A stretch of 63,699 nucleotides of DNA, counting the filler, from Bipalium vagum (Eukaryota), in NCBI GenBank assembly GCA_037834085.1. It is 3 parts of 3 records of this genome, joined end to end, with 100 filler letters (N's around TTAATTAATTAA, not from the genome) between each part and the next. Parts side by side here need not be neighbours in the genome. Positions count along the whole stretch, not along the records: positions 24,092 to 47,383 come from JBBMKC010211261.1; 2 more parts are not named here. One strand, written 5' to 3'. Of the stretch, positions 1-63,699 are shown piece after piece (position 1 is the stretch's first letter; the number at the start of each line of letters is the position of its first letter). The notes beneath the pieces were generated by a model that made no database searches, had not been told where the DNA came from, and saw only the letters and a list, made by a program, of their open reading frames with translations. Made by a program: the position numbers and the translations under genes.

Positions 1-779
1 TCAAAAATATATAATATTTATTCTTTTATCACAAAAATAACAAGTGTCAGAAAAAATATTTCCACCAGTATATATATATATATATAATAGCAAAATATTA
101 GTTATAAAACATACAAAAAACCGCTCACAAAGAGACGCACAAGAAAAGGCATAAAACGATGCAAAGGAGAACGATTGAAAGCGCGAATAAGAGAAACAGA
201 TCAATGAGTCACTCAAGAACCCTATAGATTTTGGACTTACAACGCTTTTGAAGACGCTCTGATCAAATAATCTCACAAAAAAAGGCAACGAAAAGAAAAC
301 AGAAAAGCCGTTATAGTACCAAATTAATACAATTTAATAAAAAATTTAGTAAGAAACTCTGTGCGATAATCGTAACAGAAGCTTAAATATAAATATCAAA
401 CCTTTATTATAAACTAAGAAGTAGTCGTTGCTGATTAACTTGATAATATTATTAATACTTTCCTATAAATAATTGTTCTAAACTTTTTCGAGAATCAAAT
501 AATTTTTTTCCAGCTACTTCTTTTTTTTTACAATTGCTGAGGGCTTTTGTGCACTAATCTAAGTTCGTGAAAAAAGATTTCTTTAACTTTTTCTTTTAAA
601 GTATCATGTTGTAAAAATCATAATTTCAAATAAATATTTCGAAAAAAAAGTGTTATCTTAGTTAATTTGAATTTTTATTTGACCGTTTATATTTTACATT
701 TGTGATACTAAAATTTGATATTTTTGCTTTGAATGTTCATCTGTAATTCCTCATGATCATAATAATTTTTATTAAGTTA

Positions 780-1262
780 CTTAAAGTCTCTCATACAAAC
801 ATGCAATCTCATACCATCAATCCGTTAATCCTCTTCATCATATTTATAAACTTCATGACCATGATTAACATCAAAAACATCTTTGAATCATTTACCGAGC
901 TTCATTTTCTTCTTAGTTGATTATTGGTTTTTCGTAACTCTTCTTTTGTTGTTATTATTAGTCTTGCTCTTTGTTTAAATTCTCATCGGCTCATGAAAGC
1001 TCTGGTGGTTTTTCCGTAGTTGATACAGTTCTGATTCTGATTTCCGCTCAGTTCCCAGTAGGCTAAGGCAACCTAGACTTAATAATTAATTAATAACTGT
1101 ATTTCTTCTTCTCGACTTCCTATTTACCGGTCATTTTTAGAATTAAACCTGTCCATTTTTAGCTGCTGCATCTTCATGATTTTCAATGATAGTGTTACGC
1201 TATTAAATTACTATAAACCTCATCATAAAACTTAGCTCGTGAAGTCACTGATCCATTTCCAT
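780..1262 (-). pseudogene. Possible decayed Gag-like remnant
   Basis: Minus strand has a corrupted zinc-knuckle-like stretch (RCF*C..HGHEVYK) downstream of an LTR-like island; many stops. Confidence 0.2.
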
Positions 1263-1264
1263 TT

Positions 1265-1980
1265 GTCAAAAAGTGTATACAAATGAATGAATCAAAACAA
1301 CTACAAATAACACTTTATTACCAAAGTTACAACCAAGATGTCTCAAATGATCAAATCTAATTGTCAATAAAAATGTCTGCAAACACTCAATCAAATGTTT
1401 CGGTGACTATAAAATTAAAAGAAAACAAAGAATCAATCAATAATCAAATAATATCAATTAAACCAAAATGTTTATTAATAGAATCAAATGTTTAATCAAA
1501 TTGTCAATTATAGGTTAATGTTAAACAGAAAAAAAATAAAAAGAAAACACTGATACTCTCACCGATTTAGTCGACGAAGAGTACAAAGGGTGGCTTGTTG
1601 AACCCAATCCGGTTCACTCAGAAACTCCCTAACAGCAAAGGACCCATCGTAAGCTTTTCTTTTATATCTGAGGGCATTAAAAATTGAAATCTTCTGATAA
1701 CAGTTTTCGATTTTCTGACAGATAATTCTTCCGACACAATTTTTCTTCAAACAAAAATTAAGTCGAGATCTCTTTTTGTGAAAATCCACTTCGGATTCCA
1801 ACTCTTTAAATACTATTCTGGTCAGACGATCAATAAGTCGTAGACCAATTTCATCACTGGGGAATGTCCATTCCCTTTCAAGATCTGTATTCCTAAATCG
1901 GACCCTCCTAGCGAACCCTGATCTAATCTTGGTAATTTTTTTCACCATTGTTAATCTTTTCACCATTGCAAGATTAGATC
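1265..1980 (-). mobile_element. LTR-like promoter/leader island
   Basis: GC-enriched with short palindromes (gggaatg-tc-cattccc), TATAAAA on minus at ~1666-1660, GGTGAG at 1563-1558, then a T/G-rich TTGATT-repeat tract. Confidence 0.35.
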
Positions 1981-2157
1981 AATTTATTAATATTTACTGT
2001 TATTAATATTTACACTTTTAATTAATTATAATAATTTTTTTTAGTATTATTATTATTTTACTTCTGACCCTTTTTTATTATTTAAAATATAAAATTTACT
2101 ATGTTTACAAGGATATGTCCTTCGCTAACCCAACAATAGCATAAAATGATAGACATA

Positions 2158-3448
2158 TCAGATAACGAACTAAGTTTTTTTTGTTTTTTCAGCCGTTTAA
2201 ATTTGTTAGCCCCTGGGATTCCCATTTATCTACCGAATTAAATTTTCCTTGTTTTGGTTTGCTGTTTATATATGCGAGTTTCAAATTTACTGTATAATTA
2301 ACGCTATTAATCATTATCCTCTGCAATAGGTGCTCCAAAAGTTCGCTGGACAAATCACAAATTCGAGCAATTATTTATTACGAATGGAAAAATAACACAA
2401 GCACAAATGAAACTGTCTCAAAACTTAACGAGGTGCTTGGTGAAAGAACAATGCAACTGCGAACAGTGCAAAATTGGTTTTAAAAATTCAATTTTTTATT
2501 GGAAGACAAAAATATGTCTGGAAGGCTAAAAGAGTTGGAGGATTATCAAATTATGGACCTTCTTGAACAAAATAGGTCAATTAGTGCTAAACAAGTTAAA
2601 TATATCTGAGTTAAATATAAGCGATACAGACATAAGAAACCGACTGAAATCGTTAGGATTCACTTTTAAACTCGACAAATGGGTTTCCAACCAACTAGCT
2701 GAAAAAAACAAATTGGATCACATTGAAATTTGTTCAAGACTTCTCGAAAGAAACCGAAATGATCCTTTTCTCGACCGGATAGTCACTTGCGTTGAAAAGT
2801 GGATCTATCATGACAACATAACCAGACGAGGATCGTGGTCGTTGAAAGGAGAGCCTCCACAAAAAATTGAAAAACGCAACCTTACACGAAACAAGGTTCT
2901 TTTAAGCATTTGGTGGGATTCTCGTGGAATTATTTATCAGGAGTTTCTCAAATACGGAAAAACCATTAATTCTGATGTCTGTTGTGACATGCTAAGAAGA
3001 GTTCATGCCATTATGAAGGAAAATCGAAGCAGTTTGATAAACCGAAAACAAGTGATTTACCACCAAGATAATGCCAAGCCTCACAAATCAATGAACACAT
3101 TGAAGGTTATTCAGAAATTGAACTGGACTCTAATTGAACATCCACCATATAGTCCCAATATCGCCCCATCCGATTTTTATTTGTTCTGGGTATTACAGAG
3201 TCACTTGATGGGTAAAAATTTTAAGAGTTCCGAAGGTATAAAGAATGAAGTGCTTTCTTTCTTTCATTCAAAAGATCGAGATTTCTTCAATACTGGGATC
3301 GATAAACTTCTAAATAGAAGGGAGGCAGTAATAGAAAAAGATGTGGAATATCTGGATGATTAATTGTTTAATTTTTTATGATTAATAAATTAAATTTAAC
3401 TTCAGTTTAGTTTTTAATTTAAAAACTAAAACTTATTTTGTTAGCTGA
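2158..3448 (+). mobile_element. Full-length but inactive mariner (DD34D) element
   Basis: Imperfect TIRs tcagataacgaactaagtt / aacttattttgttagctga, TA on both sides (2156-57, 3449-50), length 1291 bp. Confidence 0.92.
2330..3363 (+). pseudogene. Mariner transposase pseudogene
   Basis: N-terminus QIRAIIYYEW...TVQNWF* has a stop and a frameshift. ORF 2563-3363 carries IVTCVEKWI (first catalytic D replaced by V), HQDNAKPH and YSPNIAPSDFYLF. Confidence 0.93.
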
Positions 3449-3571
3449 TAAGTATTCATCCCACGGCTAATTCACTTACCTATCATTAATTTATAAAATT
3501 TAGGTAAATAAAATTAGTTTAGACAAAACTAAATTTAGTTTTTATAAGCTTCTTCAACTTACATTAATATT

Positions 3572-3707
3572 ATATAGAGGTCCATAAAAATGTCGTTTTA
3601 AAAAACACAAATATTGCTAAATATTTATTATTACAGTGCATAAATATATTATTGTCCATTTTGTGTCGGTAAATAATTTTTTGAAAACATTTTTTGGACC
3701 TCTATAT
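3572..3707. mobile_element. Tc1/mariner-type MITE (~135 bp)
   Basis: Inverted termini atatagaggtccataaaaatgt / acatttttttggacctctatat; no coding capacity. Confidence 0.75.
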
Positions 3708-5020
3708 TTTAAGATTCTCGATTCTTATCCGTTAACTCAATAATAATCCTTTTATAAAATGTCAACGAAGAAAACTATTGTAAGTGCAAATTCCACAATG
3801 TATTGGATTCGTTTTAAAATCATTTCCATAATTAAAGATTGTTAAAATAACTCATATTTTAGGTAAAGTCAAAACATTAAATCCTATAAAACGTTTTTAG
3901 TTTTTAAAATTAATGATTATTAACTAGTTTTAAAAATATAATCTCAATCTCTTAAAACATTCCAAGAGAATTTAGAATTTCACAATTTATAGAAACGTCT
4001 TTAAGAGACTATAAATAAGTAACTTGAAGATATTTTTTCAATTCGAGGAAGCATTTTTAATTTAACAAAATCAACATTAAGTTAATTCGTAAATAATTAG
4101 TTTTGAATAAAACATTCAAAATGAAATGAATAAATAAAATTTTTATTTTTTCAAAATTAAATTGAACATGATCTTACAATTTTAGAACTTTAATTTTATC
4201 ATTCTCATATTTTATACATTCAAAATAGAATAATTATTTAAGAACTAGCTTCTGGGAAAATTCTGATTAGGCTTAAATTTAGTTCGAAATAATATGGCTC
4301 GTAACATAATCTGAAAGCATTAACTTTCTTTGCCTAAGTTATCAGTCTTATTCTGATCAGTTGATTCCGTTACATTACTTAACGGATTATAAATCATGTG
4401 TACTGATTGAGCACCTAGCATCATTGAAAAAAATGCTGCAAACATAAATAGGGCATCACGGGCATACATTACGTTACAGAACTTTAAAGAAAGCAGGATT
4501 TAAATCTTAAGTTAAATTTATTTATTTATTTAATGTTTTAAACAAGATTAATAGATGAATTTCAGATCCAATACTTTTAGATACATATAATTAATTTTAA
4601 TATAATAAAAAGATTAGATTAAAATAAATTACAATTTTATTTTTATCTTGATATTATTGGAAATTAATTGTAGTTTAATTTATTTTAAATTTTTTTACCC
4701 AATTTTAAATTATATGATTGTATTTAGTAAATATTGCTAATAATATTTTCACATAAAATTTGATATAAAAAACTTAGTAAAAAATAATTTCTAAATATAT
4801 TTTAAGCGTATGGAATGTGTAATAATAAAAAATTTTTAATTTAAAATCTATTTCTTTTTTTGTTATTTTGTATTTTAATATCCATTGAGATGGCCCAAGG
4901 CACCTACTATTAATAATAATGATGATGATAATATTAATAAAAACATTAATATTTTTTTAAACTTTCAAAAGTTAGGGAATATATAGGGAATAATTCTAAA
5001 TTTTAATAATTTTTGGAACG

Positions 5021-6720
5021 ATACATCTGAGTCTCGGCGTCGAGCCTTTGATGTATCGGATTTGAAAATTGTTAATAATTAACTTAACTCCGTCGTCGGA
5101 GTTATTTGTTGACATAACATATGCGTTTATCTAGCTTTGTCTCGGCATGGAGACAAAGTTAGAAATTATAGACTACTGTTGGAAATAGTCATCTCGAAAT
5201 AGTCCAATCTCCACGACTATATAAAGAGACGGCTATTCTCATACAGTACCCATTATTGAAAAATTATCGCAGCGACTTTTGACGATTTCATTTAAAGAAG
5301 ACATTTGCTTTTTGAGGAAGAGCGAAACTTTATTTTGGAAAAAATGATATTGTTGTTTTATTGTTGGGATGACGAAGACAATTCAGGACCTACTCGCAAG
5401 AACGACCACGGAGATTTTAGTAAATTTTTCTTTTTGCCACGTCTACGATATGCTAACGGAACAGGATCATACAAGGGAACCCGGCTAGTTTGTAAATCCC
5501 TAGGCTACCTGAAAAGGGCCTAGTGGATGACCCGGGACCCCCTTGTCGCACTGGGTGAGGTCATTTTCTTGATTTCTTAATTTTATTTTAATCGATTTTA
5601 TTCATTTTTGTTTTTGTTTTTGATTAGTATTTATTTAGTATTTTTTAAGATCATAACTTATTTTAACATCCGCTTACAGTGACTTGATTTTTCAGACAAT
5701 TGATCAGTGTTGGTTTTTCGTGTGAAATTGATTTAAATTGTGATTTTGGGGGGTTCATGTGACTAGTTTCGCATTATTATAAAGTTTTACTGTGATTTGC
5801 TTTGATTTAATCATGGTGCGGATAGAGTATTATCGTGTGAGCTTTGATTCAATAGATAAGATTTTATTGTGAAGATTATGATTAAAGTTGAGGTTAACCG
5901 AATTACGAGCACAACTTTATTAAAGTGAGATGTCACTGGTACACGAGCGCAAGTTACATTTTGAGATATAAAAGTAACATATCTTATATAATTTATTAAA
6001 CAAAGAAAATATATAAAAACAAACAATTGTATATAAATCTAAAATTAGAAAATACCAGGTTTCTTAGAATAGAAACCTAGCAAAAAAGATATTATACAAA
6101 TCTAAATATAGAAATAATGTAAAACAAAAAAATTTAAAAAAGAAATAATTTAAATACAAAAATAAAATAAACATTAGAAAATCTAATACATAAGGTCAAT
6201 TCAAAAACCAAAATAGACTAAAAAATAAAGACGACAAAAACGAGACACGGTCAAGACGAAAAACAATTAAAAATTATTCGAACAAAATATTTGGACCCGA
6301 CAAAAATATTCAAATACACAGTTCATCACAAGACGTCAGCAGACATTAAACCTTTGGAACGAAAACAATTCTTGTCAACAAATTTTGGAATATTTAAAGG
6401 TGAGCTTCAGACAATCAGACATTACAAAAACAAACAGTCCGCTACCAGACAATTAAATTGCAAAATATTTCACAGTAAAGCATCATTTCAGTCTCCAGTC
6501 ATTTCATTTACAGTTTATGCCCTTTACAAACAGTAACTTTTATTATTAGTATTTTAATTATTATTATTATTTAATTTATTATCTCTGGTAAACTATTACG
6601 GTTTACACAGACTATTTAAATTTATCATAAATTCATTCACTCTTCCGATAATCACTATTTTATAGGATAACCTTTATTTTGTGTTTCCATTTTCCATTTT
6701 TCTCTTTTTGTTTGTGATTT
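5021..6720 (+). mobile_element. LTR-like promoter/leader region
   Basis: Hairpin array 5021-5158, TATATAAA at 5218, structured leader 5471-5546, GGTGAG at 5554, then a GT-rich tract followed by an AC-rich tract. Confidence 0.4.
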
Positions 6721-7059
6721 GCACAACAATTAGGGTTGGCAAATCATCTCAGGACCTTACCACAAGTTACAGGATAACTGTGTAAGAATTTAAGGACTCT
6801 TGTTTAAAATCCCTTTGTAAATTCACATTTTTACAAATAAAAATATTTGTATTTGATTTTAGTTGTTTTCATTTGTCCTATTTTGTTCCGAATTACATGC
6901 CATAAATCCTTCTGAGAGTCATATACGTTTATGTTAAGTAACCTATAAGCCCTTATCGATTTTATTGAATTAAATTTAGTCACTTTTAGGGAAACGTAAT
7001 ATGTAGCTTGAATTGAATTTAAGCTTACAAAAATATGTTTTCCAGACATCAATAATAAC

Positions 7060-7990
7060 ATGTGGTAAGGCTAAAAAGTACTGACGTCAACCCAGCATTA
7101 TTTTTCTTAACAACACGTGTTCATTTATAGGTCTCATTTCTCGACATAATCGTTGATTACATTAACGCACTCTTCCACCGGTCCATTGAAGCCTATTTCA
7201 GAGAAATTTGGATACCTCTCCAAAAGGAATTTTGTCCATTTAATTTTCATCTCATCCTTTGAAACAAATGTATATCTTCACTTTAGTTTCTTCAGATGAC
7301 TGAGCAACCAAAATCAATTGGTGCTAGATCTAGACTGTATAAAAGATGATCCAGGTGCACAAAGTCAGTTTTTGTGAACGTATCTTGTGTTTTCTTGAAT
7401 GTGTGAAGTTATGTGAATGTGAGCGTTATCATGGAATAAAAAACCTCCAGATTGTTTGGCTTTTGTTGGATGCTTCAGATTTAAAGGATTAGATTACTTT
7501 AATAGTCCTAATTTAAGGTTTCTTCAGTAAAATCTAACTTACAGATGCTATTGTTATCCCAAATGCGTTCAACATGGCACATTTCTTTGGTGATTTCTCT
7601 CTTTTGGAGTAATGAAGGAAGAAATTCAATAACCTCACGTCTGTAGTTATTATATTTAATAAAAAATCTGGTCCTACTACATAAAGTAGATGAAAATTCT
7701 CTTTTGTCTATTCATCATCTCAGATGTTAAGAATCTCGGTAAAAGCCTATTATATAACTTTTGAATTCCGATTTGTATTGGAAGTAGCTGAACGGTTTAT
7801 TGTATATTTTGTCTCTCAAATTGCTTATTTTGAGTAATTTTTCGTACATCCGTCACAATATCTTTCAATTTATTTTATTTTCGTTTTTTTACTATTTATT
7901 AGGGATTCTGAGAAATAAAAATATTATTATTTCTCTACTTTGTTTATTTTTCTTAGTTAAATTTAAAAGCCCATTTGTCTGCTTTACTTA
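7060..7990 (-). mobile_element. Decayed mariner remnant
   Basis: Minus strand FHDNAHIH, LYSLDLAPIDF, DYVEK*. Terminal tgtggtaaggctaaaagta resembles the end of the 52396 copy. Confidence 0.75.
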
Positions 7991-8893
7991 GCTTAATTGA
8001 GAAAATTCTTCTGTTTTCAATTAAAGATTTTGACACAAATTTTACCTCATCTACCTATTTAGAGGTTGTTATAGACTAAGGCTTACTAAGGTGTTTAACA
8101 AAAACAAAACAAACAAAACTCATTTATTTATTTATATTGATGGTTTTAAAACTAAATTCAACATTCAAAATAAGAATCAAACTGTTGTGCAGGTCAGCTA
8201 AAATAAGATTACCATTAAAAATAAAAATACCTATTCGATAATTTTTTGGCAAGAAATAATGACTTTACGCTGGCTTATATAGTGATTTTTAATATAATTT
8301 TACGTCAATATAATGATTAGACAGTTAAGCTGTCAATCATGATGTTATTACTTTAAATATTTCTAAAAATAATAAAATTTTAAAATGTTTTTAACAATAA
8401 ATAAATTGTGGTGTACTAAAGGTGAAATGCTACTGAATAAAATCAGTAGTTGTTATTAAGGTAATATATTTGTAAAACTATTTATAGCATTTTATTAATT
8501 AATTTAAATTACTTTTTAATTATTAAAATAAATAATATTAAAATAGTCAGCTCATTATTTTTCTATTATTTAAGATGAAGTGAGATCTACTAAAAAATGA
8601 AAAGAGTTGGATCTAATCTGGACAAGGATATATTTAAACTATGTTTATAGGTTTGATAATTTATTAAATTAATCAAAAAGAATTTTATTTTTTATTATTA
8701 TTGAAAACTCTTCAATTTAGATATACTATGATAAATTTCAATTAAATTGTGCATTTTTCAATAAATATTACTCCCATTGGATACATATTTATTTCAAGAC
8801 ACGTATAAAATTAAATTAAGCAAATTTTTTTTCTTAACTATTTTATTTTATTATCATCTATAATAATAACCTATGTACTATGTAAAAAAAAAC

Positions 8894-9176
8894 TCTGATT
8901 AGGATGTATGGAAGATTTGACACGAGTATGTTGACCTTTGCTCCTTTTAAAAATGTTTCAATGGTTTGCTGAGAACTTTCGTTAAACGAATTAAAGAAAA
9001 GACGAATTTTTTTCTATTTTTGAGATTATTTAAGTGTAAATTTTCTAAAGTCAAGTCAAAAGCTTCTTTGAATTTATCAATAGCAAACATAAAAAGAATT
9101 GTTTCTTTTAATACAGACAAAGATATAGGTCCACTGTCCACTCCGATTTCCAGAGCAACCTTATTCTCAATTTAAT
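8894..9176 (-). pseudogene. HemK/PrmC-family methyltransferase pseudo-exon
   Basis: ALEIGVDSGPISLSVL (corrupted ExGxGSG motif), FAIDK..AFDLTLEN, then after a frameshift VNILVSNLPYI (corrupted NPPY); bounded by AG and GT. Confidence 0.65.
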
Positions 9177-10249
9177 CTGTATTTTTCCAGTTTTTTAGCT
9201 TGAAAATTATTTATAAAAAAAACCTGAAAAAATGAACATTTTGTGAAAACGAAATAAAAACTTTGGCATTCAATAATTTTTTTGACCAGCTTTCCACAAA
9301 AATTTTTTATATAATTTTTGAAATAATAGTTTATTTTTATTATTTTTAATTTTAAGATTAATTTAATTAGCCAATTTAAACAAATGGCGCCTAAATGTTG
9401 TTTTTAACCAAAACTTTCTACAAATACGAAAGACCTTCAGATGTTAGATATCTATTTAATAAATGAAAATCTTTCGGATTAATATCATAAGAATATTATT
9501 TAATAAAATCAAATAATATTTTCATTGGACAAAATGAAAATCAACATTAAATACGTACTAAAATTAGAATCGAAAATATTCAGCATTTTTTTATTATTCA
9601 CAGAATTATATTAAAAGCGATGTTTATCATTTTTAGAGAATTATAATATTTTTTCTGGATTTTTGGATTTCCGTTTCAATTATATATTATGTTGATAAAT
9701 TAATTAAAAATGCTGGAAGCTTTAATAAATTTGCTGGAAAACAACTTTAATAAATTTTAAAAATTCAATTATTTAATTTTAATTTAAAAAAGAATAAATC
9801 AGGCAAAAAAACGAAAATTTTCATTAAGTACTCTTATGAGGAAGAGGATAAATAAATAACGAACAAATTAATAATAAACGCAAATTACACTGAAGAATTC
9901 AGTACATATAAAAACTTGGACTATTAAAACGGGAATTGTCTTCACAAATGACATATTAAGTCACGGACTTCTTTATTCGTATATACTCAGAAAATTCTGA
10001 CATAAGAAGCATAAAGAGCATGATTAAAACAAAGATAAAGACTGAAAGATGATTACAAAAATTACAAAAATAATTTTTAATTGCATCATATCTTTCTTGC
10101 TCTGAAAGAGCTTATTAAAATCCTCAACATTTGTTGAAATAATTTTTAGGAAATATATCAAAGAAATTGTTTAATTAAAATTCTGTCGACTTTGTCATTT
10201 TATTGGGAGTGCGGGTGAATTCCCGGAATTTTTCCATAATGAATTATAT

Positions 10250-10690
10250 ATGCACATTTTTACTGTTGGAAGTATTGTCCACTACCTGCAGCCATCTGTG
10301 AGGCAAGTTGTGTAATCCGCTTTGAAAGAAATCTTTTTTTTGAGAAGATCCAAGATTCGAGTCAGTTTTTGGTAACATCATACGAATGAAAATACTGGTC
10401 AGTCAGACTATGGCATGGAACAAGTGGTAATCTTAAGGGACAACGTATGGTGAAATATATATCTCTGAAAGATCTGATAATTTGCAAAGGATATTTATAA
10501 AATGAATATTCACAGTCCTTTTGTGTCATATTTTCGGAAGACTTTATAGTCATAAACAGTTTTATTCTTAACAATGCTGCTCAACAAACTAATTCTGATC
10601 GTTGAAGTGTATTTTGAAAGATTTTGTTTCATTTCTTTAAACAGATCTTTAATTTAAAATTACATCATTCATAATTGAAAGTCATCAAAA
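10250..10690 (-). mobile_element. Mariner C-terminal remnant
   Basis: Minus strand ...FFQSGLHNLPHRWLQVV, typical mariner C-terminus; heavily decayed. Confidence 0.6.
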
Positions 10691-10749
10691 TTTATTTTAT
10701 TCGGATAACAAGTTTGAATTCAATTTGCATTTAAAGAAAGATATATAAC

Positions 10750-11745
10750 ATGTTTATGTCATATATTTACAATAGAACAAAGAACAAATATTAAATTTTT
10801 ATTTTAAAATCGGGAAAAAATTACAGGCTTATGAATTGCTGCAAAAAGTTTATGGTGATAATTGCAAGTCTCATACACAAGTTTATAAATGGTTTACACG
10901 TTTTAAAAATGGCCTCGATTTTTTAAATGACGATGAAAAGTCTAGAGGTCCGGAAGCTGAAAATCGTTCATATTTAATTGGAACATTACGTGACATCAAT
11001 GCTTCTTTTAGTAAAATGACTGCGAGAATGTTAGCAGAAGAATTAAATACAAGTGTCTTTACCATTTGGACAATGTTAACGAAAGATTTGAATAAAAATA
11101 AGATTTGTTCCAAAGTTGTTCCCCATGCATTAAATGAAGACCATAAAACAGCTCTTGCTGAATATTGTTAAGATCTCCTCAATACTATTGAAAACAATCC
11201 AGGTTATATTATCTCAATTATAACTGGTGATGATACATGGTGTTTCAAATGCAATCCACAAATCAAGTCTAATGAATGGAGGTCAGTAGATGAGCCGAAA
11301 CCCATAACATTTCGTTTTCAAAAAACAATAAGTAAAACAATGCTTATTACTCTGTGTGATTCAAAAGGTATAGTCCATAAGGAATTTGTTCCAAAAGGTC
11401 AAACTGTTAATGGGGAATATTATTTAAATGTTTTACATTGTTTGTGCTCAAGATTGTTCGACTTAGGCTGAAATATCAAGAAGAAACGGAGCTGATTTTA
11501 TTGCACGATAATGCCCCAACCCAAAGACCAAAAAAATTTGTGTCATCGGACATCCACTATATTCGCCTGATCTAACAACATGCGAATATTTTCTATTCCC
11601 AAAACTGAAATTGGGATTGAAAGGTGTATTTTATGATGATATTAAAGCTATTCAAGCAGCTGTGATACGAGTTCTGAAGAAAATTCCTTTAAATGACTTT
11701 GAAGGTATGATTTAATTACATAAATTCGTGTAGAGTCAGAAGTAA
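10750..11745 (+). mobile_element. Mariner transposase pseudogene (irritans-like)
   Basis: EQRTNIKF, VYKWFTRFKNG, VVPHAL, IITGDDTW, GIVHKEFVPKGQTVNGEYY, LHDNAP, YSPDLTTCEYFLFPKLK; stops and frameshifts. Confidence 0.9.
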
Positions 11746-11749
11746 TTTC

Positions 11750-12400
11750 GATATCAAAATCCGTAACCTTTTTGTGATTTCTTGACGATTGTTGGACTTT
11801 CTAGTCTGACTAAATACTCCAAATTCAAATAAGGCTGTTAAAATTCTTTTCTGAGTTCGATTTCGGAATGGATTGTAGTATCATTATTTTAGGGATATTT
11901 GTCTTGTTTAATACATGAATTTTCTTTCTGGGACTATTTTCATGATATCTTTCACGAGTGAATAAATTAAGCTGAAACTATCTTTCATCAATGTCCACAA
12001 ATATATCCTATGTATTACGACGGTGTTGTCAGCGGCACTTTAACATTTTTTCCTTTTGATCATCTGTTATGAGAGAGCACATTTTGTCATGCACAAGTCT
12101 ATATTGAACATCTACAGCAATTCTTTACACATTACTCTTTGGGATTTCAGTAGCATTTGAAATGCCGGAGATGCTCTTCTAGTGGCGCTTACAAGTGGCT
12201 ACTGACACTGCTGCCCATAGCTCTACATAATTGTCATTGTCAAGTCTTTTAGATCCCTACTTCCTATCAGATGTTCCATGTTCAAAAAAACTAGTCTTGC
12301 AATTTTCTGAAATATTTTTGATTTACTATCTTGAAATATTGATACAAATTCTCCAACCGCACCTTATTCCCATTCAATCATTCCCAATTTTGACCAAAAT
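11750..12400 (-). mobile_element. DD39D-like Tc1/mariner remnant
   Basis: Minus strand IVDIDER*F, KTNIPKIMIL, KNFNSLI*IW, VQQSSRNHKK follow the order of DD39D motifs (IDEKWF, IPKVMFL, FDGKIGIW, AKRSSKNR). Confidence 0.55.
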
Positions 12401-13689
12401 CTTTATAATGCAATAAACCCAATTTTATTTTTTCTGAATGATTATCAATTTCAAAATTCAAAAAATTCTCTAATTAAAACAAATGTCAATTAGAAATAAC
12501 CCGATTTATATAAAACAAAATTTATTAAATCCACTTTTTTCTTGTATGAATTAATTATATTATTAAATAATATTACATTGAAATCGTGTATTATCATATC
12601 GATTATTAGGCAACATTTTAAGTGATAAAACTACAGAAAATATTAATTACATTTCAAGATCTGGGCTGAATAAGTAAGCTTTATTCACTTCTCTTTTGCC
12701 AAATGGCTTAAAAATTATTCTTCCTAAGATTTAAAACTCAATTATCACTGATAAAACAAATGACTCTTTTTGTTTATTCTTAAGAAAAAAATTATATTTA
12801 TACTAAAAAATGAAAGGATTTTTTAATAAATAAATAAAATTAATTAAATTTTTTTAATTATTAAATTATTTCATATAGTGGGTGTACCACTTGACGCTGT
12901 GACAAGAATTTTATCAAAATATTTTAATTAATTTTTCATTCTTTTATTAATAACTATGCCCCAAAAATGATTAGTTTTAAACGGTGCTTTTTACATCCTG
13001 TATAGATAATTCAATTAGAATACTTTAAAAACACTTTATTTACCTTGTGTTCCTTGAAACTTTGAAAACGAGTGCCTTTCATCAATTTTGATTTGTGAAT
13101 AAAATTTATGAAGGATTAATTAATATAATGGATAATATTAATTTTAAAAAATTTAATATATACTTTGATAAATTAGTTAATTTAGTGCAATTTTATTGGT
13201 TGAGATATATCTAAATACATTGGATATATAAAAAACAAGTTTATTGGCGAGGATAAAGATGGGTCAAAGCCATTCTTTTTTAATTCAAAATTCTATTTAT
13301 TTCTGCATTCTATTTCATATTTCAGCTGTTATCAGCGTTTACTTAAACTCGTGAAATACTACAAGATTAATTTATTATTAATTATTAATTATATTCATTA
13401 ATAAATTATAATTATTTTAAATTGATAAAAACGTTAAATAGAAATTATAAATAAAATATAACTTTTGCGGGAAAATTACTGTTTGATAATCTACTAAGAT
13501 TTCAAATGTAGCCGTACACCTAGGCAATGTCTAGATTGACTTCATTTAGTCTCGTCAAAGGGGAGAGAGCCGCACTTACAGATGATTTGAAAATTCCAGT
13601 GTGGACGCAAAAGTGTGGTGGACGAATATCACGAGGGTCAACGTAGGTTTCAGACATTAATATTGATAATTAAAGTATTAGACTTATCA

Positions 13690-14350
13690 CAAAAGCATTC
13701 GTGGGTATTGGCATGAAACCAATTAAAATCATTTTGCACGACCACTCTAAGGTACAAATGCTTTGCAATCATTGCATTCCATATAATTTGACATCTGAAA
13801 AAGAATGTTGAGTTAAGTTTTGCGAAAAATACTCCTGAAATTTAAGAGTGGTAGTTTATTTTGAAAAATGGATTTTTTCGTAATACCTTCAAAACAGGCA
13901 ACAATCCACTGTTTGAATTTTTACAAATAAATCAAAACCAATAAAAATTTTTCGGTCCAGCAGTACTGCAAAGAAATGATTACATGTTTCTTAGGTTTGA
14001 GAATCAAAAAACTGCCAATTCTGAGTGATTTACAACAACTTGCTAAGCCCAGATTATTTCCAAAAATAGAGAGAACAATAAAAATCGAAAAATTAAGCTT
14101 CATCCTACAGCTCGTCAACCTATCAATTTAGCATCACTAAATGTACAGGATTAATGGCACAAATAATGACACATACTCGACCTTTATTCACCTGACTTCT
14201 CATCTTGTGCCTTCTTTTCTTCAAAACTTTCAAAAAAATTACGTGGTGAAGGTCACCTGATGCAACTATTGCAAAATCCTAAGAATTTGTATCTGAAATG
14301 ACAGTATAAGAATAGAAAAAAGTGAAGCCATTACTTTGAAAAACTACCTA
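13690..14350 (+). mobile_element. Decayed mariner remnant
   Basis: IILHDH..CIPYNLT and YSPDFSSCAFF..KKLRG motifs. Confidence 0.7.
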
Positions 14351-15255
14351 TGTATATATGGTTTGATTTGTTTTTTCAAGTACTAGCTTATAGAAACTTC
14401 ACAAGAAGCCTTTGTATCAAAATGGATAGTTGATAATAAATAATCATTTTACCAAACAATTCATGATAAATGTTTTTTGAATGTATCCATGGTTTGCAGG
14501 AAAGCCTCAGCTGAAATTCTTGCAAACTCTTAATAAAATAAATATTGAAATACTTTTAACATTAAATGTTTGGATAATGAAAGCAATTATTACTGACTAT
14601 CAAATTTCCTTAGATATTTAAAACCAGGATTTTTCTTGGGGATTTTATTTAATGGATTCGAGAGATCTATTCTATTCAATCATCAATTACTCAAAATTGG
14701 AACATATGTCAATAGAGAGAAAAATTATTCAATTTATTCTTAAAATTATGTGATTTTTAAAATCAGTCTACTAAAATCTAATGGGTGGGACTTTACATTT
14801 TTCCCACATTTAAAGATTTGAGAATAGCATCTAAATTTTATTTGTCAATAATTTTTTTTAAAATCTATTTGTTTCACATCACTTACCGAATTATATAACT
14901 CTTTTTAATTCTGCCCAAGCTTTTTTCCAAAGCAAATAATAAAGTTAATCATAATATTAAAATTTTCAACCATTAAAATCTATCGGCTTGTAATCCATAA
15001 ATTTAGGATCTTAAAGAATTTATTTTTTATCAAAATTTGCTTATTCAAACAAATCTAATCAAACCATGTGACTGATATATTAGTTTAAATGTAAATAAAC
15101 TATTAAGTTTTGTCTACTTATATTCTTAAAATTATTAAATCATAAATTTCCACATAAATGGTGTTAGAAAAAATTTTTTTGCATTATTTCAATTTTATGG
15201 CTTTTAAAATTTTTTTTAATAATAAAGTTTTATGCAATTTTTTAAATTCTATATA

Positions 15256-15626
15256 ATGCCGAAAACTAAAAAGAGTGATAAAGAATTAATTAAAGATATG
15301 TGTAAAGATTTATAATGATGAATTTGTGTAACATTCTCAATACAAGTTATATTGTAAAAGTTGTGATACCTTTGTTAAGCATGATAAGAAATATTATGTG
15401 GATGCTTATCGGAAATGTAAGAGGTATTATATGTATATTGATTTTTGACATATTTTATAAAAGTAAGAAGCATAGTCTATATATTCAAAAAAACTTGAAA
15501 CACAAATGATTAAAAAGGTCGACCAAAGCTTTATAGCAGGAGTTTACGATCCATATGTTGAGGTGGTTGTTAAAGCATTAACATATGTCAATATATTAAC
15601 ATATGCCAATATATTAACATATGCCA
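15256..15626 (+). mobile_element. CGGBP1/hAT-like transposase N-terminal remnant
   Basis: MPKTKKSDKELIK, frameshift, EFV*..KLYCKSCDTFVKHDKKYYV (BED-like zinc finger), VVKALTYVNI; ends in a short tandem repeat. Confidence 0.5.
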
Positions 15627-16399
15627 AAACTCCGGGATGGTCGACGGACTGATTCAAACTTACTAATCCACCGTTTCTGGAACATTTCGTTCAAAACGTA
15701 ATGTTTATGGATGGCGGTATTAGCTAGACATATGCCTTGATGAAAATGGACGTTTCTTAATCTCCGTCTTCAAAGGTCTATTATGAATTCCTTTCCAAGA
15801 AACTGAATGTAGCAATGTCAATTCAAGTGACATGCAATAAATAAAGAGTCTAACAAACGATGCTCTGATAGCATGAGTCTGATCACGATAGGATGATTCT
15901 GAGTAGATGATTCTGTTAAGTCAATGAAGCATTCTGTATGTACATCAATATCACTTTATTTTCTTACCAACTGATATTATTATTATTATTATTTAATTAA
16001 TTAATGTCATTAAATTTTAATAAAATTTAGCAGTATACATTCTGACTCCGTTAATAATATCATTGTGATAATCAGAGCTTCATTATCTATAAGATCGACC
16101 TTAATTAAACTTCTTGACCCTTAAGAGTGCATTATTTGATAACTTATTAATTCTCACAATATATTGAACATAATTTTATTTATTTTATTTTTTGTAAACA
16201 ACGAATATTATATTCAAAAATATTTTTTTTCTCTTTCATGCTAAATGCACAACCCGGTCTTTATATCTTAAGTCTTATTATATCTTGTTCAACATGTCTT
16301 AGGACTACTACATAATTTTTAAAATAATTTTTATTTTATAATATTCTTGTTTGTTAAAATACAAAAACATTTACTTAAAAATAAATCACAAAAATCTGC

Positions 16400-16760
16400 C
16401 AGATGACAAATCCAATTTCAATTAATATCCTCATTTTAATTCTTTTAATCCGTACTTGATAGGCTAAGTATATCTTTTCCTGCATTCTGTTCCACCCACG
16501 TTTTGAAAAATAAATTTTTCTCATGGAAATTTCTGATTGAAAGAAGTTTTGAAAGCCCGGTTTTCATTGTTGACTATTCATATCCTACCCCCATTTGATA
16601 GTCATTCATGGTTTTATTTTGAGTCTGTGGTTTGTCAATGTCGGTTGATGCATCCGCAATCAAAAGTTTTTTGTTAAATTAAAATAAGTTTGGTCTGATG
16701 CTCCTACATACTCCTCAACCATCGAACTTCTTTTTATGACCTCTTCCATTGTTTTAAAAA
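16400..16760 (-). mobile_element. Possible Merlin/ISXO2-like remnant
   Basis: Minus strand NNGRGH...GVCR...VNN, weakly resembling Merlin RGR/GGVER/VNH motifs. Confidence 0.3.
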
Positions 16761-17559
16761 AATTTTCTTAAACAAATATTTAGTTGATTCAATTTTTTTC
16801 GTTTAATGACGATCTGAGATTATATTCACTATTTATTATTGATTAGTTGATTAATATATTTAATACATTTTTCATTTTTTAATTCAAATAATCAACAAAT
16901 GAGAAAAGAGAATTTATTATTGCTTTTAGATAAATTATTAAAGTAACCATTTAAGAAAAAACTAATTAAAATATATGATTAAGATAATAATATTCACTAT
17001 ATTAAATTCATTAACCTTGGATGAAATGTAAAACTAACAATTTTAAAAATCATTAAATGATTTAAAACCCAAGGAACGGTACTCATCAAATTCGAATTCA
17101 TATTTTCCATTGCCAATTTGAATAAAAAATGGATATTTAAAGGAATTCTTATATAATATATTAAATAGAATTTTTATTTATATAAACATTACGTTTGAAT
17201 CAGATTCTCTCCACTTATCCTATGAATATGGATCATGGATCATATGTGTGATCGACTATATCTAGTGACAATTGTCCACTTGAAAGTTCAGCTGCACTGA
17301 CGTTGGTAGTCTAACGTTTATTCTTAATTACTTGACGCAGTTCACCAATCTTATGACTGAAATCGGTAATTATTGATTAAATCAATCAATAAATAAAACT
17401 ATTTTGATTTTGGAATTCGTTTCCTTCCGACCAAGGTGGAGTGATGTGACAAATAGTTTTCATTGTTAATATCATTAAGTCTCTGTTCACTATAGACATT
17501 TTATACAATAAGTAAATATAATAAAATCTATAATATAAGAATAACGAACGGGATATAGA

Positions 17560-18290
17560 CTAAACTAAATATGTTACCATGTTTATGATTGTCTCACAAC
17601 TACAATAAATTGTCTATAAAATCCTTATTGTCGTCGACATTATCCTGGTTTAGGTTTTTCATCATATTTTGCTCGCTAGTCTTCGTTTCCTGATTTTCGT
17701 TTCTGTTGTCACTATCAAGCTGTAAGAGGTTTAGATTTTACATTCTTTGTTTGAGGAAAATTCCAGGGATTGTTTTACCAAATGTTGGACTCATCCAAAC
17801 TTACAGTTATTACTTTAATTTTCCCGTGCTATAGAAAACGATTATCTCTCTAAACTCAAAATATTCCAACCCAGTATTTATTGCGGTTAGTCTATATACT
17901 AAGTGATGTTGCTTCTCATTATCAAAATAGAGCTTGACAGGATCTTTTCCAACCTTAATGTATGACTTACATTAAATCCTGTCATAATATTAGCCGGTTA
18001 ATAGTTTTTAAACAGTATTTTAATTTCCTTTTTCTGCAGTCTTCTGCAATATTTTTAACAGTCTCCAGAGTTTTTACACCTCTGATTATTAAAGTTTCCT
18101 GTCTATAAATAAGAACTTCTTTACATTCAGGATAGTTAATTGTGCGATTTGAAAGAAATGAATCCCATTCTTACAAAAGACTGAAATTTCTGAAATGATC
18201 AACAATTTCATCAATAGGTATTTTGCATGAAAAATGAGTGGCCGCATTTACAGTCCACATCTTTAGGAATTGCACTTTCACTTTGTATTT
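17560..18290 (-). mobile_element. Possible retroelement gag-like remnant
   Basis: Corrupted zinc knuckle RCKNSG...NIAEDCRK; coding-like composition with many stops. Confidence 0.3.
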
Positions 18291-18434
18291 TGTAATCAAT
18301 ATTATTTTTAAATAAAATTTTAGTTTTAATTAAATTGTTCGAAATTGTTTAAAATAATAATTTAAATCAAACTTAATAAATTTCATTTGTTTAACCATAA
18401 CATTTAAATAATAAGACAATATTTTCATTATTTA

Positions 18435-18691
18435 NNNNNNNNNNNNNNNNNNNNNNNNNNNNNNNNNNNNNNNNNNNNNNNNNNNNNNNNNNNNNNNNNN
18501 NNNNNNNNNNNNNNNNNNNNNNNNNNNNNNNNNNNNNNNNNNNNNNNNNNNNNNNNNNNNNNNNNNNNNNNNNNNNNNNNNNNNNNNNNNNNNNNNNNNN
18601 NNNNNNNNNNNNNNNNNNNNNNNNNNNNNNNNNNNNNNNNNNNNNNNNNNNNNNNNNNNNNNNNNNNNNNNNNNNNNNNNNNNNNNNNNNN
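18435..18691. other. Assembly gap
   Basis: N run. Confidence 1.
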
Positions 18692-19559
18692 TATCAGAAT
18701 AATTAATTTCTATCAAATACTTAAAATATCGTAATTACCGTTAATGATTTCAAACAATTATCAGAAATACTTCTTTAAAATTACAAATTTTGTCTAATTA
18801 GTTTCTAAATATTAATTATTAGAATTTAAAACTAAATAAGTTTTATTTTTCCTGAGATTAATTAATTCTGGAATTATTTTTCAATTTATAAATTAAAACA
18901 AATTTAATATTTTAATTTTCAAATTGAGAACTATTACAAATTAATTAGAAATATGTTAAGTATTCTAAATATATTATTAAATATTACTTAAAAATAAATT
19001 TTAAAAATTATGGCAATTGTTACAACATCTGAGATATTTTGATATTGTATTATTATGAAATTGAAGTTGTATTATTACTATTAAAATTTTAGTAATATTT
19101 TTATTAAATGAAAATAAAAACATTTTATTATTTTATATTATTTTAAGAAAGTACAACATAAACTTCGATATGTTCTCGAGTTTAATAATAACTGAAGAAA
19201 ATAAAGTAACTTATCTTTTTCATTCAATATATACCACTTTTATTTTCATTCTTTGAGAACATCATAAAATATGTATTATTTTCTCTTTTCAACTTATCAC
19301 CTTTATGATGGGAAAGTGTTAGGCACAAACAATAATCTTGGTTCATCTAAAAGTCCACGAAAACTAAAAATTTTGGATAATGTCATATGAAAAAATTTTA
19401 CATTAATATTGTTTAATTTCTTAAATTTTGTTTTATCTTATTAGGTATCCTATTTGGAAATCTTAGGCTCATGAGGAAATAGCAAAATTACATAATTAAT
19501 TTATATATAATAATTTAATAATTTATTTAATTTTAATAATTTAATTTCCAAAACATAGT

Positions 19560-21990
19560 TCACTTATTTGCGAAGCCAGTATCGAAAACGATTGATATGA
19601 AATAATAAGGAAGATAAAAGACGAATGTTATAAAACATCTTCATCAAAAGAGACTGGCACCCTGCAAATGGAGACAGAAGAAAATAAGAAGATTCTGACC
19701 AATAATCAAGGATGCTCTACAACTGATTATCAACCAAAATTTGGGCAGAATATGCGTAGCGAGCCCCACCTACAAGAGTCAGACGGCATAAAGCAACAAG
19801 AAAACGAAAGTCCTGCTACTCAAGATAAAACCTTACTAGGAGCAGGAAAATTGGAGCCTCACAAATTTCACTTCAAACCTATATGCATCAATTCAGAAAA
19901 TTCTCAGTCAAATGAAAACAAGAAAGCAGTGATAAAAAATATTCCGATCAAACCGGGTGACACGAAAGGCAGCATTGTGCAATCAAATGAGAACCCAATA
20001 CTTCTAATATTTGTACTAGAAACTTTCAGAAAAAAGAATCGACTACAAATCTAATCTTACTGAGTCTCATAACAGACCTGAATCTAGGAAAAACTACTCT
20101 CACTGAGACAATCGATCAAATAAAAGAACTGGTAAAGAAAAATACCAAAATAATATCTCCCCTTTTGATTCATAAGGAGAAACAACATCCAAACAAGTAC
20201 AAAATTAGAGAGATGTTTAACAAAATCCCAAAGAAAGCATATGAAGAAATTACTGGAAACGTGGTACCTTCATCTTCTCCAAACCGTTTCCAAATCGAGG
20301 AATACTTTGATCACCAATCAAAGGAAATCTCAAACTATGAGTATACCTTTGAACTACCAAACCTAGCAGAATCAAATTCATGCTTACCCATCACCCATGA
20401 AGAGATCGAAATAGTGCTCCTATCAACTCCTATCAACTACATATAGAAAATGAGAGACTACCTAAGATCCGTGGGGATATCACATATGATTACTTAGGTG
20501 TTCCATTCGGGAACAAGAAACGCCAGAATATTGAAAAAATTTTGAATGAAAACATCGAAAATTTCAGTAAAGTCTGCAATTCGAAAATTCTGCCTGCTCA
20601 GAAAATCAAAATTTTGAAAATATTTAAAAAATCAAGGTTACCATTCCACTTGAGAAATCGAATGATTAATATACTATCCCTCTCGTCTCCAAGTGGAAAA
20701 CAGGGTATTAGCAAAATTCAACAAATTGGATATGATGAGAAAATTCTAAAACTTATTAAAGGCATCATCAACATTCCTCTAAAGATGCTTAATAACTCTT
20801 ATCTTTATGCACATCAGAAGCTCGGAGGCCTTGGAATAACTGCTGCAATTGACGAATATATGATCCAGAACATAGTACATGCGTTTTGTATGATGACAAG
20901 TTCTGATGGAAGCTTACGGCACTTAGTAATCGCTGAACTAATAAGCACAACAGAAGTACGTAACAAAGGAAATCAGACTGACATCCACGAGGCGCTAAAG
21001 TGGATCAATGGAAAACAGTATAAGGATGCACGCTCAGCAACATGGTGGTCCAAAGTCCGAAAAGCGAAACAGATATGAAACGAAAATTTGATATTGATGT
21101 AATTTTTAAGCTGGGCGAACAAGGTATCGAAATGGAGATAAGGTCACCAGCCATAGAACCTAGGATGGCTTATTTTGACTTTCGTTCAAAAAATAAAATA
21201 TGTAGTTACTTGCATGAACTTATAGGAATTTAAATATTTTAGGTCGTGGTCTAAATTCAAATCCCAAGGGCAATTAAGTGATGCATTATCGCTCCATCCA
21301 TGGACCAATAAGGTCATTATTCAAGGAAGTCCCCCGGTTCATGATTGGATATTTGCTGTAAAAGCTCGAAACAGTATAATTAAATTAAATTACGCATCAT
21401 ATAAAGTGTTACGTAAGGAAAATGTAAGCTGTAGAAGAGGCTGTAATGCACCTGAAACGCAAACCTGTTCTCTGTCAGTGTATAAAAGAAGGCAGGATTA
21501 AGAGACAAAATAATATTCTACAAGAGCTCATGATAATCCTCAAAAATAAATCATACAATATTGAGATGGACAAAAAATGGCCGGAAAGCAAATTTAATAT
21601 GCGTCCAGATCTGACAATTACGATGACCAAGAAGAAACAAATATTTCTCGTAGACATCAAGTCTCCATATGATAAAATTCCGAACTTCGATAATGCAAGA
21701 TCCTTGAATATCAATAAATATCAAGAACTTCAAAAAGAAATTAATAATTTAACAAAATTTACTGTCTCACTGAATACAATAGTTATCGGCTCTTTGGGAT
21801 CCTGGGATCCAAGGAATAACGAAGTATTAACTAGAATCGGATTAAGCAAATCAGAGGTCCGACAATTTTCAATTAATGCCATTAGAGCTGCAATCAAATC
21901 CTCTTATGATATATATAAAAAACATATATTATAAGTGAATTAAAAACTTATAATTAAATGAGAGGAAAAAAGTCCTTTTAAAAAAAAAGA
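19560..21990 (+). mobile_element. RLE-type (NeSL/R2/R5-like) non-LTR retrotransposon with RT core deleted
   Basis: Pre-RT segment ITHEEIEIVL joined directly to thumb YDYLGVPF, followed by LGGLGI, zinc knuckle CRRGCNAPET and restriction-like endonuclease RPDL...VDIKSPYD...KY...VIGSLGSWDPRN. Stop at 21934, then a short tail with an A-run. Confidence 0.9.
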
Positions 21991-22634
21991 TTTTAAGGAT
22001 GTTTTTTAAAAAAATTGAAATTATTTTTTAATAATTTTAATTAATTATTATTTTTTTTTAAAAATTAAGATTGAAGTTCAAAAAGGAAAAAAAGAATAAT
22101 TTGTTTGATTAATCAAAATTAAATTAAATGCCAATATGCAAAATTTTTATCATTGACTTAATATTATAATTTATAAAATAATCTTCATAATTTATTGCAA
22201 TACATTTGGCCGATAACGTCCAAGAATACTGCGAATAATGTAAGAAGAATTAAATAATTACATAAAACATTTTTAAAAAGAAAAAGGATTGAAAAATTAT
22301 GTTAAATTAGCATAAATATAAATTAGTTAATAATAATTTTAAAAATTAAGATAAATTGTGCTTATGAAATTCTATTAAACGCAAAAAAAAATTTCAATAC
22401 AAAAACTTTTTTATTTCGTCTATAAAATTTATTAAACCAATTTTTTTTACAAATTTTAAAAAACTCATTTATTATTTTAAGTTAAATTTCAAATAAAAAT
22501 CTTTCGTTTTAATATAACTTATATATAACTTACACTTAACATTCACAATTTGTTTAAGTATATCGATTTTATCTTCAAATTAATAACCACATTTCAAAAT
22601 AATTATATCATAATAATTATTTTGGTATATCAAC

Positions 22635-24703
22635 ATGTCCATAGAAGATTTGATACCCTTAAATGAAGCTCTTTTATTAGAGAAACCAAAATTCAATAAA
22701 ATCGTAAAAGCTTTTATGGAATATACCTCATATTGTGGCAGCATGTTTCTACCGGAAAAGGTGAATGAGTGGTGTTCCTATTTGCAATGTGACGGAAATA
22801 CGTGCAAAAACGAGCTTGTTCTCGGACAGTTGGATAAGCCAAGCGTTGTCTCAGTGAAGAATGTTCTATGCAAGTAAATATTAAATGAGATTTACTTCTA
22901 CATTTATCATTATTATTATCATTATTACTATCATTATCATTACCATTATTATTATTATTATTATTATTCCTTATCTTAAATCAAGTATGACGTGTATAAT
23001 AATTGCCCCAGCCATTTTTTTCATGAAAGAGACCAGTTTGTTTATATTTATTTCATACAAATGAAAACTAACAAACCATGAAAGTCGTTACGGTAATTTC
23101 CAACGTCAATCAATAATTTACAAGATATAAATTTTAGAAATCTTATTCCAAAATTATTGATATTCTGCCATACTTTGCAAAGAATTGGATGTCTATGGCT
23201 TTTGCTGTCTTTGGAGCTCTGTAAAATGTGCAACACTTTTTTCTAAGATAATTCTATTTGAAGTGCATTTTTGGAACTATTTTAGTAATGATTTTCTGAT
23301 CCTCTTATGTTAATTCAAATCAATTTTTCAAAAGGCAACAATTGATTATTACTTATTCAAGCTTATAAACATGTCGTTGAATTATTCTAATCCATTTTTG
23401 CCTGGGGGTTTGCATTACAATTTCTTATTCACCTATCGAATAATAATAATAAATATAATAATACTTTAATTTTTATAAAAACAACACTGGATCTAGTGTT
23501 CAGGTTACCTTGAAATTTTCATTTTATTTATTTTTTTTAGTAAACTTTGTGATAATGGAATAATTACTGGTCACTTGGAATTTTAATAATCAAATTAAAA
23601 TGACTTGTATTTTATTAATTTATACAAAATGAATATAAAATATAATAAAACCGATTTTTCCATAAAGCCACCAAATTTATAAGAAATTAAGGAATAAATA
23701 AATAACAAATTCATTTTGTTTTAAAAAATCAATAAATACAGGGTCTTTCAATAGAAGCTTTACTACTTTTAAAATATTAAATACTAAGTATTTTTGTTTA
23801 AATAAATTAATATTTAACATTATTCTACCTAGACATTTGAAAATTAAATATGGGTCGTTATAATATGCAACAACGGACAGAATTTGTCAAAATATTTTAT
23901 CAAAGCGGTAGTTGAATTTCAGTAACCGTTAAAAAATTAAATGCAAAATTTGGGAAAAACAAATGTCCATCAAAACCAACAATTTACAGTCNNNNNNNNN
24001 NNNNNNNNNNNNNNNNNNNNNNNNNNNNNNNNNNNTTAATTAATTAANNNNNNNNNNNNNNNNNNNNNNNNNNNNNNNNNNNNNNNNNNNNATATTATTA
24101 AGTTTTTTAGGATGCAAGGCTTTCTGAATGAAGAGTTGAAGAGTTTTTCAGAATGATCACAAATAAAGATTTTTAGGATTGAATATCTGGATTGGTTGGA
24201 ACTGCTTTTGTTGATCCTGATTCTGCTGTTGTTAGTTGACGTTGACGTAGTCTCCACAAGTATATTAATATATAAAATTATTAAATGAAATACTGATGTG
24301 TTTCAAGAACTGATTATGGTTTCTGTCAGCAAGTGGAATAATAAATTAGATAAATTCACATCAATAATTATCATAAATCACTGTCAGTAATAGTAGAGTT
24401 ATGTAAAATATTTTTCAGATTCATAAGAAATATAGAAATGACATGGATATGAAGTAATTATAAAACTATGTAAAAGTGCTTTTGGGATTGCATCCCAATT
24501 TAACTAATTATATCGAATTTGCAGTACTAAAAAATTCTTTTAAAATATTTTGATATAATTATTTTTGCTAAATAAAATTAAAATTTAGAAAAAAATTGGG
24601 CTTTCGTTTTTTGATTCTTATTATTAAACTATTTAGCAAAGGATTACGAGTAGCTTGGGAAACGTATCTACAATGTTTAAGATTCTACATGCTTAATGTG
24701 TAA
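22635..24703 (+). CDS. Probable 2-exon 101-aa protein of unknown function (exons 22635-22873, 24637-24703)
   Basis: ATG-initiated 239-nt exon ending AA|gtaaat. A phase-compatible tttag|C exon encodes KGLRVAWETYLQCLRFYMLNV*, followed by AATAAA. The intron spans an assembly gap. Confidence 0.5.
22905..22968. repeat. Imperfect (ATT/ATC)n microsatellite
   Basis: Visible trinucleotide run. Confidence 0.85.
23740..23991 (+). mobile_element. DD41D (rosa)-like element 5' end, cut by gap
   Basis: TA+cagggtc terminus and MGRYNMQQRTEFVKIFYQSG...FGKNKCPSKPTI HTH-type N-terminus. Confidence 0.75.
23992..24091. other. Assembly gap with artificial TTAATTAATTAA spacer
   Basis: 44 N + TTAATTAATTAA + 44 N; the spacer has stops in all six frames. 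Confidence 0.95.
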
Positions 24704-25469
24704 TGTTTAAATAAATATCTTAAACTTTGGAATTTCTGACAGTATTTTTTGAATATTGAAAAAATTGAGTTTCTGTTGTTGGTTAGTAATAGTGGCCTCA
24801 AAAAACAAATTTTCGTCATTAAAAAGGACCAGGTATTTGTGTCTTCTTTATATTAAGTTTGCTAAAAGTATGAAGTTGGTATGTTTGAAATGGCAATAAT
24901 TAAAGACCACAGTAGGATCTAAATATTAATAAAAAATTTCAAACATGTTATTTTATAACACGACAACAATATAAAGAATAAAGTAACCTATGGCCTGCCA
25001 GATTCAGAAACTTGTGTTTCTGTGATTTTGTTATTATTGAATATATAATTTCGAAAGATTTTTATTGTCAAGTTTGATTATAATAATATTTACATTACTA
25101 TACTTTCCTTTATTAATACCCTTAAATTTTATATTTCGTACTTATTATACTATTAAAAATTAAATAATTAATAATTTACATTTCTAATAATTGAAAATTT
25201 AACAATAAAAATATTAAATATCAGTAGATAAAATTAAAAAATAGTATTTTATATCTACAAATTGAAAAGGTTTCAATTCACTAAATTCTTTCAGTCACTA
25301 TTATATTGCTTTTTTGCTAAATGTAAATATTAAATTAAAAGTATTTATTAAAGATAATAATTTAGCCATATAAAAAATTTGTTGTTTTAATATTCCATTT
25401 AAATAGCGATAAATCAAATTGCATCTCAAAAATACATAAATATATAGGTTAGGTTTGCCTTTTAATTAA

Positions 25470-26090
25470 AGAAAATGGCTTATGAGGCCACACATGATTA
25501 ATTCCACTCTGAATAAAGGTTTAGGCAGCTATAAAACCTTAAGAAAAGTAGAAATTTAAACATTTACGATGTAGAACGCCCACGTATATAAAAAATCATT
25601 GTGGATGAAGATCTTGAGAATTTGTTAGATGCAAACAGGGCTTGCAATACAAGTTGCAGTTACTCAGCAGGCAATTTCTTGTCAACTCTAAAAGCTAGAA
25701 AAGATTCAAAAGGTGCCGCATAATCTTTCTCCTGAGAATAAGAATAGGCGATATTAAACTGCGCTATCCCTAATAACCAGATTTAAGAAGTATTTTCTAT
25801 GCGGAGATGAGAAGTGGCTCTATTACGAAAACAATAAGCGAAGAAAATCTTGGGTATATCAAGGTGCACCATCTCCTATCAGATTATTATTTGTTCAGTG
25901 TCCTCAACATCATCTTACTGATTTTCAATTCAAAAAGATTGAAGATGTCAGAACATTGATTTCAAATTACATTGAATCAAAATGGACATCTTTTTCAGGA
26001 CAACCGCTACTTGAAAACTGATTAAAATGCATCGAAAATAATGGAGATTATTTCATAGAATAAATTGTAGTTATGTTGTAGAAATACATG
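25470..26090 (+). mobile_element. Internally deleted mariner
   Basis: VTQQAIS, VPHNLS, CGDEKWLYYEN..RKSWV joined to DYYLF...KCIENNGDYF. Confidence 0.85.
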
Positions 26091-26577
26091 TATATATTGA
26101 CTATATCAATCTTTTGACACAAATATTATTAAAAATAAGCACCTTTTCAATTTTTAGACTTGATAATATGGTCAAGACCATTCAAAGAATAGTATTGCCG
26201 AATATGTTAATACAATAGTTGATGTAATTTTGAGAATTTTTAATAAGAATTAGGAAAGACAGACAAGCGATTCATTATTAATAAAAGGCAACTTGAAATT
26301 AACATTCAAACACGTAAAAGGGTTTTAGTGTGTTCTCTAATTAATTAGAAACACAATTTTAATCAATTATAATTTAGTAAAATATTTAGTAGAAATGATA
26401 CCCTAATGTAATTAGTAATAGATTAATTTTAAATAATTAAAATGTTAATTAACAAAATAACACTTAATGAAATATAAAACGATTTTTACTTAAAAGTTAG
26501 CTTTAAGAAATATATTCTGACACGAGTAACACACCCATAATATGCTCTAGAAATTATTTGAATAATAAAAATGAATA

Positions 26578-27396
26578 TCAACATATATTTAAGGACTTAA
26601 TGATGCAGTTCATGGAATCTATATTATGGAAACATATTTCCAAATCAGATTTATAGTTAATCAAACCAGTTTTTATTGAATCGGAGGCTTCTTCTATATT
26701 TGGGAAATCTATAAAAGAGCCAGAATATAAATCTAAATTATCCAGGCGATAAAAAGAAGTTGACATAATTAAAGTATCCAAGTTTTTTAGCATCCTTAAT
26801 TGGTTTACAGCTTGGTTAATTTCCGGATTGTAACATGATGAGGAATTCGACTTCAATTTATTTAGAGCTGTGGACAATGCGCAGAATGCATTGAAATCCA
26901 GTTTATGATTTAGACTTTCATCGTATGCAAATTTCCACAAACTTTCTTCCAAATATTCTAATGCTCGCTCCCCTTCGAGTTTGTATTTTTGATTTATTTC
27001 TATTTTTTCATACTCAGTAAGAAGTTGAGTTGTTATTTCCTTTATTTTCCCATAAGAATTCTTCAAATTATTGATATTTTTTGTGCACTTCTCTAAACTA
27101 TCCAATATAAAATTACTGTACACCATGAGGATATTTTTAATTTTTTGAGGCAAAAGTTTTTCATGATACGTACTGAGTTCCAAAACTTTCTGTATTTCAT
27201 TGTTTCCATTACATTCATAAATACAACCTGAACTAATATTATCAATAGGACATTTGCTATAATCTTCAAGCATTTGTTCCAAGCAATACTGGCAAAACGA
27301 ATGATATTTATAACATTGAGAAAAGCCATATTGAGTACCTAAAAAACCTTCAAAACATATTGTACAGTAATTATTTATTTGAGTTAAATTATCCAT
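26578..27396 (-). CDS. Intronless RING-finger protein (C3HC3D type), putative E3 ligase
   Basis: Uninterrupted 272-aa ORF; C-x2-C-x13-C-x3-H-x2-C-x2-C-x10-C-x2-D at the N-terminus, then helical/coiled-coil-like sequence. Confidence 0.8.
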   Translation of the reverse strand: MDNLTQINNYCTICFEGFLGTQYGFSQCYKYHSFCQYCLEQMLEDYSKCPIDNISSGCIYECNGNNEIQKVLELSTYHEKLLPQKIKNILMVYSNFILDSLEKCTKNINNLKNSYGKIKEITTQLLTEYEKIEINQKYKLEGERALEYLEESLWKFAYDESLNHKLDFNAFCALSTALNKLKSNSSSCYNPEINQAVNQLRMLKNLDTLIMSTSFYRLDNLDLYSGSFIDFPNIEEASDSIKTGLINYKSDLEICFHNIDSMNCIIKSLNIC

Positions 27397-28758
27397 TTCT
27401 TTGAGTAATTATTTTAATTAATTATTTAATGTTAAACAAATTTTATTTTTTATATTAATTTGAATTTAATATTTTTTTGAATAGAAAATTAAATTTTAAT
27501 AAAATATTTTAAAATAAAAATCAGAATATAATTAAAATTTTGAAGTTAATAAATAATTATATATAATCAAATTTTAAATATTGATTTCATTTCGTGAATA
27601 ATTATATAAAATTGTTAATAATCAATATTATGGTTTTATGAACAAAAAAAATATATTTTATTAAAAAATATTTTTAAGAAATCAGTAATGGATCAAAAAA
27701 TCTCAAATAATTTAATATGTATCAGATTTTTGATAAGATTTATCACATTTTCCATTAAACAAATTTAAAGATACATTACCTTCAAAATAAAAATAACAGG
27801 TTAACAAAAAATAATTCTTAAAAAAAACTTTAACAAAATCTTTGAAATCATAATTTTTAAAATATTATTTAATATTCTTTAAATTTTAAATTTTATTATT
27901 AAATTTTTTTATTTACTAAAAGTTTTTAAAATGTATTATTTGAATATAATTTTTATAAGAATTTTTAAAATAATCATTAAATGTATTTAATATATTTTTA
28001 TAAATTTAAAATTTATTATGGTTAAATTAATTTTTCATATTTTTGAATTTTGAAATTGAATTTTATTATTAAATTTTTAAATTTATTTTGCCAAATAAAA
28101 TTTTTGATTATTTTTTGTTAAATTTTGAAATGATTGTCTTTTAAAAATTGTATTTTATTTTACCTATAAAAATAGTGTCAAAATTATCTTCTTATATTAA
28201 AAATTTAAGAAAATTTTTATTTTATTTTAGACAGGTTTTGTGAAAAAAAATCAATGTTTTTTAATACAAACAAGTAATTTCAGTTTTAAATTCTAAATTA
28301 AATTAATTTTAAAATTATTTAATTATTGGTTTTAAAGGTTTTTATATTCGATTTCATATAATGGGGTAAAGCAAATATTTTTAAAAATTATTTATTACAA
28401 AGACAACATTAATCATTTTCATTCATAATATTTAGAGTTTTGCACTTTTATTAGGTCAAAATGTGAGGTTAATTTAAATGATTTTATTTATTATTTTATC
28501 TATTAAAAGTTTAATTATTTTATAGCCAATGTTAATCTTAGTTAAACAATTTTGAGTTTTTATTTTATTTTTTTTAATTTCTTTTTTAAAGTTCAGACCG
28601 AATTAAATTTTTGTGAAGCATCATGTCTAGTTTTCAACTCACTTTGGTTAGATAAAATACTTGATCAGATGCAATGGGTTAATAAAATTTGTCATCAATG
28701 GGTTAAGAAAAATGTTATATATTTTCCTTTAAAAAATTTAACAGAATTACTTTAAAAG

Positions 28759-29216
28759 ATGGACAAGAATATCATTAATTTAATCAGCAGATCCTGTGAA
28801 GATGCCGTATCATTTTTGAGACAAATTGGACTATTAGCAGTCGTCGGTATGAATAAACTTTTGTTATAATTTATTAAGTTATTGTTTTAGATAATTATGA
28901 TTCTTTTGGGAAAGAGTTGAAGCAATCTCCATCAATACAAAATAACGATGGAATTTCTTGGCGTTGTGTGAATGTTAAATGTCAATATTACACGCGCTAC
29001 TTTTCAATTAGGAGAAAATATTTTTGTTCAATATTCAAAATATCGCTCAACAAAATTATACATTTAATGTATTACTGGAGAATGAAGAGACCCGAAAAGG
29101 ATGCAATTCAATATATGGTACAGAAGTCTTACCTGGTCGAATGGACTTGAAGGCAAAATTTTCTAAAGACAGATCCAAATACCATATTTGATTTATTAAA
29201 TAAATTTGAATATTAA
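28759..29216 (+). mobile_element. Merlin (ISXO2-like) deletion derivative with an intron
   Basis: Exon 28759-28846, GT-AG intron 28847-28890, then DGISWRC..C..SIR...ISL..IIHLMYYW fused to C-terminal SYLVEWT*R; DDE core absent. Confidence 0.75.
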
Positions 29217-29464
29217 ATTGTTTTTTTAATTTTCTTTCTATTGCTTTTATTCATTTTATATGTTTAATATATAATTAATTTATTTTTTGTAATATTTTTT
29301 TGGATTTGAAAAGAAATATGGGTTGGAAAATGAATATGATTTGGTGTGATGGGTTATAAAACAAACATGAAAACCATAAATGGGTTAGAAAAAACTAAAC
29401 ATGATACAATTCTTTTTATTTATTTTTTCATGAAAGAAAAATGGTTTCATAACAAATTAGGAAT

Positions 29465-30166
29465 TGAATCCTATCGAGACACAGATATTTTCTGGATTTA
29501 GTGGTTTTGTCATGAAAGATATTAGTTTGGTAGAATCCCAAATTCGGCAGTGTTATCGGATAACTTCACCATCCATGTGGAAATATGCTTCATTAGTCCA
29601 GAAAATGTTATGTAGAATATCCTGCAGTTGCGAAAACCACAAACCAAATTTAACTCGCTCCTTATAATCTGCTGACTATAACTCAAGAAGCTGTTGTATT
29701 TTATAAGGCTTTAACTTTTCATCTTTCAAAAAAATTTGAATTGAGATTGGCAGAATATTAGTTTCCATGGATAATCTTAGAATGCACGTTTATCCTTATC
29801 ATCCAATGCATCTTTAATAACGGTTTTACATGCAATAATTAAAGAAAGACTATTTGTCTCAAATTTCCGAATAAATTTGGTCACTGCCTAACAGGTGCAT
29901 GTGTTTTTGATTATCTCTCTTTCCTTCTTGATTTACTTAATTGTATTTGAAGGAGAAATTTAATTTGCATAATAACATCGAATGATGTCAATTTTCAAAT
30001 ATAGCATATTCATATGCATATACATATATATCATATTTCAAATAAATTATTTTAAAAAATCTACTTTAACCAATGTAATATAATTTTTTAAAATTTAAAT
30101 AAAATATAGTTTTCTAAAAATATTGATAGGCAAAACAACCTTTTCTTTGGTTTTCGAACAACCTGT
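29465..30166 (-). mobile_element. DD41D (rosa)-like element, 5' half
   Basis: TA+caggttgttc terminus; LKPYK..LLEL..ADYKERVKF...IFWTNEAYFHMDGEV..HCRIW. Confidence 0.8.
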
Positions 30167-30284
30167 ATATAATAATTGTTTATAGATATTTTAAAAAGTG
30201 AAAAAATAGATAAGAAAATGTTGTACACAACACAAAAAGCATAAAACTGAAATGTGTAAATAAATAGTTTTTAAAATGTAAATA

Positions 30285-30520
30285 TCAGGTTGTGAGGAAT
30301 GAAATTTGTAAAATGAAAAACAAAGTTTATTAATAAATTATAAATAAAAGAAACTATTGATTTATACTTTATCAGATTAAAATGATATTTTCAAACAAGA
30401 CAGATATATATAATTTACCAACGCAAAAAACAGAATGGTAAAATATCAAGCAGATAACAAATAAACAACAATTAAAGTTGGCAATTTCATTACCCACAAA
30501 TTTCATACTACACAACCTGA
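30285..30520. mobile_element. Mariner-type MITE (236 bp)
   Basis: TIRs tcaggttgtgaggaatgaaatttgt / acaaatttcatactacacaacctga, flanked by TA. Confidence 0.85.
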
Positions 30521-31123
30521 TATTTGCTTTTTAATAATTGGTTATTAATTAAATAATTTTATAAAATGTAATGTTAATTAGATTCAATTTATTTTTGATA
30601 AATTAAGGGCGAAAAAATTATGAAAATATCACAACTCGATTTATAGTTCTATATTAATAACTCTTTTGAACACTTGTAAAGTACAAATAATTAATCATAA
30701 ATAATATTATAATTATAGGAAAAATATTAAATATATAGAAACATATATTAATTACATAAGTTTGTACTTTTTATTAAACTAGGTGTGATCAAATGTCTAA
30801 TTAAATAGAGTTCAAATCACTAAGTACAGTAGGAAAAGTAAATAAATAAAAACTCAATTAATAGCACTGAGGAAGAAAAATTATTTATACAAATAATCTA
30901 CAGTAATTTTATACGTAATTGTAAAATAATATAATATAATAATCTCTTCATATACTTTAATTCATGAGTATCCATCATACTGTCTGAGGAAAAACATTTA
31001 TAAATAAAAATATCTAAATTTTTAGTAATGACAAACAAATAAATCAGCAGGCTTAAAAAACTAAACAATCTTGTATTGCACGTTTAAAAATATTTATAAC
31101 TTTTAAAAATATAATCATTATTT

Positions 31124-34100
31124 TTAAGCAGTCTTCAATAATTTTGATGCTTGTTGATTTGCACTTCTGATGCGTTCTTCGTTGTTAACGGCCTGAAAAG
31201 AGAAATAAATATTGAAATAAATACTTATGAAAAATCAAGAACTTTTAATAATATGTGACAATTATTAATAAACATGATGAAGCAATTATTTTGAGAATAG
31301 TAAATTAATTGTTAATTATTCTTTTTTTCAGAACTTGAATTTTTATTCATTAAAATATATTGAATAAATTGTTGCGATTCATCCTATTAAAGAGGGTAAT
31401 AATAATAAATAATAATAATAATAATAATCTAAATTCACAATATGAATAAAAATGTAATAATAAGAGATTAATTATTAAAAATTATTAATAAAATAAAAAT
31501 TATTTTCCTTTTGCAGTAGCTAGCTGCTAATGGGATTTGTCTGTTGAAACCAGCTATTAGATTTGAAGTCAAATAAGAACCAGTTCATATTATATTATAT
31601 TAATAAAATAATTATTAATTAAAATAATTATCTTAGAACATGATTTCAAAAGGCTTGTTATCAATGTTTAAGATATTTTATTTATTAATACTTGATAGCA
31701 AAAAAAATTATTCAAATTTTTGATAAACACAATAACTAGTAAAATCATTAAACGATAGTAATCAAAATATCAATATTGATTTTAAAAATATTATTATTTA
31801 TTATTTATTATATATATTAATAGTATTAACAGTCTCTATTCTCATTGATATTTCTAGTATCTCTTAAATATATTTAAATTAAATAATTGACAAAAGAACA
31901 TTTACAAATTCTTTCTAGTGAACATACATAATTCATAAAAATAATAAAACAAACTTAACAGTTTTTATAACATTTAATGACAATAAGATATTTTAATAAT
32001 GATAAATAATTGGGAATGTACAATTAATTATTAGTTATTTTCAATTTGAAACAGAGTAATTTCCTATCATAAATATTATTATAGGATCATTCTTGAAAAA
32101 TAGTATGAGACTATCTATTTTACAACAGTCTGTGCTTTCAACAATTCAACATTTCATATACTGGCTACAAAAAGGAATTTCGTACGATGCAGCTGGGAAA
32201 TGTTCATCTGTTATATCAGCTGTGTTAAGTGAGGTTATCATGAAACATTTTTCATGATAATTCAGCTTCATCCTTAAAGAGTTCCTCAGATATGAAATAT
32301 TAACATTTTCCAATGGCTAGGAAATTCTCCGGATTTGAACCCCATTGAGAACTTTTGGGAATTTATTAAACGGGAACTAAATATATGCTAACAAATTAGA
32401 ATCAACTTATTTAAAGTTGAATCAAGTGATTCAAAGAAATTGAAAGAAAACGTCAAATTATATATTAATACTATGCCCAATAATATCATGTCCAATCGAC
32501 TTAAGGTTCTGATAGATCCAAAAGACGGTGTAAAGAATTTTTAAGAAATCATTAAATATTTATTTTTTGTCTTAATTACTGTTAACTTTTTATACAAGTA
32601 GTTACTAAATTTATTATATTTAATATATTCAGACCATTTTTGTGGTTTTAAGATGTCAATTTAACTAGCATTGAGGTGTCCCCAATAATTTGGCAGCATC
32701 GTGAATAAAAAGTTTGTTATTTATTAAAGTTAACAGCAAAAAATCTTGGTTGAGAAGAGAAGTTACATTAGCTAATTATCATTTCGATTGATATTTTTGA
32801 TAATTTTGTGTTTTTTAATTCATTACTGTAACGTTCTATATCTTACACATATTCTTAGGAATAGCAGATAAATATTTTATTTCGGTTTACATAAAATAAT
32901 TATGAGTACTAGTAATATAACAAAATATTATCTCAACACAAGAATAAAATAAGAAAAAGAAATAATATAAAATGTTTACGTCACAATTTAAGTTGCATTT
33001 AGTCTGAAAATTATGAAAAAGCTTAGTCTGAAATTTATTTTTTCGGAATTATCTTGATTTAACTGTTGCATTTTCTGACGACCAGAAGATGTTCTCCTGT
33101 GAACTTACGAGCACATCCAGTACACCAGTCGACACAAGGGATCGAGAAATATTCATCATGTAGCTGGCGGCCCCAATGCGATGACCGGCAACGCCGCTAT
33201 GATGATAACACAAAGTCTGGTACCAATACCAAAGAGATTTCCTATTTCTTAGACAAAGGAACATAAACTTTTGAGAACTCTGATTTTAATAATCCTGCCT
33301 GGCTGTAGTCTAAGGTATGAATGCTGGAAATCTCACGGACTATCAGGTGATATGCTAGAGGTCTTGTCAGCTCACAAGAGACTGGCTCCAAGAAGCATCA
33401 ACATTTCAAGAAACTTATAAATGAGACAGTTAAATCAAATTTCAACAATTTTCTTTGTCATTACAATTTTTTATCTTTAATAATCAAAAATTAATAAATA
33501 ATAACTTTTTAAAATTGTTTTATAATATCATATTTATATTTTTAAAGGTCACGAGAAAAACTTTATTAATAATTTCTCTATTTTATTGCGATGACAGAAT
33601 CTCCATTCATATGTATAATATAATGGATAATAAAGTAGATTTCAGAGAAATTTGAAGTTTTCTAAGATGTTAGTTACAAATAACGTTATTATGTTATTTT
33701 TAAAAATTTATTTCTAAACTCCAAAGACAGAAATTCATACTATTAAAATCTTTAGACAATTTTTGGTGATCTTGGCAAGCAAACCGATCCAAGACATTTT
33801 GTTCATGTGACTTCTTATGTTCCATAATTATTTTCTCACACAAGCAACATGATGTAGACCAATGTCGCTGTATTTGTAAGCATATTAATAAAATATAAAA
33901 GGTTTTTGCTCTACAAACATAATTAGCAATAATTACCATACTAATTAAAGTTAATTATCAACCGTGGAAAAGCCATCTTATTTCTGAGAAGTAACATCCG
34001 ACTTTGTTTACTTGGAACTATTAAATGAATCGTTGAGTGTGAGCATTGTATTGCTTGTGTCTACAGAATTGTCGCTTTTATGCTGGACAGTGTCTTGTAT

Positions 34101-37100
34101 AAAAAAGTATAGTCAAACTTCATAAAGACCTCATTATTCGGTCTTGAATTGAGATACTAATGTATGAAGGATATATCAAGGTAAAGGATATTTATCAGAA
34201 AATATATTTTGGGAGACTTCAATATAAACATGAAATGAAATAAATGGTATTTTCGGCGTTTCAATTTTATATCTTGATTTAAAAGCATTGGTCTAAACAT
34301 TCACAGAATGCCTGTTTAATTATTTCATAAAGAGAAATAATTATCATTGTTAAACATAAAGGATTCTTAGAGAAACCTTTCCCAAGATCTTAACCAATTG
34401 GTTTTGGTTACGAAGCATCTTTAAGAAGACAGTATTTTAAGTGTTTAAGAAAAAAAATTTGAAATAAGTCTTAAAAAAAAGTAAAATATTTTATATATCC
34501 TCCTTTCTTCAAAATATTTTTATTATGTAATTTAGCATTGCAAATTGAATCTGATAAATAACAAAAGGTTACGAAAGATTAAGAAAAGTCTTTCATATTC
34601 GTTTAACTGAAAGCAAAGGATTATATGTATGGAATTTATTCTTGAGAATAAAGTCAACTATTGTCAAATCTGTTCAACTATCTATTAGAAAACAACAGAA
34701 TCTTTTCTTGACATAAGACTGCTCTTTAATGTAAAGAGATTGAGCAACAATTAATGTATGTATTCCACGAAGTTTGGAATCAAAGATGTATCCTAAGAAA
34801 TTATTTCGTAATAAACAAACGTCTCATATTTCTCTAATCGCTCAACATTGACCTCTTATCAAAGCAAATTTATCAAAAAATTACATTGGGGTTTGGGGGT
34901 TGATATATCACTTATTACAATTCGTTTCTTAAAAAGGTATGGATATTGGGAAAGCTCAATTACATATATCGAATTCCTCAGTTGCCAGTTAATTAGTTCT
35001 AGTAAACATTGTCCATTTTGTATTGCTTCTTTAATAAGTATCAAGTTTCGCAGACACCATTTGTTTGTATGATATAGTTTTTCAAGGGTTTTGAAGGTTA
35101 CAATATCAAAAGATGGTCAAGTAATGAGGTCTTTGTCTTGATTGAACTCACTATTTTGATTTTTTTAAAGGTCGTGATGATAATGACATCAAACCTTTAG
35201 CTTTCCATATATTTTGTAATTTATCGACAGAATTTTGAAACTTTTCAATACATAATAAAAATTAATACAAAAAATTAAAAATTAATACAAAAAATTAAGA
35301 ATTAAGAAAAAATTAAGTACCCAATCAAATCAAAATTCAAATGTTTGTTGAAAAATTATTTTTCTTAGTTTTAAAAATTATCATCATACATCAAACCGTA
35401 AGGTTCAACAAAATACATGACTTAAATGATGAAAACCATAACATTTTGTAATTTCTCAATTAACGATAAAGTTTGTTAATATTTACAAAGCAGTAATCAT
35501 TATGTAAAGCGCTGCAGGGTGGATGGATAAATAAGGAGCCATTGTCGACATTTAATACTGTTATCTTCATTTGTGATTAATTTTTTTCATGATGCAAATT
35601 TAATAAATGTTTTAATATCTTTTAATTTTTTTATTTAACTTTAAATCAGTTAGAAAAGAATGTAAGTATAAACAAGCATAAATTTTCGTAGAAAATAATA
35701 CAAAACTTATTTAATTGAATATTAAAACAAAATTTAATAAATAAATGTTTTTAAAAATATTATGTCAATATTAGGCGATATAAAGTTTCAGTCGTATTTA
35801 AAGTAAAAATCAAAAAAAATTCTTAAAACATAAAATTTATTGTATCAAATATGTTCATTTTGTTCGGTAGCCTTTCGCCATTTATCTTGTAAATTCAAAA
35901 TGCCATTCCTTTATAATTTCTGAGATTTTTGATCAATAAACTCTACAATGTACTTTTCACTATTCTTCTCTTGAAAATATTGGAACTCCATTAAGAAAAT
36001 TCTGCACAGACAAAAACAAATGGTGGTGCATAGATGCTATGATTGAACAAAAAGCTGAGTGCAAGAGAACTACCAATTTTCTTTCATTTTTTCAGTCATT
36101 AAAGATGTTTGTGGTCAAGCGTTGTCGTGGTGGAACACAACACCCTTGGGGCAATTCAGACATGCTTTTTTCATGTTACTGACAATAGAATATAGAATCA
36201 ATTGTTTGACCAGTTTTCAGAACCTCATAATGTACAATTCCTTTGAAATTAGATTTTTCCTCAAGACAATATTTGCTTTGCAATTGTTTGAAGAGGTTTT
36301 TTGGACCACGATCTTTTTCTCATATTATTATAATGCATAATCTACTTTTCATTTCCGCTGATAATATTTTAAAAATGGTTCAAGTTTATTTCTTTTCAAT
36401 AAAGATTCACAATATAAATTCCTTTCAGACACTTAAATATCAAGGTTTTTCAAATGAGTTGAAACAGTTTGTTGACAAACCTTTATCAATGTCATAACTG
36501 CCCAAACCCGATGTATGTTTTGGATCATTATCATGTTGAGATATAAAATTAGCAAGAAGCTCTTGTTTAGCAGTTAATCTTAAAAGATTTTCTGATAGAA
36601 TTCTTTTACATTGAAATATATTCATGATTCGATAATATTCAAAGATCCAATTCCCATAGATGACACGCATCTCCAAATCATTTATGATCACCATTCAAAT
36701 TAAGCAATGAGAATAATATATTGTCTTTTGAGCCTAGATTTACGAGGACATCAACATCTCTGTCGACCATCAGAGGAAAACGTACTTGTTTTAATCTCAT
36801 CATTGAACAATATCCTATCTCAATACATAGACGTCCACAAACTCCATTTGGTTGCTAAATCCAATCGATTTTGCATATTCCTTCCTGAATGGAGAGATAT
36901 TTTAATGGAACACAGCTCGAAAAACCAATATCTTTTATAATATTTTGAATTTTCACATTAGCAACCATTTTGTTTTACTCTCTATATAAATTTCTTGCCA
37001 ATTTGCTTGCTGAAATCATTGGGTTTTCTTTTGTTTTTTCTAATAAAAACTTTTCTTCTTCATCATCTAAATCTTTTTTCCGACCATATCATTTATTTCT

Positions 37101-40100
37101 CATTACAATACCAAATTTCTTGTGTTTTTTAATACTATCTTGGACTGTTGATTTAGGTACTCCGGTTTTCTACTATTTTACGAAAAATAAATGTCCTTTT
37201 TGACAGACGAACAATTTCAAATCTTATAGTTAATTTTTATTCCTCCATATTTATTAATTGAATTGATTAAAATTATTTTAAATAAAGATTTTATATTGGT
37301 TTAAAATTTTACCTGTTCAGAAATCATTTTCCGTTAATATTTTAAAATATACATTTTTGAATTTTAATTCTTAGGTGAAATTAAATCACATCGTTAGATT
37401 ATTACTAGAACAGGACTGAGTTAACTATATACATATACTAATAATTTTGAGCTGATATTTTCAGAGAGATTTAATATTCATGGCTTGTCTGGTATTTTAA
37501 TTCCCTATATTTTTATTGCCTGAAATTCAAATTCAAAACCGATTATGACGAAAACTATGGAAATATTTTAGGTGACCTTAATATTTGAATAAAATTAAAA
37601 TTATATTTTTTCATTTTCTTACTTTTATACTATCAAAAATTGGTTTTTATTCAAATAATTTTATTATCCATTTATGTTTTGAGATATAATAAATTGTTCT
37701 GATAAATAAAAAACATTCAAGAGTATTTTAATTTGTTTCACTATAATCAAAATTCTTAAAAATATCCCTGGCCAAATTTAGAATATTAATCTAAAATGCT
37801 TTCATTAAAGAAATTATTTTATCATATGAATAAATGAAAGTCATTCTTTTCAGTACACTTAAATAATGATTTGGAAAAGGCTAAACAATTTTATTAGCAT
37901 TTAGCAAAGAAAATATTTTCTGTTAACGCTGCAAAGTAAAAAATATTCACAGATAATTTGAAAAAAATAGAATAAAATATAAATTAATTTATTATTATTA
38001 TCAAATGCATTATGTTACGAAGTTCTTAAAAGCCTCAAATCAGTCATCAAAAACTTGTCAATAAAATTTTGAATAATAAAAAAAATTAAAAAAAAGAATT
38101 CTCTTAAAAATATTCACTTTGTACGAGACATTTAATTAATGCTCATTAAATTATTAAGAGGTCTTAAGACTTTATTTTACTGATTTTCATTCAAATGCTC
38201 AAATTTTGATTTGAACTAATAAAAACAAGAAAAAATATTCCTCTCTAACGGTTCTTAAAAGAAAACAAAGCAGAAAGAAAAATATTATGAAAATATTACC
38301 GTCAAAAAGGGCATGAAAATTGTAACGAAATAAAATTATTCAATTCAATTAGACAATTGATTAATAACATTTTTCTGATTACGTGAATCTGTGAGGAAAT
38401 ATAACATCCACTTCGGTGAACTTAAAAGGTGATAATTAAAAATAAACAAATAGAAAATCAGAATCATTCAACCGAAGCATCTAACAGGCATTAATCCTAT
38501 CCCACACATCGCAGGTTTTCAACTAGAGGCAGATTTTTATTCACTTGAAAGGAAATCGGGTTGGGTAATAAATCACTGATTATTTTCAGTAGTGATTAAT
38601 ACACTTACTTTTCTATTTATTCTGTCAATTTGATGGTTTTGTTGAGCTATAGAGCTACCCATATCTATTGCCATGTTTTTTAGATTGCTTACCATACCTG
38701 ACACTTCAGTAATATTTTGATCCATCTCATCCTCTCGGGCATCATTTGTAATTCTATAAAAACATCAGTCTAATTAAACAGAAATGATATGAGATGAATA
38801 TATTTATTACCAGTATTATTTTAAAAAAATATTTTATTATCGTTATAATATTTTTCAATAAAAATAATATTATTATTACTATTACTGCTAATACTACTAA
38901 TAGTAATACAAAACAAATTAAAAATATTATATAATATTAGTATTAAAATTTAAAAGATCTCACATTACGTTATTTTTATTTAGAATTAAATTATATTCGA
39001 GTTTAATGAGATTTATTTCATAAAAATAACAATTTTCTAATCAAAATTAAAACAACAAATATCTTATAAATAAATCAAACCATGTTTTAAATATACCACC
39101 TCCACGTAAAATGTTGATAAATAAGGAAAATAATGAATTTTAGTGTAAATATATATATTAGGTCTACAAGTTGAAAAGGTGTCTATTTTAAATATTATTA
39201 TACACAAAAAAGATTGATAAATAAATATATATTTATGCAAGATATAACTACAATTTTATTTATGAAATAATCTTCATTGTTCTCGATGCATTTTAACTAT
39301 TCTTCAGGTTGCTCGCTGTTTCCAATCTGGAAAAAAGATTTTGCGATTTTGGAATCATTTACTATGCATGTACAAGTATATAAACTGGTTCACTCAAAAT
39401 TAACCTACCATTTTAATTTTTTTATTGAAATAAATGGATTTTTGAAAATTTTTTTATATAAAATAAAAATGCGGAATTTTAAATAAATGAAAATCTTGTT
39501 CATAGAAGACCGCGTATTTCTTGTAAAGCTGTAATACTACTGTCTATCATTTGTCAAAAAATTCCTTTACAAATTTGAGGCCGATGAGACGTTCCTGAAC
39601 AATATCTGGTAGAGCGATTTGTCAATTTTTTTTATTCATGCCTTACCAAACAGGCAAAATAGTCGCTGTTAGACTGAAGGCAAATGTAATGTGCCAACAA
39701 TTGAGATACCTCGGTATCTTCCATCAATAATGATTTTTACCAAATTCAATAATCGCTACGTTATTGAACCATTTTTTCTTTGAGGAAAACGGAAATACTG
39801 TATCAGTAAATTGTGCCAGATATCGAAATGTGCCAGTTAAAGAAAAAACGATCTTAGTGCAGAATTGAGCTCCTTCCCACACTGCTATTGCCACAAGAAC
39901 CCTGCTTACCTCCAAGTTCTTAATAACCGAATCGATAGACAAGGATTCCCAATGGGATGGCCTGCTGCCCTGATCTCACACTAAGTGATTTCTGGCTGTG
40001 AAAAGCTGTGAAGGAGGACATGTATGCTGATTCTTGTTACTTACTCGTTTGTTTGAAATGAAACAGAAAATCAAAGAGGCATTTGAAAATATTTAAACTG

Positions 40101-43100
40101 AAAATCTACCTTCTGTGATTCTGAATGTTATAAAGAGAATGACTTTTTATGTTGATGTTAGCGTTTTGGATGTAAACCAAGTTTAGCAGTATATAGTGGA
40201 GATTCATTCGAGGAAAACCACTACATTTTTCGTTTGGGATTCTCATATAAGATCTATTTTTCGTCTAATGCGATGACATGTATTCATTCGATTAGCTTTA
40301 ATGCCTTCGGGCAGTTTATGAAGTACCTAAACATTTACTTTGCCACCCTGGCACAAATGATCTTGAATGATATTTAAACCGGCAATGTTTATGAATCAAT
40401 TCAATTTATAAATTTGTAATGAAAATAAAATAATAAACATAATAATTTGAATAAAAATAATAACAAACCATTTTAATAAAGAAAGTTTGAATATTTAATC
40501 ATAAAAACGTGATTTCATTCTATTTTTCATCAGAAATTTAAAATAAACACCTTTCCGAAGCAATATTGAAATCTCTTTCACATTGTAAAAATAATGATTT
40601 ATAGTAAAAACAAAGAAACTGTAAAATTATTTTTAAAAATTTTAATATTCTCAAAAAATACTTCGTAATATATCCTCCTTGAACACCCATTCCATTCTGA
40701 TCTATCACAATCCTAGGCCCGTCGGCATTGTTTTTATTGTCATCCTCTTTCTTCCACGTTTTATCATAATCCTCGCGTTTCACTCTAACAATTTTTTTTA
40801 AATAATTCGTTTTAATTTTCATAAATTATTCTTTTAAAAAATGGAATCAAAGAATATTTTACTTATTCCAAGGTAAAATACATAGACCACAACACTTGTT
40901 TAAGTCCTCGAGATTCTTTTCAGCGTCCTTCATATCTTGATTGATTTTGTCCATACCTTCGTCAATTCTATCGAGTTGCTCTATTTAATAAAAAAAACAA
41001 GTGAGAACAATATACCATATTTAGAAGCTGGATGGGTTTTTGTTATTAGGCTCATGCCAGTGAATTCTCATTTATTTTTAAGAACTTAAGAATTTAAATG
41101 AAGAATATATCAATTTTGTAATTATTATTTTTGATAAAACTTTACGAGTTTAAGTTTAGAAAAATGCTAAAATTTTCAGAGGTATTTAAAACCAGTAAGA
41201 ATGAAACTGAAAATAAATTCAAGATTTATATTATTTATATAAATAAAGTAAATATTTTAAAAATAATAAGTAAAGTAATTATTGTTTATTATTTAGCAAA
41301 ATAAAATAAGGTATATTATTTTCAAATCAATAATGGTTAAAAAAAATTTGTGTGTTCTTATAATCCTGGCATTAAGGAGATAGATTAATAAAATTGAGAC
41401 ATTTCACCGAGAATATTAATTATTTAAGCTCTTGGATAATTCCAGGCCTATTCTCAAATGAATATCGTAATGTATACAGATGTAATTAGCGACGTTGTAT
41501 TGTTGAGATATTCTTTTTTGGATAATCTCGATATTTTATTAACGTTCATACTTGAGCGAAAGATTTTCGATCAAATTAGTATGGCTTAAAGTAAACCTTA
41601 CTGCGTTTTATAATAAACAACAATGAATTCGTTTGGTTAATATAAGTAATTAATAATTTAAATTTGTGCCGCACGAAAATCCATTTTAAAATTACAACAT
41701 TTGAACAACTAAAACATATTGCACATTAAATAACATAAATTGATTTTAATAAAGAATATATATTTATTTGATGTTACAGGGAAATCTCGTTAATTAGAAA
41801 CGAGTGGTACTGAAAAGTCTAAAGAATTATCCAAATTTTGAATTAACTGACAAACAATAAATTAATAGGATGTCTGTTGAGACTTACAACCGATTTCGAA
41901 TGAAGAAAGTTTGCGAATTAACGAAGTTTCACTGTACTAAACGCATTTAAGAAATTTTAAAAAGTTCACAGAAAGCCTTTATTTAAGTACATTTTTGTTG
42001 TCAAATTAATTTTTTTAACAAGAAATTCGTGGCAAAGTGATGAAAATATGGAATAAGTAAAACCTTTTGAAAGATCTTAATACAACCAATAATATATATC
42101 ATGCTGTGAATATTCACTAATAGTGGAATTAAAAAAATATATTAATATGTTTAGTTCAAGTTTCTCTTCATGCTGCTCATAACTTTAACTACACATTTAA
42201 CTTTTATAAGGCAATATAATACATTTTCAAATATTTTGATAAACATATATATTGAATATTGAGTAACACGACTGGTAAGAAAATAATTTGCATTAAGAAT
42301 TTTGTTATTAAAGTATGTATCAAGATTTTCTATATAATTTTCCATAATATAAAACATTGGTGGACGAGAGTCAATGAATTCCTAGAAGGATAGTTTTACG
42401 ATTATGTTGCTGAAAAATTGTAGTCAGTGGGGACTATGTCTGCAGGTGATTAAGAGGTTCCAATTCCAATCCCTTCAGGTTTGTCAGTCATTTGTGCAAT
42501 GTGCGGTATATCGTTATCATCCAATAAGATGGAAGTTGATATGTTTGACTAATCTAGAGTGATTTACGTTTTTCACTATTTTGCCTAATAAATTACTCAT
42601 AATTCATAAGAACTCTGAGACGGATTAGCCTTAACGGTCATCTTTAATTCATCATTACGAACCTTTGATTTGGGATGACAGCGTGATTCATTTGCGAGGT
42701 CAAAACTGTAAGAAATTTGGTGAACCATTTTGATATTGTCTGCTGTATAGTATTTCTGCAGTCAAATACACCATAAATGTTTCGGACGATCGGTATTACC
42801 GTTGTACCGTGTAAAAAAACTCCATAATGAAGAGCATTTCAGAAATACCCATTTTAAATAAAATTGGTAAATTAGAACAATTAATTAATATTTTTTAAAC
42901 TTACAAAGATTACTTGAAACAAGAGAAATATGTAAATTATCCACAAAAAATGAATAGTAAAAGATTAAGATAATGTAAAATAATCAATTATTATAGTGGT
43001 GAATATTAGCTACAAATTTCATGCTTGATAACCCAATATTCATATTTATAAGAGATTTTCTGGATTTGAGATTTAATGAGAATATTCGATAACCGAATAA

Positions 43101-45946
43101 AGTACATTTTATTTAATGAATTAAATTTTTAATGCGTGTAAATGTTCTTACAAACTTTAATTTATTTTAAAAATTTATAAAATATAAAAACCTTTAAAGT
43201 TTCAATACTTAAAACATTTATGAATGTGAAAATGTGCAATATAACTTATCTCATATGTATATTTATGTTTAAAATATTTATGAATAAGATATTAAAAAGC
43301 AGAGTAAATGAAATAAATAAATATTCTTTTTCATGTCACTACAGAAAAGGGGTATTCAGTTATTTGTATGTCAAAGAAAAAAATCCAATATTTGCTTTTA
43401 AGAATTACACTATCTTATAAGATATTATGTTTCTGTAAATTCCAACTGTTATATTACGTACTAATATTTCCGTGATATGAGAATCAATATAAAGACAATC
43501 CACTTATGTATAGCAAAACATAACATAAAAGTTCTAATATTGATAATTAAGCTGTGAAAAGCTTGGAAAAAAGATTAATATTGTAAAAATGTAATTAAAT
43601 TAATAATATATCATATATGAAGCTGAAATTCCAGAAGTTTAACAAAATATAAAATAATTATAATTATAATATGTAATAATAATAATAATAAAATGTAATA
43701 ATAATAATATTAACAGTAATAATACTAATAATACTAATAATAATAATAATAATATTAATAATAATAATAACTATAATAAAATAAGCATAATAATAATTCT
43801 CTAAGTTATGGATTATTTTATTTTCTCAATAACTTTCAGTGTTGCCATAGGAATTCAAATAGGTAAATAGAAAATAAAAGATGAAAATTTTATAATTGCA
43901 AAACGAAATAAGATTAATAACATACAGCAAAGAATTATGATTAGAAGCTGCTATTTAATTCAACAGTGTTTATTATCGTGTTTCTCTATATATGTTCAGA
44001 CTGAATGGGAAAACCATTGAATTTAGATGTTATACAGCATTTTTATTGAGAATACATTATTTATTTATATTTTGAAAAAATATTTGAAATATTTTTTGGT
44101 TGAAAAAAAAACTAAAAATAGTTTCACTTTTTTGATAAGGTGATTTATGGACATCCATCTAAATCCTGCCTAAAATAACTATTAGCTGGATATCATATAT
44201 ATTTTACTTAAAATATAAAATCTCTCTTGATTCGTTTATTTTGAATTTTATTTTCCAGGAGCAGTTAAATATTAGGTAGCGTTTGGATTACGAAACAAAC
44301 TCTCATTAGGTTAAACAATTGTGCAAAACATCAGTTTTACAATGGCATATAAGGACGATCCAATAATGCCGACGAAAATTAGAAAATGTAGACAATAACG
44401 AAATGAAATTCCAAAGATAAAATCTGTAGTTTTAGAAAAAATTTTATAAATTATATATTTGTAAATATTATATTAAGAAGAGAAAGCGGATTTGGAAAAA
44501 AAATAAAGCTGATGGGAACTTTAGCAAAATATTATGATGACAAGGAAGATTTTTTATATTTATCAAATAACCATAGATGATTAACAAGTTCTGGGTATCC
44601 AAAAGATTCTAATAAATGGAAACTGGTCTGAAAAATCCTAGATATTCTAAACAACCACAGAATTAGAAAGAGTGACATTTCCCTATGAGCAGATATATCA
44701 TAGGATGGATATTTTCGTAATACTTCTCAAACAAAATTAAAATGAATTTCTTAATTATATAATTATTGGTGAAATTTAGCTATGCAAGTACATTTTAAGA
44801 TCTATAAAATCATATGAACAATCTCCAAACTATTATAAATTGAAAAAAGTAAAACTCTGAAATATCTTGAAAAAGGAAAAATAATAAATGAAGAATATTG
44901 TCCGTTTCACTGAAGAGAGCCAAATTGAACAGCAGCCAATGTTGAATACAAACCCATTACAGGTCAGGTATTACAATGACAAAAATATTTTAAGTAGAAT
45001 TTAAACAATTATCACATCAAACCATATTTGCTATAATAAGCTCCGCCTGACATTTGCTGTTTTTTGACCATAAAAATGAATTGCAGATAGAAAAATCAAA
45101 TGAAATTATGAAGTTATTTACTACTCAATTGCCTTTTTCAAAGCATACGATAAGATTATAGTTACACCTACAAAAAATCTATACTTTAGAAATATTTTTC
45201 AAAATTTTTTATCAAAGGTAAAACAAGTAATAAAAAAAAAATAATAATAATGATAAATATAATATAATTATAATATTTTATAAATTAATTTAATAATATA
45301 ATTAAAAATGAATATATTTTAAAAATATAAATAATTAAAAGTAAATTATTATTATAAATTAAAAGTTTAAAGCAGAAATTTAATGACTGTCCTCAATATA
45401 GTCTTATAATATAAAAATAATATCATAAAAGCAAAAATGCACGTTTTTAATTTTAGAAATTTTTAACTTTTATCAGCATATTTCAAAATTATTGTACATA
45501 TACTAATGGTGATCACGATTTTATACAAAAGTATTGAAATGTAATACAAATAATTTCCCGCATGTACAGTATGAATTTCAGTTTTAAAATTTTTAAGTGA
45601 TTTACTACAGGGATAACCACAACAGATATCTACTATCTCATTTAAATTACCTCCCTGGTCATCAAGCATTACAAGTGTTGAAATGCCTGCCTCTTTAGCC
45701 TTTATATTTGCAGAGATAAATAAAAATGAGTTATAAAAAAAATTAAAGAAACCTCTTCACACATGGCCAACATTCTTCTAGTACTTTCGAGAGACTGAGA
45801 TTTAAAGTGATGTTAAATTTTATAATGATGTAACATTATTATCAATCTTTATATTTGTACAAAATTACTTCATCGGTTGCTTGATTCATTTTAAACTGAA
45901 TCATCTGAAGCTCAGTCGGCGGTTCAGAATTAAGGTCACTGTCCAT
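31124..45946 (-). CDS. SNAP25: Synaptosomal-associated protein 25 (Qbc t-SNARE), 7 coding exons, 207 aa
   Basis: Exons 45946-45869, 45794-45753, 45699-45651, 40980-40863, 40784-40662, 38753-38609, 31192-31124; all introns GT-AG and in frame (624 nt). Translation [14 protein letters not shown]...[73 protein letters not shown]...[13 protein letters not shown]...[10 protein letters not shown]...[33 protein letters not shown]. Confidence 0.98.
32090..32705 (+). mobile_element. Tc1 (DD34E) 3' remnant in SNAP-25 intron 6
   Basis: FHDNS and [20 protein letters not shown]. Confidence 0.85.
33054..33438 (+). ncRNA. Candidate structured RNA/foldback element with hammerhead-like junction
   Basis: 13-bp perfect terminal inverted repeat, several nested internal stems, CTGACGA at 33075 and GAAA at 33410 in type I hammerhead order; core imperfect. 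Confidence 0.4.
35770..36400 (-). mobile_element. Mariner 3' half
   Basis: [30 protein letters not shown]; TA+ttaggcg terminus near 35770. Confidence 0.8.
36490..37260 (-). mobile_element. Tc1 (DD34E) remnant
   Basis: [13 protein letters not shown] plus upstream Tc1 HTH-like segments; many frameshifts. Confidence 0.8.
39158..39360 (-). mobile_element. Mariner 3' end fragment
   Basis: [11 protein letters not shown], similar to the 3' end of the 25470-26090 copy; TA+ttaggtct terminus. Confidence 0.7.
39480..40350 (+). mobile_element. DD41D (rosa)-like element, 3' part
   Basis: [38 protein letters not shown]; ends in caccctg. Confidence 0.8.
41777..41934. mobile_element. pogo/Tigger-type MITE (158 bp)
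   Basis: TIRs cagggaaatctcgttaatt / aattaacgaagtttcactg with TA flanks. Confidence 0.8.
42300..42860 (-). mobile_element. Mariner deletion derivative (cecropia/Hsmar1-like)
   Basis: [54 protein letters not shown]. Confidence 0.75.
43660..43797. repeat. Imperfect (AAT)n microsatellite
   Basis: Visible run. Confidence 0.9.
44840..45115 (+). mobile_element. Highly decayed mariner fragment
   Basis: [12 protein letters not shown] motif. Confidence 0.45.
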
Positions 45947-46449
45947 TTTATAATAATTGTTTCGATTGACAACTTGAAAACAAATAGGAGTTTTATAACA
46001 GAAACCAAGTTACTTTATCAAATGCTTTCAATTTGTATTTAATTAAATAAATACAGATAAACAAATTCATAAATATCTATCAATACTTACAAAATTTTTA
46101 GTTTAAAAACTTTTCATAATTTTATAAAATTATTAATAAAAATTGTGCAAAGTAAGAATATTACAAAAGAAATTTTAATAAACTTTAATGAAAAACCAAA
46201 ATCATCAAAACTATAACTTTAGTGAATTATTATATTTATCAAATTAGTTAAGTTCTTATTTAAATTGCTTGATTATTATTTATCATTTAGAATCAGTATT
46301 TAATTTAATAAGGAATTTAATAAGAAACCAGAAAGAAAGTTGCACAAATAAATGAACAGGGTCTAATCAGGGAGAAATATTTCAATTTGTTCGATGAGGA
46401 ATCTGGTTTTAATGGTTTTTCATCTGCACTTGAATAAAACGTGGTGACA

Positions 46450-47286
46450 ATATGTTATGAGAGGCAGAACTATATAATAGATTATGCGAGGTGAGGCCGA
46501 GCATTACAGTAACATTGCGGGAACAGGCGTTTGGTTGTTTATTAAAAGACAGTAGCGCGAATCAAGGTAATAAGCTGGAGTATTGCAATCCAGTTGGGAG
46601 AAACGGAATTAAAGAGATTCGAAGAAAAATTATGATTCGCAAACGATACCATACTAGAGTCGGTGGACAAGCTCGAAATAGAAGCGCAAATTAAGAACAG
46701 GCGAGTAAAGGTCAAATTTATTGTGGTGAAGTTAGTGACACCAGATATCATAAGAGTTATTGAGTTATGGAAGTAATTAGGTTTTGTTTTCCACAAAATT
46801 AAGAACAGAGAAATATAACTTCATGAAGAGAATTATGACCAAGAACTTCTGTGCGGGATCGAAGCAAGATTTCGTAAGACGATAAAGGTAGGATTGAGAA
46901 ATTAAAGAGCGCTGAAGTCATTGAGGATCAAGGAAGATTCAGTGTTAGGGAAAATTATACAGGATTTCGTGGATGCATTTATAACCGATGGTAATCCAAT
47001 TAATATCAAACTTTTTAGACAGTCGATGAACCTGAAAGCTAAAATCGAAGAAGATATTCAGAATTTTTATGAAAACGACATAATTATGAAATTTTATTCA
47101 TCTTGGAATATGTCGTCGATTTGTGTGTCGAGGAAGAATAAGGCAGAGATCAGATTATGTTTAGATTTCAGGTACTTAAACGCAATTACGGTGAGACTGG
47201 CATTTCTCATGTTTAATGTAGATGAACTATTGGGTCAGTTGGGGGTGCTAAGTATTTTAGTTTTAGGTGCTACCAGGTTGAGTTGA
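46450..47286 (+). mobile_element. Ty3/Gypsy pol remnant (protease to RT N-terminus)
   Basis: SSWNMSSICVSRKNKAEIRLCLDFRYLNAITVRLAFLMFNVDELLGQL matches the start of Gypsy RT. Confidence 0.85.
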
Positions 47287-47383
47287 ATAATAATATACTC
47301 ACGGAAAAAAGTAAAAAGCACCCTAAAATCAAAAAAAATTATTATGAATACAAACATGCAATACATATCTATACATAAAAATT

Positions 47384-47483
47384 NNNNNNNNNNNNNNNNN
47401 NNNNNNNNNNNNNNNNNNNNNNNNNNNTTAATTAATTAANNNNNNNNNNNNNNNNNNNNNNNNNNNNNNNNNNNNNNNNNNNN
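47384..47483. other. Assembly gap with artificial TTAATTAATTAA spacer
   Basis: 44 N + spacer + 44 N. Confidence 0.95.
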
Positions 47484-47876
47484 CTAAAATTTTTATCAAT
47501 TAATTAATAAAATTATTATTTAAATGATTATTTAACTAATAATAATAATAATAATTTCCCCAATATATTTTTATAAATCGTTGAAATAATTATTATTTCG
47601 GATAAGTTCGGATAAATTAATTAATTAATTAATTAAGAATAAAGAAAATTATTAATCGCTTTAACTGCTTTGTGAAACAAATCTGCCTTTGTTAATACTT
47701 CCTCGAAATCCGCATTTCTTCTTTTAATTTCGTCTGCAAAGCGATAATCAGAGAAAAGCTTGAAACGATTTCATACGGCACGACTGTCATAATAAAAACA
47801 AATTAATTAATTAATATTTAATAATGGAACTGAAAGCCTGCGTAAAGGAAAATGTCTCATGATCGCTTTTTTCCAG

Positions 47877-48044
47877 ATCGAAACGAGCTTCTGCCCATAT
47901 TAAACCCGACGGGAGATGGGATTTTGTCGTTGAGAACATCGCCAAAGAAATACAAGACCAACTCCATCTTCAGTCTGGAGGAGAATAAACGAAGACAGAA
48001 CTCGACATGTTCAGAAAATCATAGCTTTGACAATACTGAACCGG
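47877..48044 (+). CDS. Candidate internal exon, possibly upstream exon of the 57482-58172 gene
   Basis: ttccag| 168-nt open phase-1/phase-1 exon |gtgggt; phase-compatible with the exon at 57482. Confidence 0.45.
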
Positions 48045-49231
48045 GTGGGTCTCGTTCGAATGATAAGATTGTGTTTTAAATAATAAATGAGCTTTGTTTT
48101 ACTGAAGTATCGGTTGTCTCCATTCAGGGATTTCAGTCCTTCCACTTCTTCGGAAGCAAAGGTCGCCCTCCCAACAGTCAAACAAATCCTGTAAGTCGAT
48201 CAAGACATTAAATATTTACCATTCGAGAATTGATTATTTTTTTATTCTTTTTATTATTTATTTTTTCTTTTTCAAAAAACGAAAAAGAAAAGATTATTAT
48301 TTTATTAATATAATTGATTAAAAATTAATTAAATTGATTTTTATTAAGTGAAAATAATAAATATTTTGTTTAATCTTACTTAAGGAAAATTTTGTTGTCT
48401 CAAAATTTCACAGTCGAACAAATTTTGTTAATCAATCGATAAATTAAAAATAAAATAATTTTATATATTTTTTAATATTTTTTATTTTTTCGTTATTAAT
48501 TGAAATAAATTTTCGTCATATAAATTAAAATCGTCAGAAAATGAATTTTCATTTTAATTCTCAACATTTAAACAAATCCTGTAAATCGATCATGAAAAAG
48601 ATATTCACTGTTTGAAAGTTAATTACTTTAATTAATTTATTTTTAATTACTGCACGAAGAAATTAATTATCCATAATTTATTTCGAAAATATAACAAATA
48701 TTAATAAAATCAATATTTTATATATTTTTTATTAGAGGTTTATTTTATTGATTATTATAATAATATAATCGAAAATAATAGAATGATAGAATAATTAAAA
48801 TAATTAAAATTAATTTTATTTGTATAAATCTTATCAAGAAATATAATTTTTATTTAGAAAATATATTATTCGTGGAATATTAAATTTCTTAATTATTATT
48901 TGTTGAAAAGATTTTAATTGAAAAGAATTTAATTAATTTTTTTCAATATATTATTAGAAATATATTTTCTTGTTTAAATTTTACTATATTATATTTATTA
49001 TTATAATTATAAAAATTTTACATATTTTTTTTCAAAATTCCAGGTATCGAAAAACCACGTAGATCAATTAAATTATAAAAAAATATTTTTAAAGAATTAA
49101 TTATTAATTATTTATTTCAATTATTCAAACACTTTCACATTTTCAATATATTTTTTAAAAATATAATTTTTTTTTCTATAGTATCCAAAATATTTAATAA
49201 ATATATTAATTTATTCAAAGAACAAAAATAT

Positions 49232-49378
49232 NNNNNNNNNNNNNNNNNNNNNNNNNNNNNNNNNNNNNNNNNNNNNNNNNNNNNNNNNNNNNNNNNNNNN
49301 NNNNNNNNNNNNNNNNNNNNNNNNNNNNNNNNNNNNNNNNNNNNNNNNNNNNNNNNNNNNNNNNNNNNNNNNNNNNNN
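49232..49378. other. Assembly gap
   Basis: N run. Confidence 1.
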
Positions 49379-50143
49379 CTTTATTCATATCTAATTTTAT
49401 TTTGATTTTTAAAAAATATTATAATTATTATTTCAGTAATTTAAATATTTAATTGAAATATTTCCTTGTTCTTAAATTTGGTTTAAATACATTCTTAATA
49501 ATTAAAATTTGAGAATGAAACATTCTTCCTTTCATTGACTAAACGTAAAATATCAGAGCTACTTTAAAATTTAAATTAAAAAATTAATTTAATATTTTAA
49601 ATAATTATTTTGCAAGTCATCGTCGATATCGAAAATGGTCGTACTGAATTTCAGTCAAGTTATTTTAAGATTACCAGATGGAATTCTGAGCTGCTGGAAA
49701 TTTTTTGGGCTTCGACAAATTCTCATTTCGACTTACAATTAAAACAATATATTGTTTTTCAGTAGCTTTTTATATTTATCAAAATAAATTTATCAATTCA
49801 ATCAATATATATACTTTTTTTATTTTTTTTTATTTTTTTTATTTATACTTTTTATATATACTTTTATAAATACTTTTTGAACACAAGTTGTAATGCATTC
49901 GATATTTTTGCTGCAATTAAATATTTTGTTTAAATGGACAATGTTAAATGTCTGTTCCAAAATAGTTTTACAGATGATTTTCAATGAAGTTTCAAATTGG
50001 GACAGCTGATCAGAGATATTTCAAAGATTATTTTGTCTATTGAAGATAATTTAATATATTATAAATAATATAATTAAATTGTTTTTGGTATCAGAACTAA
50101 ATTATGGCAGCTATTATAAAATCCAATTACTTGTTATATAATA

Positions 50144-50612
50144 TTAGGGGTACAAATAAATTTTATTTATTTATTTATATAAGCGGATACATCAATTATT
50201 ATTATTAACGGATTTATTTAAAATAGATTTAGTGAGATATCGAAATATATGTATAATATATTATATATAATTGTGAATTGAAATATAAATCAATTTGTTT
50301 CAATAATATCTTTTTGATAGTGTAATCATTTAAATTTTCCTAATATGTTAATAATTTCAAAATTTTTAGATCTAAATATGTCAACATTTACGACAAGCAA
50401 AGAACACTTGCGGGACGTTCTCATTCATTACTTCATGATGAACAAAACTACCACAGAAGGTTGCAGGATATTAAGGAATGTTTATGGAAAACATGTAGTA
50501 TCTCAGGAAACATGCGAGCGCTGGTTTCACCGCTTCAGAAGTAATGATTTCAATGTAAAGGATAAAGAACGCACAGACTGCCCTTCCAAATTTGAAAACC
50601 ACGACTTGCAAT
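50144..50612 (+). mobile_element. Mariner 5' fragment (Mos1/mauritiana-like)
   Basis: MSTFTTSKEHLRDVLIHYF...TCERWFHRFRSNDFNVKDKER...KFENHDLQ. Confidence 0.85.
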
Positions 50613-50916
50613 ATATAATAATTTTAATATATAATAATAAAACGAGATCAGGGCGCTGAAGTGATAGAAACCGGAAGAATTATTTATAAAAATATAAATA
50701 ATTTCATCTCAAAAATTTGAAAACATGTTTCTTCAAATTTTGTTTTTAAGTAAACCAGAGACCAGTCTCAATTCTGGTTGTCATAAATTTCTACATAAAA
50801 TTGTTACTTTTATATTATTATTATTGTATTAATGCTAGTGTTAATCAATAATTTTGATAATATTTTTTGTTTTTTTAATAATATATAATAACATTATTTT
50901 ACTGCTAAATTTCATA

Positions 50917-51686
50917 CAGGGTTTATAACCTCATTTCAAATTTTTGTAATTCAATTTCAAATTTTTGTAATCTCACATCAAATACATATTTTCTCAGCTA
51001 CATTCTTTAATTAAACTAATAAGACTAATTTATTATTTGCAGTTGATGAGGTAGGCTTCAATATATCCATGCGCTCAAGAAAAGGAAGATCATTATGTGG
51101 AAAAAGAGAAATTCATGTTGTACGTGGATTGCGGTCCCGTAACATCTCCGTCTGTTGCGCAATGAATAAAAATGGAATTGTCCATTATCATGCACAGACG
51201 ACTGCATATAACACGATTATATTTCAGGCGTTTAACACCGAATTAATAGCAAAAGATTTAATTCGAGAACATGGATCTGGGGTAATCCATTCCACAAATC
51301 GACAGTCATACGTGAAATGGTAGAAGAAGGGGGTCATAGGATATTATTTTTGCCTCCTTATTCTCCGTTTCTAAATCCTATTGAGAACTTATTCTCCAAA
51401 TGGAAACAAAGCATTAGACAAGCTCGTCCTGAAAATGAAAAAGATTTATTAGGATTGATCGACAACGTAGGAAATTTAATGGGCGCTGATGACTGTAATT
51501 CTTATTAAATTCTTATTAATTCTTATTTAAATTACTAACAAAATGTGTTAATAAGGAGCCCATCTATGATGATTAAATGTTTATATGTAAATATATGTAA
51601 TACATTTTCTTATTTTTATTTATTTTTGAAATTTATTTATTTTTGAAATTGATTTACAAAAATTTGAAATGAGGTTATAAACACTG
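50917..51686 (+). mobile_element. IS630/Tc1 DDE deletion derivative with intact TIRs
   Basis: ~45-bp TIRs cag(g/t)gtttataacctcatttcaaatttttgtaa with TA flanks; VDEVGFN and FLPPYSPFLNPIENLFSKWK present, second-D region deleted. Confidence 0.92.
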
Positions 51687-52395
51687 TAAGTGTTTTGGAA
51701 AAAAATATTTTATTTGTCCCGAGAGTACAAGTCGAAAAATCAAAATTGAACATTGACAATTTATAAAGTTACAAAATAAATTTAATAATTACCTGATTAT
51801 TTATTATTATATTTTTTTTATTATTTTTATCTTTTTTATTATTATTATTTTTATTATAATAATAATTATAATATATATAAATTTTAAAATATATATATAG
51901 GTTTTCAAGAAATACATTTTTATAATTATCGTGTAATTTTAATTTAAACATTGCATTTATATTTTATATTTATATATTTTCAATTTTTATGGAAAATTAT
52001 TTAAAGAAATAAAAGGTGAAATTGAAAATAAACTACTATTAATTCTCTATTTATTTTTTTAAAACGAAACCGTTTTAATGAATTTCTTAAATATTAAATA
52101 AATTTTTTAATGGAAAATATTGATAAACTGCTAATGGATTTATTGAATGTTTATAACGAAAATTTATATTAAATTTATTTTTACAAAAAATTCCATAATT
52201 TATTAATGTAAATAAATTATTGCAATTTTTTGTCATAATTTACTAAATTGAATTATTTTTTTGTTCTATTTGTATAATAATGGTAAATGATTGATTGATA
52301 TAATTAATATATGATAATGGGAGAATGTGATCAAGTTCTGGGAATGTTCTCGTAATCTGTTTTAAAAATAAAATATTTACGTTAATGATTATGTA

Positions 52396-52930
52396 TGTGG
52401 TAAGGCCAAAATGTATTTAAAATCTACTCGAAATATTGAAGATACTTGTATAAAATTTTGCATGTAAAATAATAATCATATGTAAATTTGAAATTCGTGA
52501 TTGGTTTAAATATTCTATTTTTGTTTGTACTAAATTACGAGATTAATTCAAAAAATTGTGGAATTTCGAAGTGTGATTCGTTTTTTACTTCTCAATGGAT
52601 TTGGCACGAAGGAAATTATTAATCAGCTTTAAAAAGTATATGATAAAGAAGCCTATCTTATTCGACTATTTATAACTGGATCTGAGGATTTTCATCTGGT
52701 CGAACAAGTGTTTTCAATGTGACCAAAAGTAAAAGAAATTTAGAAATTAGTGAAAACATTACTAACAATTGAAAGATATTGTGAGAAATGAATAAAAAAT
52801 TACTCGAGCGCAACTATCTGAGAAACTAATTTTTTTTTAAAAAAAACCGTCCAGTTGGTTTTAGAGCAAATGGGAATCCATGTAGAAAGTTAATGGCCTA
52901 ACTTTTTAACAGTTGAGATGATGGATAAAA
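52396..52930 (+). mobile_element. Mariner 5' half, same family as 7060-7990
   Basis: EFRSVIRFLLL...IYNWI*GFSSGRTSV...FLTVEMM; terminus tgtggtaaggccaaaa. Confidence 0.75.
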
Positions 52931-53786
52931 GTAAAATTTAATTTTTAATCAGTTAACCAAAACATATAATCCAAAACATTCCACAGATAATCTAAATCAA
53001 TTATACAACATACAACTCTCGATAATATCACAAAGCTATAAATAGAAACGCGTAATCAGAATAATAATGAGGAGAAAATAATTTAAACACAAGTGATGTT
53101 GTGTTTGTTCAGATTTTTCTTATTCTCAAACAACCTTTGTAGCTTTGATTATTCTTAGAGTGTTTGACTTGAAAAAAGTGTTTAAAATAATTAAATGAAA
53201 AAACCATTAATAGACACGTGATTTTTAATCCAAGGAGATTCCATGAAACCTTAAAGAATCAATAAACTCTATCAATATCATCAATAATGGAATGACGGTT
53301 GAACTGAATATAAGGCCTTCCAATTAATGATAATATAAAACATTACAATTCTGGAGCGAAAAAATTTACTTTTCTTCTCCTTGTCTTAAAAAATTCTTGG
53401 AGAGATCTGCAAAATCTCTCAGAAAATCTAATTTTATTTAGCTTATATATATGATAGACCAATTTAAGAATTTAGATGTAATTAAGTATATGTTGAGTAT
53501 ACAAATATTTTATCTTTCTTATAATAAATAATATTGATTTTAAAAATGTGAAATATTCGATAATGTTTGTAAAATATAAATAAAGATTAAATAATTATTA
53601 TGTTAATTATTTTATATTTTATGTTATTATAATATAATATAATATAATTATATTTTATAAATATAATAGTGAAACTTAGTTTTAAAACAAAATACAATTC
53701 TGAATTAATTTTTTTTAATTTAATTATTTAATTTATTTTTAATATATAATTACAGTGCATTTCATAAATAAAAGATCATTGTTTTA

Positions 53787-63699: not shown

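Follow-up and report, generated by a model that had tools for sequence, protein, structure and literature searches.

What is the compact inverted-repeat element in the last intron of the SNAP-25 gene of the Bipalium vagum assembly, and does its likeness to a hammerhead ribozyme reflect a self-cleaving RNA? The locus sits in a window of 63,699 nucleotides, by which we mean the whole stretch of DNA analysed, filler included, with an overall GC content of 26%. SNAP-25 occupies the minus strand with seven coding exons, one of which matches solved SNAP-25 chains at E 1.5e-15. Its last intron, the sixth between coding exons, spans 31193-38608 on that strand with GT..AG boundaries, confirming the location given by an initial annotation of this DNA. 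That annotation described, at 33054..33438, a multibranched RNA-like structure closed by a hammerhead-like junction, and proposed a decayed copy of a ribozyme-bearing retroelement or a new non-coding RNA. The element belongs to a dispersed family of non-coding repeats. We consider it probable, though well short of certain, that it is a MITE-like DNA transposon of the non-autonomous, cut-and-paste kind, which likely arrived by insertion into the SNAP-25 intron.

A dispersed family of relatives

Relatives of the element were seen through the contigs of one sequencing run, probably the source of the window, and are known via 30-letter consensus lines with an agreement of 0.48-0.71. With a likeness cut of 80%, 196 of 1,835,864 contig records align to 32700-33800. 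Summed depth, which does not equal copy number, reaches 774 and 664 over the left end and 2255 over the right end. Depth in the flanks is that of single-copy DNA, mostly 19-25, with one AT-only bin of up to 247 (chance level). The element itself is a single unit, and no further copies of it were found within the window. Both ends recur, in unchanged order, on many contigs, and among the 15 of 28 joints listed, nine connect the left end with the right end within a single contig, three link the left end to the interior, two link the interior to the right end, and one runs backwards. These shared ends uphold the initial proposal insofar as the locus holds a copy of a mobile family that is non-coding and dispersed.

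The interior is a different matter. Two blocks are common to some relatives, one at 33202..33274 with about 77-82% identity and one at 33329-33365; their summed depth is 104-273, with up to 304 in the first of them, against a single-copy depth of 19. The SNAP-25 intron copy has no close interior sibling, depth being 19 at both 33107-33180 and 33292-33328. Behind 33093, the loose consensus of 12 contigs matches the intron copy at 18 of 30 positions (ungapped, by hand), and the interiors are thus homologous but far diverged. In one relative only 27 letters separate 33081 from 33337, so that it resembles a derivative with an internal deletion. Overall, the interior likeness of relatives is about 60-82%, whereas reported end matches mostly lie at 90-99%. 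In a simulation that left out two contigs taken as the SNAP-25 intron locus itself, the observed identity classes (1, 20, 42 and 10, of 73) fit a true end identity of 0.8-0.9, depending on aligner settings. Detection bias therefore makes the contrast between ends and interior a moderate one, yet does not explain it away. It may represent an old family viewed through that bias, or possibly selection acting on the ends via repeated transposition.

Flanks differ between copies, with a consensus agreement of 0.48 behind the right end. On both sides, the flank consensus is a run of A followed by T, as expected from a palindromic target preference. When 20 bases from the right end were used to scan metagenomes, a single match came back, with no left arm within three mismatches, and this was judged to be chance.

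Extent and architecture of the ends

Contig ends and the consensus letters of relatives put the limits of the element at 33045 and 33447, making it larger than initially drawn. At 403 bp, it is about 17 bp shorter than its relatives, and no open reading frame crosses it. At the left, a 9-bp motif on the plus strand (33045..33053) lies outside the inverted repeat and starts with GG. It derives from contig consensus: 12 contigs start at 33050, and their loose consensus places GG in register with 33045-46, with a chance level of 0.044 for a plurality of G at each site. At the right, the corresponding 9-bp motif on the minus strand (33439..33447) was defined from two contig sets. Relatives end there in C or T and then C, whereas the last base of the SNAP-25 intron copy is A. 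The C at 33447 comes separately from 25 contigs ending at 33446 and 16 ending at 33445, with chances of a C plurality of 0.016 and 0.027, respectively. Three separate contig sets thus place both termini, GG at 33045 and C at 33447, 9 bp outward of a 13-bp repeat. The outer segments are conserved within each end and are not inverted copies of one another: in the intron copy only 2/9 positions match between the ends, compared with 20/29 for the whole 29-bp end.

Inside these segments lies the sub-terminal inverted repeat, with its left arm at 33054..33073 (plus strand) and its right arm at 33419..33438 (minus strand), the latter under all 75 contigs aligned to 33385-33444. The arms match at 18 of 20 positions, as 13 perfect base pairs (33054-66/33426-38), two mismatches and a 5-bp extension. 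Perfect 13-bp inverted repeats less than 500 nt apart are common in the window, with 60 overlapping 13-mer pairs in about two dozen places. Further inward, a degenerate inverted repeat pairs 33093..33130 (plus strand) with 33337..33381 (minus strand), the right arm overlapping the shared block at 33329-33365. Its score is 30, against 13.7 ± 2.6 in shuffles of the chosen windows; when whole halves are searched, 3.4% of 500 shuffles reach it (p 0.034). A candidate composite repeat would comprise an outer 20 bp and an inner, degenerate 30-38 bp. Of 52 direct-repeat families, the 20 largest include no tandem array internal to the element.

Local palindromes adjoin the terminal repeats. The hairpin at 33069..33091 (plus strand), with pair probabilities above 0.99, holds CTGACGA in its arm and loop; one relative has the same arms with a different and longer loop. 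A TTCT..AGAA palindrome with a variable spacer occurs at both ends (33072-33088, and in the right sub-terminal region of relatives), and these palindromes are candidate transposase binding sites.

Flanking the termini, we note a candidate 8-bp target-site duplication at 33037..33044 and 33448..33455 (both plus strand), matching at 6/8 positions. A direct repeat of this quality is expected by chance at 0.017 for 8 bp and 0.044 with free length, and at a length of 9 bp the match is 5/9. The duplication in the intron copy is thus possible, but imperfect and weak (6/8, p 0.02-0.04). Between these flanks, which have 23% GC, the interior of the element stands at 45%. Adjoining on the left, 32985-33033 contains a direct repeat of 11 bp, its copies 24 nt apart, and has a loose likeness to the left end of the element, which may be chance. 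One contig joins 33093 backward to 32919.

Several transposon identities were rejected on the basis of these ends. Zator, Harbinger and Sola1 are superfamilies with 3-4 bp duplications, and the flanks of the intron copy match at only 1/3 and 2/4 at those lengths. A solo LTR bounded by TG..CA at 33055/33437 would not account for conservation beyond those positions, by 9-10 bp on either side, and a 4-6 bp duplication next to them is lacking.

Folding of the element

The motifs that had prompted a hammerhead reading are present: the 13-bp stem with its 5-bp extension, CTGACGA at 33075-81, GAAA at 33410-13, and, within the putative insert, a 9-bp helix (33234-42/33326-34) and a 7-bp helix. The junction built from them is nonetheless not the predicted fold, since a constrained hammerhead lies 7.4 kcal/mol above the ensemble. 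C3-U4-G5 of the proposed core is paired with a probability above 0.99 in the local hairpin at 33069-91, so that CUGANGA is present at 33075-81 but is not single-stranded in a core. In the ensemble, pairs of the proposed stem II have probabilities of at most 0.001 and those of inner stem I at most 0.005. Although the 9-bp interior helix forms with a probability of 0.99, the third arm that had been drawn (33362-67/33374-79) has a pairing probability of 0.0. The 10.1-11.1 pair is imperfect, as the initial annotation had recognised: C33082 faces A33409, leaving no closing base pair for stem II. At the cleavage site, the stem I pair is U-U (U33418 facing U33074), and the proposed stem III consists of A-U with a 2-nt loop.

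An excess of folding was found for the whole element on the plus strand, and that part of the initial expectation stands. Its z score is -3.41, and -3.59 in a repeat run in which 0/60 shuffles folded as well; on the minus strand it is -1.8. Removal of the 13-bp terminal repeat reduces the plus-strand value to -1.5, and the excess is attributable to the terminal inverted repeat. Without the termini there is none, and the expectation fails for the interior. The region 33094-33400 has a z score of -0.64 on the plus strand (13/60 shuffles as good) and -0.56 on the minus strand, and six sub-region and strand combinations within it range from -1.43 to +0.36. It contains four Watson-Crick stems of at least 7 bp; the shuffled expectation is 2.1, and 17% of 200 shuffles have at least as many.

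These results bear on the possibility of a multi-copy family of structured non-coding RNA genes, with a terminal domain under selection in each copy, which we regard as quite improbable. Such a family would fit a GC-rich interior in a 26% GC genome, ends that are better kept than the interior, and the lack of a close sibling. The two shared interior blocks pair together through the 9-bp helix (p 0.99), and the two variants recorded within it are still able to pair, as G-U, on the plus strand; two wobble-compatible transitions are, however, often expected by chance. The inner inverted repeat has one G-U, three A-C and two other mismatches; A-C thus outnumbers G-U on the plus strand, which indicates no bias toward pairing of a plus-strand RNA. 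Against the same reading, the interior z score is not significant on either strand, the T4 run at 33071-74 would halt RNA polymerase III on the plus strand, and Rfam holds no match. The Rfam comparison suggested at the outset, covering RNase P/MRP, SRP and snoRNA, gave zero hits at gathering score; four hits below it, with E 2.9-5.4, were taken as chance, and ARAGORN found no tRNA genes. With no interior folding excess, and relatives that match mainly at MITE-like termini, neither a hammerhead-bearing retroelement nor a structured non-coding RNA is borne out as first proposed. Both observations largely match outcomes that the initial annotation had named as refuting its proposal; of a third, a target-site duplication across copies, there is a glimpse in the intron copy (6/8).

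Two related identities were also set aside. For RNase P/MRP, a AAAGUCUG ... CGGACUA pair is present, but it is nested, Rfam is blank, and its spacing is too short, the RNase P/MRP consensus spacing being longer. A SINE transcribed by RNA polymerase III is contradicted by the internal T4 run on the plus strand and by the lack of any tRNA found.

A likely deletion near the right end and the hammerhead reading

The GAAA at 33410-13 had been taken as part of a hammerhead core, and the alignment of 75 contigs to the right end (33385-33444) does not sustain this. Summed depth is 2142 across the plateau at 33417-38, 1150 at 33411-12 and 203 at 33409-10, meaning that only about 9% of it extends to the G of GAAA and that the word is not shared in register. 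The consensus before 33403 (3 contigs), 33411 (11) and 33412 (17) fits 33390-33412 only with a shift of 17 nt, after which hand alignment gives 17/23, 8/13 and 9/13 matches in the sets of 3, 11 and 17 contigs. This shift in three contig sets implies that relatives have about 17 extra AT-rich bases here. On sequence comparison, GAAA is likely, and most simply, the junction of one deletion of 17 nt, private to the SNAP-25 intron copy and placed by the shifted consensus at 33407..33413 (plus strand). Consequently, the hammerhead look of this copy likely stems largely from that deletion.

Might intact members of the family nonetheless carry a hammerhead? Under this alternative, the family would be a hammerhead-bearing non-autonomous retroelement copied by a Penelope-type reverse transcriptase, and intact copies would use their own GAAA within the 17 bases, with predicted cleavage near 33417-19. 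We consider this very unlikely. CUGA is retained among relatives, many of which also possess a GAAA word of their own upstream. Within the extra bases of the largest set (16-17 contigs), an AGAAAA word lies 11-12 nt upstream of 33412 and could close a stem III of 2-4 bp. The G of the upstream word is, however, the consensus in only two of four contig sets (17 and 4 contigs), being A in the 11-contig set and T in the 3-contig set, and by hand alignment it sits within the arm of a local palindrome. Conserved blocks do cover the 5′ half of the core along with stem I: of the 13 left-end joints among those listed, eight get to 33081 or farther, four of them stopping exactly there, but the other five end before 33080. 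The plus strand also folds better than the minus strand. Set against this are the U-U pair at the cleavage site, the lack of a stem II pair beside the core in either the intron copy or the consensus, the 7.4 kcal/mol cost in the intron copy, and the absence of a tandem copy in the window and of an Rfam match. A working hammerhead in intact members, with the whole 330-nt body as stem II and the terminal inverted repeat as stem I, seems to us less likely still, as does its corollary that the intron copy lost a catalytic GAAA in the 17-bp deletion. A small chance is retained for the family-level reading because the consensus lines near GAAA are weak (agreement 0.58-0.71) and open to smearing by indels.

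Known metazoan hammerheads offer a further comparison, made here with excerpts of the sources. Minimal hammerheads in Penelope repeats have a helix II hairpin of 7-8 bp and may lack helix III (PMC4209133, excerpt), and metazoan retrozymes are tandem repeats (PMC7229834, excerpt). As these excerpts present them, known metazoan motifs have a short helix II hairpin and lie in tandem repeats or pLTRs (PMC4209133, PMC7229834), which speaks against a hammerhead here. The intron copy shares with them the word order of stem, CUGANGA, GAAA, UH and stem, and its size and GC content are in the range of retrozymes. It differs from them in having no hairpin helix II and no tandem array, with GAAA out of register and the fold disfavoured. 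As a single unit, it also lacks the tandem repeats of 150-450 bp that define non-LTR retrozymes.

Possible affinities with known transposons

Having returned to a cut-and-paste DNA transposon as the preferred reading, we can ask which superfamily it resembles, bearing in mind that the likenesses below are drawn from descriptions in excerpted sources. Repbase groups non-autonomous elements by duplication length and by terminal alignment to known families (PMC4455052, excerpt). A Mutator/Phantom-like sub-TIR type is our leading candidate, although we would put it at somewhat less than an even chance. Tm1 of root-knot nematodes, a Mutator/Foldback element of the Phantom subclass, carries composite inverted repeats with asymmetric motifs of 7 bp on their outer side, along with duplications of 8-10 bp, and other Mutator-like elements have similar sub-TIRs (PMC3169594, excerpt). 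More generally, MULE duplications measure 8-11 bp, and the MULEs listed for Platyhelminthes include Phantom (PMC6446971, excerpt including Table 1). Our element is like Tm1 in its short asymmetric outer motifs, non-coding content and dispersal, the composite repeats and the 8-10 bp duplication being only candidates here. It differs in that its outer motifs are 9 bp rather than 7 bp and unrelated in sequence, and the tandem array of the 14-bp motif C of Tm1 is not seen in it.

Merlin is the runner-up, possible but appreciably less likely than Mutator. Merlin elements have a terminal 5′-GG, TIRs of 24-462 bp and duplications of 8-9 bp, and Merlin1_SM is named for Schmidtea mediterranea (PMC8101967, excerpt). 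The element may resemble them in its 5′-GG on the left and, in relatives, G(G/A) on the right, its inverted repeat of about 29 bp and its candidate 8-bp duplication. Unlike Merlin as described there, its outer 9 bp are largely not inverted. Some other DDE transposon has only a slender chance. The element most likely works like a sub-TIR MITE, with Mutator and Merlin as candidate superfamilies.

Outside the DDE transposons, a non-autonomous Helentron of the HINE/DINE-1 kind, moving by rolling-circle transposition, is an improbable source. The element shares its 13-bp sub-terminal inverted repeats, T-rich surroundings and divergent interiors with HINE/DINE-1 Helentrons, whose subTIRs are 12-15 bp long and can be common to HINE families that are less than 70% identical over the rest of their sequence (PMC4067079, excerpt). 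The spacing differs, though: a HINE has one subTIR 2-4 nt inside its 5′ terminus and the other 38-60 nt inside its 3′ terminus, followed by a palindrome (PMC4067079, same excerpt), whereas the present repeats sit symmetrically, each 9 nt from its terminus, which is also where conservation ends. The element is also without a conserved 3′ stem-loop, and the sequence past its right repeat allows no more than a weak, AT-only hairpin.

A tyrosine-recombinase element, either Crypton-like or a non-autonomous DIRS-like form, is also most doubtful. In such an element, the 13-bp arms and a short spacer would make up the site on a circular intermediate, and 13-bp arms with a conserved outer segment of 8-9 bp do resemble a recombinase site. 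Together, however, the conserved outer segments of both ends give an 18-bp spacer, and this is too long for tyrosine-recombinase sites. No internal complementary region was seen. Cryptons are defined by terminal direct repeats of 5-6 bp (PMC3212892, excerpt), while the end segments here differ and show no such repeat.

Proposed mobility and significance

How might such an element have moved? We propose that a DDE transposase from an autonomous partner would bind the inverted repeats and adjacent palindromes and cut at the G-starting termini. Insertion would then target AT-rich DNA, through a cut staggered by about 8-9 bp. The SNAP-25 intron copy likely lost 17 bp near its right end, as well as its terminal C, at a later point, and is probably immobile. 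The predicted RNA rod of the intronic pre-mRNA would be a side effect of nested inverted repeats in the DNA.

If a non-autonomous DNA transposon is the correct reading, the locus adds one more such family in a poorly annotated genome, with mild use for classifying sub-TIR Mutator-like elements. It also warns that a local deletion can give an inverted-repeat element the look of a hammerhead. Were a hammerhead instead to operate in intact copies, which is unlikely, the family would combine DNA-transposon-like ends with a self-cleaving RNA junction, a new topology that would tie RNA self-cleavage to TIR-bounded elements. Our literature search found no description of a hammerhead inside a TIR element. 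In the literature listed on hammerheads in planarians, it likewise found no description of this family, Repbase lying outside the search.

Other elements in the window

Other repeats and reading frames occur in the window. A second MITE-like element at 30259-30546 has inverted arms of 51 bp with 82% identity, and an interior piece at 42876-43040 is 70% alike to it. At 54210-54627, an inverted pair of 61 bp with 80% identity, with G runs preceding both ends, is likely another small DNA transposon.

On the plus strand, a 90-codon open frame at 28878-29147 resembles the N-terminal part of Merlin transposases. Considered as a possible partner of the element, it was not confirmed: Pfam gave only a weak zinc-finger match and a protein search gave none. 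Downstream of SNAP-25, on the minus strand, an uninterrupted frame of 276 codons (26578-27408) encodes a RING finger at its N-terminus (just under the Pfam cut-off, E 1.3e-5) and then a probable coiled coil. A broken non-LTR retroelement at 19596-21934 (plus strand), which we take to be of the R2/NeSL type, has a C-terminal endonuclease-like region and was not named by Pfam. Remnants of Mariner/Tc1-type transposases lie at 2530-3363, 51236-51508 and several other places, two of them confirmed by Pfam Transposase_1 or DDE_3.
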